Positions 1-64,000 of a stretch of DNA of 64,000 nt are shown here, in pieces (positions within the stretch are counted from its first letter, which is position 1; each line of letters opens with the position of its first letter). Source of the DNA: a virus; IMG/VR virus record IMGVR_UViG_3300002835_000013; one strand, written 5' to 3'. The notes below the pieces were generated by a model. It saw nothing but the letters and a program-made list of their open reading frames with translations. It did not search any database and was not told where the DNA came from. Both the position numbers and the translations under genes were made by a program.

Positions 1-349
1 TGCGGACGCCGATCAACTATTTGGAGCAACAAATAGTGATAAGAGAGGTCTGCTAAACAGATTTAGATATCATGCTGCACCAGAGATTGCAGGACCTTTT
101 GGTGCATTCTTTAAAAGTCCTTCTGAATGGGAAATCGAATTTCATTATAGAAAGCCTAACGGTCAGTGGGCAAAGAATGTTAATCTACCATACATCGCTA
201 AGGGTGTTTTAGGTCGTGTCGATGTTGATTATAATCCAATGTCAGAGTTTAGCACCTTCGAAGACGGAAGACCTGTAACTGCCAGACTTTCAATGTCGTT
301 CCTAGAAATGGAAATCATCGACAAAAACAGAATCGAAACGGGATACTAA
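1..349 (+). CDS. gp48: Baseplate tail-tube cap gp48-like protein, 3' part (truncated by window edge)
   Basis: Open frame ...RFRYHAAPE...PSEWEIEF...VDVDYNP...FEDGRPV...LSMSFLEMEIIDKNRIETGY*; stop overlaps next ATG; baseplate context. Confidence 0.75.
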   Translation, partial: ADADQLFGATNSDKRGLLNRFRYHAAPEIAGPFGAFFKSPSEWEIEFHYRKPNGQWAKNVNLPYIAKGVLGRVDVDYNPMSEFSTFEDGRPVTARLSMSFLEMEIIDKNRIETGY

Positions 350-1008
350 TGGCTGCTAATATAACAAACGCACCGCTAAGAACTGAAATCAGTTCAATGA
401 TGGCTTCATTGGACGACAATTATAGTGTAGTCAAGGGTTGTAGATTTCTGGTTAGAATAAATCTTTCTGGTCTACTGCCTAGATTGAGTTACTCTAATAA
501 AATAGGCACATTGATTTATGCTTGTGAAGCCGCACAGTTTCCTGGACGTGGATTTCAGACTGCCGAAGTCAGATACTACGGTCCAAAGCAAATGATGCCT
601 ACCAATACGACATATGGCGATGACTTCTCATTGACCTTTCTTTGTCGTAGTAAAACACTTGAAAGACAATTCTTTGATGATTGGATGGACATTATTAATC
701 CGCCAAACTCATATCACTTCAAATATCCTAACGAGTATTTTACAGACATTGATATATTCCAGTATGCTGAATATGGATCATTGGCAAATGCTTTCATCAA
801 TAAAGCAGATAACGCCACTGGTATACCGCCTACATCAAGAGCAAGCAATAGATATGTACCTGAGCCAATATATGCTTGGAAAATGAAAAAGTGTTGGCCT
901 GTTTTAGTTGCTCCTCAGCAAGTATCTTGGGCAGAGAATGAAGTCCTAAGATTACAGGTTTCATTCGCATTCAAGAACTGGGAAAAACGAGTAGCAGCTA
1001 ATATATAA
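349..1008 (+). CDS. Baseplate tail-tube initiator gp54-like / gp19 tube-fold protein
   Basis: CEAAQFPGR, ERQFFDDW, WP..V, L.VSFAFK.W motifs typical of the gp19/gp54 family; lies between gp48 and gp26. Confidence 0.7.
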   Translation: MAANITNAPLRTEISSMMASLDDNYSVVKGCRFLVRINLSGLLPRLSYSNKIGTLIYACEAAQFPGRGFQTAEVRYYGPKQMMPTNTTYGDDFSLTFLCRSKTLERQFFDDWMDIINPPNSYHFKYPNEYFTDIDIFQYAEYGSLANAFINKADNATGIPPTSRASNRYVPEPIYAWKMKKCWPVLVAPQQVSWAENEVLRLQVSFAFKNWEKRVAANI

Positions 1009-1036
1009 AAATTTTTAGATAAATTGGAGTTGTATT

Positions 1037-1762
1037 ATGACATTACCTAAGATTGAGGTGCCTACTTACGAATTGACGATGCCTATTAGTGGTGAAACGC
1101 TGACAGTCAGACCGTTCAATGTAAGAGAAGAAAAGCTATTACTGATTGCTTTAGAGTCAAAAGATCAAAATGAAATCGTAAATACAGTCAAGCAGGTCGT
1201 GAATAACTGTATCGTTACTGGTAAGTTTGATGTAAATAAGTCGCCGTTCTTCGAGGTAGACTTTCTGTTCATCTTCCTAAGAGCAAAGAGCATCGGTGAA
1301 AAAGTAGCGGTAAAATTAACCTGTAATAATGTGATTGAGGAAGATAAAGTATGTGGCAACATATTCTCTGCCGAGATGGACGTTTCAAACTGTGAACTAG
1401 TAAATGATAATCCTGTGCCTAACGACATACCTCTAGGTGGTGGCAAGGGCGTCAAAATGAAATATCCTGGTTATGGCTCTATGAAGAAGATAGACGGCGG
1501 CCTTGATATCGATAGAACAGTAAATATCGTTGTCAATAGTATAGATTACATTTACGACAAAGATGGTGTTTACTCGGCAAAAGATTATAGCAAGGAAGAA
1601 CTAAACGACTTTGTAATGGGTCTGACCGAAGAGAACTTTAGAAAGCTGGAAGAATATATCGAAAACTTTCCATCTTTCGTGGTCAACATAGAAGCGAAAT
1701 GTAACAAGTGTGGATTCGATCATAAAGTGAGGTACAAGAATTTCGCTGATTTTTTTCTCTGA
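1037..1762 (+). CDS. gp26: Baseplate hub subunit gp26
   Basis: MTLPKIEVPTYEL...RPFNVREEKLLL...FLRAKSIGE...CNKCG...DFF, characteristic of T4 gp26 homologues. Confidence 0.9.
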   Translation: MTLPKIEVPTYELTMPISGETLTVRPFNVREEKLLLIALESKDQNEIVNTVKQVVNNCIVTGKFDVNKSPFFEVDFLFIFLRAKSIGEKVAVKLTCNNVIEEDKVCGNIFSAEMDVSNCELVNDNPVPNDIPLGGGKGVKMKYPGYGSMKKIDGGLDIDRTVNIVVNSIDYIYDKDGVYSAKDYSKEELNDFVMGLTEENFRKLEEYIENFPSFVVNIEAKCNKCGFDHKVRYKNFADFFL

Positions 1763-1764
1763 TA

Positions 1765-1983
1765 ATGTCCTATGAGGGTCTCTCGGGACATTTCAAGAAT
1801 AACTTTAGTTTACTACATCATCATAAGTGGCCTTTGTCGGATGTTGAGAATATGGTACCATGGGAGCGACAAATCTATATTGAAATGTTGGCTCTGTTCC
1901 TGAAAGAGCAAGAGCAAAAGATGAAAGACCTAGAGAATGAGCAAAGGGCACAACTACAACAAATGCTAAGAAAAAAGATGTAA
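1765..1983 (+). CDS. gp51: Baseplate hub assembly catalyst gp51
   Basis: NFSLLHHHKWPLSDVENMVPWERQIY motif; follows gp26. Confidence 0.85.
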   Translation: MSYEGLSGHFKNNFSLLHHHKWPLSDVENMVPWERQIYIEMLALFLKEQEQKMKDLENEQRAQLQQMLRKKM

Positions 1984-4900
1984 ATGGCAAAGAAATCAAA
2001 CTACTCAAAACTCGCCGAATTTAGATCCGAAGAAAGGGATAGACTAGTTAGGTCTAATCCTAATCTATTACAAGGTCTCACGCCTACACAGATAGCAGAA
2101 CTCTTTCCTGATTATTTTAGAAGAGGAACACCAGATGTTGGCGGATTTAGAGAGGCTATCTCTAAAGAGTCAGCTAGAAAACAAAGTCTATGGCAAGGTA
2201 GCGTTGATACTCGTTTAGATCGTCAAGGTGGTATGCTATCGAGAATGCGCCAAGAATATGGCGGCGGTTCTTTCACTGATAGTTCTGTAGGAACAGGTAG
2301 TAAGCAGTTTCAAGCCTTAGCTCCTAGAATTATGAAAGACTTGCAAAGAGATTTTCCAGGTTTAACAAAAGAAGACGCTGCTGCAATTGTTGGTAATCTT
2401 GGCGAAGAGTCTGGTGGATTCGGACAAATGTCAGAAGCAGGCGGTCGAGGACCTGGTCGTGGATGGGCTCAATGGACAAGTCCAGATAGAAAAGCCAAAT
2501 TCTTAGCAAACGTTCAGAAGTATGGCGGCGATTTAGCAAACTATCAAGCAAACTATGAAACACTAAGAGATGAGTTGAAAGGCGCATACGCTCCTGCACT
2601 TAGAGAGATGATGGCCGCACAAGGTTTGCAAAACAAAACTCATGTGTTTATGAGACGATTTGAAAATCCTGGTGTTGAAGCATTTGATGTTAGAATGCGT
2701 TATGCACAAAGAGCGGTAAATGTTTATGAAGCACCAGATACTACACCACAGCAAGGAAAAGGTGGAGCGACTACACCCCAACAGCAAGCAGGACAAGCAG
2801 GAACAGGAGCCACGACTCCTAGCGCACCTGCAGGTGATACGACAAAACAAGCAGGACAAAGAACAGAAGGTGCTAAGTTTAGTGTAGTATCTAACTACAT
2901 TGTACCTAACGATAAATCGCTATACGACACAAGAAACGCACAGCAATGTGCCACACTGTCAAAAGCGTTTAATCCTAATATTGGTAGATCGAACAGCTGG
3001 ACGGTTGTTGATGGTGATATTAAAGCGGGTCAGATTGTAGCAACAAAACAATATAACAATCCAGGCGCAGATAGAGTTCACTCTGGTTATCATACAGGTG
3101 TCGCACTAACAGCACCAAATGAAAAAGGTGACTTTCTATTACTAGAACAATTCAATGGTTCTGGCGGTGCTAGAACGAAGTGGGTTAACAAGAATAGTTA
3201 TCCAATCGGTAATACTGGTAAGACAACATCATTTGGTCTAATCTCTTCTGGTGGTAAAGTTCATGACGAAGTTTCACAAGAAGCACTAGCATATGGTCAA
3301 GGACTCGGATCACCTGCACAAAAATCTGCGGTTGGTACCAACTCTGGAACACCAGGCACTGGCGGTGAATCTGCTCCTGGCGTCGAAGGTAATGTAGATT
3401 ACGCTGGTGAACCTGGTAATATCGGCGGTGCATCTATGGGTGAGGCAGAACAACAATCCGCTTCACTAATGCAACCTGTAGCAATGATGCGAAATCTCAT
3501 GGGTATGATGGGAGGAATGATGGGTGGCGGAACAGCATCTCCACTCGGCCTCATTACAACAGCAATGGGATTTATCATGCCACTGATAGGTTCTATCGCC
3601 GGTGAAAGATTATCTGGTGAAGGTATGGGTGACGCTGGACCAAGAGCATTACCAAGAATAAACATAAATCGTACCTCAGGTGGTAGAGGTGGTCATCGAG
3701 CAGCGTCACACACTCATGGACATACACAGACAAGAGCAAGAAAAGCTGATACTTATTCTCCTAGTGTATCATCGTCAGGTCTAAATCAAAAAAGTAACTT
3801 GGCGAATTATACAAGTATTCATGCTGCTCCTGCTATTGGCGCATCTCAACAACAATATAATGCTTTTAGAGAAGCTGTAGCAAGTATTGAAAGTCGTGGT
3901 GGTAACTATAATCTTCGTGGTGGTTCAAGCAATCGTTTTGCTGGTGCATATCAAATGGGCGGCGGCGAGATTAAAGAGATTGCTAAGTTTCTAGGAGAGC
4001 AAGCACCAGTCGCAAGAATGAAAGGATCAAGAAAGATTGCGGCGTCTGACGAGTTTTTGCAAAATCCACAAATGCAAGAAAAGTATTTTGATGCATACGT
4101 GTTACAACATCATAATCACTTAATGAAGAATAATAAAAAGTATGCTGCCATGTCTCCAGAAGACAGACTTAAAGTCCTTGGTTATGCTCACAATCAAGGA
4201 GCAGGTGGCGCTAATAAGTGGTTAAGAACAGGTGCATCAAAAGCAGATGCATTTGGAACAGATGCAACGAAATACTCTTACAGAATCGGCAAGCAGTTTG
4301 AAGGATTACAAGTAGCACAAGCTGCCGAGAAGCAAGGAACACAATTAGCATCGACAACGCCTGCATCCTCAACAGGTCAAGTAGGACCAACACCTGCAAC
4401 TCCGTCATCAACTATTGGTCCAACTACACAGATGGCTCAAGCGCCAAAAACATTTATGGAAAGAATGTTTCCTTCTACGGGGGCTGCTGAAATCAATGCG
4501 ACAACACCAAAATCAGAAGTTAGAACATCACCAGCTTTTGCTGCACCCACTGTTCCTGTTTCTAGAGAAGCCAGAACTCCTCTTGGCATATATTCTAATC
4601 CTTCAAGATATGATGTTATGTCACAGTTTGGATATAGAAAACAACTAGACACAGCTTCGGTTATATCGCAATCTTCGTCTCCTGCGGTACCTGCTGCATC
4701 GACACCACAACAGACTACTGTGACAGCGATGCCTCATGTTCATAATACACCAGGACCTGCTCCTGATATGACCAGTATGCAAATGAACCAGATTAGAAAT
4801 CAAATGCAAATGATGACGCCTCAGGCGCCGCCACAAAATGTTATGCCAACAATACAAAATCCATCACCAGTGACACAGGTTCTAAATCACGATCATACAA

Positions 4901-5022
4901 TGAATATGATACAGAATCCTGCGGATACACCATCTGCTTATCGTGCATTTGCTAGAGCATATGGAAATGAAACGCCAGGAACATTTGGCGAAGGACACTT
5001 CAACTACGGTAATGCCAGATAA
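1984..5022 (+). CDS. Virion baseplate hub/tape-measure-like protein with three peptidoglycan hydrolase domains
   Basis: Phage tail lysozyme motif (AAAIVGNLGEES...GWAQWT...FENP), Cys/His amidase-like segment (QCATL...HTGV...LEQF), lysozyme/SLT-like segment (ASIES.GGNY...GAYQM); Q/P/G-rich linkers; gp29 position. Confidence 0.7.
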   Translation: MAKKSNYSKLAEFRSEERDRLVRSNPNLLQGLTPTQIAELFPDYFRRGTPDVGGFREAISKESARKQSLWQGSVDTRLDRQGGMLSRMRQEYGGGSFTDSSVGTGSKQFQALAPRIMKDLQRDFPGLTKEDAAAIVGNLGEESGGFGQMSEAGGRGPGRGWAQWTSPDRKAKFLANVQKYGGDLANYQANYETLRDELKGAYAPALREMMAAQGLQNKTHVFMRRFENPGVEAFDVRMRYAQRAVNVYEAPDTTPQQGKGGATTPQQQAGQAGTGATTPSAPAGDTTKQAGQRTEGAKFSVVSNYIVPNDKSLYDTRNAQQCATLSKAFNPNIGRSNSWTVVDGDIKAGQIVATKQYNNPGADRVHSGYHTGVALTAPNEKGDFLLLEQFNGSGGARTKWVNKNSYPIGNTGKTTSFGLISSGGKVHDEVSQEALAYGQGLGSPAQKSAVGTNSGTPGTGGESAPGVEGNVDYAGEPGNIGGASMGEAEQQSASLMQPVAMMRNLMGMMGGMMGGGTASPLGLITTAMGFIMPLIGSIAGERLSGEGMGDAGPRALPRININRTSGGRGGHRAASHTHGHTQTRARKADTYSPSVSSSGLNQKSNLANYTSIHAAPAIGASQQQYNAFREAVASIESRGGNYNLRGGSSNRFAGAYQMGGGEIKEIAKFLGEQAPVARMKGSRKIAASDEFLQNPQMQEKYFDAYVLQHHNHLMKNNKKYAAMSPEDRLKVLGYAHNQGAGGANKWLRTGASKADAFGTDATKYSYRIGKQFEGLQVAQAAEKQGTQLASTTPASSTGQVGPTPATPSSTIGPTTQMAQAPKTFMERMFPSTGAAEINATTPKSEVRTSPAFAAPTVPVSREARTPLGIYSNPSRYDVMSQFGYRKQLDTASVISQSSSPAVPAASTPQQTTVTAMPHVHNTPGPAPDMTSMQMNQIRNQMQMMTPQAPPQNVMPTIQNPSPVTQVLNHDHTMNMIQNPADTPSAYRAFARAYGNETPGTFGEGHFNYGNAR

Positions 5023-5048
5023 AAGAAAGGGGAGCATTTCTGCTCCCC
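5021..5048. terminator. Intrinsic terminator between convergent genes
   Basis: GGGGAGCA-TTTC-TGCTCCCC hairpin; flanking A-run gives a U-tract on the minus strand after gp32. Confidence 0.8.
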
Positions 5049-5055
5049 AATCTTC

Positions 5056-6024
5056 TTAGTCGTTTAGTAGATCACGAAATTCCTTTAGATCAGGATCATC
5101 GTCATCTTCGTCCTCAATCACAGGTGCCGCTGCCTTGCGAGCAACTGGCTTAGGATCATGGAAGGGAATATCCTCATCCTCATCAACAACCTTTGCTGCC
5201 TTGACCTTAGCGAGATTTCTCTCAAGGACTTCATCGGTATATGTTGACTTGCCAGGTGTCAGACCTAGAACATCATTTAGACGAGCCTTTAGCTGGTCAT
5301 ATGTCTTGAAGTTCTTTGGATCGATAATCTCCTTGAGGGAGTATTCTGTCTTCCAAATCTGTTCAAGTTCACCATCATCCTCGGATAGAGGACCTGGAGT
5401 TAGGAACACCGATTCGTCATAGTTAGGAAAACCAGACTGACGGACCATCTTCAACTTGAAGTTAGCACCTTCCCAAAGATCGAATGGATTGATCTTCTTT
5501 TCTGAATCAAGGTCTGGATTCATCATCTTTGTAATCTTATCAAAGATTTTCTTACCATACTTGAATAGAAAGACCTTGCCTTCATTCTGAGGATTCTTAG
5601 GATCACTCACCACATAGATGTTAGAAACATAGTGGAGGCGACGCTTCTGCTCACGGGCCTGCTTACGCTCTGGTGAGTTATCATCGGTCGAAGCATTCCA
5701 TAGAGTAGAATTGTATTCAGAAACAGGATCCTTGACGCCCTGACCAAGAGTGGTCAGTGACTTCTCAATATACCACTTACCGGTGAACTTGTTTTGAAAA
5801 CCGTGATCCCAATACTGAACCCATGGAAGAGCATCATCGCCATCCGCTGCAGGACCAGGAAGAAAACGAATAACCGCAAGAGCATTGCCAGCCTTATCTT
5901 GTGTAGGCTTCCAATAGTTGTCTGTGGAATCGTCTTTATCGTAGGTGGGCTTATTCATCTCGTCAACCTTCTTGAGAAGGCTGGAGAAGTCTTTGGATTG
6001 TTTCTTAAGGTTTGAAAAGTTCAT
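5056..6024 (-). CDS. gp32: Single-stranded DNA-binding protein gp32
   Basis: AVIRFLP, HGF...WYIE.SLTT, KYGKKIFDKI, GANFKLK, acidic C-terminal tail. Confidence 0.97.
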   Translation of the reverse strand: MNFSNLKKQSKDFSSLLKKVDEMNKPTYDKDDSTDNYWKPTQDKAGNALAVIRFLPGPAADGDDALPWVQYWDHGFQNKFTGKWYIEKSLTTLGQGVKDPVSEYNSTLWNASTDDNSPERKQAREQKRRLHYVSNIYVVSDPKNPQNEGKVFLFKYGKKIFDKITKMMNPDLDSEKKINPFDLWEGANFKLKMVRQSGFPNYDESVFLTPGPLSEDDGELEQIWKTEYSLKEIIDPKNFKTYDQLKARLNDVLGLTPGKSTYTDEVLERNLAKVKAAKVVDEDEDIPFHDPKPVARKAAAPVIEDEDDDDPDLKEFRDLLND

Positions 6025-6084
6025 TGTATTTTCCTTGTATTTGCGTTGTATGTTTTCTTATCCACATCATCATAATAAAAATAG

Positions 6085-6113
6085 ATAATAACACAAGAAT
6101 CTCCTTGTGTCAA
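6085..6113 (-). promoter_or_regulatory. Sigma70-type promoter for gp32
   Basis: TTGACA-17 nt-TATTAT on the minus strand. Confidence 0.75.
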
Positions 6114-6124
6114 ATGTTATTTAG

Positions 6125-6436
6125 TCACCAATCAATGGCAGGATCATGTAGATCCTCCCATTCCCATTTACCAATGAAGTCTCGTTTTGTCTGCTCAACT
6201 GCGGAGCATTCAAAGCGAATCTCTTGCCACGTCTTATCTCCCCATACACGACGAGGATTACCACACCAAATGCAACCAGATACACCACAGTCCATTGCAT
6301 CCATTTTATGAAAGCGATGTGGCTGAATAGTATCTCCATACTTATTGAACCAGTATGATGACTTTTTCACCTTGACTTGTCTATCGATGTGTCGCTTCTT
6401 TTGTTGGAATCTTCTCTGTCTTCTTTCTTTATTCAA
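6125..6436 (-). CDS. Hypothetical basic protein with CxxxxCxxCGNPR motif
   Basis: ORF; probable TTG start after a GGAG RBS rather than the track start at 6565. Confidence 0.6.
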   Translation of the reverse strand: MNKERRQRRFQQKKRHIDRQVKVKKSSYWFNKYGDTIQPHRFHKMDAMDCGVSGCIWCGNPRRVWGDKTWQEIRFECSAVEQTKRDFIGKWEWEDLHDPAIDW

Positions 6437-6611
6437 GAATAATCTCCAAATAGTGTTCCACTTCTTCATTTGGTAGATAACTAGTCTTTGTTTCCGTCTC
6501 ATAGATTTCAATCTGCGAGACATGAGAACCGTCATACTTATAGAACACTTCGTATCTTCCGTCAACCCACCCTTTCAATATGTCGGATGCGTTCCCTTCT
6601 AGTGTCTTCAT
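6429..6611 (-). CDS. Hypothetical protein
   Basis: ORF with GGAG RBS, packed in the operon. Confidence 0.55.
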   Translation of the reverse strand: MKTLEGNASDILKGWVDGRYEVFYKYDGSHVSQIEIYETETKTSYLPNEEVEHYLEIILE

Positions 6612-7200
6612 TGACCTTCTCCTTCAGTATGGCTTTGAACTTCTCGGCATCATACTTTATGAACGGTCTAAACTTGCGGAGTTTCAAAGCAACTCTTGAC
6701 CAGATGATATCATCATCGCCAAGGTATTTATCAAACTTTGAAGCGTAAGGAACAAAGTCGTTTAGAATTGCCGCAGACTCCAGAGCAATAGACTTCCGCA
6801 GAATAAGAGTAACAATGAAAGGATACTCACCATCGACAACATCAAAAGCATATTTACAACCATGCTCAAATACTTTGTCCACATCGTTTCTAAAAATGTA
6901 TGAGAGGGATTGTCTTCTCTTTTCTGCCTCCCAGAATGTTCCATGCGCTTCTTCTCCTATCATCTCGGTAATGTAATGACGGTCCTCTAGCAGATTAGCA
7001 ACGAAGAAGTTTTTGAGTTCCTCGGCATTGTATAGTTTCGCTACCTTCTCAAAGAAAGCCTTATCGTTGCGTTTTAGATATGACTCTTTCGTAGCACGGA
7101 GTTTACCGTTCATTAGAAAGAAGTCATACTTGACCTTGGTGAAATGAGTTCGCAAGGCCAAGAATAACAGATATGCTCCATAACCAGAGAAGTGTTTCAT
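6562..7200 (-). CDS. gp59: Helicase loader gp59
   Basis: Y..FLAL..HF...YDFF..NGK, KR.D..FFEK, F.ANL, K..PF; upstream of gp32. Confidence 0.9.
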   Translation of the reverse strand: MKHFSGYGAYLLFLALRTHFTKVKYDFFLMNGKLRATKESYLKRNDKAFFEKVAKLYNAEELKNFFVANLLEDRHYITEMIGEEAHGTFWEAEKRRQSLSYIFRNDVDKVFEHGCKYAFDVVDGEYPFIVTLILRKSIALESAAILNDFVPYASKFDKYLGDDDIIWSRVALKLRKFRPFIKYDAEKFKAILKEKVNEDTRRERIRHIERVG

Positions 7201-8237
7201 TTTGTTTGTTTTAGATAGTCCAATGTTATTTTAGTATCATTACGAAGTATATCATCCATTTCATTCATCGAATTAGGTCCGTATTTGCCTATAATGTCAT
7301 CAAGTTCAAATGGCTTTTCGGTATCGCCCATCGCATTTCTGGTGAGGTCATCAAGATAAGAATTGTTCCTATTAGCTATATTTTGTAGCGCCCGACTGAA
7401 CGGCGCAACCGGACGTGCAGGCATATTCGCTCCTTCCTGAAAGTCCTGGAAGTTCATATTCATCGCTTTGACCGCAGGATTCTGCAAGGTCGACGCCGGC
7501 CAGACCTTATTATTATCAAGTTTCGTCGGAGCATCACACTTCCTATCTGGGACACGGACCTTACGGAGCATTTCCTCTAGTGACTGTGACTTTGACTTTA
7601 GTGGCTCGTCAATCATGAGGTCTTCTTTTGTCTTCCAATCACGGTGTCTAAACTTATCAAGGCGCCACTTCTTTACTTTCTTATTACCATTGACAATAAG
7701 GTGCTTGTTCATAATAGCGTTATAAGTCTGATGGCTAATGTAAAGTCTGCCGACATGATAGGATGCCATACAGTGAATGAAGTCAAAATGATCAATCAGT
7801 GTCTTGCGATCCGTGAAGTCGGTCTTGATATACTGGACATTTGAATCCTGATTGAGTGCAGTAGCAAAGATATGTTCATTGCTATAATCATCATCCTCGT
7901 CCAGATGATACTTTACTATCCAAGTACCCGGTTTATGCCTAATCATATTCTCAAGCATGTTGTGTTGTGTGGGATTTTTAGGATGGAATGATTCATTCTT
8001 TAGAAGAAAGGTATCAATGTCGTTGATGAGTTCATCCCTTAGCAGAGAACTAATACAACCACCAGCAACGATTATAAATTCTCTATTATAACCATCATCA
8101 GTGGATACCCCCTCACTTTTATCCCAACTTGGATGTCTTCTTTCATAAAGGCCAACGTCTTTGATTAGTATTTCTAGTTTCCGTTTGACATCGGCAATGT
8201 GCCGAACTTCTTTGTCGGTAAAATCTTCACTAGACAT
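7197..8237 (-). CDS. Putative Pol-beta-superfamily nucleotidyltransferase (poly(A)/CCA head-like) with low-complexity C-terminus
   Basis: VAGGCISS...NDID motif and FDF.HC segment. Confidence 0.55.
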   Translation of the reverse strand: MSSEDFTDKEVRHIADVKRKLEILIKDVGLYERRHPSWDKSEGVSTDDGYNREFIIVAGGCISSLLRDELINDIDTFLLKNESFHPKNPTQHNMLENMIRHKPGTWIVKYHLDEDDDYSNEHIFATALNQDSNVQYIKTDFTDRKTLIDHFDFIHCMASYHVGRLYISHQTYNAIMNKHLIVNGNKKVKKWRLDKFRHRDWKTKEDLMIDEPLKSKSQSLEEMLRKVRVPDRKCDAPTKLDNNKVWPASTLQNPAVKAMNMNFQDFQEGANMPARPVAPFSRALQNIANRNNSYLDDLTRNAMGDTEKPFELDDIIGKYGPNSMNEMDDILRNDTKITLDYLKQTK

Positions 8238-8248
8238 GATGTAACCCT

Positions 8249-8473
8249 TTATAAAGGAAGTTGTGAGGTATTAGATTTCTTGAGAAAGTGGAGTTCTTCG
8301 GCTTCTAGTTTGATTTTGGATTTGAGAACACCCGAGACTAACTTTGCTGCGGTCTCTATCTCGAATCCTGTCTGTTCACAATACATAACGACGGCATCGA
8401 TATAAGGAATGTCTTTCATATAGACCAGTTCCTCAATCTCTAAACTAAACTTTTGTATGTCTTCGGGGGTCAT
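8249..8473 (-). CDS. gp33: Late transcription coactivator gp33
   Basis: FSLEIEELV...YIDAVV.YC...LKSKIKLEAEELHFL...LPL; gp33-gp59-gp32 synteny. Confidence 0.9.
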   Translation of the reverse strand: MTPEDIQKFSLEIEELVYMKDIPYIDAVVMYCEQTGFEIETAAKLVSGVLKSKIKLEAEELHFLKKSNTSQLPL

Positions 8474-8496
8474 TTGTTCCTCTGGTTCATAATATA

Positions 8497-8812
8497 AAAG
8501 GTGATTTTTCTGTTTCGAGGAAAACCACCAAACCCAATGAACTTACGCTGCTAGAGCGAAGTCAAATGGTACATTGTCGTTTGCTGCACCTGCAATTTGC
8601 CTTTGGTCTCCTTACGACCTTACTGTATCCCGTCGAACCTGTTCGCCCCCATCAAAGATACACTGTTGGACCCTCTGTCTTGTTCCAACTTTTCTCATAA
8701 AGAGTTGCGGGTTCCTATCTTTTCAGTCTAGGCAGTGTATCTATGATGGAGGCGGTGGGAATCGCACCCACGTCCAAGAAACCTATATTTCGTCTCTCAA
8801 CGACCTCGGCAA
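8497..8812 (-). ncRNA. ssrA: Circularly permuted (two-piece) tmRNA
   Basis: Acceptor piece ending GTGGG-TGCGATT-CCCAC-CGCCTCC-A (3' end at 8747) precedes the coding piece starting GGGGGCGAACAGGTTCGAC (8650); G3-U70 pair; tag ORF 8584-8543 ANDNVPFDFALAA*; terminator-like hairpin near 8500. Confidence 0.92.
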
Positions 8813-8820
8813 TTCTATTT

Positions 8821-8983
8821 ATCGTCTCCATCAAAGATACACTCTTAGCGTCAAAGTGATGGACTTGAACCATCATACCTTTCTTTGATATTCAGATATA
8901 CCGAACGTTACGATATACCCTTAGTCGGCCAACTCGCTATGTTAGATAATTAGTCTAACGAGTGTATCCATGATGAAGACGAT
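8821..8983 (-). ncRNA. Candidate structured ncRNA closed by a 24-nt inverted repeat and containing a T-loop hairpin
   Basis: Arms 8821-8844 and 8960-8983; TGATGG-TTCAAGT-CCATCA hairpin; own TATAAATA late promoter. Confidence 0.6.
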
Positions 8984-8991
8984 TCCAATTC

Positions 8992-8999
8992 TATTTATA
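8992..8999 (-). promoter_or_regulatory. T4-type late promoter
   Basis: TATAAATA; the 13-mer ATAAATAGAATTG recurs at 8810-8822 ahead of the tmRNA. Confidence 0.75.
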
Positions 9000-9279
9000 A
9001 TGGGGCGAAGGTTTTATTGTGACCGTCGATTGATAATGTGACTGCTCCAACGTAGCCACATTCTTTTGTTCCTGGAATGGAAAACTCACCGCTACCATGC
9101 CAGTGAAATGTAGGAGCGTTACACTCACCGCCGTTAATAGAAACCAACGAAACATCCATCACCTTCTTTGCTTTACAGTGGATGATATGGCTATCGCTAG
9201 CCTTCTTATCGCATGATATATCATCCGCTGCCATTGCTGTTCCACTCAATAATGATAATAATACTACAATCCGTTTCAT
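8995..9279 (-). CDS. Small secreted Cys-containing protein
   Basis: Signal peptide MKRIVVLLSLLSGTAMA; four Cys. Confidence 0.65.
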   Translation of the reverse strand: MKRIVVLLSLLSGTAMAADDISCDKKASDSHIIHCKAKKVMDVSLVSINGGECNAPTFHWHGSGEFSIPGTKECGYVGAVTLSIDGHNKTFAPL

Positions 9280-9282
9280 TTG

Positions 9283-10689
9283 TCAAGTCCTATTGTTGAT
9301 GTATTCTAAAAGTTTTCCATGATCGGGCTTGATACTGACGGACATATCTCCTAGATTTGGTATGTGGATGATATCTGCCAACTCAACTCTTTTCATGTAA
9401 AAGCTGCTAATGTCGTTCCCGATATCACAATCAGACAACATGGATTCATCTTCTGTTACAATATATAACAGATTACTAATCTCGTCAACCACTATCTCAA
9501 ATCGACTTCTGGAATACTTTCTTTCCAAAAGTTCTATCAAGTCAAAAGAGTTGATATCAATGTCATTGATGCGTGGCAGTTTGTTTTTTCGGACAAAGTA
9601 AAAATCCTCTGTGACATAATCTCCAGTCTCTATCACTCTACCATCTGGCATCTTTACCGTTAGCATATTGTCTGGAGTCGTTATCTTATAAAAATCATTA
9701 CACGGTTTACCTAACGATCTTGGATCAAACTTTTCTGTGTTCTTGTCAATGTATGGAAGAAACAGTGGACCGCCAGTTTCACTACAACCAAAAACACTAA
9801 CAATCTTTTTGATACTACCACTTTTGACAGCATTCAGCCATTTTGGATTTATGAATGATAGAATCATCATAGTGACAGCGGAAGCATCTATTTCACCAGA
9901 CTCTAATGTAGAAAGTAACGAGTCTGTTGCTAAACCGTTTGGTGATAGTATTTTAGTTATGCCTTTTCTCTCACAAAACTTCATAACATTGTAGTAATAG
10001 CCTTTGTCCGCATCGGTGACGACACTAGCAAACAAATAATGCTCTTTACAAACAAGCATTGAGGGTAAGAAGAATATACAGATAGAGGATCCATGATTGA
10101 AGGACTCTAGATGAATCGCCGAATCATCCTGATTGAATCCGAGTTGCTCCCAGTTCATAGAACATAGGTCATAAAGAAAAGAATGTGTTTGACTTATTAG
10201 TTTAGGTTTGCCCGTAGTGCCGCTACTGGTACACAAAAGCAAATCACTATCTGGTGTGGCATATACACCAACATCATTGTCAGAGAAAGCAACATAGTTA
10301 GGTTCTAGTCTAATACTCTTCCATGAATGACGAATGAAGAAATCGACCGCAAAGTTGTATTCGGGCGCATCTGGTAATCCGTATATGAACATATCCAAAG
10401 GCAAATGCGCCAGACATTTAGCACTGACGCAATCCTTTTCATTCATAGGTCTGGTTAGTATTACCATCTTTAGACCTAACTCAAATGCGGCAAATGTTAT
10501 AGCCAGATATGATAACTCATAAGATGGAATGGCTATCCCTATCTTTTGACCTGGTGTTATCCGTTCTTTGAGAAGTCTTTCTTTCCAGTGATTGATAGAT
10601 AAGGCAAGTTGTTCAAATGTGTATGTTTCATTTGCTGTATGAAATACACTATCTGGTCTAATCCATTTACGAGTAATAATCTTACTCAC
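9283..10689 (-). CDS. AMP-binding (ANL superfamily) adenylating enzyme
   Basis: TSSGTTGKPK P-loop, FGCSETGG, TGD motifs; GTG start with RBS. Confidence 0.8.
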   Translation of the reverse strand: MSKIITRKWIRPDSVFHTANETYTFEQLALSINHWKERLLKERITPGQKIGIAIPSYELSYLAITFAAFELGLKMVILTRPMNEKDCVSAKCLAHLPLDMFIYGLPDAPEYNFAVDFFIRHSWKSIRLEPNYVAFSDNDVGVYATPDSDLLLCTSSGTTGKPKLISQTHSFLYDLCSMNWEQLGFNQDDSAIHLESFNHGSSICIFFLPSMLVCKEHYLFASVVTDADKGYYYNVMKFCERKGITKILSPNGLATDSLLSTLESGEIDASAVTMMILSFINPKWLNAVKSGSIKKIVSVFGCSETGGPLFLPYIDKNTEKFDPRSLGKPCNDFYKITTPDNMLTVKMPDGRVIETGDYVTEDFYFVRKNKLPRINDIDINSFDLIELLERKYSRSRFEIVVDEISNLLYIVTEDESMLSDCDIGNDISSFYMKRVELADIIHIPNLGDMSVSIKPDHGKLLEYINNRT

Positions 10690-10750
10690 CTATCACTCCA
10701 CAGCGTTTTCGTAATCGTCTAAATCTGGTCCGTGTATACCACCGGGTCCA

Positions 10751-10870
10751 TCACTGGCACGGTCTATTAGAACTGTCCCATACAACGCACTTACCGACGG
10801 TCGCCAAAACGCAACCAGACAAACCCAAACTAAGAAACACCAATGCTACCGCTAGATATACTTTTCTCAT
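10751..10870 (-). CDS. Small lipoprotein (39 aa), not in ORF track
   Basis: MRKVYLAVALVFLSLGLSGC lipobox; GAGG RBS. Confidence 0.6.
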   Translation of the reverse strand: MRKVYLAVALVFLSLGLSGCVLATVGKCVVWDSSNRPCQ

Positions 10871-11019
10871 TTGTATTCCCTCATTTCTTTCTTTGCTTCC
10901 CTATATCTTTCTCTTTCCTTGAAGTTTTGTAAAACGCAACATTTACAGGAAAGAAGTTTATATTTTTTACCTTTTAGATCGAACTGACCAGCTACGTTTC
11001 TAATATGTAGAGATTTCAT
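10867..11019 (-). CDS. Hypothetical 50-aa protein
   Basis: MKSLHIRNVAGQ...REYK*; overlaps both neighbours by 4 nt. Confidence 0.5.
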   Translation of the reverse strand: MKSLHIRNVAGQFDLKGKKYKLLSCKCCVLQNFKERERYREAKKEMREYK

Positions 11020-11696
11020 AGTCCTGTATCCTCTCTAAACTTTTTTATCTTATACGCCAGTTCTGGCAAGTAATCTTTACGGTCTTTCACAAACACCTGC
11101 GGTTCTTCGTGGTCAACCGATATCAATACCACAATCTGCTTACACTTGATGCCTGTCATTTCCTCATACATCAAAGAATAACAGGTACATTGCTCAAAGT
11201 AACTTAGAATCCAATCTTCTCTCTTAGGTCTCAAGGAAGTTTTGAAATCAACAATAGAAGGAACACCATCAAACTCGGCAATACAGTCTACTTGACCAGC
11301 GAGACCAAGAGTTTCAGAGTATAGCATAGTTTCTAGATAGTGAACATTATCAAGTCTATTGAGTATAGGAACAAACTGATTGAAGGCATGCCGCATATCA
11401 GGCATTACATCTTCGTTGAGGAACCCTTCCTGATTGTTGATATAAGATTCCATAAGAGAATGAAATTTTGTACCTCTTCGGCTTGCTCGTCCTGATATTT
11501 TGTTCGCTTCTTCTTCGCCAACTTTCTTCCTCCACTTTTGGATGGAGTCTCCTTTGAAGTGAGAGAGAAAGGTGGTAACCGATGGAAGAGGCCTGCCCGA
11601 AGGAGATATATAATATCGTTTTCCATTTTGTTCTTCTCTTTTCAGATTCACCAACACTGGGTCATTGTTTATATGTGTAAAAGTTTTCATTAGCAA
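11016..11696 (-). CDS. PD-(D/E)XK (Cas4-like) exonuclease
   Basis: PSVTT, RGT.FH, AGQVDCIA, IVDFKTS, Q...Y motifs. Confidence 0.88.
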   Translation of the reverse strand: MLMKTFTHINNDPVLVNLKREEQNGKRYYISPSGRPLPSVTTFLSHFKGDSIQKWRKKVGEEEANKISGRASRRGTKFHSLMESYINNQEGFLNEDVMPDMRHAFNQFVPILNRLDNVHYLETMLYSETLGLAGQVDCIAEFDGVPSIVDFKTSLRPKREDWILSYFEQCTCYSLMYEEMTGIKCKQIVVLISVDHEEPQVFVKDRKDYLPELAYKIKKFREDTGL

Positions 11697-11762
11697 CCAA
11701 CATCAAAATGTTCCTCATTTAATTTATACATTATATACTCCAAATATATAGTTGTCAACCTT

Positions 11763-12335
11763 TTAACTTATTGTTTGATAAGCACCGGAGATATCAAACT
11801 CACTTGTGTTTGATGTTGCTCCAACTGGTGTGGTATTTTTCCAGGCCAAATCTGTGGTACTACCTGAATAGTAGAGTTTCATGACTGTATTACTTATGTC
11901 TATATCTGTGATACCGGCGATGTGATATTTGGCGTCGCCATTTGCTTGATGTAATGTACCGGCTCTAGCCGTTATTGTTGCGATAGAAGGCGCTGGCAAA
12001 ACAACCTGATACTGCCCACCAACATTGAAAGATGCGGCATTACAATTAGCAAAATCTATATTAATTCTAAAGTGTGTAATAAGACCTTGCTTTACATAAG
12101 ACCCTGTAGCAACTACACCAGGAACGTTGGCACCATTTGCTGTAAATTGAGGATCAAAAGTTTGATTGATAGAAAGTATACTAAAAGGAATACCACCAGG
12201 AGTCTCTCCATCCGAAAGTCGGAGAGGTGTCTGACCATCTGTATCATAGAATATTTCACCGGGTCTTCCGATGTATTCGGTGGCCTGTGTTCCGCCCATA
12301 TGGTCGGCAAACATTTTGAAAGTGACATTTGACAT
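11763..12335 (-). CDS. Probable virion structural/fibre-associated protein
   Basis: G..GEIFYD...LRLSDG.TPGG motif; beta-rich; late promoter upstream. Confidence 0.55.
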   Translation of the reverse strand: MSNVTFKMFADHMGGTQATEYIGRPGEIFYDTDGQTPLRLSDGETPGGIPFSILSINQTFDPQFTANGANVPGVVATGSYVKQGLITHFRINIDFANCNAASFNVGGQYQVVLPAPSIATITARAGTLHQANGDAKYHIAGITDIDISNTVMKLYYSGSTTDLAWKNTTPVGATSNTSEFDISGAYQTIS

Positions 12336-12364
12336 TGTAGAAACTCCTGGTTGTAATTTACTTC

Positions 12365-12372
12365 TATTTATA
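12365..12372 (-). promoter_or_regulatory. T4-type late promoter
   Basis: TATAAATA upstream of the 12335 ORF. Confidence 0.7.
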
Positions 12373-12386
12373 TAACATGTAAACTA

Positions 12387-13130
12387 TCATAGTCCCATTT
12401 CAGTTTTCTGAATGATGTATTCTTTGACGACACCGGAGCGAACGATGTCCTCAATACCAAATTCGACATGCTCAAATGATGACATACGGCGAGTAATAGC
12501 CATCAGTTCTTTGATGCCAGTTCTATCATGTGGTTTATGTAGATCGGTCTGGCGATAGTCACCACAAAAGATAATCTTAGAGTTATTACCAATACGTGTC
12601 ATAACTGTATCGACCTCTTGGAAGGTCATGTTGTTACACTCGTCAACAATGATAATGGAATCATTGAATGTAGTGCCACGAAGAAATGATGTAGTGGTAA
12701 ACTCTACCATTCTCTTTAGTTTCAATATACGCCATCCATCTCCACGACCAAATAAATCGTCACAAATTTCTTGGTAGGGTTGTTCGTAAACTTCCGCTTT
12801 TTGTTTATCGGTTCCTGGTAGAAAGCCCATGTCTCTGGTTGGAACTACGGAGCGGATGATAACGACCCTCTTATATATGTCGTCTGATAACACCTCCTTT
12901 AGTGCTAGATATGATGATAGAAAGGTTTTACCGGTACCGGCATAGCCATGCAGCATAAGATTGGAGCCATTCGAATATGCGTCCCACACTCTCTGTTGGT
13001 TTACTGTTAGTGGTTTAATGTGACGCAATTGAAAGTGGTTATGCTCCTCAAAGTTTTGCTGATTTTGCTGCTTGCTATTTCTTCTATTCTTACGTGACAT
13101 ATATTTTACCTTGTTGTTATTGTTAGTCAC
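12387..13130 (-). CDS. phoH: PhoH-family ATPase
   Basis: GYAGTGKT, GFLPG, LRG.TF, DECNN, TRIG, GD..Q.D, DIVRSG. Confidence 0.95.
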   Translation of the reverse strand: MTNNNNKVKYMSRKNRRNSKQQNQQNFEEHNHFQLRHIKPLTVNQQRVWDAYSNGSNLMLHGYAGTGKTFLSSYLALKEVLSDDIYKRVVIIRSVVPTRDMGFLPGTDKQKAEVYEQPYQEICDDLFGRGDGWRILKLKRMVEFTTTSFLRGTTFNDSIIIVDECNNMTFQEVDTVMTRIGNNSKIIFCGDYRQTDLHKPHDRTGIKELMAITRRMSSFEHVEFGIEDIVRSGVVKEYIIQKTEMGL

Positions 13131-13142
13131 ATTATCATAAAC

Positions 13143-13178
13143 AAAAGAGGTCGATGCCTTGTTACGGGCACGACCTCT
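13143..13178 (-). terminator. Probable intrinsic terminator
   Basis: AGAGGTCG(A)TGCC...GGCACGACCTCT hairpin followed by a T-run on the minus strand. Confidence 0.55.
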
Positions 13179-13209
13179 AAACTTTTTTGAAGGTATTTCT
13201 TCTGACAGG

Positions 13210-13473
13210 TTAAATCTCCTTGGGAATATCCCAACGCTTACTCGCTACGGCATCAGCTTGAGGCACCGAGTTTTTGATTCTGCCTAAAACGTATTTTTGG
13301 AAGTCGGAGGGAGGTTTAGTGACACCGATAGTTACAGGATCGGCAAAGTTCACAGCAAGAATGACCTGTTCCCAATCTGGCTTATCGTCTAGATATGTGT
13401 CATGTTCTGCCATCGTCATCTGGACGGTGACTTCTTCGTTGGTATTCTTATTGCGAAATGTGTAATATGGCAT
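13210..13473 (-). CDS. FmdB-like small protein conserved in T4-like phages
   Basis: MP.Y.F.N..T.E start, F...L..IK segment; typical position upstream of phoH. Confidence 0.6.
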   Translation of the reverse strand: MPYYTFRNKNTNEEVTVQMTMAEHDTYLDDKPDWEQVILAVNFADPVTIGVTKPPSDFQKYVLGRIKNSVPQADAVASKRWDIPKEI

Positions 13474-13501
13474 AGTCCCTCACAGTATTCTGTATTTAGT
13501 A

Positions 13502-14059
13502 TTATTCAGTCGCCACAAATGTGAAACGATAAGGAATCGAACTCAAAGTTAGTGGCGCTGGCTTATGTAAAATGTGGTTTTCAAATATGATGACTCTTCC
13601 TGGTCTAAACTCCGTAGCAATCTCTACCTCACCATACTTGTTACAAAACATAGTTTCGCCACCCCAATCCTTGTTCCAGGTTGTGTTGATGTAGTATAGT
13701 AAGGACTTCTTGCCTTTATGAGAGTTGTCGGGATGATAACTATATTCGGAAAGATGTGTTGATAAGACCATCCAGAAGTTTTTTGGATTTAGATTGATTT
13801 CATACTCGCTGGAGAAAACTTTCCAGTTCATAGACTCAAAAAAGCCAAAGTTATAGACATCCTCTTCGGTGAATGAAGACCGAAGAAAGAAGTCCTTTCG
13901 GGATTCATAAATGCCTAGAGATGTGCCTTTGGTATGAAAGAGAGAGTGACCAGCATAGTGGTGCATTCTATAATGTTCATCAACATCAAAGATACCATCG
14001 TAAATGTCAATGATATCTTCTGTTGTTGTCATCAATCTTTTGTGAACTACACGGCTCAT
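13502..14059 (-). CDS. 2OG-Fe(II) oxygenase
   Basis: HPD, LLYY.N..W...WGGET.F, PGR...F....H...R motifs. Confidence 0.85.
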   Translation of the reverse strand: MSRVVHKRLMTTTEDIIDIYDGIFDVDEHYRMHHYAGHSLFHTKGTSLGIYESRKDFFLRSSFTEEDVYNFGFFESMNWKVFSSEYEINLNPKNFWMVLSTHLSEYSYHPDNSHKGKKSLLYYINTTWNKDWGGETMFCNKYGEVEIATEFRPGRVIIFENHILHKPAPLTLSSIPYRFTFVATE

Positions 14060-14060
14060 G

Positions 14061-14612
14061 CTATAGTGTTACCTCATTTATCCACGCTGGCGCTTCACGA
14101 TTCTTCCACTTGTGAAGATGTGCCTTACCATGCTTGTAATAGTTCCGATAGTTGACCACTGGGTCTTCGGATATGATGTATTTAGTATCCATACAACTTG
14201 GCGGAGTAGTCGGGCCAATACGCTTGATGTTTTTTGGATGATCGGATAGTTTACCCAAAAGATTGGTTCGCTGAATCTTATGAATCTTGTTATAACGATG
14301 GGTATATTCTATACAATACTCGGCCATAAGATCCCACAACCACTCATAGTTGCTAGAAGACTCACGGGCCCACACAGCACAAGGATGATTGATATGGGTG
14401 GCAGAATAAAATTCTGTATCACGCCAGTCATCGAGTCGCCAACGCTTTACATTGCGACCAGTCTTTGTCTTATCGGTATACTCTACACCATCAAGTACCC
14501 GATGTGCGGTAGATAGAAGTTGGGCACTTTCAAGGATCATCTTGACGCAATGAGAGTCAACAGCCCACTCGGCACATAATTTGGGGTCAGAGTGTAGATA
14601 AAATATATTCAT
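14061..14612 (-). CDS. Pyrimidine dimer glycosylase / DenV-like family protein
   Basis: MNIFYL...HCVKMILESAQLLSTAH, H.NHPC..W, YR.YY. Confidence 0.75.
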   Translation of the reverse strand: MNIFYLHSDPKLCAEWAVDSHCVKMILESAQLLSTAHRVLDGVEYTDKTKTGRNVKRWRLDDWRDTEFYSATHINHPCAVWARESSSNYEWLWDLMAEYCIEYTHRYNKIHKIQRTNLLGKLSDHPKNIKRIGPTTPPSCMDTKYIISEDPVVNYRNYYKHGKAHLHKWKNREAPAWINEVTL

Positions 14613-14892
14613 TTGCTTCGTCCTCAGTATAAAATGCTTTTAGCAACACCCAACCACCAGCAGAACCGAAGTCTCTCTTATAGACACCCCAGGCGTGGTT
14701 GTTTATCTTTTCGACTTTGTATAGTGGATCATGCGTCATCAAACATATCCCAAAAACCTGTTTCCCACCAACCTTCTTCCCACATATCAGCAAGAACCTC
14801 CGAAACACCATAATAAGGACAGTCAATACACAACACATCATCAACGTATGCCTTTACGCCTTCGTTATAGGCGATTTGTTTCATTTCATCGG

Positions 14893-15147
14893 TCATAATT
14901 GACATCCTTTTAGGTCTGCGAGCAATCCTCTTAGCACGATACGAGTAAAAGCATCTTCGTTTTCATCCAATAGATTTTGAAGGTTCATGGCATAATATGC
15001 AGCATTATCACCACGAATAAACAAACCAGGCCAATCGTCGCCAAACTGTGTTGGTCCTGTTTCGACTCTCTTATCAAGTTTTACATCAATTTTTCGTATT
15101 ATCATTAGGTAACTCCGGTATTTCCATCCAATGTGTAGGCGCATCAC
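14893..15147 (-). CDS. Hypothetical protein
   Basis: RVETGP.QFGDDWPG.FIRGDNA segment; start uncertain. Confidence 0.55.
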   Translation of the reverse strand: MMRLHIGWKYRSYLMIIRKIDVKLDKRVETGPTQFGDDWPGLFIRGDNAAYYAMNLQNLLDENEDAFTRIVLRGLLADLKGCQL

Positions 15148-15313
15148 CCTCTACTTGTGCGTATTGTGATCGTTCATTCGTGCCAGAATAATACCATTCT
15201 TTCTGTTGAGAATACCAACGACCAAATCGTATCCATTTCTTTTCTTTATGACAGAGAAGATAATGATTGAACGGATGATCGTATGGATATGTTTCAATCG
15301 GTTGCCATGTCAT
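15086..15313 (-). CDS. DUF551-like small phage protein
   Basis: MTWQPIET...PTHWM.IPE.P. Confidence 0.7.
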   Translation of the reverse strand: MTWQPIETYPYDHPFNHYLLCHKEKKWIRFGRWYSQQKEWYYSGTNERSQYAQVEGDAPTHWMEIPELPNDNTKN

Positions 15314-16431
15314 AGATCACGCTTACCTTTCCAGAAAGCAACGATAACAGGAAAACGAAGTTTGCCGTCTTCCGTTTTGTTCTGATACCTCACGGTAACG
15401 TCCGTGCCGATATAATCATTAGCATTATACAGCAAGTCCTTGAGCATGTCAAATGAGCCACGCACTCCCGAAAACTGTGTCGTTCCATCTTTCAAACGGA
15501 TTTCCACACGCTTGGCAGCACCTGCCCAGTTACCTTTTCCTTCTTCGATAGAGACAATCTGGAACTCGTCGTCCTCAAACTCTTTATGCTTGATAAGGTT
15601 CTTAGAACGCTTGCCTTCATAAAGAGAGTCAGGAACACGGAGCATTTGGCCTTCGTAACCACTTTCGAGATAATGACCAAGCATTGTTTCAATTTCATTT
15701 TCGTTTTTAATCTCGAATGTCCTGACCAAATTTATACAACTCTGAAAATATATTTTAAGGTTCGGAAAGAGAAAGTCGTAACGTTCTTCGAATGTGCCAT
15801 CCATTATACAGTCATATACCCAATACTGTATCATCTGCTTAGACTCTTCCAAATCAGCAGCAGTTGGCTTTGTCTTACGAGCCAGTGAAATGATCTTTTC
15901 AAAATCATTCTTGAGGTCATGATTATACAACTCACCATCAAGAACCACATCAGGATATTTCTGAAAGAATGGTTCTAATGCCTCACGAATATGCGGAGCA
16001 GAGATGATAGACTTGCCATTGCGAGACTGCATACCATCTTTTGAAACGAGACAGCGAACACCATCAAGTTTCGGCTGTGAACAATACGGAAACTTGTTAT
16101 GCTTCTTGGCATCATACTTGTCGGCCAGCATACACTCATAGAACAAATCATCCTTCGACTTAGCAGCAGTAACGCTAGTATAATACTTGCCTTGAAACTG
16201 CTTCTTTACATAATGAGCATTTACTTCATTAGCAACCTGCATAGCAACGTCGGTCGCATTGGCACGACCAACATTCTTTTCAGTAGGATACTGCCAACCC
16301 GAAACTACAATCTTGCCACCATCGATACCAGAATGTGTCCGATACTTCTCGCTGTCATGTTCGATCCACCAAACACGGGTCTTACCTTTAGTGTCAATCT
16401 TGTATAGTTTCGGAAGGCTAATCATTACCAA
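15310..16431 (-). CDS. gp30: ATP-dependent DNA ligase
   Basis: KLDGVR, LDGELY, YD, EGQMLR, KRS..L.K.K, RFP motifs. Confidence 0.95.
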   Translation of the reverse strand: MVMISLPKLYKIDTKGKTRVWWIEHDSEKYRTHSGIDGGKIVVSGWQYPTEKNVGRANATDVAMQVANEVNAHYVKKQFQGKYYTSVTAAKSKDDLFYECMLADKYDAKKHNKFPYCSQPKLDGVRCLVSKDGMQSRNGKSIISAPHIREALEPFFQKYPDVVLDGELYNHDLKNDFEKIISLARKTKPTAADLEESKQMIQYWVYDCIMDGTFEERYDFLFPNLKIYFQSCINLVRTFEIKNENEIETMLGHYLESGYEGQMLRVPDSLYEGKRSKNLIKHKEFEDDEFQIVSIEEGKGNWAGAAKRVEIRLKDGTTQFSGVRGSFDMLKDLLYNANDYIGTDVTVRYQNKTEDGKLRFPVIVAFWKGKRDL

Positions 16432-16558
16432 AATCTCCTCACAAACAACGGCCCAAATCTGTAACTTCTATATGGGTTCCCACTGTTGAACCTTTCCACG
16501 ATATGAAACGCCCAGTGTTTAGGATTCCATATCCAGTGGATTTCAATCTTGTATAGTT

Positions 16559-16927
16559 TTAGAAGAGGATCGACCATTTGCCCCATTTCTCCTTACCAAC
16601 AGGCTTACCAAAGTCTACTTCTTTGTGAAGTCTACTTTTTTGTGCCGAGTCAAAGATAAACTCTAACTTCTTTTCTCTCGGCCATTCTCTTAGATATTCA
16701 TTTTCACGGTCGAACAGTTCGATATATTCATCTTCGGTAACAACATGGTGCGAAAAGACTTCTTCTGAAATATGATTTTGCGTGACCTCTGTTAGAGAAC
16801 TATCAGGTAGATCGACATTCCATACAACATCATCAATGGCATTTTGATTTGGTTCATCATCAGGCAGTCGCACAGCATATACATGCCGAAATGTTGAAAC
16901 GGTTTCTACTAGGACAATCTTGCTCAT
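16559..16927 (-). CDS. Hypothetical protein
   Basis: ORF with RBS in operon. Confidence 0.6.
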   Translation of the reverse strand: MSKIVLVETVSTFRHVYAVRLPDDEPNQNAIDDVVWNVDLPDSSLTEVTQNHISEEVFSHHVVTEDEYIELFDRENEYLREWPREKKLEFIFDSAQKSRLHKEVDFGKPVGKEKWGKWSILF

Positions 16928-17274
16928 TTACTTTCTCCGAATTGGTTGATGGTCGTGGGCCCGCTGCAACAAAGAGTGATAAGAACCATAAACAAAACAA
17001 GGACCCCATCCAAGGTTCTTTCGTCTTTTTATTACCATACTACGCCAATATCTTCTCGGCGGCACTCGACCAGCCGTTCTAGCCATCTTTTTCATTATTT
17101 AACTCCACATACCAGTGACGGCAATAGAAATGGTCACCGCAGGCATCTATCTCATGCTGCGGATAACCATTCTCTAATAGCCATTTGATCGTGTCTGTAA
17201 CATCCTCTGGAAGAACTTTTGGAAAACCGTAAAGCCAACCAGAAGGTGGATCAATCATCTTAACCTTTGACATT

Positions 17275-17472
17275 TCATTCACCCTGATTAAAGTTGAGGT
17301 TGACATTGTTATTGCGGAGATTGTTATTGACCACATTATACTTGAAGCAAGCCTGGCTATTAGAGCTTCCGCTATTGATACAGTCTTGCATTAGAATGCC
17401 GTTATAAATAGCGGCAATAAGCGTAACGCCCATCAAAATCTTTACAAGAATGGAGAGTGTATCATGGCGCAT
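17275..17472 (-). CDS. Small membrane protein
   Basis: One hydrophobic helix. Confidence 0.5.
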   Translation of the reverse strand: MRHDTLSILVKILMGVTLIAAIYNGILMQDCINSGSSNSQACFKYNVVNNNLRNNNVNLNFNQGE

Positions 17473-17851
17473 TTTTCAGACCTTTCTTGACTTCGTTTAT
17501 ATGAGAACACCACTTGCGATATCCGAAAGCCGTGCAATTACAAGAGAAACGTCCGAACGGACCGCTTGTAACCACATACTTTCTCTTTTCGCCATCGACC
17601 AGATATACACCGTCAGGACGATTTGATTTGTCAATCTTGATATCCGTTATATTGTTCTTATTGACGATGCGGACTGGGGCATCAATATCACCAGTCGTCA
17701 ACATAAACTCGTCTTTGGATAGCCATGACGGACGTGGCAGATAACGACCAACATATGTGTTAGAGTCTGGCTCATAACAAGCATGGGAACATTTATGCTT
17801 GTGAACATTTCTAACAGTAATCTTGATACGTTTACCTACCAAGTCCATCAC
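17462..17851 (-). CDS. SWIM zinc-finger protein
   Basis: CNCTAFGYRKWCSH. Confidence 0.7.
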   Translation of the reverse strand: MMDLVGKRIKITVRNVHKHKCSHACYEPDSNTYVGRYLPRPSWLSKDEFMLTTGDIDAPVRIVNKNNITDIKIDKSNRPDGVYLVDGEKRKYVVTSGPFGRFSCNCTAFGYRKWCSHINEVKKGLKNAP

Positions 17852-17862
17852 GGCACTCCGAG

Positions 17863-19347
17863 TTAAGCAGCCTTAGGCTTATTATACCACATATCTTTGT
17901 AATCTTCAAGGTTCATTGTGCCCATTCGAGTGTTATGTTCCGCACGAACCATCCGAATGTTGCTACGATCATTGGAACCACCTTCATCAAGTGGAACAAT
18001 GTGTGCAGCATGAGCATCTTTGAACTTGAGCGGCTTACCATCAATATAGCATTTGTTATCCTGACTCTGTAGAATTTGCTCACGCAATTCCTTGGTAAGG
18101 GTTTTGCGTGATTGTTTCACAACAAGAATACCATCTTCAATAAGGGTATCACAGTCCATAAAGCGATTTTCGATCCACTTGATATTATCAAGCCAACGAT
18201 TTACGCTACCCTTACCGTGATTGTCTTTGAACATGGCAAAGCGATTGCGCTTTTCTTTGCTGTTATCATAACCATTGAGTAGCTGCAACGCATAGGCATC
18301 AAAAGTGTCTTTATGAAAGCGGATCCAGGCAAGACGGAACTGATCATAGTATCTATCCATGTCAGTAATCTTGAACGAGTCATAACGAGACTGATAAGTG
18401 AACCATAACCGAATAAGCATGATGCATTCATCTTCGGTCATTTTCGCCTTAATGTCTGCTAACTTGTTTTCTGCCATTGCAAAAAGAAAATCAAGAACCT
18501 CTGTGACTTTCTTTCGCATAATGTCAGCCTGAGCCTGTGTTATGTTAGTATCATAATACATCTTTTCAATGTCAGGATCATCCACATTGCATGGCTTGGA
18601 ACCATTATACACGATAGTAGCGATGCGAGCAACCAGACGATCATAAGTCAGACGATTAGGAGTGAACGTCAACCATTCACCAATCGTATCACCCTGGGTA
18701 CCTTGCTTAACATCGAAAAGATCGTGACAGAAAGTCTTGGTCTTACGATCGGTACGAGCCAACTGACGAATAAGATTGGCAACAGGAACATCGCCAACGC
18801 CATTTACCTGCTCTTGATGATTAAGAGCCGTAAAGTTATTCGAGGTAGCCCACAGCATCGCTTTCTGTGTCGGCGACAGATTACGATAGATCACGATACG
18901 AACCTTGAAATTAAGGAACATATCACGTTCTTGGTCGGTCAAATCCGAATATTGCTTGTAACCGATCATCTTAGTTTCATAAGGATTGGTACAAAACTCT
19001 CCACGAAAGAATGCTCGGATCGCACGTTTGCGATGACCACCATCGATGGACTCATACTTTTCACGATACTTTAAACGCTCTTCTGGAGTGCGCTCATTGA
19101 TCTTGATTTCACCAATGTCTGTGCCTTTAAAGATAGAAGACACGATACCCTGCCGTTTCGTGGCAGTCTTCTTCTTATCAGACTCAAACTTATCGTTGGT
19201 CGTATCAATTCGCTGATGGACAGGAAGGACATCAATGTCCGCCATTAGATCGATAAGTTCTCGAATGGTGATGATTTTCATCTCCCATTCCATAAGATTT
19301 CTATCATAAAGCGAACTCATGCGGGAGATTTGCGAAGACGTAGACAT
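17863..19347 (-). CDS. DUF262 (ParB/Srx-like) plus C-terminal HNH nuclease, GmrSD-like architecture
   Basis: P.HQR, IDGGHR, N.....N..E motifs; C-terminal CYIDG...AHIVP...GG.N...N...HN. Confidence 0.75.
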   Translation of the reverse strand: MSTSSQISRMSSLYDRNLMEWEMKIITIRELIDLMADIDVLPVHQRIDTTNDKFESDKKKTATKRQGIVSSIFKGTDIGEIKINERTPEERLKYREKYESIDGGHRKRAIRAFFRGEFCTNPYETKMIGYKQYSDLTDQERDMFLNFKVRIVIYRNLSPTQKAMLWATSNNFTALNHQEQVNGVGDVPVANLIRQLARTDRKTKTFCHDLFDVKQGTQGDTIGEWLTFTPNRLTYDRLVARIATIVYNGSKPCNVDDPDIEKMYYDTNITQAQADIMRKKVTEVLDFLFAMAENKLADIKAKMTEDECIMLIRLWFTYQSRYDSFKITDMDRYYDQFRLAWIRFHKDTFDAYALQLLNGYDNSKEKRNRFAMFKDNHGKGSVNRWLDNIKWIENRFMDCDTLIEDGILVVKQSRKTLTKELREQILQSQDNKCYIDGKPLKFKDAHAAHIVPLDEGGSNDRSNIRMVRAEHNTRMGTMNLEDYKDMWYNKPKAA

Positions 19348-19377
19348 TATATATTATCCTTTCACATTCAATTTATA

Positions 19378-19947
19378 TCAGAGAAGGTTCTTGAGGTCAA
19401 GACCTTCGACCGAGTCCCAGTCACCATCGACATTGAAGGACGTACCGACTTCACCAGTCGTGCCGAAAGTCTCGGTCACATCATCGAACTCACGGACACG
19501 CTTTGCCAGCTTCTTATGAGCGGCACCAACTTCCTTGAGTTTAGCAAGATTAGCTGCCTTGATTTCGGCAACAGACTTGGTGGGCTTAGTCTTAGCAACG
19601 ACAGGAGCAACAACCTTTTTGGTTGCAGTCTTAGTCTTAGCAGCGGGTGCTGCCTTAGTCTTAGCCGTCTTAGCTTTGGTGCCACTGCCCTTGCTCTGGG
19701 CCGCAGCCACCAGCGCCGCAGCATTTGCGGGCTCTTTGATAAGGGTGTAGGATACGACATTGCGGCCGCTCTTAGCAACCGAGAAATCATAACCAAGGAT
19801 CTTGAGATAAAGGACATGCTTGGCAGCATAGTTGCCCTTGCCGACATGGTCGTTAATCTGCGACGGAGACACAGGCACGCCGGGCTTGGCAATCTCAAGG
19901 ACCTTGAGAAGGGTAGGAGAGAGACTGGAAAGAGTATTGTTAGCCAT
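19378..19947 (-). CDS. Early DNA-binding protein: wHTH-like N-terminus plus Lys/Ala-rich histone-H1-like segment
   Basis: AKTAKTKAAPAAKTK repeats; directly downstream of an early promoter cassette. Confidence 0.65.
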   Translation of the reverse strand: MANNTLSSLSPTLLKVLEIAKPGVPVSPSQINDHVGKGNYAAKHVLYLKILGYDFSVAKSGRNVVSYTLIKEPANAAALVAAAQSKGSGTKAKTAKTKAAPAAKTKTATKKVVAPVVAKTKPTKSVAEIKAANLAKLKEVGAAHKKLAKRVREFDDVTETFGTTGEVGTSFNVDGDWDSVEGLDLKNLL

Positions 19948-19978
19948 TTAGAACCTCACTTTTCGACTTTATGGACAT

Positions 19979-20044
19979 ATTATAGCACATGGAATGGAAG
20001 ATGCAAGCGAAATCGTATGTCAACGACTGCGACAGGTTGTCGCA
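19979..20044 (-). promoter_or_regulatory. Early promoter cassette 1 with upstream TGCGACA-N3-TGTCGCA palindrome
   Basis: CTTGCA...TGTGCTATAAT; palindrome 20028-20044. Confidence 0.85.
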
Positions 20045-20078
20045 CCCATAGTCTATAGAATGGGTAGAGTGTATACAA

Positions 20079-20297
20079 TCAGCATCCAGGGTCATAATCG
20101 TGCCACTCTAGAATTTCGTCGGGCTGACCATCGTCCTCGTCCGTTTCCTCGTCATCAAAACCAAAGGAATTGTAAAAATCCTTTACATCGGACTCGGACA
20201 TATAGTTAAGAAGGTCCCGGATCAATTCATCTCGATCCCAAAGACATTCATCAACCATTTCGATTATCTTATTCGTGTATTTACGGACCATTTTCAT
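20079..20297 (-). CDS. Hypothetical acidic early protein
   Basis: GAGG RBS; C-terminal DGQPDE..EW.D.D..C. Confidence 0.6.
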   Translation of the reverse strand: MKMVRKYTNKIIEMVDECLWDRDELIRDLLNYMSESDVKDFYNSFGFDDEETDEDDGQPDEILEWHDYDPGC

Positions 20298-20925
20298 CAC
20301 CTCAGTTGTAAGAAGTAAAGTCGCCAGGAGCATCCTCACCGAAAAACTTTTCAAGGACACTCTCAACAAACCACATACCAACTTCGACCGGCATACGCTC
20401 ATTTACATATTCAAGGACGTCTCGGTCAGACATTACACCGGGTTCCGACATAGCATCAATCACTAGATTTTCTGCCATAAGAACCAAATCAGACATACGT
20501 GACATATTAGTCCTCCGAATTAGAGAAGATGGTGAGAATAGCAAGAAAGCAGATAGGACCGCCTAGCATTGATATAAAAATCTGAAAGGGAAGGATATCC
20601 CAATCGGTTTCATCTTTTAGATAGATGTCGGGATATGTGCGTTTCATTAGATACATAAAAACGCCCTGACCGATTAGACCGACGATAACCCAAGCTAGAA
20701 TGAAAAGCATTTATATCTCCTTGTTCCAACCAACTTGAAGATAACCATATAGAGCCATATCACGATTGAAAATTTTATACCTCATTTTGGCGGTACGTTC
20801 GGACAAACCATAAAACGTATGCCGCTTACCATGCTTATCGACAAAAAAGAAAGAATACACTTTGTTGCTCCATATACGATTGATTGTTTCCGCATCGATA
20901 AACTTAACTTTCATTTTATTTCTCC

Positions 20926-21174
20926 TTACGCATTCCAGCCGAGCATATCTTCCAGAGCCTTCTGGTCGATGGTGTTAGCATTAGCAGAACCGATCCACTT
21001 ATTGATATGCTTGGACGTGGTGCGAGAAAACTTGGTAGCGGTACGGAAATAACCCATGCCGCAGATATAGACTGCCACAGGCGTCTTGTAAGAAATAAGA
21101 AAGCGGTTATAACCGTGCTGGATTTCAAGCTGGTTGGAACCGATGGACTGGGCACGAATAGCGATGGATGACAT
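20926..21174 (-). CDS. Hypothetical early protein
   Basis: SY.TPVA...S.TTSKHINKW; first gene after promoter cassette 2. Confidence 0.7.
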   Translation of the reverse strand: MSSIAIRAQSIGSNQLEIQHGYNRFLISYKTPVAVYICGMGYFRTATKFSRTTSKHINKWIGSANANTIDQKALEDMLGWNA

Positions 21175-21201
21175 GTTAGATCCTTTCTCGATTATGGGAA
21201 T

Positions 21202-21268
21202 ATATTAACACATAGGAAGGAAAGAGTCAATGGGAATCGTTTGTAAACAACTGCGACAGGATGTCGCA
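21202..21268 (-). promoter_or_regulatory. Early promoter cassette 2
   Basis: TTGACT-17-TAATAT; palindrome 21252-21268. Confidence 0.85.
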
Positions 21269-21446
21269 CCTTAGGCATAGCCGTTTACATTCCTCCAGAG
21301 CGGGCTGGAGAAACCGAGCATTGGACAGCTATATACGCACCAAAACGACCAGGACCGCTCTCCAGCCGTCGCTGGCCTCAGGCGATCCTGGTCTATAAGC
21401 ACCCATTGGAATATAGAATGCGCTCCGAATGTCTACAGATCAAAGT

Positions 21447-21560
21447 CTATAGTTTTGGTAGCCTTTTGCGATTGTATACAGTTTTCTTGTCTACAATCAC
21501 CTTTTGTCTACATTGAGGTTGTCGGAGTGCTTTCGCTACTGGATTCGGTTTTCGTTTCAT
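21447..21560 (-). CDS. 37-aa basic peptide resembling ArfA-type ribosome rescue factors (not in ORF track)
   Basis: MKRKPNPVAKALRQPQCRQKVIVDKKTVYNRKRLPKL; GAAGGGG RBS. Confidence 0.55.
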   Translation of the reverse strand: MKRKPNPVAKALRQPQCRQKVIVDKKTVYNRKRLPKL

Positions 21561-21585
21561 TTTACCCCTTCACATTCTATGTTTA

Positions 21586-21653
21586 CTAAATAGTAATGTC
21601 CGTCACGGTGTTGACGCACCCACGGACTCTAATACTGTATAGGAGTATCAGCA
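21586..21653 (+). promoter_or_regulatory. Late promoter (CTAAATA) plus structured leader of the HNH gene
   Basis: Same stem architecture as 34861-34927, with compensatory changes. Confidence 0.75.
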
Positions 21654-22253
21654 ATGTTATTTATATCCAACAAGTATACCACTTGGTATTTCTCCCTTAT
21701 AGAGAATCGCAAATCAACTATTCCAGAAGGATATGTTGAGAAGCATCATATTATCCCCAAATCTATCGGAGGAACCGATGACTCCGATAATCTTGTCGCA
21801 TTGACCGCAAGAGAACATTTTTTAGCACATTGGTTACTAACCAAAATGACTAAAGATAATGAACAAGTAAAAATGAAACATGCTTTGGGTGGAATGACTG
21901 GTAATAATCACAATGGAAGGACTCTATCATCTTATCAATATGCGATTTGTAGGCAATCATTTAGTGAAGCACGAAAAGGCGTTATTTCACCCCATATGCT
22001 AAGATCGGGTGAAGATCATCATATGTTCGGAAAGAAAAGACCAAGACAATCACTCCTTATGAGCGGTGAAAATAATCCAAACTATGGCAAGTTTGGTGAA
22101 AATCACCACTGTTATGGTAAGAAACATAAAGACGATAGGACAGAGAGAATGACTAAAACTTTACAGTCATTAGGCAAACTACCCTGTCCTAACTGTGGCG
22201 AAATGATTTCACCGTTGAACAGTCAACACAAAAGACGTTGTATCAACCTTTGA
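21654..22253 (+). CDS. Free-standing HNH homing endonuclease with NUMOD3-like repeats
   Basis: EKHHIIPKSIGG...NLVALTAREHFLAH; GENNPNYGK; C-terminal CPNC. Confidence 0.88.
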   Translation: MLFISNKYTTWYFSLIENRKSTIPEGYVEKHHIIPKSIGGTDDSDNLVALTAREHFLAHWLLTKMTKDNEQVKMKHALGGMTGNNHNGRTLSSYQYAICRQSFSEARKGVISPHMLRSGEDHHMFGKKRPRQSLLMSGENNPNYGKFGENHHCYGKKHKDDRTERMTKTLQSLGKLPCPNCGEMISPLNSQHKRRCINL

Positions 22254-23469
22254 TGTTGACCACCTGACGGAGACGGTGGACAATCTCAACAAGGTCATCC
22301 TGGGCAGCCATGACCGCACCGATATCCTTGTAAGCAGCCGGCGACTCGTCGATAACATCGGCATCCTTACGGCACTCGATACCCTCGGTCGCCTTGATAT
22401 GATCCTCTAGCGTGATAGCCTTACGTGCCGCATTGCGAGACATACGACGACCAGCGCCGTGAGAACATGAACAAAACGACTCATGATTACCAAGACCACG
22501 AACGATAAACGAACCCGTTCCCATCGAACCCGGTATGATACCGAGGTCGTTCTTACGAGCCCGAACAGCACCCTTGCGGGTCACATACACATTTTCTCCA
22601 AAGTGGTTCTCCTTGGAGATATAGTTGTGATGGCAGTTCACAGCCTTTTCGTCAGATACAACGAATGCCGGCAAACGCCCACGAAGAACCTTTAGCACAG
22701 CGTCCATCATAACCTGACGGTTGAGGGCAGCAAACTCCTGTGCCCACGATACAGCCTCCACATAATCATCGAATAGCGTCGTGTTTTCTACCAGATAGGA
22801 CAAGTCCTGATCCGGCAGATACGGCAAGATATGATAGCGTTCCATCTCACGCTTTGCAGCTTCGATGAAATACTGACCTATCTTGTTACCAACACCACGA
22901 GAACCAGAGTGTAGCATTACCCACACATAGTCGGCCTCGTCCAGACACAATTCGATAAAGTGATTACCCGTGCCAAGCGTTCCCATAAACTCGAAGGTCT
23001 TATGAGAAGCAATCTTCGGATGCTTTGCTAAGATAGCGTCATAACGAGACTTCAACACCGCCCAAGCATCTATGGCAGAACGGGACGCAAAGTTCGAGTT
23101 CCACGTTCCTTCGTCGTTCTTACCACCGTTGTCCGTGCGACCATGCGGCACTGCGGCCTCGATAGCAGAACGAAGCGGAGCAAGATTATCCGGTAAATCG
23201 TTCGCCGTCAGTGACAAGCGAACAGCCATCATACCGCAACCGATATCAACACCAACCGCAGCCGGAACCACAGCACCCTTCGTTGCTATAACAGAACCAA
23301 CCGTAGCACCCTTGCCAAGATGAACGTCCGGCATAACCGCTACATGCTTATACACGAACGGCAAGGACGCTATATTTTCCAACTGCGTGCGAGCGTCGGC
23401 TTCGACCTCAACACCTTCGCACCACATCTTGAGCGGCGCACCACGACCTTGGACGAACTGATAAGCCAT
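22243..23469 (-). CDS. rtcB: RNA-splicing/repair ligase RtcB
   Basis: MPDVH.G.G, VGVDIGCG, GTLG.GNHF, HSGSRG, HHN, SCSHGAGR, DE.P.AYK. Confidence 0.97.
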   Translation of the reverse strand: MAYQFVQGRGAPLKMWCEGVEVEADARTQLENIASLPFVYKHVAVMPDVHLGKGATVGSVIATKGAVVPAAVGVDIGCGMMAVRLSLTANDLPDNLAPLRSAIEAAVPHGRTDNGGKNDEGTWNSNFASRSAIDAWAVLKSRYDAILAKHPKIASHKTFEFMGTLGTGNHFIELCLDEADYVWVMLHSGSRGVGNKIGQYFIEAAKREMERYHILPYLPDQDLSYLVENTTLFDDYVEAVSWAQEFAALNRQVMMDAVLKVLRGRLPAFVVSDEKAVNCHHNYISKENHFGENVYVTRKGAVRARKNDLGIIPGSMGTGSFIVRGLGNHESFCSCSHGAGRRMSRNAARKAITLEDHIKATEGIECRKDADVIDESPAAYKDIGAVMAAQDDLVEIVHRLRQVVNIKG

Positions 23470-23791
23470 TTTATTTCTCCTAACGAGCCTCTACATAAAA
23501 ATCGGGCTTGATATACTTATTGAGATAATACTTTTTATATCGTTCAACAGCAACCCGTGAAATGCCACGGAATGTTATGGTCGTGCTATCAACAAAATAG
23601 ACCGACAGATTGTAGGTTTTCACATTAGCCATTTTATTTCTCCACACAGACATACTGGATCATAGCCTGATGATACTTATCAGGATATATACGAATAAGG
23701 GCTTCACCCGCCGCTTTACATTTGTCTAGCGAACTAAACTCCGCAGTAATTCCTGCCTTATAATATAAAAGAGCGATTAGAACGTAGGTCA

Positions 23792-24121
23792 TTATTCTTT
23801 CACTCCTTCAGGAAGCATCCAAATGTTTACACCGTGAACCATAAAGTCCTTGGCATCTTTAAGTCCATACCCAGTAGCATGACGCACAGCCTTAATGGCA
23901 TTGATGAACATGCGATATTCTTTTGAAGCATGAGTACGAATCTTTAGATCATACTTAATACCACGCAGAAGTCCCATAAGGACAGCGTTCTGTAAGTCCT
24001 CGCCCATTCCTTCTTTCAGTGAACGCCACATCTTCATGCCCTGCTCGTCTCCGTAATACTTTGTGATATCACGGAGAAGGTTGCGAGCACTAACAATAAG
24101 ACTTGTAGGAAGCTCAGCCAT
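23792..24121 (-). CDS. Protein with ribosomal bL12 C-terminal-domain-like motif
   Basis: INAIKAVRHATGYGLKDAKDF. Confidence 0.6.
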   Translation of the reverse strand: MAELPTSLIVSARNLLRDITKYYGDEQGMKMWRSLKEGMGEDLQNAVLMGLLRGIKYDLKIRTHASKEYRMFINAIKAVRHATGYGLKDAKDFMVHGVNIWMLPEGVKE

Positions 24122-24338
24122 AATATTGAACCTTTTCTTCTAGCCACTTTTTATAATCGTCGTGACTGAGATAATATTCAAGCACTACTTCAATAGCATC
24201 TCTCAAGTCATCCTCCTCTGGCATGGGATTTACAGCCATTGAACGATAATCATGTTTTAGATTTTCTACAACCAAATAGTCCACTTGGTCTTGATCTAAA
24301 TCAACTGTCATTATCCTCTTCATGTTCCTCATCCTCAT
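24114..24338 (-). CDS. Hypothetical protein
   Basis: ORF in early operon. Confidence 0.55.
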   Translation of the reverse strand: MRMRNMKRIMTVDLDQDQVDYLVVENLKHDYRSMAVNPMPEEDDLRDAIEVVLEYYLSHDDYKKWLEEKVQYYG

Positions 24339-24732
24339 ATAGTTCGTTTATAGTCTTCTCGTATTCAGTAGGTAGGCGTTCGCATGTTACGCTCTCACTG
24401 TAGTAGCCGTTTGAAGTTCCCAACCAACGAACAGTTACAGATCCCTTAATGGTACGAAAGTTATAGAAAGTCCAAGTGGCACTTTCATAATCCGCACCAC
24501 CGTCCTGCGAGTCCTCACGAGCCTCAAGAATTGGCACTCCTACAAGGTCGTTAAGATCACCTACAATGTCCTCAATGCGAACACTCTCGCAACAATCCTG
24601 CTCGTGATAGAACTTAAAGGAAGGAGTATCGCCTGCTCCAACGAACAAGAGAACATCGTTGTCCTTTTCACCCTCGACATGGTGAAAGGTTAATCCTTCC
24701 ATTTGGCTTAGATTATCAGCAAAATACTTCAT
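24301..24732 (-). CDS. Conserved hypothetical phage protein
   Basis: H.QDCCE.V..EDI.GDL...WTFY...T.KG.V..RW.G.SNGYYSE. Confidence 0.75.
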   Translation of the reverse strand: MKYFADNLSQMEGLTFHHVEGEKDNDVLLFVGAGDTPSFKFYHEQDCCESVRIEDIVGDLNDLVGVPILEAREDSQDGGADYESATWTFYNFRTIKGSVTVRWLGTSNGYYSESVTCERLPTEYEKTINELYEDEEHEEDNDS

Positions 24733-24792
24733 TCTACAACCTCAACTCTATCTTCTGCCTTCATATACCAATCGGGAGCAGTATCGCTAACA

Positions 24793-24981
24793 TTAGTCAT
24801 TATCTATCTCCTTCTCATGCCAATCGACGAGGATGCTTTCCTTGCAATGCATGTCTCTTTGCCATTGTATGGCATGGTTAAAATCCCAAAGCACACCATT
24901 GGTCGCCTCAAGAGAACTATCCGCGGTAACTACATAAACGTATCTGCGTTCTTCCACTAGTGTCACTTCATACGTCGTCAT
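24793..24981 (-). CDS. Hypothetical protein
   Basis: ORF translationally coupled to its upstream neighbour. Confidence 0.5.
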   Translation of the reverse strand: MTTYEVTLVEERRYVYVVTADSSLEATNGVLWDFNHAIQWQRDMHCKESILVDWHEKEIDND

Positions 24982-25127
24982 TCAGGCACCATCCAAATGT
25001 TTACACCGTGAACCATAAAGGTCTTAGTGTAGATTACGACACCGACATTACCATAAAGTTCGGCAACAGTCGGCAGAAGTTCGGTGACAGGAACATAAAC
25101 AGTTTTGTCCAGATTTGCTTCTGCCAT
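24978..25127 (-). CDS. 49-aa micro-protein ending NIWMVPE (not in ORF track)
   Basis: AGGTGAG RBS; shares 40 nt with the 3' end of the 23792-24121 gene. Confidence 0.55.
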   Translation of the reverse strand: MAEANLDKTVYVPVTELLPTVAELYGNVGVVIYTKTFMVHGVNIWMVPE

Positions 25128-25134
25128 TTCTCAC

Positions 25135-25353
25135 CTATTGATTTGCCGAGTCGTCAAAAGCATTGACGTTCGGAACTGTATATTCATTGCCAGTCGCAAA
25201 GATGACCGTGTCGCCTTCAACAACTTCCGCAACCGCACGAAGGTCCCAAAAGCGATGCCAGAAGTCCGGCTTGCCAAAGACCTTGAGGGCGTTATATACA
25301 CGCTCGTCCTTGAAACCGACAAAGTGGACAGCCATCGTTTCCTCATTTCTCAT
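25135..25353 (-). CDS. Hypothetical early protein
   Basis: HFVGF...A.KVFG.PDF.H..WD.RA; downstream of promoter cassette 3. Confidence 0.7.
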   Translation of the reverse strand: MRNEETMAVHFVGFKDERVYNALKVFGKPDFWHRFWDLRAVAEVVEGDTVIFATGNEYTVPNVNAFDDSANQ

Positions 25354-25364
25354 TCTATGGACAT

Positions 25365-25433
25365 ATTATAGCACAAGGAATGGAAGATGCAAGCGAAATC
25401 GTATGTAAACGGGTGCGACATTCTGTCGCACCC
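25365..25433 (-). promoter_or_regulatory. Early promoter cassette 3
   Basis: CTTGCA...TGCTATAAT; GGGTGCGACA-TTC-TGTCGCACCC palindrome 25411-25433. Confidence 0.85.
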
Positions 25434-25438
25434 TTAGT

Positions 25439-25564
25439 CTATTGATTTTGTAGCAAGATTGTATTAGGCACATACCAAATGCTGGATGCGGTATATGGGC
25501 AGGTACTATAATCATAACTCACCCGAATTCCAGCACCATAGAGACTGACATAAAACCGAGCCAT
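25439..25564 (-). CDS. 41-aa micro-protein (IWYVPNT)
   Basis: Coupled TAATG start; divergent member of the micro-ORF family. Confidence 0.5.
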   Translation of the reverse strand: MARFYVSLYGAGIRVSYDYSTCPYTASSIWYVPNTILLQNQ

Positions 25565-25668
25565 TAGTTTACTCCATCAAGAGCCATGATAAGAACGATA
25601 CCGAAGATTAGACCGACAGTAACAACACCAAGGGCCATAATCTGAACCATTTTACTTTCGTCTAACAT
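25564..25668 (-). CDS. 34-aa single-helix membrane peptide
   Basis: GGAGG RBS; hydrophobic core. Confidence 0.5.
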   Translation of the reverse strand: MLDESKMVQIMALGVVTVGLIFGIVLIMALDGVN

Positions 25669-25669
25669 T

Positions 25670-25786
25670 TTAGTCCTCCAGAGTGCCAGGAACAACCCAT
25701 ATTGAACATGAAGTAAACATATTACCACCAAAGCTAGCATATGCTACACAATGACCATATGAAGGAATATACCTATGAATAACCAT
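25670..25786 (-). CDS. 38-aa micro-protein (WVVPGTLED family)
   Basis: GGAGG RBS inside previous ORF; MVIHRY...IWVVPGTLED. Confidence 0.6.
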   Translation of the reverse strand: MVIHRYIPSYGHCVAYASFGGNMFTSCSIWVVPGTLED

Positions 25787-25787
25787 A

Positions 25788-25913
25788 TCATGCCTCCAAA
25801 GTTCCGGGAACAACCCAATAAGATTGATGATCACTATTAGCAGCATATGCCACAACATGACCAAACACACCGAGATTGGCGTATATCATCAGATGATTAA
25901 CATATACTATCAT
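25788..25913 (-). CDS. 41-aa micro-protein (WVVPGTLEA family)
   Basis: GGAGG RBS; MIVYVN...YWVVPGTLEA. Confidence 0.6.
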   Translation of the reverse strand: MIVYVNHLMIYANLGVFGHVVAYAANSDHQSYWVVPGTLEA

Positions 25914-25914
25914 A

Positions 25915-26043
25915 TCAATCCTCCAGAGTGCCGGGAACAATCCAATAAGAGATATCAGCATCGGGATAGATTTCATCCTGAAGCCAGGTGATAGCAGAAT
26001 AACCACGGTGACCATCGTGATAGATAGAATAGAAAACTGTCAT
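25915..26043 (-). CDS. 42-aa micro-protein (WIVPGTLED family)
   Basis: GGAGG RBS; MTVFYS...YWIVPGTLED. Confidence 0.6.
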   Translation of the reverse strand: MTVFYSIYHDGHRGYSAITWLQDEIYPDADISYWIVPGTLED

Positions 26044-26246
26044 TTCAGACCTCCGTCAGAATAGCGACAAGCGCAAGAGATATAGGCGCACCGAATAGAA
26101 CGAAAAAGAGAATAACGTCGGACACTATCGGTTCTCCGCATTAGAGATAAGATCGGGATATAACCACACACAAACACCGTGCCAAATCAACTGGTGCTCG
26201 GCCCAGTTATTGATCTGGGCAATGATGTGAACTGGGATATTATTCA

Positions 26247-26474
26247 TTATGCAGCCTCCTGACCGAGTTTATCCGTATCATACACAATCGACTCGCCGAG
26301 AAAGTCTTCGTTGGCACGGGCACCAACTACACGGCGAGAGATAATATAACGACCATACGCTTCACCCTCAAAATCGACCAGAGCCGATTGGGCATCTGCC
26401 AGCGAATAATAAACGCCGAGCATATAATCACCCTCATAATCGATGCAACCGAAGAGAACGAAAACTTCCATCAC
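26247..26474 (-). CDS. Hypothetical early protein
   Basis: YEG...LGVY motif; RBS. Confidence 0.6.
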   Translation of the reverse strand: MMEVFVLFGCIDYEGDYMLGVYYSLADAQSALVDFEGEAYGRYIISRRVVGARANEDFLGESIVYDTDKLGQEAA

Positions 26475-26641
26475 TTATCTCCTACTTTGATATTTTTACC
26501 AACCGTGAAACCACGCTTCGGACGTTTAGACGATTTCACCTTGGTGATTTTACCACCGTTTTCAGCCCAACGAAGAAGGGCGAGACGCAAAACCACATCT
26601 TTGCCGTCTTGGTTTTTGATATGAAAGCGAGTATTTGACAT
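26471..26641 (-). CDS. 56-aa basic protein with a GGKITK (SutA RNAP-binding-like) motif
   Basis: First ORF after promoter cassette 4; RWAENGGKITKV. Confidence 0.5.
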   Translation of the reverse strand: MSNTRFHIKNQDGKDVVLRLALLRWAENGGKITKVKSSKRPKRGFTVGKNIKVGDK

Positions 26642-26668
26642 GTTGGAACCTTTCTCGATTATGGGAAT

Positions 26669-26735
26669 ATATTAGCACATCGGAACGGAAGGGTCAACCA
26701 AAATCGTTTGTCAACGACTGCGACAGGTTGTCGCA
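26669..26735 (-). promoter_or_regulatory. Early promoter cassette 4
   Basis: TTGACC-17-TAATAT; palindrome 26719-26735. Confidence 0.85.
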
Positions 26736-26764
26736 CATTGATCGCAGTCGTTGACATTCTTCTA

Positions 26765-27001
26765 TCAAATATCAACATAGCGAATGGTAACATTGTCGAT
26801 ATTATATTCAACAATTTCGACGCTATATTGATCTAGATCAATCTTTTCTAAGACTTCTAGTAATACTTCTACGGATTCACGAAACTCTTTTGCTTCGGTC
26901 AGATTGTTGAATAACGGATCAAACTCTTGACGGATATTGTCGTTTATGTGATCATAAACAAGAATGGAATAATAGTTGGACATGATTTTTCCTTTCATCA
27001 T
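26765..27001 (-). CDS. Hypothetical acidic protein
   Basis: Single ORF between promoter cassettes 4 and 5. Confidence 0.6.
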   Translation of the reverse strand: MMKGKIMSNYYSILVYDHINDNIRQEFDPLFNNLTEAKEFRESVEVLLEVLEKIDLDQYSVEIVEYNIDNVTIRYVDI

Positions 27002-27007
27002 AGGAAC

Positions 27008-27074
27008 ATAATACCACGGTAAAAGGAAGGAGTCAATAGAAATCTAATTGTAAACAGTGCGACAGGATGTCGCA
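27008..27074 (-). promoter_or_regulatory. Early promoter cassette 5
   Basis: TTGACT-17-TATTAT; palindrome 27058-27074. Confidence 0.85.
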
Positions 27075-27076
27075 CC

Positions 27077-27319
27077 TCAGCTATTGCCAAGCTCAAGGCT
27101 CCGGCGCATCTTCCAGACCAGCTTTCTTTCTAGCTGATAAACCCGTGCCTGCGACAGGCCAAGCTCCTCGGCGATGGCATCGATGGTCTGGTTCTGATAG
27201 AAACGACGGACGGCGATGAATTGTAAACGTGGGCTAAGGCATTCGATAGCCCGTTTACAGACAACCTTACGGTCAAGGTCATGCATATTGATAAGTTGGA
27301 GAAAAGTTTCGTTTACCAT
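27077..27319 (-). CDS. Stand-alone sigma-70 region 4-like HTH protein
   Basis: LSPR...V.RRF...T...IAEELGLSQARVYQLE.K. Confidence 0.8.
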   Translation of the reverse strand: MVNETFLQLINMHDLDRKVVCKRAIECLSPRLQFIAVRRFYQNQTIDAIAEELGLSQARVYQLERKLVWKMRRSLELGNS

Positions 27320-27639
27320 TATCGGACGTCCGTATTGAGGGCAGGAGAGAGTTCACGGATAAGCTCACGCTCACGGATATGGGCAGCGGACTTGCCACGC
27401 ACCACTTCGTAATAGCAGACTTCAAATGCGTCTGGACCATACTTGCGGATCGCTTTACATAGGGCCCAGTCACGTCCCTCGGTCAGGGCACGGTTTACAT
27501 GCTTCTGCCAGCGACGGATAACAGACTTGGACACAGCCGACTTGTCTACATACGTCACGCCGATATATTCCAGTCCGTTTACAGACAAGGAATAGATGAC
27601 ATGCTTACGGTCGGTGCGGGCTTTGCGCTTCTTGATCAT
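27319..27639 (-). CDS. GIY-YIG nuclease-domain protein, probably leaderless
   Basis: VIY...YIG.T...R...H; E..LI....LN; ATG lies 6 nt after the -10 box. Confidence 0.75.
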   Translation of the reverse strand: MIKKRKARTDRKHVIYSLSVNGLEYIGVTYVDKSAVSKSVIRRWQKHVNRALTEGRDWALCKAIRKYGPDAFEVCYYEVVRGKSAAHIRERELIRELSPALNTDVR

Positions 27640-27645
27640 GGTCAC

Positions 27646-27711
27646 ATTATAGCACAATGGAACCGAGATGCAAGCGAAATCGTTTGTAAACGAGTGCGAC
27701 AGGTTGTCGCA
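27646..27711 (-). promoter_or_regulatory. Early promoter cassette 6
   Basis: CTTGCA...TGCTATAAT; palindrome 27695-27711. Confidence 0.85.
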
Positions 27712-27776
27712 CCTCTAAGTGACTGATTTCATTAATGATTTTATAAGTGATTGATTATAAAGCGATTTTATCTTAG

Positions 27777-28856
27777 TCAATTCTTCGATAGTATCAGATA
27801 CTCCGCATTAGGTTCATTGACCTCGTTTTTACAATTACCTGACTTGATTGCAAATGTCTGACTATTTGGTTTATGATCAAACTTAAATATATTTATCAGT
27901 TTTTGATGATCGCCAATAATTTCTATTAGGTTATCTATCTTTACTTTGGAACGATTACTATATGATATAAGTGTGTATTCTGTATCAAACTTTGTCAATA
28001 AAGATTTGAAAGAATCCTCGACGACAGAATTGTTTGTGCTTTCAAATTCCGAGATAGCACCTTTGATCTTATCACTCGATACATCATATCTTCTTTTAGA
28101 CGATCCGACTAAAACAGGACAGTCGTTCTTACATACTGTTGTCCATAGATGATAATAAGAAAAGTATCTTACTCGGGTCGTCTTTGTTTTTTCATTTGAT
28201 GTTCCATATGGAGGATCGAAGTAGCAAAGATCAAAACTATCCTTAACATCGAAGACATTTTTAGTATAAACTCTATGATCTAGATTATCTATTACATAGT
28301 TAGGAACTTTAAGATGTAAAGGTTTATACGTTTTTGAAGACCAATTCTTTAGATATGAGACCTGATGACCCATATCATTTGATACATTATCTAGAGCCAA
28401 CAACAGACTTGTTAATAACACGGATTTATCTATACAATCCATTGGATAAAGAATGTCTATCTCATTTCTAATTGCATCCAATTTTTCCGTAACATGCATT
28501 TGGAACGGTCTTTTAAAGCCATCTTCTTGAATCGAAGATCCATCTCTATCATAACCTCCGTAATTGATAGAGAACCATCCAACTGTTGGCGTTAAACTAT
28601 TTAAATGATCTACAATAGACTTATAATAACTATGAGGCTGTCTTGCTAACAAATAACATTCGGCAATATGTTTGGAATAGATTGCCATATCATTGCTAGT
28701 CGTAACGAATCCTTTGTGTTTGAAAAACTGTGAGACTCTGGTGCTACCAGAAAATCCATCGAGGACATTTTTTAAAGAAATGTCCTCAAGAATTAGATCA
28801 ATCTTTGGTAGTATCTTATTCTTACTGCCAGAGTATCTTATAGATTCATATCTCAT
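27777..28856 (-). CDS. DNA adenine methyltransferase (D12 / Dam-like class)
   Basis: RY.GSK, DGFSGS, YFDPPY, ISYS, EYL. Confidence 0.9.
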   Translation of the reverse strand: MRYESIRYSGSKNKILPKIDLILEDISLKNVLDGFSGSTRVSQFFKHKGFVTTSNDMAIYSKHIAECYLLARQPHSYYKSIVDHLNSLTPTVGWFSINYGGYDRDGSSIQEDGFKRPFQMHVTEKLDAIRNEIDILYPMDCIDKSVLLTSLLLALDNVSNDMGHQVSYLKNWSSKTYKPLHLKVPNYVIDNLDHRVYTKNVFDVKDSFDLCYFDPPYGTSNEKTKTTRVRYFSYYHLWTTVCKNDCPVLVGSSKRRYDVSSDKIKGAISEFESTNNSVVEDSFKSLLTKFDTEYTLISYSNRSKVKIDNLIEIIGDHQKLINIFKFDHKPNSQTFAIKSGNCKNEVNEPNAEYLILSKN

Positions 28857-29382
28857 TAACTATTTTTCCCACTCTTGAAACCCATGATAGAGGATAATTG
28901 ATTGTATGTTCTTTATTCTTCGAATTGGCACCACGGCGAGTTAGATTGTCTTCTGTGTAATCTAGAAATGCCGTGGTACTTACCTTATAAATGTATTTGA
29001 GTGTTAGTCCTTCAAACACACCACAATAAAATGCTTTATTTCTGGTGATGCGTTCAAGACTATCAGGCTTTCTTTCAGGATCGGAGAACATGCAATCGAT
29101 AGCAAAAGTTCCCGACTTTTTTCCATTGTTAGCAACTTTTTCCTGACAAGAAAGATACTCATAATAATTGATACCATCAGTAGCATCGGGGAGATGCTTG
29201 TTCTTAATGATCTTATGACCAAGACTATCTGCCATGATAACTTCTTTGATAAGACCTGGTTGTGTAATGTTATCAATTCCAGATTTTCTGAAAAGTTCTT
29301 GTGCTTTGTTTAGATGTTTAATTGCTTCACGAATGTCATCTGTAACATCGATCAGAATAGCGGATTCACTTATATTTCTCAT
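28846..29382 (-). CDS. PvuII-like restriction endonuclease
   Basis: End-to-end resemblance to PvuII as recalled (Q.L..K.GI..I.Q, DA.D...YE, G..L..IY, P...V...G); overlaps the MTase start. Confidence 0.6.
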   Translation of the reverse strand: MRNISESAILIDVTDDIREAIKHLNKAQELFRKSGIDNITQPGLIKEVIMADSLGHKIIKNKHLPDATDGINYYEYLSCQEKVANNGKKSGTFAIDCMFSDPERKPDSLERITRNKAFYCGVFEGLTLKYIYKVSTTAFLDYTEDNLTRRGANSKNKEHTINYPLSWVSRVGKIVNEI

Positions 29383-29403
29383 AACGACACCTTATAAAGT
29401 TAT

Positions 29404-29601
29404 TCAATGCTCGTAAAATTCGTCCACTTCGTCGTAATCATCGACATGTTCCATCCACGCCTTGGTCAGATTCCGAATAGGACGCTTCTTGGTCATGTCA
29501 GTCTGCGGACGCTCAATTCGCTTTCCGCCATACTTCTTGTCCTCTTCATATAGATCGACATAGAGAGGATCGATTTTGCGAGTTGGAGTCTTATTTTTCA
29601 T
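29404..29601 (-). CDS. Hypothetical protein
   Basis: ORF in operon. Confidence 0.55.
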   Translation of the reverse strand: MKNKTPTRKIDPLYVDLYEEDKKYGGKRIERPQTDMTKKRPIRNLTKAWMEHVDDYDEVDEFYEH

Positions 29602-29616
29602 AGAATGATATCCATG

Positions 29617-30048
29617 TTATGTTGGTAGCAGACCTTCGAATGCTTCACTAACGATTGCTGGCGTTAGATATGGCACCTTTAGATCCTTTCTAATCATGTT
29701 AGCATACACCTCGGCCTCTTTTGGCTCCAGTGATTCAAGAATCTGAATCAATAGTTCCTCTTTGCGCTTTTCTGTCAAAGTAGGAGGACACTGAGGATGA
29801 TCCTTCACAAAAAGATATACACGGCGCAAGGCGTCAGTGATATGATTATAAGACATACCTGGCGGCACATCTTCGCTCTTGTATTCTGGGATTTTCTTGA
29901 TACAAAATTCCACGTTAGGTGAGAATGCTCCCTGTAGAACACTCATTAGAGCAAAGTTTTTGTTTTTGCGAAGAACCTCAATTCTCTCCGCCTTTGTTTT
30001 AGCGTTTTTGAAATCATCAAAAACTTCATACACATTCTTAATAGCCAT
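29617..30048 (-). CDS. Conserved hypothetical protein typically downstream of rnh in T4-like phages
   Basis: R.E....Q.LE.L...EA, V.EAF..L motifs. Confidence 0.7.
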   Translation of the reverse strand: MAIKNVYEVFDDFKNAKTKAERIEVLRKNKNFALMSVLQGAFSPNVEFCIKKIPEYKSEDVPPGMSYNHITDALRRVYLFVKDHPQCPPTLTEKRKEELLIQILESLEPKEAEVYANMIRKDLKVPYLTPAIVSEAFEGLLPT

Positions 30049-30905
30049 TAGAAGTCTCCTATTGACTCAATCATTGCCTTGAGTCCTTTGTCAATAAAAT
30101 AGTTTAGCATCTTCTCTTTTGTAGCAGGCTTTGATTCCTCAAAAGCCACTACAATCTTCTTCTGAATTTCATCAGGTATATAGTCAAAATCAACCAGCAT
30201 TTGATTACGCTTAAACCCACGAAGCATATCAGCGTTACAAAAATCCGTGGCATCTTTCTGAACCCATTCAGAGAGTTTCTTACTGTTTATCGGCTTCTGA
30301 CGTTCACCAGCGGCAAAGCAGTTGTCAGGCGATAGAAAGTTTGGAATACCATCACCACGATCACCCTTTAGAATATGCTCACGAATGAACGTCTTAGGAT
30401 CATCAATCTTGATGAACCGCTTTAGAATAGGAGAATACTGTGAAACGTTTGGATACTTCTGTAGTTGTGCGAAGTCTTTGTCCGATGACAAAATGAGAAC
30501 ACTGCCATGCGGAGCCAACCGAGCGGTTAGAACGGCAATAACATCGTCGGCTTCGGCACCTTCGACATTTAGAGTCTTATAGGGAAAGTTGTCACGCAGT
30601 TCATCTCGGAGACGATTTAGAACATCAAAGATCATGTTCCAATCCAGACCAGATGCCTCTCGGTCGTGCTTACGATGCGCCTTGTAGAAAGGAAACACAT
30701 CACGGCGCCAGTAATGCTTGGAGTCGCAGCAAAGAATAACGTTATTGTATTTCGACCGAAACTGTTTTACATTGGATCGGATTGTATTGATACACATATG
30801 GCGAATAAGGTCTTCGCTCATTTCATGTTGTTTGGCCACAAACTTTAGATGCTGCATCAAGTTTGAGATAAGAACCTGGTTAAGGTCGATTAGCATGTAA
30901 GACAT
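30048..30905 (-). CDS. rnh: T4-type RNase H (5'-3' exonuclease)
   Basis: WRR..FP.YK..R, EADD, SSDKDF.QL, GD.GDGIPN. Confidence 0.95.
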   Translation of the reverse strand: MSYMLIDLNQVLISNLMQHLKFVAKQHEMSEDLIRHMCINTIRSNVKQFRSKYNNVILCCDSKHYWRRDVFPFYKAHRKHDREASGLDWNMIFDVLNRLRDELRDNFPYKTLNVEGAEADDVIAVLTARLAPHGSVLILSSDKDFAQLQKYPNVSQYSPILKRFIKIDDPKTFIREHILKGDRGDGIPNFLSPDNCFAAGERQKPINSKKLSEWVQKDATDFCNADMLRGFKRNQMLVDFDYIPDEIQKKIVVAFEESKPATKEKMLNYFIDKGLKAMIESIGDF

Positions 30906-30937
30906 AATATTTCCTTATTGAGTGAATAGATACTATA

Positions 30938-31336
30938 TCACTCTTCCTCGTCAGTGTCAAGATTATCTTTTGCTTGTGTCAATTCCAACATAATCTTTTC
31001 GATCTTTTCCTTAATCTCTTCCTTGGTCATTCCTTCACCACCTTCGATTAGCTTGACATTGTTATCCACAAAGTCATGGAGATGATGATCGATTCCAAAT
31101 GACCGATATACACAAGCCTTGAGTGCGTCCGCTACCAGAACAAAGTCTTTGGAGAACTGTTTGTTTTCCACTTCGACCATACAGTTGTCAAGTTCCGTGA
31201 TTAGCATTCCCGTTAGGTCATCAACAATAGCATCGGCCAACTTTTGGTCAGCCTTTGCTTGTCGTGCTATAAGATGCTCTTGTGGAACTTCTCGAACCAC
31301 CTTATGTTTTGGAAACTCGATTACTTTGTCGGTCAT
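30938..31336 (-). CDS. Hypothetical protein
   Basis: ORF; KVIEFP start. Confidence 0.6.
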   Translation of the reverse strand: MTDKVIEFPKHKVVREVPQEHLIARQAKADQKLADAIVDDLTGMLITELDNCMVEVENKQFSKDFVLVADALKACVYRSFGIDHHLHDFVDNNVKLIEGGEGMTKEEIKEKIEKIMLELTQAKDNLDTDEEE

Positions 31337-32073
31337 TTGTTATCCTTGAAAACTGATTTGTCATTGTAACAAGTATACGTCACATAGCTCCATATTCTGT
31401 TAGCATAGTAGAAAGCAGCCTTTTCTGTAATATAAAGCATGTTATCACGAAACGGAGAACTCTCGATATTTAGAAACCTCTCGCCCATTCTCATACACGC
31501 TGCCACAATATTGTCCGTGATATCTTCTCGGTCAATATATCGAAACGGACATCTATTAGATGCTAGATGCTTTTCTAAGGAGGCATCGGTATCTGTAACA
31601 ACAAACACTCCGTTGGAATCAAGCACTCGCCGAACTTCAATCAAAAACAGTTGAGGGTTATCATAACAATGCATCGACTCAACATTTGTTACGATATCGA
31701 ACGTAGAGTTATTGAACGATATGTTATGAGCATCCATAACATAATAAGAATCGTCCTTGAATACCCTATTAGCAAACGAGATATTGTCCTCGCTGATATC
31801 GATCCCTGTGGCGCCAGCGAAACCATAGTTTCCTGTTTTGAACATATTGACCGCACCGCCACGACCACAACCAACGTCCAGAATATTCTTGTTTTCGGTC
31901 ACAAGATTTTTCAGTAGATGTTGGTATAGGGATTTCTGATAGCCATTGAAGTAGTCGGATGATAGATCGACCTCAGGATCTTCTGTATAATATCCATGAT
32001 TGAAAAAGGTCAGGATATCAGGACAGATTTCATTGAAGTGTTTATAATGTTGTATTGTATCTAACGGGTTCAT
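31333..32073 (-). CDS. Class I SAM-dependent methyltransferase
   Basis: LDVGCGRGG, GID, FD.V.NVES.H.Y. Confidence 0.85.
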   Translation of the reverse strand: MNPLDTIQHYKHFNEICPDILTFFNHGYYTEDPEVDLSSDYFNGYQKSLYQHLLKNLVTENKNILDVGCGRGGAVNMFKTGNYGFAGATGIDISEDNISFANRVFKDDSYYVMDAHNISFNNSTFDIVTNVESMHCYDNPQLFLIEVRRVLDSNGVFVVTDTDASLEKHLASNRCPFRYIDREDITDNIVAACMRMGERFLNIESSPFRDNMLYITEKAAFYYANRIWSYVTYTCYNDKSVFKDNK

Positions 32074-33191
32074 TTTACTACTCTCAATAGAAGTGTATCA
32101 GTGTTGATACGACCAGTTGCTTTTTGTTCTGTTGTGGTGATGTTATCCATAACCTTGCGAAGATAGATTTTGCCACCTTCGAGAAGAGGTTTGATTACCG
32201 CTTCTGGCTTACGGAGTTTCTTTGTGACCGAAGTTGTCTCGTCAAATCCTGTAAGCGTAGACCCTCTGACCGAAAGGCCAGAATGACCCACGGCATTATA
32301 CACAGAAAGATTACGAGTCTTAGCATTATAAACCCAAAGTTGCGAAGCACCAATAATCTCCTTAGGATCGATACTCTTATATTCATCATTGTTAGGTAGA
32401 TAGTTCATCTTGGAAACCAGCACACTCGCTGGCTTTACCTTCTTCTTGCGTGGCTTACGAATAGTCTGACCAGCAGAATCCAGTTCTACCATATGATCGA
32501 TTAGTCGCTTGATGAAAAGCGCCATGATTTTAAGAACTGGCTTACGCCAACCCTTATACGACTCAGCCAACTCTTTGTCTTTGCCTTCGAGGGCTTCGGT
32601 GATTTCATTGTATTGAGGACGGAAGTGTTCTGCAATCCTCTTCGCAATTTGCGGTTTAATTCCCTTCTCAAGGGACCACTTCTTAACATCGAACTGAATA
32701 ACTCCTTCTTGGAAGAACACGTCCAACTGTTCTTCCAACTCGCCGATTAGATCGGACGCTTTATTGTTGATACGGTCCTGGATTGATACGATCTTGACAA
32801 CTGCCGCTGGTTCTTCGTCGTTATCGATTGTAACAGCAGAAGCAAGTTGTTTGATTCTGGAATAGCAACGATCCCAAACACCATCAGGCAGATTACTGCC
32901 ATTATGGAGCAAACGGCAGTTCCAACCGATGTTATGAAGATCAATGGCATTTACTTTAGAGAGTTTTGTGATTGTGTCTTTGTTGTATTTGATATACTTG
33001 AGGTAGGAGATTGTGAAGTTTTTGGCGTCCTCACTATTATAGAAATAGTTGAACCATGTGTATGCCCTGGCCATATCGCCCTGCGTGGCCTTTTCGGTGA
33101 CTGTGGGTTCCGGACCCAGATACTTTTCATCAGCAAATTTAGGTCGTCTTACGGTAGCCGACTTTCTCACCTTTTTCTCCTTGTCTTTCAA
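32070..33191 (-). CDS. Conserved hypothetical T4-like phage protein
   Basis: IIGA..LWVYN.K.R.L, KKLRKPE, GRIN...LL. Confidence 0.75.
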   Translation of the reverse strand: MKDKEKKVRKSATVRRPKFADEKYLGPEPTVTEKATQGDMARAYTWFNYFYNSEDAKNFTISYLKYIKYNKDTITKLSKVNAIDLHNIGWNCRLLHNGSNLPDGVWDRCYSRIKQLASAVTIDNDEEPAAVVKIVSIQDRINNKASDLIGELEEQLDVFFQEGVIQFDVKKWSLEKGIKPQIAKRIAEHFRPQYNEITEALEGKDKELAESYKGWRKPVLKIMALFIKRLIDHMVELDSAGQTIRKPRKKKVKPASVLVSKMNYLPNNDEYKSIDPKEIIGASQLWVYNAKTRNLSVYNAVGHSGLSVRGSTLTGFDETTSVTKKLRKPEAVIKPLLEGGKIYLRKVMDNITTTEQKATGRINTDTLLLRVVK

Positions 33192-33636
33192 GATGTTGTT
33201 TCCAAAGTTCGTAAAGTTCTTTTTCTAGTTGTGCTGCTTCTATTTCCCACGGCAGCTTTTTATAATCGACCATATGCTCATTGAACATAGTGCCTTGCCA
33301 CTTTTGATAACTGCCATACTCCATATCTATAAGTTCTTTTCTAGCATACTGTTTGACGTGGACAAGTTCATGTGCCAGTGTCCGAAATAAAAATACAGGT
33401 CCAAGGTCTGCGTCAATTTCTATTTCAAACTTACGATGGTTCCTTGTTTCGTCATCTGTCCATGTAGCGAAACCAAAACACTTAGTATTCTTATATAGAT
33501 TTTTCTTGAGTTTGATTTTGACATGGACATTTCTACTTAGGCGTTTCAAGAGGTAATCGCAAAAAAAGTTTGCTGCGGATCGAATTGATCTAGTATGAAC
33601 CTTTTTTGCGCTACCTATGATCTTGATTGTTGCCAT
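33139..33636 (-). CDS. Zincin-like metallopeptidase
   Basis: AHELVHVKQ...PWEIEA. Confidence 0.75.
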   Translation of the reverse strand: MATIKIIGSAKKVHTRSIRSAANFFCDYLLKRLSRNVHVKIKLKKNLYKNTKCFGFATWTDDETRNHRKFEIEIDADLGPVFLFRTLAHELVHVKQYARKELIDMEYGSYQKWQGTMFNEHMVDYKKLPWEIEAAQLEKELYELWKQHLERQGEKGEKVGYRKTT

Positions 33637-33637
33637 G

Positions 33638-33931
33638 TTATCCGAAGATGTATCCGTAATCTTTGAAGTCGTTGATCACACAGATACCATCCTCAGTTTC
33701 GCCTACATCATACTCCAATGCCTCGGCAAAGTCAATAGCCTGGTTAAGTGTATGAAATACTTCGCTTTCACCAAACGTTTCCTTGATAGCGGAAAGATTT
33801 CCTTCATATAATGCCTTATCAGCATTCCACTCACCATAGATGTTTCCAATGGAATGAGAATAAGAGACACGATATTCAGGACCCTTTTCTGTTTCCGTTA
33901 GAAGGACATAGATTCCGTTATCAACCGACAT
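33638..33931 (-). CDS. Hypothetical protein
   Basis: MS.DNGIY.L start; coupled ORF. Confidence 0.6.
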   Translation of the reverse strand: MSVDNGIYVLLTETEKGPEYRVSYSHSIGNIYGEWNADKALYEGNLSAIKETFGESEVFHTLNQAIDFAEALEYDVGETEDGICVINDFKDYGYIFG

Positions 33932-34188
33932 TATTCTTCTCCCTCGTCACCATCATTCATAAAAGTTGATTTGAACAAGCGAACAAACCAAGAGAACATG
34001 AAAGGTGCCCAAAGCGGAGCAGTCACCTCTACCCATGTCCAGTTCTGGAGATGGTCGGTCAACTTTAGACCAATGAACAGTAGTGCTAGACCGTCCATAA
34101 AGTTGATGCCATCGGACGAGGCTGACACGTTGATGATTTTGCTATTCTCGCTCAAGTTCTTCACCTTTGTTGGTAGATCCATAGGCAT
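33931..34188 (-). CDS. Small membrane protein
   Basis: L.FI.LKLT...W.W..V.APLW. Confidence 0.65.
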   Translation of the reverse strand: MPMDLPTKVKNLSENSKIINVSASSDGINFMDGLALLFIGLKLTDHLQNWTWVEVTAPLWAPFMFSWFVRLFKSTFMNDGDEGEE

Positions 34189-34288
34189 TACTTCTTCTTT
34201 CTTCCTTTGAGACGACGGGCTTTGCGTTTTGTTGAACCAATCTTACGACGACCCTTGCGAGGTCTATTCTTATGTGGATGCGCCATAC

Positions 34289-34564
34289 TTACTCCCTCAA
34301 TAGTGTTTTCACGGTTTTCACGGAATCATAACGAAAGGATCGCCATCCATCTGCGTCAATATCCCATACTACCTGAACATCATCATTCAACTGCCGAGCA
34401 GGCTTTGCTACCTGTCCATCATATTCTGATAGCATCTGCGGTAGCGGTACATATAGATCAGAAAGAGTGGCACGCATGGTGCGTTCCGTTCCATCTTTCT
34501 TCTCAAAGACAACGGTAACAACACCGTTCTTCAAGTCTTCTTTTAGTCCATACTTGTCAATCAT
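34289..34564 (-). CDS. WYL-like / SH3-fold phage protein
   Basis: V.F.K.DGT.R.M.ATL...WD....WRSF. Confidence 0.75.
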   Translation of the reverse strand: MIDKYGLKEDLKNGVVTVVFEKKDGTERTMRATLSDLYVPLPQMLSEYDGQVAKPARQLNDDVQVVWDIDADGWRSFRYDSVKTVKTLLRE

Positions 34565-34794
34565 AGTTTTCCTTCCTCATGTAGATTGGAAAGTTCATTA
34601 TAGCCGCCAATGTAACGACTGTCAATAGTGATTACGGGAAAGGTTTTGGCAGTAGGATATAATGCCTTGATAGTCTCTCTGGAAAAGTCTCTTTCTAGTT
34701 TATATTCAATAAAGAACTTTCCTTGACTTCTTAGAAGTTCCCTGGCTTTGTCACAGAAGGAACATTCATCTTTGGAATAAATTACGATAGCCAT
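34561..34794 (-). CDS. nrdC: Glutaredoxin
   Basis: CSFC active site, TFP.I, IGGY. Confidence 0.9.
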   Translation of the reverse strand: MAIVIYSKDECSFCDKARELLRSQGKFFIEYKLERDFSRETIKALYPTAKTFPVITIDSRYIGGYNELSNLHEEGKL

Positions 34795-34860
34795 GTTTAC
34801 CTCATTGTCTTATATAATAGCAGAATCATTTTGGAATGTCAAGTGAAAAATCTAAAAACG

Positions 34861-34927
34861 CTAAATAGATGTAGGTCGCAGGATTGCCGTCCTCACCTAC
34901 TCTAACGCTAAACAGGAGCGCCAGCAT
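34861..34927 (+). promoter_or_regulatory. Late promoter (CTAAATA) plus structured leader of the GIY-YIG gene
   Basis: Same stem architecture as 21586-21653, with compensatory changes. Confidence 0.75.
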
Positions 34928-35422
34928 ATGTCTTACTATATATACGCCTATATTCGTCAAAACGGAACTCCCTATTATATCGGTAAAGGAAAAGGTAAAC
35001 GAGCCTGGAGTATTCATCCTGGTGTTTCTGTTCCTAAAGATCCTTCTCGCATAGTCATAATGGAATCAAACCTAACTAATGTGGGCGCCTGTGCTTTGGA
35101 GCGCCGATATATTAGATGGTTCGGTCGCAAAGACCTCGGCACTGGTATTCTCATAAACAGAACCGAAGGAGGTGATGGTAATACTAGTCCTCGTTCCGAC
35201 GAATGGAAAAAAGAACATAGTGTAAAAATGTCAGGATCTAATAATCCTATGTTTGGTAAAACAAGAAAACCCATTGATCGTTCATATATGAAAACCGAAG
35301 AATATCGTAAGAAGATAAGTGAAGCAAAGAAAGGTAAACCTAATCTAAAACTCCGTGGTCGTGTTTTCACCGAAGAATGGAAAAGAAAGATTAGCGAGTC
35401 CAAGAAGAAACCCTTACTTTAG
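34928..35422 (+). CDS. Free-standing GIY-YIG-type homing endonuclease with NUMOD3 repeats
   Basis: YIYAY...PYYIGKG...R, E...I, N.T.GGDG; [15 protein letters not shown]. Confidence 0.8.
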
Positions 35423-35815
35423 TGCTTTCACATGAGTTCGCCTAACTCTCAAAAAAATCCAATCGTTATAATAGTCCTCGGAAATCAAAGCGTTTCGGTC
35501 AAACTGTTCCTTCGCTTCCATATACGAAGCCTCGCCTTTACTCTTACATAGATAGAGGATTTCTCTTGTGAACTTTTCTTTGCCGAATAGATCAACATGC
35601 GAAAGGAGTTCTTTGTTTGAACCATAGTAATCCAGCCAATCCGAATCAACCTGTTTCTTCACTCGCTTACCTTTTCTCTTGGTGCTGCGAGTGAAACGAA
35701 ACAGTTTCTTGCCTACATATTTCTTATCAGTGACCGTGTTTGTTATCAGATAAACAAACGCCACATATCCATCTGGTATTTCAGTAAGTGGTTCTTTGTT
35801 GTATGTCCATGCCAT
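35414..35815 (-). CDS. Conserved GIY-YIG family protein
   Basis: FVYLITN....KYVGKK, SDW..YYGS, F.REIL, YYN. Confidence 0.8.
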
Positions 35816-35930
35816 ACAGATATATAGTCATCGATTTATAAACCAATCATATATCTTGGCAGAAACAACAATCAAAATACCGTAGACTATTACCAATAGA
35901 GGTGCGATAAAAAGAAGATATGTCCATGCG

Positions 35931-36149
35931 TCAATCTTCAAAGGCTTCTACCTCTGGCGGATACTTTTCGTTCCACACTACATCAAATGCCGGATCGATA
36001 TCAAGATATCCTTCCATGCCTTTGACTTCAAACTCTTCCAAAACTTCTAATAGAATCCTGTATGTTTCTTCTCGTTCTAATACACCAACATCGCTTTCAA
36101 CATACTGTTCAATAAACTGTCCAAATATGGCCGCTCTTTCTCCGGTCAT
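35931..36149 (-). CDS. Hypothetical acidic protein
   Basis: Coupled ORF. Confidence 0.55.
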   Translation of the reverse strand: MTGERAAIFGQFIEQYVESDVGVLEREETYRILLEVLEEFEVKGMEGYLDIDPAFDVVWNEKYPPEVEAFED

Positions 36150-36490
36150 CCTTCTTTATCCTTTCTGAAATAAGACATGTAACTTGTGACAGAATCGGAG
36201 AACATCTTATAACTGAAAGCCGCTGCGATAAACACATTTCTATACCATTCATAAACTAGATTTCTAGCCAACAAGTCCGACTCTTTTATTTTCTTTCTTC
36301 TGGGTCTTTTCTTTAGTAAAGACTTATCTTCTATCATAGTCTCAAAAAACTTTATTCTTCCTTCTATGTAAAGTTTGCCCTTCTCCACTTGAGGATCATT
36401 TCTCAAAAGTTTAGAAACTCTCCTTAGATGCTTTCTATTTCTCATTGAAATGTGGAGTTGTTCAAGTAAGATTTCGTCAAGTTCATTCAT
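36146..36490 (-). CDS. Hypothetical protein
   Basis: ORF coupled to the glycosyltransferase stop. Confidence 0.55.
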   Translation of the reverse strand: MNELDEILLEQLHISMRNRKHLRRVSKLLRNDPQVEKGKLYIEGRIKFFETMIEDKSLLKKRPRRKKIKESDLLARNLVYEWYRNVFIAAAFSYKMFSDSVTSYMSYFRKDKEG

Positions 36491-37485
36491 ACCAAATTTT
36501 CTACAAACTGATCGGTTGCTGCTTCCCATGAGAAATGCTTTGCTCTCGCTACAGCATCTTCTCGTTTGAGATGGAATGCCCTACAAATGGCATGTTCCAG
36601 ATCATCATCAAGATAACCAGACTTGCCTTCTTCAATGATATATTCATTCACATCATTATAAAAAGCAGCAACAGGTAGACCACATGCCATCGCTTCAAGC
36701 ACGACAAGGCCAAATGTATCTGTCATGGATGGCCATGCGAACACATCTTGTACCTGTAATGTTCTAGCGATTTCTTCTGGAGTTTTTCTGCCTAGGAATA
36801 TGGCATCTGGATATTTTGCTTTGTATTCTTCTAACTGTGGACCATCACCAATAATAAACTTCACAATACTTTCATTCGGTATCTTTAGAAATGCTTCTAG
36901 GTTTTTCTCGGCTGATACTCTACCTACATAGATAGCACGAATGACCTTTTCTACTTCCATCTTCTTCCAATTCGGATCGGGTTTGAAAAGGTCAGTATCA
37001 ACACCACGAGACCATAACTTTAGGTTTTTGATACCCAATGAATTACAGTAATCAACCATGGCGGGGGTAGGAACCATAACACAATCGCTGTTTCTATGGA
37101 ACCAACGAAAATACCGACCAGTAATTCTTGGTGGTATATAAGCATGTTCATAAAGATAATCTGGATACTTAGTATGGAACGATGTGGTATAGCGTCGTTT
37201 ATACTTCTTGCAATAATGTCTAGCGGCAAGACCTATGCTTCCTTCTGTTGCTATGTGAATGTGGTTCGCATTCTTCACATATTCATCAGCGATACCCATA
37301 GGCAAAAGTGGCATATAAATGCCCGTTGATGGTTGTAGTGGAACTGTCACCTTGAACATACCAGGATGGACAACTTTTACATCATAACCACGCTTTTCAA
37401 GATGCTTGATTGTCGTCTTTAGTGTAGTGACAACTCCATTGATTTGTGGTTCCCAAGCATCGGTAAAAATTGTAATGTTCGTCAT
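36487..37485 (-). CDS. GT4-family glycosyltransferase
   Basis: TDAW.PQ.NGV, HIATEG, YVGRVS.EKN, TDTFGLV.LEAMACG.PV. Confidence 0.92.
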   Translation of the reverse strand: MTNITIFTDAWEPQINGVVTTLKTTIKHLEKRGYDVKVVHPGMFKVTVPLQPSTGIYMPLLPMGIADEYVKNANHIHIATEGSIGLAARHYCKKYKRRYTTSFHTKYPDYLYEHAYIPPRITGRYFRWFHRNSDCVMVPTPAMVDYCNSLGIKNLKLWSRGVDTDLFKPDPNWKKMEVEKVIRAIYVGRVSAEKNLEAFLKIPNESIVKFIIGDGPQLEEYKAKYPDAIFLGRKTPEEIARTLQVQDVFAWPSMTDTFGLVVLEAMACGLPVAAFYNDVNEYIIEEGKSGYLDDDLEHAICRAFHLKREDAVARAKHFSWEAATDQFVENLV

Positions 37486-38225
37486 CGTCTTATAATCTCA
37501 AACTTTCCATTATAGTGTTCAACAAGTGCGGTGCAGGATTCTACCCAATCGCCGCAGTTCATATACTCAACATCATCAAAAGAACATATATTAGCATGAT
37601 GAATATGACCGCAAACCACACCATCTACGCATCTCCTTTTGGCAGCATCAGCAACTACCTTTTCATAGTCACCAATAAAGTTTACTGCTTCCTTGACATT
37701 TTGTTTCGCCCATGCCGAAAGAGAAAATCCATTGATGCCAAAATAATTATATATGTTCTGTAGATATCTGTTTAGATCAATCATTCTATCATACAACCAA
37801 CCGCCGATAAGAGCAAGCCACTTGGCGTTTGTTGTAATCAAGTCAAACTGATCGCCATGAATTACGAGATATCGCTTACCACTTTCACCATGATGGATAG
37901 TTTCATTCACCAATCTGATATTACCCATCTCGGTGCCAGCATACTCACGAAGAAACTCGTCATGATTGCCAGTTACATAATAGACTTCTACTGACTTCTT
38001 GGATTGCTTTAGAAAGAACTGAATGACTTCGTTATGTGCCTGAGGCCAATAGACTTTGTTTCGCATCATCCATCCGTCAATAATATCACCAACCAAGTAG
38101 TATCTATCGGCTTCGGTTTCTTTGAGAAACTCCAATAGCTTTTCAGCATTGGAGTATTTTGTGCCCAAGTGAACATCTGATATAAAGATAGCACGATACT
38201 TCTTTTTCTCTTTGTTCTTCAACAC
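37482..38225 (-). CDS. LpxH-like metallophosphoesterase
   Basis: SDVHLG, GDI.D, GNHD, HGD, CGHIH, N.GDWVE. Confidence 0.88.
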   Translation of the reverse strand: MLKNKEKKKYRAIFISDVHLGTKYSNAEKLLEFLKETEADRYYLVGDIIDGWMMRNKVYWPQAHNEVIQFFLKQSKKSVEVYYVTGNHDEFLREYAGTEMGNIRLVNETIHHGESGKRYLVIHGDQFDLITTNAKWLALIGGWLYDRMIDLNRYLQNIYNYFGINGFSLSAWAKQNVKEAVNFIGDYEKVVADAAKRRCVDGVVCGHIHHANICSFDDVEYMNCGDWVESCTALVEHYNGKFEIIRR

Positions 38226-38390
38226 CGCTCCTTTGGTTAGAAGGCAAGACTATTTATAAAGCTGAAAACAAAAGGGCAGTAATCGTGATAAGCATGACTA
38301 ATGAGAATGCCCAGTTAGTTGCCAGTCCTATCATACCAAAGATTGTGATTAGTATGATGAGAGACATGATGGTGCGAAACTTTTCGTCGG

Positions 38391-38795
38391 TCACGGAACA
38401 ATCCTAATAGTTGTGTTTGGATCATGCTTTACAATTTCATATAGAGTGGCAGCATTAGCAGGATGTAGCCTGACACAGCCATGAGAAGCAGGCCGACCAA
38501 GATTGCCAACATGGGGAGTAGCATGAATGGCATATCCACCAGAGAAGAAAATAGAGTTCGGCATAGGTGCATTATCATACTTCTTTGAGTAATGCATTCT
38601 CTGTAGAGAATACGGATGAAATGTGCCAGTTGGTGTATAAAAGCCCTTACGAGCCGTAGACACAGGCCACTGATAAGAACCATAATCACTATCAACCTGC
38701 ATCATCTGGTGAGACTTGCTAACAGTGATATTGGTTTCAGCAAACGCCGGTGTAGTCAGCAACGTTACGAGGGCTAGACTTAGCAACTTCTTCAT
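38391..38795 (-). CDS. L,D-transpeptidase (YkuD family), secreted
   Basis: Signal peptide; WPVST, MP..., AIH...LG.PASHGCVRL. Confidence 0.92.
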   Translation of the reverse strand: MKKLLSLALVTLLTTPAFAETNITVSKSHQMMQVDSDYGSYQWPVSTARKGFYTPTGTFHPYSLQRMHYSKKYDNAPMPNSIFFSGGYAIHATPHVGNLGRPASHGCVRLHPANAATLYEIVKHDPNTTIRIVP

Positions 38796-39039
38796 TCTCT
38801 TTCTCCTTCACAGTAAGTTCAAGTGGTACAACAAACTTTTGCCATGCCATAAAATCCTTATTAGATTCTTTTATGGCATATATGATATGTGGTTGATAGT
38901 TTTTCCGATCAAAATACTGTGACACAACCAAAAGATCATCTACTGTATAGTTGCGTAGATGATCCCTTTTCATCATGTTATCAAGTTCTTCTCTGGTATT
39001 GATAACTCTTGCCTTGAATGATAGTTCTATTTGACTCAT
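38737..39039 (-). CDS. Hypothetical protein
   Basis: ORF with RBS. Confidence 0.5.
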   Translation of the reverse strand: MSQIELSFKARVINTREELDNMMKRDHLRNYTVDDLLVVSQYFDRKNYQPHIIYAIKESNKDFMAWQKFVVPLELTVKEKENEEVAKSSPRNVADYTGVC

Positions 39040-39050
39040 TTACTTCTCCA

Positions 39051-39278
39051 TTAGCATGTAATCTTACCAGGACATTTGTCGTGCGGACAAACATATCCCA
39101 TAGGTAATAGTCTGCCAAGACCATCTGTAAAAGAAATACCACAGATTTTACATTTCACTTCGCCATAATCAGTTGGAAGTTGGTGTTGAGAAGGGACCGT
39201 CCAGTCCCTCCATAGTTTTCCTATTTCCATACCATCACGAATACCTTGTTTGTATCCTTCTTTCCAATCTTCGCTCAT
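39051..39278 (-). CDS. Small Zn-ribbon protein
   Basis: CKIC...MGYVCP...CP. Confidence 0.55.
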   Translation of the reverse strand: MSEDWKEGYKQGIRDGMEIGKLWRDWTVPSQHQLPTDYGEVKCKICGISFTDGLGRLLPMGYVCPHDKCPGKITC

Positions 39279-41167
39279 ATTTCACAACTTCCTGAGGTAC
39301 AAGCCAAAGTCTGAACACCTTCAACATTATCTTCCATTTCAACCAGAGAGTCCCAATCGAGAGACTTTGGAATAGATGGTAGCATTAGATTATAAAGGTC
39401 TTCGGTGATTTCCTCATATGGTGCCTGACGATATGAACCACCATCATGTGGCAAGAATGATACGCCAGACATTTCATCAAAATGACGATACACCCACGCA
39501 CCAACATCCATCCATTCATGCTCTCTTACATTGATGGTAACGGATGGCTTGTGTTCGCACCATGCCTCCTGATATACTGCCCAAAGTTCAAGGTGCTTGA
39601 TGGCGTCAATGTCGTCTCTAACGACAGCGCCCTTTGGCGCTTTCATTGGGAATGAGAAGACAGTTGTGGATTCTGGCTTCATAACATCTGGTTCCCATGG
39701 CACACCCTTGTCCTTCATAAACCGTGTGAGAGGATCTTTATTATCAGCCCGAACACGACGAATATAGAAGTTAGAATGGCGAGGATGGATACCACTGGCC
39801 GAATCGCATAGTTGAGATACAGTACCAGAAGGTTTAACGCAAGTAATAGCAGCAGCGGGATTGATTCCAAGAGTAGTTGCGAGTCCATTGTTTACCTCAA
39901 TAGCAAAGTCACGGAGAGAAGCAAGACGCTCCTTGATGCCTTTGTCTTCTGGATTGTTGAATAGTTTGGAGTCATAGATGCCTGTGAGAGATACACCAAG
40001 TAGTCTTTCTTCCTCAGCATTCTTCTGCCAAATCTTTCTTAGGTAGGGAAAATCCGTAAGAGTAGACTGAAAAGTACCAAGGATAGTCGCAATCTCAATT
40101 TTGTCACGAATAGTTTCCATGGTGTCTCCGGCTCTAATAACAACCTCGGTAAGATTACAAAAGCCATACGGTCTAAGGATGATTTCAGAGCATGGGTTTG
40201 TTCCAAAAAGTTGGTCAGCATTTCTGCGGCCATTTCGCTTTGCGATTTTCTGACATGCTTCACGACTGAATAGACCTCTCTCACCCGACTTGGAATCATA
40301 TAGTGCTAGCCACTCGGACATGAATGATCCGATTTCCGGCTTCTCGTTATAGACCGCAGAGTTGTTAGACAATGCTCGCTGTGGATTTGCTTCCCACCAA
40401 GCACCTGCCTTAGCATGTCTCATACGATCATCGGAAAGATTAGACAAGGAAATCATAGCAGAACGGCGAACACCACCGACTACCACAACCTCTCCGATTT
40501 TACACATAATATCATGGCACTCTAAGGATGTCAAGCGGCGTCCATGAGCATTCCTGAAAATCTTTACAACAAACTTGAACAGTTCGGAAAGTGGACCAGG
40601 ACCAGAAGAACGACCGCCAAATGTCTTTAGTGGAGCACCAGCAGGACGAACCTTTGTTAGGTCCCACTTTGGAACTTCACCAGCATAAAGAAGTGAGATA
40701 AGCATACGAAGTGCCTTTGCCCAACCTTCCTTAGAATCACGAACAGAAATGATAGTTTCGGAATCAAATAGTTTTTCTGGAATCTCTGGTAGCTGATTGA
40801 TAAACTGGCGCTCAACAGAGAAGCCAACACCAGTGCCACAAAGAAGAATAAACATTGCTTCGTCAAATGCCTTAGGATCATCAACAGGCAAAAACGAACA
40901 GTTATAACCACAAGTGTTATCACGCTCTAATGCCTTGCCAGCAGTCATCAAGGCACGCATAGAAGGCATAACCTTGAGGTCATACATGGCGTTATAGAGA
41001 CGAGGACGAATGTCTTTGATGTTGTAGTTGTATTTGCTTTGGAGATGATTCTCCATGAAGTCTAGGTATCTATTGATAGTCTCGCCCCAGTTCTCACGGC
41101 GATTTAGTTCTGGTAGGTATCTTGAGTATCTGCTTTTGTAAATAAATTCCTGATAAAGTGATTCCAT
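39275..41167 (-). CDS. nrdJ: Class II (B12-dependent) ribonucleotide reductase
   Basis: PSMR, NC, GTGVGFS, GGVRRSA, TNPCSEI, CNLTE, KPSGTVS, C-terminal CxxxxC. Confidence 0.95.
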   Translation of the reverse strand: MESLYQEFIYKSRYSRYLPELNRRENWGETINRYLDFMENHLQSKYNYNIKDIRPRLYNAMYDLKVMPSMRALMTAGKALERDNTCGYNCSFLPVDDPKAFDEAMFILLCGTGVGFSVERQFINQLPEIPEKLFDSETIISVRDSKEGWAKALRMLISLLYAGEVPKWDLTKVRPAGAPLKTFGGRSSGPGPLSELFKFVVKIFRNAHGRRLTSLECHDIMCKIGEVVVVGGVRRSAMISLSNLSDDRMRHAKAGAWWEANPQRALSNNSAVYNEKPEIGSFMSEWLALYDSKSGERGLFSREACQKIAKRNGRRNADQLFGTNPCSEIILRPYGFCNLTEVVIRAGDTMETIRDKIEIATILGTFQSTLTDFPYLRKIWQKNAEEERLLGVSLTGIYDSKLFNNPEDKGIKERLASLRDFAIEVNNGLATTLGINPAAAITCVKPSGTVSQLCDSASGIHPRHSNFYIRRVRADNKDPLTRFMKDKGVPWEPDVMKPESTTVFSFPMKAPKGAVVRDDIDAIKHLELWAVYQEAWCEHKPSVTINVREHEWMDVGAWVYRHFDEMSGVSFLPHDGGSYRQAPYEEITEDLYNLMLPSIPKSLDWDSLVEMEDNVEGVQTLACTSGSCEI

Positions 41168-41382
41168 TATTCTTCCTCTTTCTTATTCGTATATACTATC
41201 TGCTCATCTTTAGGTTTCTCAATACGATTGATCACTTTATATGGAGCATTACTGACACATTTGTTTGAATGTTCCATATACATATATTCCCAACCACTGT
41301 TCTTTGTCAACTTTGCAATAGTTAGTTTCTGTGATCTCTCATACTGGATGACCCAATAGAATCCTGGAGTATAGTTACTCAT
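41167..41382 (-). CDS. Hypothetical protein bracketed by 20-nt direct repeats
   Basis: Coupled ORF ending KKEEE. Confidence 0.55.
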   Translation of the reverse strand: MSNYTPGFYWVIQYERSQKLTIAKLTKNSGWEYMYMEHSNKCVSNAPYKVINRIEKPKDEQIVYTNKKEEE

Positions 41383-41567
41383 TATTCTTCCTCTTTCTTT
41401 TCCATTTCCATAATCTGTTTATACTGTTTCAGACCTTCTTCCTTGCCGTGAATAGCTTGAAGGTCTTTGTGTAAGTCGCTATCACTATATTCTCGTCTAT
41501 ACTTTTTATATGTTTTGTTCGCCTCTGAAATCGTTTGGTCAAGTTTTGTCAATGCTTCGTCAATCAT
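41382..41567 (-). CDS. Hypothetical protein
   Basis: Coupled ORF ending KKEEE. Confidence 0.55.
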   Translation of the reverse strand: MIDEALTKLDQTISEANKTYKKYRREYSDSDLHKDLQAIHGKEEGLKQYKQIMEMEKKEEE

Positions 41568-41794
41568 GACCGAAATTCCTTGCGATTTGCGATTCTCGTC
41601 AGATCCTCATATGAATAAGATGTTGGTTGTCCCCAACCTTTTTCCATTCTTTTGTGGATGACTATGATAGTATCATTTGTCATACCAATACTTCTTCTAA
41701 ACTCAAATAGAATGTCTAAACATTTTCTATCAGGATCACTGTAATAGTTCTTTAGATATTCTGCCGCATCCCTCATAACATTAGGATCAATCAT
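41564..41794 (-). CDS. Hypothetical protein bracketed by 12-nt direct repeats
   Basis: ATGA-coupled to thyX stop. Confidence 0.55.
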   Translation of the reverse strand: MIDPNVMRDAAEYLKNYYSDPDRKCLDILFEFRRSIGMTNDTIIVIHKRMEKGWGQPTSYSYEDLTRIANRKEFRS

Positions 41795-42603
41795 GACCAA
41801 AACTTCCACCAAGGTTTCTTTTCAATGAGAGGTACCTCAACAAATTTATTATCCCAATAATCCCAAAGAGAAGGAAAGTGCATTAGAATTTGCTCTTGTG
41901 CGGAAAGAGCAACCTGACGGTGTTCCTTCTGTGTGCCTGGTTCGGCTCTAACGTCAATGTAATGAATCCAAGAACGAAGTGTCCCTGACATATATAGACG
42001 GGTTGTGGTTAGACCTTCTGGTAGAATTGCTCTGGCTTGTTCTTTGGCCATGCCCCAACTTATAGCGTTTTTATAACGCTCTTTAGCAAGATCAGTTATT
42101 TCTTCCTGAACACTATTCCATTGAAACTTTAGACCGGAAGCATCGATATCTCCAATAGACGAAGAAATCGTTTCATCTGTAATCTCAATACTATTCTGAC
42201 GATTCTTGGCATCCTGTAGTCTTGCTTCTCTCGTTACAAACTGCATGTCCTTAGTAGGATCAGCATAACGCTGGCTAAACTCTTGGAATGAGAATGAACG
42301 ATGGCGAATGATCTGGTGAGAGATATCACGGGTTGTATTGATTTCCATTGTGATAGACACCATCTCAAAAGGACTCCAGTGCTTATGTTCAATGAGGTAC
42401 TTTAGAAGTTTTGGTGCGGTTAGTGTGTTGTGTTGATTAGATGGATTAGATACTCTTGCCGTGTAGGCGATAAACTCTTCGGCAGACATATCTTTTTGAT
42501 AACTAGATGTATGATTTCTGCCTGTTGCTTTACAAAATTTAGTCTGTTCAACAGTAGTTTTCATAAGCGGTTGTGTAATAGCAATAATCTTAGCGTCGTT
42601 CAT
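41791..42603 (-). CDS. thyX: Flavin-dependent thymidylate synthase
   Basis: HWSPFE, RHRSFSFQEFSQRY, EQAR..LP, LRSW.H. Confidence 0.96.
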   Translation of the reverse strand: MNDAKIIAITQPLMKTTVEQTKFCKATGRNHTSSYQKDMSAEEFIAYTARVSNPSNQHNTLTAPKLLKYLIEHKHWSPFEMVSITMEINTTRDISHQIIRHRSFSFQEFSQRYADPTKDMQFVTREARLQDAKNRQNSIEITDETISSSIGDIDASGLKFQWNSVQEEITDLAKERYKNAISWGMAKEQARAILPEGLTTTRLYMSGTLRSWIHYIDVRAEPGTQKEHRQVALSAQEQILMHFPSLWDYWDNKFVEVPLIEKKPWWKFWS

Positions 42604-42784
42604 TCTTTATGTCCTCAATCAATTCTGCCATTTCTTCAATTAGTTTAGGTAATAATACAAAAGCAGCGCCCCATGTATGTTTATTCATAAGGTGCTTATA
42701 ACGCTTCACATATTCGTGTGGTGATATATGTTTTAGTTCTTGTTCAACCCACTTAGCATCATAGATGATCTTAGCGTCGTTCAT
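42590..42784 (-). CDS. Hypothetical protein starting with a copy of the ThyX N-terminus (MNDAKII)
   Basis: ATGA-coupled to primase stop; 17-nt repeat. Confidence 0.55.
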   Translation of the reverse strand: MNDAKIIYDAKWVEQELKHISPHEYVKRYKHLMNKHTWGAAFVLLPKLIEEMAELIEDIKNERR

Positions 42785-43785
42785 ACTCTGCTCCACTGGT
42801 TCATTTTCATTGTCGCTTCTAATCCTGCAAAGGTATTAGTATCTATGATGTGCTGGATATGGGAAGGATGCATTCCTGCCAATACCATTTCATTGATATC
42901 TTTCTCTTTGATATCCGTAGGCCATACACAAATCTTTCTACCCATGTCGATTGTCTTCCGCATGTTGCTTACGATTTGCTTGTTTCGAGGTTCATTATCA
43001 TAGACGAAAACATAGTCGTAGTCAAGACCTACGATACTAGCCGCAACATACAAACTTGCATCCATAGTAGCCAGGCTATTGTCAATAAAAAGAGAGTCGA
43101 TGGGACCCTCAACCACATACATAGTGCGACTAACATCAACTCTATCCCAACCAAATATCTTAGGAACTGTTTCATCTGCCTTGATCGTTATGTATTTGAT
43201 TTTGGAAGGACCGATTGCTCGACCTTGAACGCCTAGAAGATTGCCTTCTTTGTCATGGAAAGGAATGATGATGCGTTCTTCTTTATATAGTTGTTTGTCG
43301 TTTTCAGGAAATAGGTCCTTGACAAACTTTGAGAAGTCGTCCGTATAGAATAGATGGTCGATAGGAACTTTTCTATCTTCCATATACTTTCTGGCATGAT
43401 GCTTTGGACTCAACTCCGAAAGTTTGGTGGTTACAATAGTCTTAGGCTTGGAAACAAACACAGGCTTGGACACAAAGTCATTTACATCCACTTTGGTGTT
43501 TGTTGTATTGGACTGAACAAACGATTCCAACTGATACTCATTATAGAGAACAGGATCCACATAGCGAATGAACTTAGACAACGCCATAGTGGAACCGCAG
43601 TTATGACACATAAAGCCAAAGTGTTCCTTTCGCTTATAGATGTAACCACGGGTCTTGATTTTGTTCTTTTGGGAATCGCCACAAACTGGACAACGGAAGT
43701 TCCATAAAAATTCTCCCCGCTGCTTGAACTGTGAAAGTTTAGGAGCGAGGAGAGAAATATACTTTTTATCGATGTATACCGACAT
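42781..43785 (-). CDS. gp61: DNA primase gp61
   Basis: NFRCPVCGDS..., CHNCG, RIIIPF, QGR, EGPIDS, DNEPRN, KDINEM. Confidence 0.96.
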   Translation of the reverse strand: MSVYIDKKYISLLAPKLSQFKQRGEFLWNFRCPVCGDSQKNKIKTRGYIYKRKEHFGFMCHNCGSTMALSKFIRYVDPVLYNEYQLESFVQSNTTNTKVDVNDFVSKPVFVSKPKTIVTTKLSELSPKHHARKYMEDRKVPIDHLFYTDDFSKFVKDLFPENDKQLYKEERIIIPFHDKEGNLLGVQGRAIGPSKIKYITIKADETVPKIFGWDRVDVSRTMYVVEGPIDSLFIDNSLATMDASLYVAASIVGLDYDYVFVYDNEPRNKQIVSNMRKTIDMGRKICVWPTDIKEKDINEMVLAGMHPSHIQHIIDTNTFAGLEATMKMNQWSRV

Positions 43786-43841
43786 AGATCACCTGTTCAT
43801 AATGAAGTTCTATTCTATATTATCCTTGACGCTGTGTCAAG

Positions 43842-44186
43842 TTATTTCTTTAGGTATGGCTTCATTTGTTGGAGAACTTCCCTTAGACTATCGATTTCCT
43901 TTCTAAGGTCTTGACGGTCATTGTCCACTACAGGAATACGAGAATCCAACTTTGACTTGATGGAATCTACGGTTTCTTCTATGCGAGTTACCTTTGTTTC
44001 AAGGTAAGTTACTTTTTGTTGAAGTTCCAGGTCCTTCATTTTGAAGTCGCCAATGGTCATAAAGTAGGCAGCAATAAGACCACCCACCGCAATAATGGCG
44101 GTGATAAAGTGTGGAACTTTCTCTACGATACCACCAACCGCATCATTATCGTCGTTGGTGTTGTTGTTAACCATTGTTGCTTCCAT
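43842..44186 (-). CDS. Single-TM coiled-coil membrane protein
   Basis: Hydrophobic helix followed by coiled coil. Confidence 0.55.
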   Translation of the reverse strand: MEATMVNNNTNDDNDAVGGIVEKVPHFITAIIAVGGLIAAYFMTIGDFKMKDLELQQKVTYLETKVTRIEETVDSIKSKLDSRIPVVDNDRQDLRKEIDSLREVLQQMKPYLKK

Positions 44187-44203
44187 TCCTTTTCTTGTCC
44201 TGT

Positions 44204-44623
44204 CTATCTCTTCTTGGGATAGCGAGCATAACACATTTCACCGGTGCTTTCATTTCTCAATACAATCCCTCTCCCAGGATTCTTTGCGGCATATTCTCTA
44301 ATCTCGGCAAAACAATCATCTTCATCTAGGTACTTGCGCCAATGTTTACCTCTGCGCTTTTCCATCTTGGCATTATGAAAAACTTTTGATGACACCTCGA
44401 AGACAACCGAACCAGCAAATGTTTCACAATCTTCTACAATAGGATTTGGTGCTTTTCTTCTAAGCATATTTATAACGACAGGTGTAGGAGTTGATTTCTC
44501 ATTACGCTGTCTTCTTCTTTGTGCTTTCTTAGAAACACCAGGTTCGCCCATTGGTCCGATACCTGCACCGGCGATGGCACCAGAACCTACATTGTTTGTC
44601 GGCGCATCTTCTTTGATTGTCAT
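44204..44623 (-). CDS. Conserved hypothetical (probable head-associated) protein
   Basis: EDAPTN..G.G.IAG start; W..Y....IR.Y...NP...I.L.N..TG. Confidence 0.65.
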   Translation of the reverse strand: MTIKEDAPTNNVGSGAIAGAGIGPMGEPGVSKKAQRRRQRNEKSTPTPVVINMLRRKAPNPIVEDCETFAGSVVFEVSSKVFHNAKMEKRRGKHWRKYLDEDDCFAEIREYAAKNPGRGIVLRNESTGEMCYARYPKKR

Positions 44624-45006
44624 ATTTTCCTCAATCTATCTGCTATGGATAAATCCACAGGTATTTCTTCTTGCCTGACATAGTATTTATCAAACGAAGC
44701 CTTTAGATGGTCGGGCATATAGTTCAAATATATCAGTATTGTTTTCAGAACAGGATAATCTTCTTGATCTATTTTGTAAAATAGCATATTGACGGTGGGT
44801 TCAACACCAAAGACATTGGCTAGAATGATAACGTGGTTTAGAACAAGTCTCTCCTTGAACTCACCAGTTTGTTTATACTTTCTCAAAAGGCGCTTGATAT
44901 ACTTGATGCGCTTTAGATCGTCCTCAAACTCCGATTGGATGATGTGAGGACGATCATAGCATTTCGCCGCATATATCAAGAAGTTTCCATCATTTAGATC
45001 AAGCAT
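44620..45006 (-). CDS. Conserved hypothetical T4-like protein
   Basis: NF..YA.K.Y..P...EF..DLKR.KY.KRL...ERL.LNH.I.L.NVFG. Confidence 0.8.
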   Translation of the reverse strand: MLDLNDGNFLIYAAKCYDRPHIIQSEFEDDLKRIKYIKRLLRKYKQTGEFKERLVLNHVIILANVFGVEPTVNMLFYKIDQEDYPVLKTILIYLNYMPDHLKASFDKYYVRQEEIPVDLSIADRLRKI

Positions 45007-45009
45007 TAC

Positions 45010-45261
45010 TTAGTTCTTACTTCGTTTCATTTCCTTCATGATCTTATACTGATAATGCCTATTAGAATGATTATACAATCTTCTATAGAACATTTCGATT
45101 ATTGTCTTGGCAGTTGTTCCCTCAAATAACGATGGTATAAGACCATGAACAATAGAAGCAATACCTGTGCCTATTAGGATGAAGCCAGCATATACGGCCC
45201 ATTTGAGGTGAGCCGTATATGTAGTATTACTTTCTTTTAGATGATCACTTATTTTCTTCAC
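45010..45261 (-). CDS. Small hydrophobic conserved protein
   Basis: HL......Y..H...A......H..IP..F..T; probable GTG start. Confidence 0.6.
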   Translation of the reverse strand: MKKISDHLKESNTTYTAHLKWAVYAGFILIGTGIASIVHGLIPSLFEGTTAKTIIEMFYRRLYNHSNRHYQYKIMKEMKRSKN

Positions 45262-47401
45262 GCTTCTTTGCTTTCCATGCTGTAGCGTAAGCAATAGACT
45301 TTTCTTTGGCAGTTAGACCGTCCTTAGAATAGCCTTTCTTGATGTGCTTTACCATGCGCTCAAACTTTGCGCCTGGAGGTGCCTTTTCTTCTAGTCTATC
45401 AGATACTCTTTCAAGACCTTTCTTTCTTTTCTTGATGGCGTGCTTGAACTTGCCTTCTGTGTCAAGGCCTTTTCTAACAACTTCTTTACTTACATTGCGG
45501 TCTGCTTTAGCCGCACTCTTGTATGCTTTGAGAGTTGCCTGCTTTAGTTCATCAATCTGTGTTTCTTCTTTAGCATGAACTTTTACATTCTTGCCTTTGA
45601 TCTTGTCTTTAGCAAGGTTAGGAGATAGCATTCCTTTACGAAAAGACTCGGGTGTTGCGTAATCCTTGTTTCGATCTTTCTTCTTCGCAAGGTAACTTCT
45701 AAGAGTCTTTTTAGAAACCTCATCAATCTGTTCTTCTTTGACTGGCACACAGTTAGGCACCTGGCGGCCGCCCTTCTTCTTCATGCCAACCATTTCATAA
45801 CCCTTCCAGCAAGGATCTTTATCTTCTTCCATCTTATTGGCAGCATACTTAGCAAACTTGATGCCTTGCTTGTTCTTCTTTTCGCCTTTATGGAATGCCT
45901 GAACATAAGAATACATATCAGGTTCTTTCTGGGCATCCTTCTTCATCTTATCGGACTTTACATAAGCATGATGGGCAGCACGGCTAGCAAGACCAGCGGA
46001 TACTTCATCAATCTTTTCTTCTTTTAGACGCTTATGTGCCATGGTTAGACCTTTTAGTCTTTTTCCAATGGTCTTTTCGTCTTTTGCCTTTTCTGATTCT
46101 GGTCTATCCTTAAACTTAGGTTTACCAAAAACGTCCGTCATATCTTTGCCGGCCCTTTCGTGAAAGCGGTCATCTTCTCTCTTACCAGCAGCATATGTAT
46201 AGGAGGCGTGTGCCCTCTTTCTATATCTGTTTGCTAGTTCCTTAGAGATTTCATCAATCTGGGTTTCTTCCATGTAAGCATTCTTAGGCATAGAAGCATT
46301 TACTTTTGCCTTGCCTTTCATCTTCTTATCAGCAAGAGCAATACCTTTTTCTCTTTTTCTTGCTAATGCCTTAGAAGGAGAAGGATCATCACCCATAGAT
46401 TTGGTGAACTTAGTTTCCCAAGTAGCATCGCCATGGGACTTTTCAGCACCTCTCTTATAGCGAACAAGTTTGCCTAGAGATACTTCGTCAAGTTCAACTT
46501 CTTCTTTTTGATTGGCACGCTTTGTCATTTTATCATACCAAGCTTGGCTTTTCTTTTTACCAGACCTGACAACATCTTTTATCTTATTCTTAGCAACGAT
46601 TTTTTGAATCGCTTTAGTTGAATCATCTTCGTCAATCTGCTTTTTCATCATAACTTTGATGGCAGACTGGGTGCTTGGTGAGTCTCCTTGGCTACAGTCG
46701 CAATCGTCTAGAACAGTATGTGCCTTTTCTTTTGGTGCAGCGGCCTTAGCAACTGCCTGACGGACGGCAGCATCGGTTTCTTCTCCAAAAACATCACCAA
46801 CTTTTTTACTAGGCGAATTACCCAAAAAATGACTTCTTGGATTTTTGGAATTTAATTCCTTCATCTTTTTCATCATTTCTTTTTTACTGCCCTGAGCAAC
46901 AATTTTTTTACTATCGGCATGAACAACTTTATGTGAAGTTGAATGACGAATCGCTTCTTCTAATGTTTCCTCAGCGACCATACTTTCAGCCGCACCAATC
47001 TTGGATTCTAGTTCTTTATCATCCACAATCTTGGCTTGTAGATAATACATGGAACCGACTAGATGATAGTGAAAGAAAAGATAATACTTGGCAGGAACTT
47101 GATTGATCCATTCACCTGTATCGGTGAAGCCCATCTTGTTACCAAACTGATTTACTTCCCATACTTCAATACCATGTCTACCCTCTAGATAGACTTTCTT
47201 TGGTAGATGAATGTGGAAATATGCTAGAGCCTTGCGAACCTTATTGAGTGAAGCATAAGGTGTTACACATGGTCTGGCAGCGATACCAGCTAGAATGCCA
47301 TTTACTTCGTCTCTAACGGCGTCACGCTCAATGTCGATGCCCCCACTAGCGAGGGCACCGATTGTGATTTCTTCGTTTAGGTGTTCACGGAAAGTTTTCA
47401 T
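45245..47401 (-). CDS. Probable internal head polyprotein with repeated (Q/K)IDE processing sites
   Basis: Capsid-targeting-like N-terminus MKTFREHLNE; Lys-rich modules separated by EE.QIDE. Confidence 0.7.
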   Translation of the reverse strand: MKTFREHLNEEITIGALASGGIDIERDAVRDEVNGILAGIAARPCVTPYASLNKVRKALAYFHIHLPKKVYLEGRHGIEVWEVNQFGNKMGFTDTGEWINQVPAKYYLFFHYHLVGSMYYLQAKIVDDKELESKIGAAESMVAEETLEEAIRHSTSHKVVHADSKKIVAQGSKKEMMKKMKELNSKNPRSHFLGNSPSKKVGDVFGEETDAAVRQAVAKAAAPKEKAHTVLDDCDCSQGDSPSTQSAIKVMMKKQIDEDDSTKAIQKIVAKNKIKDVVRSGKKKSQAWYDKMTKRANQKEEVELDEVSLGKLVRYKRGAEKSHGDATWETKFTKSMGDDPSPSKALARKREKGIALADKKMKGKAKVNASMPKNAYMEETQIDEISKELANRYRKRAHASYTYAAGKREDDRFHERAGKDMTDVFGKPKFKDRPESEKAKDEKTIGKRLKGLTMAHKRLKEEKIDEVSAGLASRAAHHAYVKSDKMKKDAQKEPDMYSYVQAFHKGEKKNKQGIKFAKYAANKMEEDKDPCWKGYEMVGMKKKGGRQVPNCVPVKEEQIDEVSKKTLRSYLAKKKDRNKDYATPESFRKGMLSPNLAKDKIKGKNVKVHAKEETQIDELKQATLKAYKSAAKADRNVSKEVVRKGLDTEGKFKHAIKKRKKGLERVSDRLEEKAPPGAKFERMVKHIKKGYSKDGLTAKEKSIAYATAWKAKKREENK

Positions 47402-47411
47402 ATAACTCTCC

Positions 47412-48023
47412 TTATGGTGTTGTTACGGCAGCGTTTGCGGATGTAACTGTGTTTGCTCCAGCTGCGGAAACTAGAACACGGAAGGTGTTTGCGTTTGCGA
47501 CTGCGGCATTTGCGACAAGAGTTGGTGAAGTATTGTTGAAGTAAACACCAGCTGTATTTGGAACAGATATCCAACCAGCACCAGCGTTACGCTGCCATGT
47601 ATAGGATAGTGTAGCGCCTGTTGGTGTTGATGCAGCAGCAACAGTTAGATTGACATTGCCGGCACCATTTGCGCTTGTTGGCTGTGTGGTAATGCGTAGT
47701 GTAAAGTCTGGGAAGTTAGTGTCATCGGAACCATCGGTAGCGATAGAACCTGTAGCAACTAGAACTTCGTATGTTACACGACCAGCACGAAGACCGGTGC
47801 CTTCTTTACGAAGAACCCAACCGGAGTGTGGGATTCTTGGATTAGCACGGACTTCGTTTGTGTCTACAGCAAACTGTCCGATTGCTAGATTTGTTGTGAT
47901 GGCAGACATGGTAACATTGCCATATAGATTGGCACGATTACCAGGTGTGGTTGCCTGATTGACCTGAATTGTTGCTGCAATGTCTGAATTGGCAGCGTTG
48001 TCTTTATTACCCCATAGTGGCAT
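47412..48023 (-). CDS. Virion protein with C-terminal Ig-like domain (head decoration-like)
   Basis: MPLWG start, H.GWV, R...E.LVA, ITTQP...LSY.WQ Ig-like domain. Confidence 0.7.
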   Translation of the reverse strand: MPLWGNKDNAANSDIAATIQVNQATTPGNRANLYGNVTMSAITTNLAIGQFAVDTNEVRANPRIPHSGWVLRKEGTGLRAGRVTYEVLVATGSIATDGSDDTNFPDFTLRITTQPTSANGAGNVNLTVAAASTPTGATLSYTWQRNAGAGWISVPNTAGVYFNNTSPTLVANAAVANANTFRVLVSAAGANTVTSANAAVTTP

Positions 48024-48201
48024 TGTAGTTTCCTTTAGTTAGTTAGAGAGGTGTTCTGCATACCCTGTTTTGCTGGATCCAATTCTACAGGATCAGCGGG
48101 TTTGCCCGTCTCGGTTGTATTTGCTTTTATTTGTTGTCTCTTAGAGAGGACTTTTTTACGATCCTCTCTTACGAGTTTCTTTACATCATACGGATGTTTC
48201 A

Positions 48202-48927
48202 TCATACTATCCTATATTTATTTGCACCAACGGACACGACAGACTCAGCAATTTGACTATTTTGAGAAGTTCTGTTCTTTGCCTCTTTTTCATTATCAAG
48301 ACCAGCACCACCTTGATGCCTTGATCCACTTACAGGTGAATTGGTACGATCAAGAGGATCACTCTCTCTACCATAATTAGGAGTCATAGCATCCGAGCCA
48401 CCTTTTGGTGTAGTGACTGCTGTAGATGCTCCAGGAACGCTACTATCTGTTCTTGGTGTTGCTGGAGCGGGTGCTGCTGACTGCTCTGGACCTTGTGCTT
48501 TTTCAGCCTTTGAAGGATCAAAGGCCTTTAGTCCCTTAGGATCAAGTCTCTTTTGAATAACAGAAGGATCATTTGCACCACCCTTACGTGCTGTCAATCC
48601 TTTAAGATCATTCATATACTGACCTAAGGTAGCATTCGGATTACCTACGTTTTTTCTATATGTATCTAGATCAGACTTAGAAACAACGCCGGGTTTTGTT
48701 GCTGTTGATGCAGCAGGCGGTCTTGTAGTTGTGCCAAGACTAGTAGGTCTTACTGGTGGACGTGGAGCCATAGTTACTGATCCGCTACCACCAGCATTAG
48801 TCGATCCCGCAGGTCTAATGTTTTGTGAGCCTACTGCCTGTGTGCGTCCAACTTGTGCTGCGGCCGGCGCCGCTGGCTTTGGCATACTATTTAATTTAGC
48901 CAACGCTTGTGCGGCCGTAGGTCTCAT
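48202..48927 (-). CDS. Low-complexity Pro/Ala/Ser-rich protein, possibly a frameshift extension of the upstream ORF
   Basis: No clear RBS; frame stays open into the 3' end of 48963-50291. Confidence 0.55.
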   Translation of the reverse strand: MRPTAAQALAKLNSMPKPAAPAAAQVGRTQAVGSQNIRPAGSTNAGGSGSVTMAPRPPVRPTSLGTTTRPPAASTATKPGVVSKSDLDTYRKNVGNPNATLGQYMNDLKGLTARKGGANDPSVIQKRLDPKGLKAFDPSKAEKAQGPEQSAAPAPATPRTDSSVPGASTAVTTPKGGSDAMTPNYGRESDPLDRTNSPVSGSRHQGGAGLDNEKEAKNRTSQNSQIAESVVSVGANKYRIV

Positions 48928-48962
48928 TTGCTCGGATACCGACTTACCCGTTTCCGGTGCGC

Positions 48963-50291
48963 CTAGAAAGACGAATCTTCCTTCATATGCTTGGCACGGA
49001 TTCTCTTTAGAATAGCACCGGCAACTTTCTTGCCACGCTCTTCGGATCCATACTTCTCACCAGCTTTAGCAGCAATCTTAGAGAACATCTTGCCTGGCTT
49101 ACCAATATCTTTACCAGCACGGGCAGCCTTTGCTGAATATGCCGCTTCGTCAAGTTCATAACCTTCTGGTAGATTTGGTTTTGTATGTTTTCCAAGACGA
49201 CTTTTGATATCGGCCTTTGTGTCTTTGGTTGCAGACTTAGTAAGTTTGCCTTTTTTAGTAAAATGGCCTGAATATCCATCCTTATGAAAATCTGTATTGC
49301 TAACATCAGGAAGTTTTGCTTTTCCTGTTGGCTTTTGATTTCTTGCACTCTTGCCAGGAAGATTCTTTTCTTTCCATCTATAAAGACGATTACTTCTATT
49401 CCAGTTGCCATCCATGTCATCATGCGTTTCTGCACGACGATATGCCTGCATTGCTGTCTTAGCAGTTGGCTTCTTTAGTTCATCAATCTGTATTTCTTCT
49501 TTAGCAAGTTTTCTATATTCCTTTGCCTTGTTCTTAGCAGCCTTAAGATCGGACGATGCCTTGGCACGATCCATCAAAGCCGATGCACGACCTCTCTTAG
49601 CTGCGGATTTTTCTGCACTTCTTTCATGCCCAACTGCCTTCCCATAATGACGCTCGAATTTTTCATCATCGTCTTTTTCATCAGCCTTGTCAGCTTCACC
49701 ATGATGAAAATTGGCTCTGGCTTTATGTGTTTGATAGTCGTCAGAATGTTTGCGACGAATATCTGGTAACTTACCCTTACCATAAAGTTCATCGATCTGT
49801 TCTTCTTCCATCTTGCCTGCCATCTTAGCAGCACGGAAGCGAGAACCCCAAACTTCGTCCTTTGGAGACTCTATCTTGCCGTCCTTGTCATAGTCTTTGT
49901 CGGCTTTTTCTTCTTTGGTAACACCCTGCTTCATAAGTTTGCGACCATGTTTTAGCATACTTACGGGAGCATTGTAGTTATTGTTGCGACCTTCGGGATT
50001 ATCGTGACCGAGTTTCATAGCAACGGCATCACGCTTACGACGATTTATATCATCTTTCTTTGGACGATCACGTATTTCATCAATCTGTTCACCTTCCTTC
50101 ATGCACTTATATGCTTCCTCAAGGCGAGCATCATAAGCAGCAAGATCCTCACGGACAACTGCCTTACGAGAATAGACACCGAACTCCTCGTTTACAAGGG
50201 CTTCGGCCTTACGACGAATCTCACCATCCTGCATGGCGGACTGGACTGCTTCTAATAGCGGGTCCTTCTTTGTTAGAAATGGATTACTCAT
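48963..50291 (-). CDS. Probable internal head polyprotein with QIDE/LDE-delimited modules
   Basis: GEQIDE, EEEQIDE, EIQIDE, YELDE junctions between basic modules. Confidence 0.7.
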   Translation of the reverse strand: MSNPFLTKKDPLLEAVQSAMQDGEIRRKAEALVNEEFGVYSRKAVVREDLAAYDARLEEAYKCMKEGEQIDEIRDRPKKDDINRRKRDAVAMKLGHDNPEGRNNNYNAPVSMLKHGRKLMKQGVTKEEKADKDYDKDGKIESPKDEVWGSRFRAAKMAGKMEEEQIDELYGKGKLPDIRRKHSDDYQTHKARANFHHGEADKADEKDDDEKFERHYGKAVGHERSAEKSAAKRGRASALMDRAKASSDLKAAKNKAKEYRKLAKEEIQIDELKKPTAKTAMQAYRRAETHDDMDGNWNRSNRLYRWKEKNLPGKSARNQKPTGKAKLPDVSNTDFHKDGYSGHFTKKGKLTKSATKDTKADIKSRLGKHTKPNLPEGYELDEAAYSAKAARAGKDIGKPGKMFSKIAAKAGEKYGSEERGKKVAGAILKRIRAKHMKEDSSF

Positions 50292-50334
50292 TTTTGTTTC
50301 CCTTTTAGTTTCTTATAATATAGAAAACTCTATC

Positions 50335-52338
50335 TTATTTAGTCTTTTTGTATTTTCTTTTTCCAAACAATGCTGTTTTTTCAAACTCTGCGTTCACATC
50401 AGGTTTTACTTCATCTTGACTCATTGTGTTTGGAGTCATGCCCATTGATCCCATATAAGGGTCAATCAGGCTTTCTTTTCTCACTTTTTCAGCCGTTTCT
50501 TTCATCTTTTCTTCGGCTAGTTTGCCATACTTTGCTTTGAATCTTCTACGAGTTTCTTCTTTCATCATCCAACGGTCAATAGGAGACCATAGCTGATTTG
50601 GTTCACCAGTAATGAAAGGATTATCATCGCTTGTTATATCACCGACAAATGAAGGATTCTTGGCAGAGGTAAATGTCTGACCAAGGCGATCCGCTTTGAT
50701 GGGTAGATTGCCAAAGACTTTAGTTTCATAATAACCCATATCTCTTGTCTTACCTGGCTCCTGACCTGGCGTATCTTTCTTATAACGATCTGTTAGCTTA
50801 GGTGTGCCCCAGTTTCCTGCGCCACCTACTGGATTGCTCTTTGCCTTTGGTGAGAAGTCCGAATACTGTTCTAGCATATTCTCAAAGCGGCGGTCCATAT
50901 CACTGGATAGAAACTCTTCCACTTCTTTGGAAATGGAGTCAACGAACTTATTGTATGTCTCAACAATAGTATTGGCGTCAAGGTCATTCTTTACCTCAAT
51001 AACCTTCTCAAATAGCTGGTCATAACGATTTAGATTGAACTGTGCCTTGCTCCACTTTTCATAACGCTTTTCTTCGGCAATGACACGACCACCAGTGGTT
51101 GACCTTGCTTCGTTACGCTGTCTGGATACATCATTGCTGGTATTCACAAATAGCATAATCGTCTTGTAACCGGCACTCTCAAGGATATTCTTGATTTGTC
51201 TTGTTGCTTCATAGTCTGCCATGGTGCCATTGACTACAAGATTATCACCATTACACTCTTTGATGGAAAACTTGTTATCTGATACTTCTCTAAAGCCATG
51301 TGGTAGAATAGCTTCTTTTAGTATCTTGTCTTTGCCTGAACCAGGAACACCACCAAGAACGATTGCCTTATGTTCTATAACATATGACTTACCAAACATA
51401 TCTGGATTAGCCTTGCCGAACCAACGCATTACTTTACCTGCTTCCGAGTTTGCTTCGTTTTCAATATCTGAACCAGTTGAGCCTTCTTGCTTGATATCTT
51501 TACCGAGTCTACCATCTTCGTTTTGTTTGTGATGGACCAGTTCATGTGCGACAGTTCTAAAGATGTCCATTGGATGACGATTCTTTGTCATAACGATTAG
51601 CTTCTTCTCACCTGGTGAATAACCACCAAATGATGGCTGGTCGCCGTGATCGTCAGCTTCTTTGTATTCTATTTCAGGAGGTTCTACAATGCCAAGTTTG
51701 CCGACAGTAAAGTCAATAAAACTTTTCAGCATACCATCAAACTCTTTGCGAGATAGATCCTCGGTTAGAGTATCTTCTTTGAGATATGATTTGGCTGCGG
51801 TGAAAATCTTCTTGGCTAATGCTCTATCGGCGGTAGGTGCGGTCTTCATAAACTCGCCAAACTTGCCACCACGGATATATTCACGCATCTGTGTTCCAGA
51901 TACGCCTGCCTTACGACCGCCAGAGTTGATTACATCAAAGCGTCTAAAGGCATAGTTTTTGTTCTTATCAAACTTTGGATTGTCTCTAGGCAGAACATAT
52001 TTGCCAATGCTATTCTTGAACTCTGCTACACGGTCACCACCTGTAATCATTGTCACATCTTCGACGCCTTCATCGGAGAGTTTTTTACAAATAGCAAATG
52101 CGGTTGTAGCATTTGGATCGTCAACGATATTGATGCCAGGGAATAGCTGGCGAAGAAACATTACTTTTTGCTGATATGGAAGAGGATTCTTTTTAGGATC
52201 CCAGGACTTGGAGGTATAAACTCTAAACTCGGCGCCAATCTTTCTAGCATAGTTAGCACCGAAGTGGATCATTTCAGCATGGCCTTTTGTAGGTACCTGG
52301 AAACGTCCGAAAATGAATACAACTTTTTTATTGAACAT
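50335..52338 (-). CDS. Multidomain protein: cytidylyltransferase-like NTase, zincin peptidase, P-loop kinase
   Basis: FGRFQ.PTKGH...SGT.MR; AHELVH; GGVPGSGKD. Confidence 0.8.
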   Translation of the reverse strand: MFNKKVVFIFGRFQVPTKGHAEMIHFGANYARKIGAEFRVYTSKSWDPKKNPLPYQQKVMFLRQLFPGINIVDDPNATTAFAICKKLSDEGVEDVTMITGGDRVAEFKNSIGKYVLPRDNPKFDKNKNYAFRRFDVINSGGRKAGVSGTQMREYIRGGKFGEFMKTAPTADRALAKKIFTAAKSYLKEDTLTEDLSRKEFDGMLKSFIDFTVGKLGIVEPPEIEYKEADDHGDQPSFGGYSPGEKKLIVMTKNRHPMDIFRTVAHELVHHKQNEDGRLGKDIKQEGSTGSDIENEANSEAGKVMRWFGKANPDMFGKSYVIEHKAIVLGGVPGSGKDKILKEAILPHGFREVSDNKFSIKECNGDNLVVNGTMADYEATRQIKNILESAGYKTIMLFVNTSNDVSRQRNEARSTTGGRVIAEEKRYEKWSKAQFNLNRYDQLFEKVIEVKNDLDANTIVETYNKFVDSISKEVEEFLSSDMDRRFENMLEQYSDFSPKAKSNPVGGAGNWGTPKLTDRYKKDTPGQEPGKTRDMGYYETKVFGNLPIKADRLGQTFTSAKNPSFVGDITSDDNPFITGEPNQLWSPIDRWMMKEETRRRFKAKYGKLAEEKMKETAEKVRKESLIDPYMGSMGMTPNTMSQDEVKPDVNAEFEKTALFGKRKYKKTK

Positions 52339-52457
52339 ACTCGCTCCCTCTGCGGGTTTATTTGCTTATTTATATAACTTTTTCTTTCTTGCCTCTTTTA
52401 CTATCTTACGAATAGTTTTGACGATAGGCGTAGGCTTCTTTTCGGGTTCCTTTTTCA

Positions 52458-53699
52458 TTACTTGCCCCAGTTCTTTACAGCCAGGAAGTTGGCTCTACTA
52501 AACTCCATACGATCCACTAGTTTGACAGCATCACCACCAGTTGACCAAGCAGCCACATATCCTTCTGGAGTTGTTACTTTATAGCCACCATCGGCTGTAT
52601 GTAAGAATGTGCCTAGATCATTCACCATGTTGAACTTGGCAATCAGTAGCATCTTGGCATCAATCAATAGATTTTGAAGCTGGAATATCTTCTTTAGATC
52701 GGAAGCATTCTGGCGATACCATCTAAGGATCATATCTCTTTCAGCCTTGCGCTTTGCTTTAGTCGCTGGCATCTTGGCGTCGTCTATTTGCTTTTGATAC
52801 TTGTCGCCAACCCATTTGATTAGCTGTGCCGTATGGCCCGCACCCATATGTTCACCAGCACGAATGCGCTGATTATAGAAGGACATAATCTGGATTCTTT
52901 GTGTTTCGTTTGTAGCAATGAAGTTCATTAGTGAGGCAGGTATTGTTCTGAATAGTGAACCAGCTTGTGATAGAATGCCTGTTAGTCTAGCATTCTCTGC
53001 CTTTGTAAGAGTAGCACGACCAGTAACATCAACAAACTTATTTGATCTATACCACACATTTCGTGATGGATTGAAGTTATTTACATTGATATCAAAATGT
53101 GTCTGGAGAGTCTGCATCGTCTTGCCATGATATGTGGTATGAAATACGATACCAATCTTGGCCGCTCTGACTTGCTGTGCCAGTTTAGAATCGGCAGGAA
53201 CAGCATATGTGATTGTATTAGGACGGAATGTGATATACTTCTTGCCGTCGATTGTCTCGTCCTTTAGTTCGCTTTTGGAGAACATAAAGTCGCCATGAAC
53301 GATACCTTTGATGCCTAGTTCTGGTAGATACTTTAGAGCGGCAGACAGTTTATCAGCCAGACCGCCTTGGTGATTGGCTCTAACATCGGCTTCTGTATAG
53401 TTTAGTTTAGCATTCTTGGCGAAGATAGACTTTGAGCCAACAAAGAACTTTCCGTTTTCAGGATTGATACCGGCATAGATAGCAGGAGCGCCGTCGAACT
53501 TAGTTCTAAGAATAAGGCCGCCTCTTGCTTCTGATAGAGTCTGACCATCATCGGCAAACATATCTCTAAGGGAGATTAGGAACTGAATAGCGTTGCGAGT
53601 GCCAGCAACACCACCTTCCAGAACGGCGTCCTCAATATGTGTTAGATGGCGATCCTTTTCGGCCGCTGCTTCTGTAATATACTGTGAAAGTCTAATCAC
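52458..53699 (-). CDS. Conserved T4-like protein with ATP-dependent ligase-like nucleotidyltransferase motifs
   Basis: HL.H.ED, KFDG, GD.MF, FHT, EGYV, VKLVDR.EFS; N-terminus MIRLSQYITE. Confidence 0.65.
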   Translation of the reverse strand: MIRLSQYITEAAAEKDRHLTHIEDAVLEGGVAGTRNAIQFLISLRDMFADDGQTLSEARGGLILRTKFDGAPAIYAGINPENGKFFVGSKSIFAKNAKLNYTEADVRANHQGGLADKLSAALKYLPELGIKGIVHGDFMFSKSELKDETIDGKKYITFRPNTITYAVPADSKLAQQVRAAKIGIVFHTTYHGKTMQTLQTHFDINVNNFNPSRNVWYRSNKFVDVTGRATLTKAENARLTGILSQAGSLFRTIPASLMNFIATNETQRIQIMSFYNQRIRAGEHMGAGHTAQLIKWVGDKYQKQIDDAKMPATKAKRKAERDMILRWYRQNASDLKKIFQLQNLLIDAKMLLIAKFNMVNDLGTFLHTADGGYKVTTPEGYVAAWSTGGDAVKLVDRMEFSRANFLAVKNWGK

Positions 53700-53711
53700 A
53701 AATGAATCCTC

Positions 53712-54794
53712 TTATTTGAATCTAACGATCTTAAACTTAGTATCGTTTGGATATTCTTGTGCTTTACTATTTCTTAGTTCGATTGTATATTCCGCAGAAG
53801 GTGTTGAACAGTAAATAGTAATCTGTTTTGATCCAGTGTTAGGATAGTTTACTTTTGTAACCGTCATGTTTTCGGTCAACGATTTTAATTTTGAACCATC
53901 CATCCAAAAAACTTTCCAATCGGTAGCATTTATCTTTCTCACATAAAAGTAATTCATACCCCACGCTCTTTCGAAAATAGCTTTCATCTCTTTTGGATTA
54001 GGTGTAGCAACTTTTAGCTTAGGACGTTTCTTTTTTATTTTATTTCTTTCATCAAAGCCTTCTTGGACTTTATTCAAATCAACACCAAAAGAGTTTAAAA
54101 ACTTAGCACCAGCTGAATCAGGTTGTAAAGTTCCTGTAGCATCAAACAAAGAAGCAGCACCTGAGTAAGAACTAAATGTTGCTCCGTTCACATCTTTCAG
54201 TGAGATAAACCACTTTTTACTACGTGAATCCTCAATAACAATGTCACCAATAATTGCTCCCAAATCAGCAGTCGCTACTCCTTCTTTTTTCGTTGAACCT
54301 GTTCTTTGTGTCACAGATTTAATTTCATTTACGCCAAACGCAGGATTCGACTGAATGAGTTTTTCCACAAGTTGCTGATATGTTTTATTTACACCTTTAC
54401 TTTTAAAGAATCTTGCCAGATCAGTGATAGTTTTCTTCTCGAAATTCTCACCTTTGTTGGCACCCTTTGCTATAACGGCATCGAACTTCATACTCTCATA
54501 TGTAAAAGATACTGAAGGATATTTGCTACTATTTGGTGAAATATTATTATATGTTATTTTTGTGACGCCAGCAGCCTTTAAATCTTTCATGATTGCTGCC
54601 TTTAGCGCCTCGGACGTATCCTTACCAGTATTAATCAACTGTAATCTAAACTCTCTTACCATTGAGTTGGTCTTAGACGGCTTTCCTAGTTTTTGTGTAG
54701 GAGCCACTTGAAAGTTATACTTTTTAGAAACACTATTCAAGAGACCTGCAACTTCGCTTATAATAGTTTTCGAGTCTGGTTTCTTAACAGCCAA
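53712..54794 (-). CDS. Hypothetical protein, possible PD-(D/E)XK nuclease
   Basis: G..FE, GDIVI....ISLK; AT-rich codon usage. Confidence 0.5.
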   Translation of the reverse strand: MAVKKPDSKTIISEVAGLLNSVSKKYNFQVAPTQKLGKPSKTNSMVREFRLQLINTGKDTSEALKAAIMKDLKAAGVTKITYNNISPNSSKYPSVSFTYESMKFDAVIAKGANKGENFEKKTITDLARFFKSKGVNKTYQQLVEKLIQSNPAFGVNEIKSVTQRTGSTKKEGVATADLGAIIGDIVIEDSRSKKWFISLKDVNGATFSSYSGAASLFDATGTLQPDSAGAKFLNSFGVDLNKVQEGFDERNKIKKKRPKLKVATPNPKEMKAIFERAWGMNYFYVRKINATDWKVFWMDGSKLKSLTENMTVTKVNYPNTGSKQITIYCSTPSAEYTIELRNSKAQEYPNDTKFKIVRFK

Positions 54795-54813
54795 AAAAAT
54801 ACTCCTAATTTTA

Positions 54814-55068
54814 TCATCTAGGAGTATTTAGTCTTTTTCTTATCAAATAGATCCACAGTCGAATAGCACCAACACATCTGTCATATATGTCTCGGATAGA
54901 CCAAAAGTTCTTATTCAACTGTAGTCGCATTCTGTGATTGTCTTCTTCCAGTCTGGCAATAGTATATGCTGCCTTTCGTGGCACAGAATGACAATGGACT
55001 GAGTTGTGTTTCTCAACCCAGTCCGCTAGTTCATGTAGTTGTTCGATTAGTTCTTGATTGTCGCTCAT
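54814..55068 (-). CDS. Hypothetical protein
   Basis: Coupled ORF. Confidence 0.55.
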   Translation of the reverse strand: MSDNQELIEQLHELADWVEKHNSVHCHSVPRKAAYTIARLEEDNHRMRLQLNKNFWSIRDIYDRCVGAIRLWIYLIRKRLNTPR

Positions 55069-55694
55069 TCTTCCTCAATAAACTTGATTAAGTCAGCGGG
55101 TTTCACCATGATGAACTTTTCGTTGGCATACTTCTTGGCAATCTTTTCGGCAACTCTCTTACTGGCTTCTTTTTGATTTTCCGCCCGCATTAGTGTCGCA
55201 GAAGTTTTTGCTTTTGCCAATTCTCTTTCTAGAGTAAGTATCTTATCCTCATAGCTTTTCTTTTCAAGAGGCTGAAAATTCTTCTGAAAGCCTAGCCAAA
55301 ACTCACGGATAGCATCATCACGCCCGACGCCTACTGGTATGGCAATGTCTCCGGTTTTGAGATTTAAAGCTATATCACCCAGACTCGTTTGTATTGTAAT
55401 ATGTCTAGGTTGATCGTTTTGGATAGATGAGGTTATCATTGCGGATCCCGATGATACATCGACATCAAACGGTTCTCCATTATAGACAATCGACGGATTA
55501 TATGGTGCGCCAACTGCTCCTGCCGCTCCTACAGAAGCCATCTTTAAAGCATTATCTAGTACCGTTTCTAAATCACCGTTGTTTCTAGCTATATCTATTC
55601 TATCAACAGTGACACCAGAAATATGACGATACGAATCTGTCATAACATCGTATGACCAATCTTTTCTCTTCTGTGCGGTTCTCAATGTTGTCAT
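55065..55694 (-). CDS. Hypothetical protein
   Basis: Coupled ORF. Confidence 0.6.
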   Translation of the reverse strand: MTTLRTAQKRKDWSYDVMTDSYRHISGVTVDRIDIARNNGDLETVLDNALKMASVGAAGAVGAPYNPSIVYNGEPFDVDVSSGSAMITSSIQNDQPRHITIQTSLGDIALNLKTGDIAIPVGVGRDDAIREFWLGFQKNFQPLEKKSYEDKILTLERELAKAKTSATLMRAENQKEASKRVAEKIAKKYANEKFIMVKPADLIKFIEEE

Positions 55695-55984
55695 TATTCT
55701 ATCACCTCAAAGATATGCCAAACAAGAGTTGTCCAACTTGATTGCTGAACCGTGCCAACATAAACATAATGCTTTCGTTCATAATCCTGCATTTCATATC
55801 CAGTGCCAAAGACATGAAACACATACTTACGTTTTTCTTTCTTGGGATTGACGACGGCCCAGAGGACAGGAATACTACCCTGCATCTGCAATGATAGTAT
55901 CTGTGCTCCTCTGGGCATTTCAATCTCTGTCACCATATTATGATGAATATCCGTACCAAGCGGATACTTGTGAATCATCTTCAT
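55694..55984 (-). CDS. Conserved hypothetical phage protein
   Basis: I.KY.L...WA.V...GTG...Y.GT.Q....VWH.FE. Confidence 0.7.
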   Translation of the reverse strand: MKMIHKYPLGTDIHHNMVTEIEMPRGAQILSLQMQGSIPVLWAVVNPKKEKRKYVFHVFGTGYEMQDYERKHYVYVGTVQQSSWTTLVWHIFEVIE

Positions 55985-56001
55985 AACAAAAACTCCAGTT
56001 G

Positions 56002-56667
56002 TTAGATACGGGCAGCCTGGAAATGCATACCGTCAGGACGACGCTCCCAACGACCACCCCAAATCCAACCTTCTGCCTCAAATGCCTGAACGATTAGAGA
56101 CTTTTCAGTGAAAGAATGCTTATTATATCCTGGCTTTTTACCAAGAGCGTTCCAAGGTGCGGCAATGTCAATAGCGACACCAAAGGCATGAGTAGAAAGA
56201 GAAGAACCGCCACGCATGTTACGGATGTTCCAGGTGCCAGAAAAGACATGTAGTTGCTGTGCCTTAATCTTATCATAATCTCTGCCATTCTCGTCCCACA
56301 CATATGTTAGAACACGAACAAGAGAATCAGCACAGGACTTATTCATCCATGTCTTGGTGATCTTGATATCGTCCATCCACATGGTATATGGTAGATTGAC
56401 CTGAACCATATGCTTTCTAAATGCTCCGCCGTAATCTGGTGTACCGAACTTGGCACGAAGTTCACGCTGGAGCGGCCATACGTTCTTCTTTAGTTTACCA
56501 GCAGTAGGGACCTTAGCGTCAGCCACAGTGTTGGTAACGTCAACAAACTTTGTTTCGTCAGCGTCTTTTACAGCAACATCGGTCGTGTATAGTTTACCGT
56601 CAAAAAGAAATACATCTTTGCCAGCTTTTCGTGCTTCGGCAAATGCCTGTTTGAATGTTTTAGCCAT
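56002..56667 (-). CDS. Endolysin, M15-family peptidase
   Basis: R..RGG..LS.HAFG.AID, WGG.W...D.MHFQ. Confidence 0.85.
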   Translation of the reverse strand: MAKTFKQAFAEARKAGKDVFLFDGKLYTTDVAVKDADETKFVDVTNTVADAKVPTAGKLKKNVWPLQRELRAKFGTPDYGGAFRKHMVQVNLPYTMWMDDIKITKTWMNKSCADSLVRVLTYVWDENGRDYDKIKAQQLHVFSGTWNIRNMRGGSSLSTHAFGVAIDIAAPWNALGKKPGYNKHSFTEKSLIVQAFEAEGWIWGGRWERRPDGMHFQAARI

Positions 56668-56796
56668 TAGTTTCTCCTATTCTTAGTTCGCAATCACTAG
56701 CAGGACAGTCAGCGGAGCCGATGTAAGTGATAACATACTCACAGCACCAATACTCACGATTGACTCTCGCCAACTCGGACACATTAACAATATATA

Positions 56797-57183
56797 TCAT
56801 TCTTCTTTCTTATGATGTTCGGAGCAAGTCATACGATATCCACCATCTTTGGTAGGCCAACCAGTGCTAATACTATTGAAGCAACCTGGTTCATCACACA
56901 AACTAAGAATCGGCTTGAGAACATCAATCTTTTCTTCTCTAACCTTTGCTCTAATGTTGTCGATTCTCTCCATATCAAACTCATTGGAGATTTCCATGCC
57001 GCCAGCCATATATAGTGGCACATAGGCGTCAGGACCAAATCCTAGGCGTTCATAGATTAGATAACGAAAAGAACCAGGATTATGAGCATGTTCCACGATA
57101 TGTTTCATTACCCATGCGGTAACGGCCAGTTTCGTTTCATATGGACATTCTTCCACAAGGTCTTCTAGTGTTTTATCGCTCAT
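56797..57183 (-). CDS. Hypothetical protein
   Basis: GSFRYLIY.RLGF...AY; C-terminal Cys/His cluster. Confidence 0.6.
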   Translation of the reverse strand: MSDKTLEDLVEECPYETKLAVTAWVMKHIVEHAHNPGSFRYLIYERLGFGPDAYVPLYMAGGMEISNEFDMERIDNIRAKVREEKIDVLKPILSLCDEPGCFNSISTGWPTKDGGYRMTCSEHHKKEE

Positions 57184-57596
57184 TCTATCACCTCATATCC
57201 ATCATCGCAAGTGTATATCGTTCGCTTTAGACCAAAGGCTGCTATAGCCCTTTCACAACCAGCACAAGGCTTTGCTAGACCCCACACAAACTTTTTGGTG
57301 AATGGCTTCTCTTTCTTCACTCTGGTGATATACAAGTCGCATTTAGAAAAATCATCCACATCAATCTCACGGAGCGCATTCTTGATGGCATCAATCTCGC
57401 TGTGAAGGAAGATCGCATGTTCATTCTTGGAATACTTCGCTTGGAGTGGATGCGACTTCATACTATTCATTCCAATGGAAATGATCTTATTATTCCAAAC
57501 GACAGCAGCGGCAAACTTTTCCGTGGGGTTCGGATTAGCTGCCGCTATCTTTTCCAGAGTATGGAGAATGTTCTTATTGATCTTTCGCATTCTCAT
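57180..57596 (-). CDS. Zn-dependent cytidine/dCMP deaminase-family protein
   Basis: HSE...PCAGC. Confidence 0.8.
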   Translation of the reverse strand: MRMRKINKNILHTLEKIAAANPNPTEKFAAAVVWNNKIISIGMNSMKSHPLQAKYSKNEHAIFLHSEIDAIKNALREIDVDDFSKCDLYITRVKKEKPFTKKFVWGLAKPCAGCERAIAAFGLKRTIYTCDDGYEVIE

Positions 57597-57621
57597 AATA
57601 TAGCATAGATGATCTAGAAAG

Positions 57622-58272
57622 TCAATACCAAATTATTCTCTTGTCTTCCGTTACGATTCCGGGACCAGTCTTTGTCACCGCTGCCATATGAGTTCCCACA
57701 TCTTTTCCAAAACCACGCCACTGCATTTGAACGATTCCAATTCCTTTGGCTTGAAATGATCTGGCACCAGCAGTCATCTTACCAAATGTCTGGTCATAAG
57801 CGATTTCCAAAACGTCTTTATAAACAGTATTACCAACATCAAATGTTTCATGGTGAGCAACGAAGTTTACGACTTGACGACCCTTTTCTGGCCAAATGAA
57901 TGGTGTAGACTTGATTGCGGAGATTTGAAGTTCCTGATCGATTATGTCACCGACCTTCTGGACTTTACCCCATGGTATTTCTTTACCAGCAACAAAGGCA
58001 GTTGTTCTAAACTTTGTCCAGAACTGATACTTTTTGGCAGGATAGATATCGACCAACTCCATCACACCATTTGGATGATTGTAGTCCATAACCCATGTTG
58101 CTTTCCACTCACCGCCATGATAGTCTTCTTGGTAGACATAACGGTCGTTTGGCTTCGTGTAGAAAACATTACCGATAATCTTTTGATCAGCAGGGTTATA
58201 ATATTCGTGTTGAATAAGTTCGCCAGGTTTTGGCTGCGGCCAGTATTCTTTAATGTCAAATGTTCTATACAT
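57622..58272 (-). CDS. Hypothetical protein
   Basis: Long ORF; A.GIG.V segment. Confidence 0.65.
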   Translation of the reverse strand: MYRTFDIKEYWPQPKPGELIQHEYYNPADQKIIGNVFYTKPNDRYVYQEDYHGGEWKATWVMDYNHPNGVMELVDIYPAKKYQFWTKFRTTAFVAGKEIPWGKVQKVGDIIDQELQISAIKSTPFIWPEKGRQVVNFVAHHETFDVGNTVYKDVLEIAYDQTFGKMTAGARSFQAKGIGIVQMQWRGFGKDVGTHMAAVTKTGPGIVTEDKRIIWY

Positions 58273-58468
58273 CCTTTTCCTCCGTGTATTTGTCCCATTT
58301 GCCTACAGGGCACGATGAACTGGGAAACATAGTCTTGCCTTTGAGAAAACAACCACACTTCTTACAAACGTAAAACTGTTTTTCCAAATGTTCACACTCT
58401 ACACAGATGTTCAATCGTTCTCTTGCCTTCTTGGCTCGTTCTGTCCATTTTGTTACAAGTTCGACCAT
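58265..58468 (-). CDS. Small Cys-rich protein
   Basis: R..IC..C...C..CGC....K......CP..KW. Confidence 0.7.
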   Translation of the reverse strand: MVELVTKWTERAKKARERLNICVECEHLEKQFYVCKKCGCFLKGKTMFPSSSCPVGKWDKYTEEKDV

Positions 58469-58486
58469 GATGATTTATCCTATAAG

Positions 58487-58513
58487 AAAGGGTGGGAATT
58501 TCTCCCCACCCTC
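58487..58513 (-). terminator. Probable intrinsic terminator
   Basis: AGGGTGGG-AATTTCTC-CCCACCCT hairpin. Confidence 0.6.
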
Positions 58514-58519
58514 TATATA

Positions 58520-59020
58520 TTACTTCTGTATATGTATATGATCAAAGTGGCCTGCTACCTTCCAAAGCACAGTATAACCTGCCGCTCTGGCTCTCGCAGC
58601 CAAGGCATCAAACTTCGATCTTGTCGAACGATTAGATGCCTCTCTTACACCACGACCTATGTTGATGTCGATTGCCCGACCAGCATAATGAGCCCAACCA
58701 TGATGAACATGATGGACTCCTCCAAAAGCAGGATGTTCCGACACACGGAAACCAGAATGTTGAAGCATTCTTCCGTATGCAACGATTGATGCCGAAGCAC
58801 CAGTGTTTCTTCCTCGTCCTGCCATATGGGTGTTATGGTGTCTCGAAGCAAGTCTAGCACGACCATGGAGTCTGGGCATTACGCTCCAGTTTCCGTTCGG
58901 AGTGCCGAGAATAGAGTCTAATAGATTAGGCTCTGTTGCTCCGTTTGAATATTGATTTCTTGCCTCAGCGGTACCGCTAATAGCAAGTACCGTAATGAAA
59001 GCAAGTAAAATCTTCTTCAT
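58520..59020 (-). CDS. Secreted M15/Hedgehog-like Zn peptidase
   Basis: Signal peptide; HYAGRAID...HFDHIH. Confidence 0.65.
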   Translation of the reverse strand: MKKILLAFITVLAISGTAEARNQYSNGATEPNLLDSILGTPNGNWSVMPRLHGRARLASRHHNTHMAGRGRNTGASASIVAYGRMLQHSGFRVSEHPAFGGVHHVHHGWAHYAGRAIDINIGRGVREASNRSTRSKFDALAARARAAGYTVLWKVAGHFDHIHIQK

Positions 59021-59206
59021 AATAGTACCTTTCTGTTATATACGACCACGCACAATATCACGATAACGAAAGATGAAGGAAATGTGAGATTGATTTGGCG
59101 AGTGCCGACGAGGTCGTAGGAGTTGAGTGCCGCTGCCATTACATCCGTGGTCAGCGGCGATAATCGCTAGGCAATATGACTGCCTAGCGAATTAGTATTT
59201 AGTAAA

Positions 59207-59671
59207 CTATAGGCTTGGGAATTTATCGGCGGCGATAGAAGCAGCCCATGCCTCTGGCTTCACTCTAGGAGTCACACCAGTCATACCACGAATATAGCCA
59301 ACTGCTTCGCTGATAACACAGGAAGAACCGTGCTTGTGATTTGGATTGATATCGATGTGGACCTCGCACTGTCTGTCACCAATAACATCTGCTAGGTCTA
59401 GATAAAGCTGTGCTGCCTTCATAACCTCATTCATCAATCGCATACGTGGCTTATCTTTAGCCTGGTCATAATCTCGTTCGGTTGTAATCTCACCAAAGAC
59501 TTTAGCACCATGCTTACCGTCTTTATGAATAACCACAACGACAGCATAATCCGCAAACCAGACTCCGCCTCGTCTATGTCTTTCAGAGTCAGAACCAATA
59601 TAAATCTTGGTTGATTCCGAAGAGTTCTCGATGAAATCTCTTACTTCGTCCAAGTCTAGTTTACGTCTCAT
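59207..59671 (-). CDS. RNase H-like YkuK-family protein
   Basis: IYIG.DS, RL..EV, EVH.DIN, KP.AWAAS..AD. Confidence 0.85.
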   Translation of the reverse strand: MRRKLDLDEVRDFIENSSESTKIYIGSDSERHRRGGVWFADYAVVVVIHKDGKHGAKVFGEITTERDYDQAKDKPRMRLMNEVMKAAQLYLDLADVIGDRQCEVHIDINPNHKHGSSCVISEAVGYIRGMTGVTPRVKPEAWAASIAADKFPSL

Positions 59672-59672
59672 T

Positions 59673-60020
59673 TTAGTCCCTTTCTACATATCGCTCCCTG
59701 ATTTTCTTTGGAGCGAAAAACTGATTTACTGTCTCTAATACTGCTTCGGTTGAAAATGGTTTACATGAAAAAACATCCATGTAAAAGTTACCAGACTCGT
59801 CACAGAAATGAGCAACGATATTGGAAGTTTCAATCAACTGAACCAGTGTATAACCTTGCTTGTCGTCTTCGCCGAAGTGAACAACTTGCGGCTCACCATA
59901 TGCCACCATATCAATGCGCTTTACTAATACTTTAGCAAATGCGGCGATGTTTGTTGGATTGGTGATTAGCGCCTTGTCAGCATCATAACAATCTAGAATA
60001 AGATGATAACCCCACGCCAT
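59673..60020 (-). CDS. speD: S-adenosylmethionine decarboxylase proenzyme
   Basis: G.HL.LD, QLIETSNI..HF, D.FSCK.F. Confidence 0.85.
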   Translation of the reverse strand: MAWGYHLILDCYDADKALITNPTNIAAFAKVLVKRIDMVAYGEPQVVHFGEDDKQGYTLVQLIETSNIVAHFCDESGNFYMDVFSCKPFSTEAVLETVNQFFAPKKIRERYVERD

Positions 60021-60413
60021 TTAGATATCCTTTTGCTTGCCCTTTTGTGCTTCATATGCCTTTACTAGGCCTTGAAGCGTATCTGGATTATATGTAACAT
60101 CATTCATCATGGCGAGAAAGCAAGAATCCTCACCCTTCTGTGCTGTGATAACAATAGTCGTGCCAGAAATCCAGACACTCTCGACAACACCACTGTCATT
60201 GGTCATATTTAGAAGAAGAAAGAAGTTCTTTTCGTCCATAGTTTTCTGGACGCTCTCTGTCTTTTCGCAAACAATCTTCTGTTCGGTATTCGTTTCCTTT
60301 TTCGCAGGAGCACCTTGTAGCGCCGTCGATGCGAGTGTAATGACAAGCACAGCAAATAGACCTTGAAGACCGCCTCTAATAAAAACGTTTTTCATTTTAC
60401 TCTCCATAATCAA
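60021..60413 (-). CDS. Hypothetical exported protein
   Basis: N-terminal hydrophobic/signal segment. Confidence 0.55.
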   Translation of the reverse strand: MIMESKMKNVFIRGGLQGLFAVLVITLASTALQGAPAKKETNTEQKIVCEKTESVQKTMDEKNFFLLLNMTNDSGVVESVWISGTTIVITAQKGEDSCFLAMMNDVTYNPDTLQGLVKAYEAQKGKQKDI

Positions 60414-60693
60414 GATGAATCATATTCTGATAAGACATTAACGGAGGAGCATCTGCCGTCTTGTTCTTAACTTTTAGTATATACTTTTTAGCTTGTTCTG
60501 TTAGAAGGCGATCAAAATCTTGTTCGATATGAATCCCTTCCCTCACATTGATATCATTGTAATACTTTGCACCAAATGAATTTAGAAATTTGGCCGTGGC
60601 TTCAGTTTTATCTTTTGCATCTAGAATCATAATCGCTCTAGTATGTCCAGAAGAACTTGAAGCACGATCCATTGTTACAGTGTAATAGCACAT
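60397..60693 (-). CDS. Hypothetical protein
   Basis: GGAGG RBS. Confidence 0.55.
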   Translation of the reverse strand: MCYYTVTMDRASSSSGHTRAIMILDAKDKTEATAKFLNSFGAKYYNDINVREGIHIEQDFDRLLTEQAKKYILKVKNKTADAPPLMSYQNMIHLDYGE

Positions 60694-60714
60694 ACTCTTC
60701 CTCCTTCTGTGTTA

Positions 60715-61065
60715 TTACCAACCGAATATGTCGTCTTCCTCATACACCCGGGCACCAGGACTATTCTTGATAATGATCTGCTTTCGGACAGTCGGACGAT
60801 AAGCAGGAGCATAAGTCGGCGCAGCATATACAGGCACAGGAGCATAACCATATCCACCATAAGGATAAGAGTTAGCAATAGCGGCAGCACCAATAGCAGC
60901 GGAAGCAATACCAATACCAGCAATAGCGGCACTGTAGCCAAAACCAGCACCATAACCCCAACCCATTCCACCATATCCCCAAGGGATAAACTGTGCTTTG
61001 GCAGGCGTAGCGATGGCAAGAGAAAGACTTAGTGCGGTGAATAGGGCTATAATCTTGTTTCTCAT
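60715..61065 (-). CDS. Secreted Gly/Tyr/Pro-rich protein
   Basis: Signal peptide MRNKII...PAKA; GWGYGAG, hydrophobic Gly/Ala helix, YAP repeats. Confidence 0.65.
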   Translation of the reverse strand: MRNKIIALFTALSLSLAIATPAKAQFIPWGYGGMGWGYGAGFGYSAAIAGIGIASAAIGAAAIANSYPYGGYGYAPVPVYAAPTYAPAYRPTVRKQIIIKNSPGARVYEEDDIFGW

Positions 61066-61117
61066 TTTGAGACTCCATAGAGAAAAGTGACCCCATTGCG
61101 GGGCCACTGTATATTTA

Positions 61118-61306
61118 TTACTTTCTGGTTGTGAGTTCCTGAACCTTCTGTGCAACCTTCTGATTATCGAGTTTACCGAAATTAGTAGGACGCTTAGGCG
61201 GCATAGGTGCCTCAACATACTTGGTAACTGGCGGAGCGATAACATCGGTGCCAGCGAATGCGCTACCACTGAAAAGCATAGCGGCTAGAAAAGTAACAGT
61301 CTTCAT
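61118..61306 (-). CDS. Small secreted protein
   Basis: Signal peptide; PMPPKRP; AGGAAGG RBS. Confidence 0.6.
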   Translation of the reverse strand: MKTVTFLAAMLFSGSAFAGTDVIAPPVTKYVEAPMPPKRPTNFGKLDNQKVAQKVQELTTRK

Positions 61307-61372
61307 ATATTTTCCTTCCTAAAGTTAGCGAAGTTTACCGATGTTGCATTGCAACATCATACTAGTATATAG

Positions 61373-61651
61373 TCATAGGACATTTTTGTCAAGATGTTCG
61401 GAGAAAAAGTTTTTGAGAATTGTGCCGAAATTTTCATTCGTCATCATAGTGTCATTCCAGAGAATGAAGTCCTGATAAAGATTGTGAATATCGTCCATAA
61501 TTCTTTCTTTTGCCTGAATGGACTCGTCTCTACAAATAACGGAGTATCCTCTATCTTCCAGTTCATCCATCAAATCATCTATGTGAAAATCACGCAGGTC
61601 TACATCAACATCAACTTCCGTGGTGATGGTAGGCATTCCATTTCTCCTCAT
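61373..61651 (-). CDS. Hypothetical protein
   Basis: Downstream of a TTGACA-17-TAATAT promoter (61664-61692). Confidence 0.6.
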   Translation of the reverse strand: MRRNGMPTITTEVDVDVDLRDFHIDDLMDELEDRGYSVICRDESIQAKERIMDDIHNLYQDFILWNDTMMTNENFGTILKNFFSEHLDKNVL

Positions 61652-61696
61652 TCATTATGTCTAATATTAGCACATTGGAATGGAAATGTCAAGTCT

Positions 61697-62176
61697 TTAG
61701 TTCAATCGTTCCACGGAGATATTGCTAGTGCTACCCATGCCAATAGCCCGTGCAGCACCGTAAGAAAGATCAAGAGAACGGCCCCTGACAAATGGTCCTC
61801 TATCATTGACCACAACTGTAACGCATCCATGGTGACATACCTTTAGGTGAGTGCCGAACGGAAGAGAACGATGGGCTGCGGTGTATCCATGAGGATTGAA
61901 AACTGCGCCCGATGCGGTTCGACGGGAAAGATGTTCTCCGTGACCGTAGAAGGAAGCAACCATGTGACTGCCTCCAGTAGAATGATGGCCCCAACTAGCA
62001 GTCCAATCATTATTGTCATAGCTTTGAACGCTTGTGCCATGTCTATTTCTTTTCACCTTTGTTTGTCGTGTGGATTGTTCGCCAAAGATACCACCGAAAA
62101 AATCAGATAACGGATCGGCAGCGGCCGAAGTTGTAAGAACGATGAAAAGGGCTATAGTGGTAAATGCTTTGTTCAT
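61697..62176 (-). CDS. RlpA-like (DPBB) lytic transglycosylase, secreted
   Basis: ASFYG...TASG..F....TAAHRSLPFGT...VNDRGPF...R.LDLS..AA. Confidence 0.9.
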   Translation of the reverse strand: MNKAFTTIALFIVLTTSAAADPLSDFFGGIFGEQSTRQTKVKRNRHGTSVQSYDNNDWTASWGHHSTGGSHMVASFYGHGEHLSRRTASGAVFNPHGYTAAHRSLPFGTHLKVCHHGCVTVVVNDRGPFVRGRSLDLSYGAARAIGMGSTSNISVERLN

Positions 62177-62340
62177 TCTGAATCCTCTTCTTCAAATAAC
62201 TTAGGATTTTGTGCTTTGATTATAGGTTCAATCAAGGGAAGCAGTTCTTCTACCCATTTCTCCATCAAGGGATGATGATCATCTTCCATAATTTCTCTTA
62301 GAGAAACTTTCACTTTGTTCATAAAATACCTTTCAATGAT

Positions 62341-62414
62341 TGGATCAGGAACCTGGATTCGAACCAAGATTAACGGAGTCAGAGTCCGCTGTTCTACCGT
62401 TGAACTATTCCTGA
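62341..62414 (-). tRNA. tRNA-Gln(CUG)
   Basis: Cloverleaf, anticodon CTG, encoded CCA. Confidence 0.92.
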
Positions 62415-62415
62415 A

Positions 62416-62490
62416 TGGATCGGGGACTAGGACTCGAACCTAGAAAGTCGGAACCAAAATCCGACGTTATGCCAATTTAACTATCCCCGA
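62416..62490 (-). tRNA. tRNA-Gln(UUG)
   Basis: Cloverleaf, anticodon TTG, CCA. Confidence 0.92.
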
Positions 62491-62497
62491 ATAAAGA

Positions 62498-62589
62498 TGG
62501 TGCGTGAGGTAGGATTCGAACCTACAATGTTACCACAAAGGGAACGGATTTACAGTCCGCTGCAACACCACCGCCGTTGCCGCTCACAC
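62498..62589 (-). tRNA. tRNA-Tyr(GUA)
   Basis: Anticodon GTA, long variable arm, enlarged D arm, CCA. Confidence 0.85.
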
Positions 62590-62712
62590 ATATTCCATAC
62601 GCCTTATCGGTTTAGCCCTTTAGCTAATGAAGTCAGCAATCCGATATTCACGGGCATTCCCTTCTGTTATTCCCGCTAGGCCTCTCCTGCGTATCTAGAA
62701 AGCAGGATAAAC

Positions 62713-62786
62713 TGGTTGTCCCTACTGGTAACGATCCAGTGTCTATGTGTTATCAGCACATTGCTCTACCTTTGAGCTAAGGGACA
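62713..62786 (-). tRNA. tRNA-Ile(GAU)
   Basis: Anticodon GAT, T-loop ATCGTTA, CCA. Confidence 0.88.
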
Positions 62787-62793
62787 GTAAACT

Positions 62794-63267
62794 TTAGAAA
62801 TCGGCACGATCCTGGTTACACTCAAACACATAGTAACCAGCTTCACGCCACGCATCAATAACACGATGCCGATCCTCGAACACTCCCATCACTTTATATC
62901 GAGGATGAAACAGAGAAAGATACTCATTTAGAATATCCAACTTGATCTTATCATCGTCGGTACGATCACCACTCTTACGCATGAAAAGATCGCCATCAGG
63001 AAAATCGTAATCACAATGCTGCTGCAACCAACGGAGAGTAACCGCACGAAAACGCTCGTCACGGGCAGTAATAACAATAACCTTATCACCAGTCTTATGT
63101 AGAGTATTCATAAGATGCATAACGGCTTCGTAAGGTTCATCCTTATCCTGTGCCGCAAAGAAAGCATCCCAGTCCTTCGTGGTGTTCTGGGTAAGGTGCT
63201 TGATACGGTGCAGGTTGTTAGCCAGCGTTCCATCAATATCGAATATCCACAAGTTCCGCTTATTCAT
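62794..63267 (-). CDS. HAD-family phosphatase (PseT/Pnkp 3'-phosphatase-like domain)
   Basis: FDIDGTLA, ITAR, L.MR..GD...D..IK, EDR..V...W; embedded in the tRNA cluster. Confidence 0.85.
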   Translation of the reverse strand: MNKRNLWIFDIDGTLANNLHRIKHLTQNTTKDWDAFFAAQDKDEPYEAVMHLMNTLHKTGDKVIVITARDERFRAVTLRWLQQHCDYDFPDGDLFMRKSGDRTDDDKIKLDILNEYLSLFHPRYKVMGVFEDRHRVIDAWREAGYYVFECNQDRADF

Positions 63268-63291
63268 TCCATTTCCTTTCTCATTATGTCT

Positions 63292-63321
63292 TATAATAGC
63301 ACATCCGGAATGGAATGTCAA
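63292..63321 (-). promoter_or_regulatory. Early-type promoter within the tRNA cluster
   Basis: TTGACA-17-TATTAT with a TTCCATTCC spacer like the other early promoters. Confidence 0.7.
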
Positions 63322-63353
63322 GTGGCTATGTTTACAATCGTTTGTCTACATTC

Positions 63354-63427
63354 TGGTGCCGGCTAGAGGAATCGAACCTCTGTTTGATGATTACGAGTCA
63401 ACTGTAATACCATTATACTAAGCCGGC
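63354..63427 (-). tRNA. tRNA-Thr(CGU)
   Basis: Cloverleaf, anticodon CGT, CCA. Confidence 0.9.
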
Positions 63428-63431
63428 AATC

Positions 63432-63505
63432 TGGTGCTCCTGCCCGGTAACGATCCGAGTTTTCACCCTTACCAAGGGTGTGTAATACCTTTATACTACA
63501 AGAGC
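63432..63505 (-). tRNA. tRNA-Thr(GGU)
   Basis: Cloverleaf, anticodon GGT, CCA. Confidence 0.9.
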
Positions 63506-63508
63506 AAA

Positions 63509-63582
63509 TGGCACTGGGTCCAGGTATCGATCCTGGTCTCCAAGATCCACAATCTCGGGTGCTACCATTACACTAACCCAGC
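63509..63582 (-). tRNA. tRNA-His(GUG)
   Basis: Anticodon GTG, no encoded G-1, G discriminator, CCA. Confidence 0.88.
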
Positions 63583-63586
63583 AAAT

Positions 63587-63663
63587 TGGTGCCCTCGGTC
63601 AGACTCGAACTGACACTAAGTTGGGTTTGAATCAACTGCCTCTGCCAATTGGGCTACGAGGGC
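63587..63663 (-). tRNA. tRNA-Leu(CAA) with short variable loop
   Basis: Anticodon CAA, CCA. Confidence 0.85.
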
Positions 63664-63844
63664 ATAACACCTATCATCAACTCTGAATACTGATGATACT
63701 TTATCTTATGTATTGGATTATTGTTATAAGGATCAGTATCATACCAACGATGCTCACCAATAACAATACCTATACAATCATAACCGTTTTCTTTATCTTC
63801 TTTCTTCCACATCGGAAGATATGTGATTTTATAATATAACATCA

Positions 63845-63920
63845 TGGTGCTTCCCCTTAGAATCAAACTAAGTCCTTCTGCTCTTCAGGCAGTCGTGCGG
63901 ATCACCTACACCAGAGAAGC
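63845..63920 (-). tRNA. tRNA-Phe(GAA)
   Basis: Anticodon GAA, CCA. Confidence 0.85.
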
Positions 63921-63925
63921 ATAAA

Positions 63926-64000
63926 TGGTGCTTCGTATGGGTATCGATCCCATCTTTCCCGCTTGAGAGGCGAGTGTCCTAGCCAATAGACGAACGAAGC
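63926..64000 (-). tRNA. tRNA-Glu(CUC)
   Basis: Cloverleaf, anticodon CTC, CCA; 5' end at the window edge. Confidence 0.88.

Follow-up and report, generated by a model that had tools for sequence, protein, structure and literature searches.

Two genes of a T4-like phage most likely encode head-internal (core) polyproteins: p718, a modular protein of 718 residues, and, judged by its like design, p442. The N terminus of p718 carries a tag-like motif, the junctions between modules follow a simple amino acid rule, cassettes are exchanged at repeats coding for these junctions, and relatives of the phage carry the gene for a protease of the matching type.

Judged by its gene content, the window (the whole 64,000-nucleotide stretch analyzed, from IMG/VR record IMGVR_UViG_3300002835_000013) comes from an uncultured, T4-like phage from water. 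It encodes homologues of the T4 tail tube, gp26, gp51, gp32, gp59, and primase, consistent with the T4-like setting assumed in a first-pass annotation of this DNA. The head genes and protease of the phage itself lie outside the window, and the count for the gp21-type protease (Peptidase_S77) thus describes the lineage: the enzyme is encoded by all five near-complete relatives that have the same locus. In the relative G001, ..ALNE|AAPT is found in the propeptide region of gp23, and two ORFs between the portal and protease genes carry p718-type modules, one of them starting with MKTIKQIREE. PHROG 237 (gp22) matches a separate, true gp22 of G001, and no homology was found between p718 and this family.

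The p718 gene (45245..47401, minus strand, as are all features below) is present as first annotated. Its decapeptide MKTFREHLNE, which resembles a capsid targeting sequence (CTS) and ends in L-N-E (residues 1 to 10, 47372..47401), is followed by a conserved acidic alpha/beta N-domain without a known fold, the anchor of the family (residues 11 to 149, 46955..47371). About ten modules come next: module X1 (AIRHSTSHK..., residues 150 to 209, 46775..46954); the CDC module (TDAAVRQ...DCDCSQGDSPST...KKQIDE, residues 210 to 258, 46628..46774); cassette C (DDSTKAIQ...EVELDE, residues 259 to 306, 46484..46627); module D (VSLGKLVRY...MEETQIDE, residues 307 to 384, 46250..46483); modules E (ISKELANRY...) and F (VSAGLASRAAHH...) (residues 385 to 526, 45824..46249); the module DKDPCWKGY...VPNCVP (residues 527 to 561, 45719..45823); modules H (VSKKTLRSY...) and I (LKQATLKAY...DRLEE) (residues 562 to 672, 45386..45718); and a terminal module, KAPPGAKFERMVKH... 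(residues 673 to 718, 45248..45385). The four helix-like starts and the DPCWKGY...VPNCVP module that had been singled out earlier are thus all in place. Across p718 and p442 the modules are 35 to 110 residues long and mostly basic, and the predicted products of 4 to 12 kDa are lysine-rich with pI values mostly of 9.3 to 10.2, which agrees with their earlier description as basic.

At E ≤ 1e-3, 3,555 cluster representatives from aquatic viromes were found. A tblastn search of 50,697 cultured phage records (E ≤ 1e-5) gave no match to the N-domain family. Pfam searches with p718, p442, and each single module (E ≤ 1) returned chance-level matches only and revealed no enzymatic domain, no named polyvalent-protein domain, and no peptidase of their own; the PHROG matches of p718 are exclusively to families of unknown function. 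The tblastn search against the same 50,697 records yielded no T4-type match, i.e., no homology of p718 to the mature parts of T4 IPI, IPII, or IPIII. Certain p718-type modules are 64 to 78% identical to cyanophage ORFs (tblastn). In ORF 060 of cyanophage S-RSM4 the KAPPGAKFERMVKH terminal module stands alone behind MKTFKQFREE, and the DKDPCWKGY...VPNCVP module also occurs in cyanophage proteins, S-CREM2 gp160, and head-cluster proteins of G001.

The decapeptide was compared with the starts of the T4 internal proteins, which are MKTYQEFIAE in IPII and IPIII and MKTFKEFTS...ITE in IPI. In the T4 CTS, residues 4 and 7 are described as targeting determinants and residues 8 and 10 as processing determinants (PMC9026906, section 2.6). 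At these positions p718 has F4, H7, L8, and E10, and an aromatic residue at 4, an aromatic residue or His at 7, an aliphatic residue at 8, and Glu at 10 are found together in 94 of the 110 family representatives with a full N-domain. The earlier reading of MKTFREHLNE as capsid-targeting-like is strengthened by this agreement. Among the 103 window ORFs the CTS-like pattern occurs in just one other, that of a DUF6267 protein (52458..53699) starting with MIRLSQYITEA. Similar starts are seen in the cytidyltransferase of cyanophage Syn19 (MKKFSAFLNE) and in the S-CREM2 cytidylyltransferase gp154 (MKNFSSFLTE).

All of the acidic junctions listed in the first-pass annotation were located in p718, namely KQIDE (254 to 258), EVELDE (301 to 306), ETQIDE (379 to 384 and 613 to 618), EKIDE (462 to 466), EEQIDE (556 to 561), and LEE (670 to 672). 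In p718 and p442 (1,160 residues together) the motif [IL]DE is found 10 times, as often as in all 18,152 residues of the other 101 window ORFs, an enrichment of about 16-fold. The residues directly before unrelated conserved modules were compared with a background frequency of 1.28% for [LI]xE. Before KAPPGAKFER modules, P1 is Glu in 30/30 and P3 is Leu or Ile in 29/30 instances, with nine different residues at P2; [LIV]xE precedes KLTKxMSAG modules in 8/8 cases, and the corresponding counts are 13/13 for VSLGKL and 9/9 for VSAGLA modules. GRMPASV modules are preceded by a terminal Glu in 10/10 cases with Val, Leu, Met, or Phe at P3, and the CW..Y module is preceded by [MILV]xE in only 17 of 26 instances. 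Published T4 gp21 sites include LIE-9, ITE-6, and LTE-619. By sequence, then, the junctions obey a rule of the T4 gp21 type, [L/I]-x-E with P2 free to vary, and are more than a mere DNA repeat, as the first reading of these sites as gp21-like had suggested.

At the DNA level the picture is more varied. The word CAGATTGATGA, which had been proposed as common to the junctions, occurs exactly five times, always on the minus strand and within the p718 and p442 genes, at 5 of the 10 [IL]DE junctions; the remaining five lack it. With one mismatch allowed there are 13 matches versus 2.68 expected (0/100 shuffles reach 13), 8 of them within the two genes. Five of seven QIDE sites are encoded by CAG-ATT-GAT, for which codon usage predicts 0.15 per site, which points to a genuine though modest bias in the DNA itself. 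The two indels that were mapped rely on ATGGAAGAA and GA(A/G)GAAAC instead, and CAGATTGATGA is one among several junction words; the amino acid rule is kept while the DNA words differ.

Module order and content vary strongly among relatives, which the first-pass annotation had named as a check on its reading. We found 137 distinct architectures among 150 representatives, and 540 segments fell into 250 clusters, 203 of them singletons. The protein P0157 is near-identical to p718, with three substitutions and one replaced cassette: cassette C gives way to an unrelated 64-residue cassette, both here and in L001, a contig with 98% identity. In L001 the indels are bounded by 9-nt junction repeats. 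Modules E and F are missing there through a deletion (45833..46264) bounded by the 9-nt repeat ATGGAAGAA, and the adjoining module D is 100% identical to L001 over 227 nt. Module X1 is missing from L001, L002, and L003, and its indel was mapped to 46785..46964 with the flanking repeat GA(A/G)GAAAC. Reshuffling at a junction repeat, as originally suggested, is therefore borne out insofar as the breakpoints fall in short junction-coding repeats, but the repeats mapped are not CAGATTGATGA.

The second modular protein, p442 (48963..50291), has its own N-terminal domain and four modules drawn from a pool common to p718. Its junctions are three EQIDE sites (ending at residues 72, 168, and 271) and ELDE at 379 to 382. 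The earlier claim that it shares the p718 design holds for junctions and modules but not for the N terminus, from which a T4-like tag is absent; a candidate propeptide site, ..DPL[LVI]E|A, keeps its Glu in only 20 of 42 distinct N termini. Between the two genes lie p241 (48202..48927), a Pro/Ala-rich basic protein ending in ..VGANKYRIV that is fused in L002 to a p442-type protein behind an NLEE junction, and p203 (47412..48023), a conserved neighbor with an Ig-like C-terminal half and weak similarity to a cyanophage "Structural protein." Upstream, p667 (50335..52338) combines a cytidyltransferase, a zincin-like HELVHH stretch with a weak metalloprotease match (phrog_87, E 4.6e-4), a zeta-toxin-like P-loop kinase, and a tail; its homologues reach 1943 residues via extra modules from the p718/p442 pool. 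The window p667 is without the tag seen in its cyanophage counterparts. The T4 late-promoter consensus TATAAATA stands about 30 nt upstream of the p667 start (52367..52374), and a cyanophage late-promoter-like ATAAATA (NATAAATA) at 48215..48221 precedes a 56-residue ORF, p203, and p718. We count these motifs in favor of virion proteins; across the window as a whole, TATAAATA shows no enrichment (7 occurrences versus 4.08 expected, with 14/100 shuffles reaching 7).

Further evidence comes from the cultured cyanophage S-CREM2, whose locus is syntenic with the window from cytidylyltransferase to primase. Its virion mass spectrometry lists the cytidylyltransferase ORF154 together with ORFs 155, 156, and 160 (PMC10665884, Table 3), and gp160 contains ..NLEE|KKNCWPGY.., 46% identical to p718 residues 526 to 564. 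The text of the supplement holds no peptide-level data. Because the N-domain family is absent from cultured phage records, this virion evidence reaches p718 only through proteins with common modules or synteny.

In the mechanism that we propose, MKTFREHLNE would act like the T4 CTS and direct the p718 precursor to the scaffolding core inside the prohead. A gp21-type protease would cut after the Glu of [L/I]-x-E, removing the tag and cleaving each junction (..EEQ-I-D-E|). The products would be the conserved N-domain (15 kDa) and some ten peptides rich in lysine, of the sizes given above. These peptides would remain with the packaged genome as counter-ions and might also be injected as effectors; lysines of T4 internal proteins are reported to contact DNA phosphates (PMC3012670). 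All junctions would derive from similar short words (GAAGAA.., ATGGAAGAA, CAGATTGATGA), a similarity that leads us to propose that short-homology recombination adds, removes, and swaps modules in frame, giving rise to a fast-changing cassette array.

Three other explanations were weighed. It is unlikely that the proteins are head-core or scaffold-accessory components which, like T4 gp22, gp67, and gp68, build the core and are then chopped for disposal, with modules serving only as bulk or charge and diversity reflecting weak constraint and no arms race. Cyanophage genomes reportedly lack gp67 and gp68 (PMC2984593), so analogues may exist, and the module-bearing ORFs of G001 hold just the gp67/gp68 position, from portal to protease; the many singleton segments and the lack of matches between modules and known functional families also fit disposal. 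However, the products are strongly basic and lysine-rich, unlike an acidic scaffold, and should remain on the DNA, while the conservation of some modules in distant cyanophages argues for specific functions. We also consider it improbable that the proteins are packaged essentially uncut, with at most the tag removed. On this view the conserved [L/I]-x-E might have a structural role in linkers, and the junctions would be flexible stretches that connect small DNA-binding domains and serve as in-frame joints for recombination. Phage-delivered polyvalent proteins with 2 to 15 domains are an established class (PMC5512222), the neighbor p667 has the typical enzyme-rich architecture, and the breakpoints in junction-coding repeats suggest that selection acts on the junction at least in part for its use as a joint. 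The recurrence of the same codons at QIDE sites also counts for this reading. Yet a hydrophobic P3, an invariant Glu at P1, a free P2, and a fixed distance to unrelated modules are predicted by a protease site and not by a linker or a DNA repeat, and the amino acid rule persists across differing DNA words.

The least probable alternative, which we would give little credit, is that these are cytoplasmic, lysine-rich nucleic-acid-binding proteins that, for example, compact or mask DNA and are either intact or cut by a different protease, for instance the p667 HExxH domain. The genes do sit among replication genes, between these and nucleotide-metabolism genes on the same strand, p667 has its HELVHH stretch, and processing by an own metallopeptidase has been proposed for polyvalent proteins (PMC5512222). 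But T4 ip genes occupy an equally "early" setting, of all window ORFs only those of p718 and the DUF6267 protein show the T4-type tag, syntenic and module-sharing proteins occur in purified S-CREM2 virions, and the junction rule is also found in cyanophages whose cytidyltransferase neighbor lacks HExxH.

Taken further, the preferred reading of p718 and p442 as head-internal polyproteins leads to a picture that we consider less likely than not: aquatic T4-like phages of a large uncultured clade, and in a simpler form cultured cyanophages, would pack into their capsids a combinatorial set of small peptides for injection, released from polyproteins by the prohead protease. The DNA of the protease site would double as an in-frame recombination joint, the modules would be counter-defense or host-takeover effectors, and the DUF6267 (ligase-like) protein, the cytidyltransferase/kinase polyvalent protein, p442, p241, p203, and p718 would form a dedicated locus of ejected proteins. 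Host defenses meet internal (ejected) proteins before any other phage product, and detailed knowledge of these proteins is limited to T4 and a few other phages. If the reading as head-internal polyproteins is right, thousands of "hypothetical" ORFs of aquatic viromes (the 3,555 cluster representatives) gain a role, a simple rule (a tag, then [L/I]-x-E ahead of each module) predicts where modules begin and end, a single motif couples proteolytic release with cassette shuffling, and a catalogue of small candidate anti-defense or DNA-packing peptides would result. The simpler versions in S-CREM2, Syn19, and S-RSM4 make the idea directly testable.

Literature searches turned up no published description of such modular internal-head polyproteins, and the available text of a review from 2010 on T4 genes among cyanophages (PMC2984593) nowhere uses the word "internal." Among the closest counterparts are T4 IPI, IPII, and IPIII, which are CTS-targeted, gp21-processed, and ejected with the DNA. 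p718 resembles them in phage type, in the decapeptide determinants at positions 4, 7, 8, and 10, in the [L/I]-x-E end, and in its (predicted) small basic products, and in both cases diverse genes that have only the tag in common lie in a plastic region among nonstructural genes. As T4 internal proteins are reported to have only the CTS in common (PMC3012670), homology of the mature part is not strictly defining. In contrast to p718, where a conserved domain of 139 residues is joined by as many as about ten further modules with a separate site ahead of each, the T4 proteins are single, small, and cut once.

T4 gp22, gp67, and gp68 are reduced to short fragments by gp21, which cleaves them at many sites, and the G001 module ORFs lie in the portal-protease interval, but p718 has no gp22 homology and its products are basic whereas the T4 scaffold is acidic. 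The inner-body and ejection proteins of phiKZ, 201phi2-1, and SPN3US are head-internal and are cut after Glu by a gp21-related protease, often at several redundant sites (PMC9026906, PMC5694885), much as proposed here for p718. Their phiKZ-type motif has a small P3 (A/S-x-E), their cleavage is mostly propeptide removal, and shuffled arrays of small basic modules are not described for them in the available text of these two sources. The P1 Dar proteins (DarA, DarB, and DdrB) are head-packaged, processed, and injected, and a CTS-like concept has been reported for them; unlike p718, they are large enzymes of an unrelated phage type, without small-module arrays. With the polyvalent proteins of Iyer et al. 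(2017, PMC5512222), p718 and p442 share many unrelated modules per polypeptide in varied combinations, as well as proposed delivery with the DNA and proteolytic release of units; p667, with its enzymatic domains and zincin-like stretch, fits that class and draws on the same module pool. Unlike polyvalent proteins, p718 and p442 are without enzymatic, anti-restriction, or named domains and without a zincin-like peptidase, and their proposed processing falls to the prohead protease, which would act at a defined motif that recurs along the chain. We see the p718/p442 arrays as a variant of both T4 internal proteins and polyvalent proteins.

The window phage is a T4-like myovirus and encodes T4-type homologues of the tail tube, gp26, gp51, gp32, gp59, and primase, as well as ThyX, class II RNR, RtcB, and PhoH. 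A DNA-level search for a close cultured phage found none, the sole match being 60 bases of thyX. The 718-aa and 442-aa modular ORFs listed in the first-pass annotation, p718 (45245-47401, minus strand) and p442 (48963-50291, minus strand), are both present exactly as described. The interval between them holds three smaller ORFs: p203 (47412-48023, minus strand), which starts with MPLWGNKDNAANSD and has an Ig-like C-terminal half; a basic 56-aa ORF (48035-48205, minus strand), which overlaps the p241 stop codon (ATGATGA) and is absent from the first-pass annotation; and the Pro/Ala-rich p241 (48202-48927, minus strand). Upstream lie p667 (50335-52338, minus strand) and the gene for a DUF6267 protein (52458-53699, minus strand); p667 unites a cytidyltransferase with a zincin-like stretch (HELVHH) and a zeta-toxin-like P-loop kinase. 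The ORF p139 is found at 44204-44623 (minus strand). We best interpret p718 and p442 as polyproteins of a T4-type internal-protein system, in which a tag and a conserved domain would be followed by small basic modules in shuffled order, with a putative prohead-protease-type site in front of every module.

T4 IPII and IPIII start with MKTYQEFIAE, IPI with MKTFKEFTSTTTPVSTITE, and p718 with MKTFREHLNE. According to a review of T4 head assembly (PMC9026906), the N-terminal decapeptide of IPIII is enough for packaging; residues 4 and 7 of the T4 tag mainly govern targeting, and residues 8 and 10 govern processing. These determinant positions match in p718, consistent with the capsid-targeting-like start originally proposed, and aromatic-4, aromatic/His-7, aliphatic-8, and Glu-10 occur in 94 of 110 family representatives, which were picked by an independent marker (the invariant N-domain QFG at the expected distance). 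For several of the remaining 16, a shifted start-codon call accounts for the deviation. Only 2 of the 103 window ORFs carry the pattern, p718 and the DUF6267 protein (MIRLSQYITEA), homologues of the latter having it in 28 of 28 distinct N-termini; it is absent from the homologues of primase, DUF7207, and p203. The DUF6267 protein could be a packaged enzyme, and we take its K-F-D-G stretch to recall motif I of ligase and capping nucleotidyltransferases. The p442 N-terminus was considered as a second tag type, but this reading found no support (Glu kept in only 20 of 42).

A search of 1.84 billion cluster representatives for this family retrieved 3,555 proteins with an E-value cutoff of 1e-3; tightening it to 1e-10 left 531, and to 1e-30, 75. 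The part common to the family is the first ~145 residues, and total lengths range from 116 to 798 residues among the 150 listed members. None of the 24 closest relatives in a second database has a functional name, any name being “hypothetical protein.” No Pfam family matches p718, p442, or single modules (16 single modules, p203, and p241 gave nothing above chance), PHROG matches are to families of unknown function only, and a PDB sequence search returned no match for p718 and one chance-level match for p442. NCBI attaches the label “DUF6321” to a cyanophage match, but the window module did not yield this assignment. The AlphaFold2 model of the N-domain is an alpha/beta domain (mean pLDDT 80.6) without a PDB match at E ≤ 0.001; its best PDB fold match, pantothenate synthetase (E 0.03, TM 0.25), was treated as chance. 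A BFVD search with this model returned only uncharacterized phage proteins. Matches in the ESM Atlas were unnamed viral clusters with scores of at most 0.80.

Together, p718 and p442 (1,160 residues) contain the motif [IL]DE 10 times, as often as all of the other 101 window ORFs with their 18,152 residues. In the 150 listed representatives, IDE and LDE were observed 120 and 162 times where 15.1 and 20.9 were expected, respectively, with the junction context consensus E-E-E-Q-[IL]-D-E/[IVL]-S-K (slash, putative cut). To avoid circularity, conserved module starts were used as anchors and the three preceding residues were read (P1 to P3, counted back from the putative cut). Before KAPPGAKFER, P1 is Glu in 30 of 30 instances, two of them from cultured cyanophage proteins, and P3 is Leu/Ile in 29 of 30, with nine different residues at P2 (ISE, LEE, IDE, LDE, LNE, IAE, LYE, LAE, LQE, IQE, IKE, and one VRE). 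The form [LIV]xE precedes KLTKxMSAG in 8/8 cases, and the rule also holds before VSLGKL (13/13) and VSAGLA (9/9); GRMPASV is preceded by Glu in 10/10 cases, with V/L/M/F at P3, and CW..Y starts follow the rule in 17/26 only. The background frequency of [LI]xE in the same proteins is 1.28%. Published gp21 sites (LIE-9, ITE-6, and LTE-619 among those reported) and the T4 IP propeptide ends (IAE, ITE) have the same form; in T4, a Glu-to-Asp change at P1 abolishes processing. Since a hydrophobic P3, an invariant Glu, and a free P2 stand at a fixed distance from unrelated module starts, we predict protease sites at the junctions, as the first-pass annotation had suggested; neither a repeat in the DNA nor a simple acidic linker would predict this pattern of residues. 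Many junctions hold tandem double motifs (Y-M-E-E-T-Q-I-D-E, L-K-E-E-K-I-D-E). Predicted cleavage would release a 15.6-kDa acidic N-domain and peptides of 4 to 12 kDa, most of them lysine-rich (pI 9.3 to 10.2); the net charge of p718 as a whole is +51 (122 Lys, 36 Arg). Lysines of the T4 internal proteins contact DNA phosphates (PMC3012670).

A DNA word, CAGATTGATGA, had also been claimed to be shared by the junctions. Its five exact copies all lie within the p718 and p442 genes, in coding orientation, so that it is indeed confined to these two genes, but the exact word is present at only 5 of the 10 [IL]DE junctions. Allowing one mismatch, there are 13 matches (2.68 expected), a number reached in 0 of 100 shuffles. 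Five of the seven QIDE sites use the codons CAG-ATT-GAT versus 0.15 per site predicted from 16 large window ORFs; a DNA-level bias therefore exists, but it is modest.

The 150 listed representatives were split at the junctions and the pieces were clustered. Single linkage without composition correction put 433 of the 540 segments in one cluster; under the stricter settings used instead, they formed 250 clusters, 25 with at least three members and 203 singletons. Module order and content vary strongly among relatives, with 137 distinct architectures among the 150. Common modules occupy many ordinal positions beside many different neighbors, the p718-type and p442-type N-terminal domains invariably open the protein, and two modules practically always end it. 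Both protein types draw on a common module pool. A near-identical p718-type protein (P0157) differs from p718 by just three substitutions across residues 1-255 and 307-718, and an unrelated 64-residue cassette replaces residues 259-306. Contig L001, 97 to 100% identical to the window in shared DNA blocks, differs in three places: it shares the alternative cassette of P0157; module X1 (residues 150-209) is missing, the indel being bounded by GA(A/G)GAAAC; and modules E and F (within residues 385-526) are missing through a 432-nt deletion bounded by the 9-nt repeat ATGGAAGAA and adjoining 227 nt of 100% identity. Microhomologies that encode junctions have therefore been the sites of recent, in-frame gain, loss, and replacement of modules, in agreement with the reshuffling at junction repeats envisaged earlier. 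Contig L002 encodes a fusion of the p241 equivalent to the p442-type protein, behind NLEE/.

Gene order is kept in 66 IMG/VR loci: DUF6267, p667-type, p442-type, (p241), (p203), p718-type, DUF7207, p139, (p130), and primase. Flanking genes are constant in length (DUF7207 ~128 aa, primase ~336 aa), and the p718-type, p442-type, and p667-type proteins span 179 to 667, 212 to 1003, and 654 to 1943 aa, respectively, some extreme values being affected by contig ends. Homologues of p667 reach 1943 aa via added same-pool modules behind [LIVM]-x-E (e.g., in contig L049). The p203 gene is kept directly upstream of the p718-type gene in closer relatives; its Ig-like half has weak similarity (E 3e-4) to S-RSM4 ORF 058, annotated “Structural protein,” and p203 is possibly a capsid decoration protein. 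Homologues of p139 range from 107 to 668 aa and start with M-x-[IL]-x-E-[DE] (MTIKED, MINED, MKLKED), giving an [IL]-x-E N-terminus that is very short; perhaps p139, too, is a variable block protein that undergoes processing. The motif TATAAATA lies ~30 nt upstream of p667, and ATAAATA lies upstream of the 56-aa ORF (16 nt), p203, and p718; PMC2984593 gives NATAAATA for the late promoter of cyanophages. As a late-promoter signal, TATAAATA is not enriched across the window and is therefore kept merely as a positional hint.

Five near-complete IMG/VR relatives (156-175 kb class contigs, N-domain 42 to 74% identical to that of the window) all encode a Peptidase_S77, an example being the ORF at L073:6164-6811. 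The head cluster of the closest one (G001) comprises portal, 498-aa and 430-aa ORFs, two small ORFs, protease, scaffold, and major capsid protein. The 498-aa and 430-aa ORFs (L073:2029-4827) contain same-pool modules (VDE/ACWDNYKQEGMKKKGNKMVPNCVP, QIDE/ISAEL), including CW..Y..VPNCVP, DLRKWF, and DWQ..RRWNC, and the latter ORF starts with MKTIKQIREE. The G001 capsid protein contains ALNE/AAPT, which presumably corresponds to the cleavage site of T4 gp23.

Among the proteins that mass spectrometry detected in CsCl-purified virions of cyanophage S-CREM2 are the cytidylyltransferase (ORF154) and three hypothetical proteins (ORFs 155, 156, and 160); the authors suggest encapsidation (PMC10665884, Table 3). 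The S-CREM2 locus is syntenic with the window block (cytidylyltransferase, several ORFs, DUF7207, module protein, primase). Its gp154 aligns to p667 (E 1e-17) and starts with MKNFSSFLTE, and gp160 contains ENLEE/KKNCWPGYEKKG, 46% identical to p718 residues 526-564. Simpler versions exist in other cultured phages. The Syn19 cytidyltransferase (Syn19_174) starts with MKKFSAFLNE, and its downstream neighbor, Syn19_175, has a KEEEQLDE/ junction; such a CTS-like N-terminus, present in both cyanophage counterparts, is absent from the window p667. S-RSM4 ORF 060 consists of MKTFKQFREE and then a single KAPEGAKYER module behind LIKE/. ORF 219 of Synechococcus phage S-CREM1 (L074:2047-4398, 783 aa) is a cultured-phage multi-module protein from the same pool, in which highly acidic segments surround a KAPPGSKYER and a DPCWKGY module; its gene adjoins a NadR-like gene.

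The high turnover and the many singleton modules would fit an anti-defense role. This turnover and diversity would fit as well a reading of the modules as mere counter-ions under weak constraint, and none of the modules looks like a known inhibitor.

Searches of open-access papers and preprints turned up no description of the p718 family and, for aquatic T4-like phages, none of modular internal polyproteins or of cassette arrays delimited by protease sites; precedents were found in work on T4, giant phages, P1, and polyvalent proteins. The tandem junction motifs recall the redundant cut sites reported for giant-phage propeptides (PMC9026906, PMC5694885). Between the portal and prohead protease genes, at the place of gp67 and gp68 in T4, G001 has the module-built 498-aa and 430-aa ORFs.
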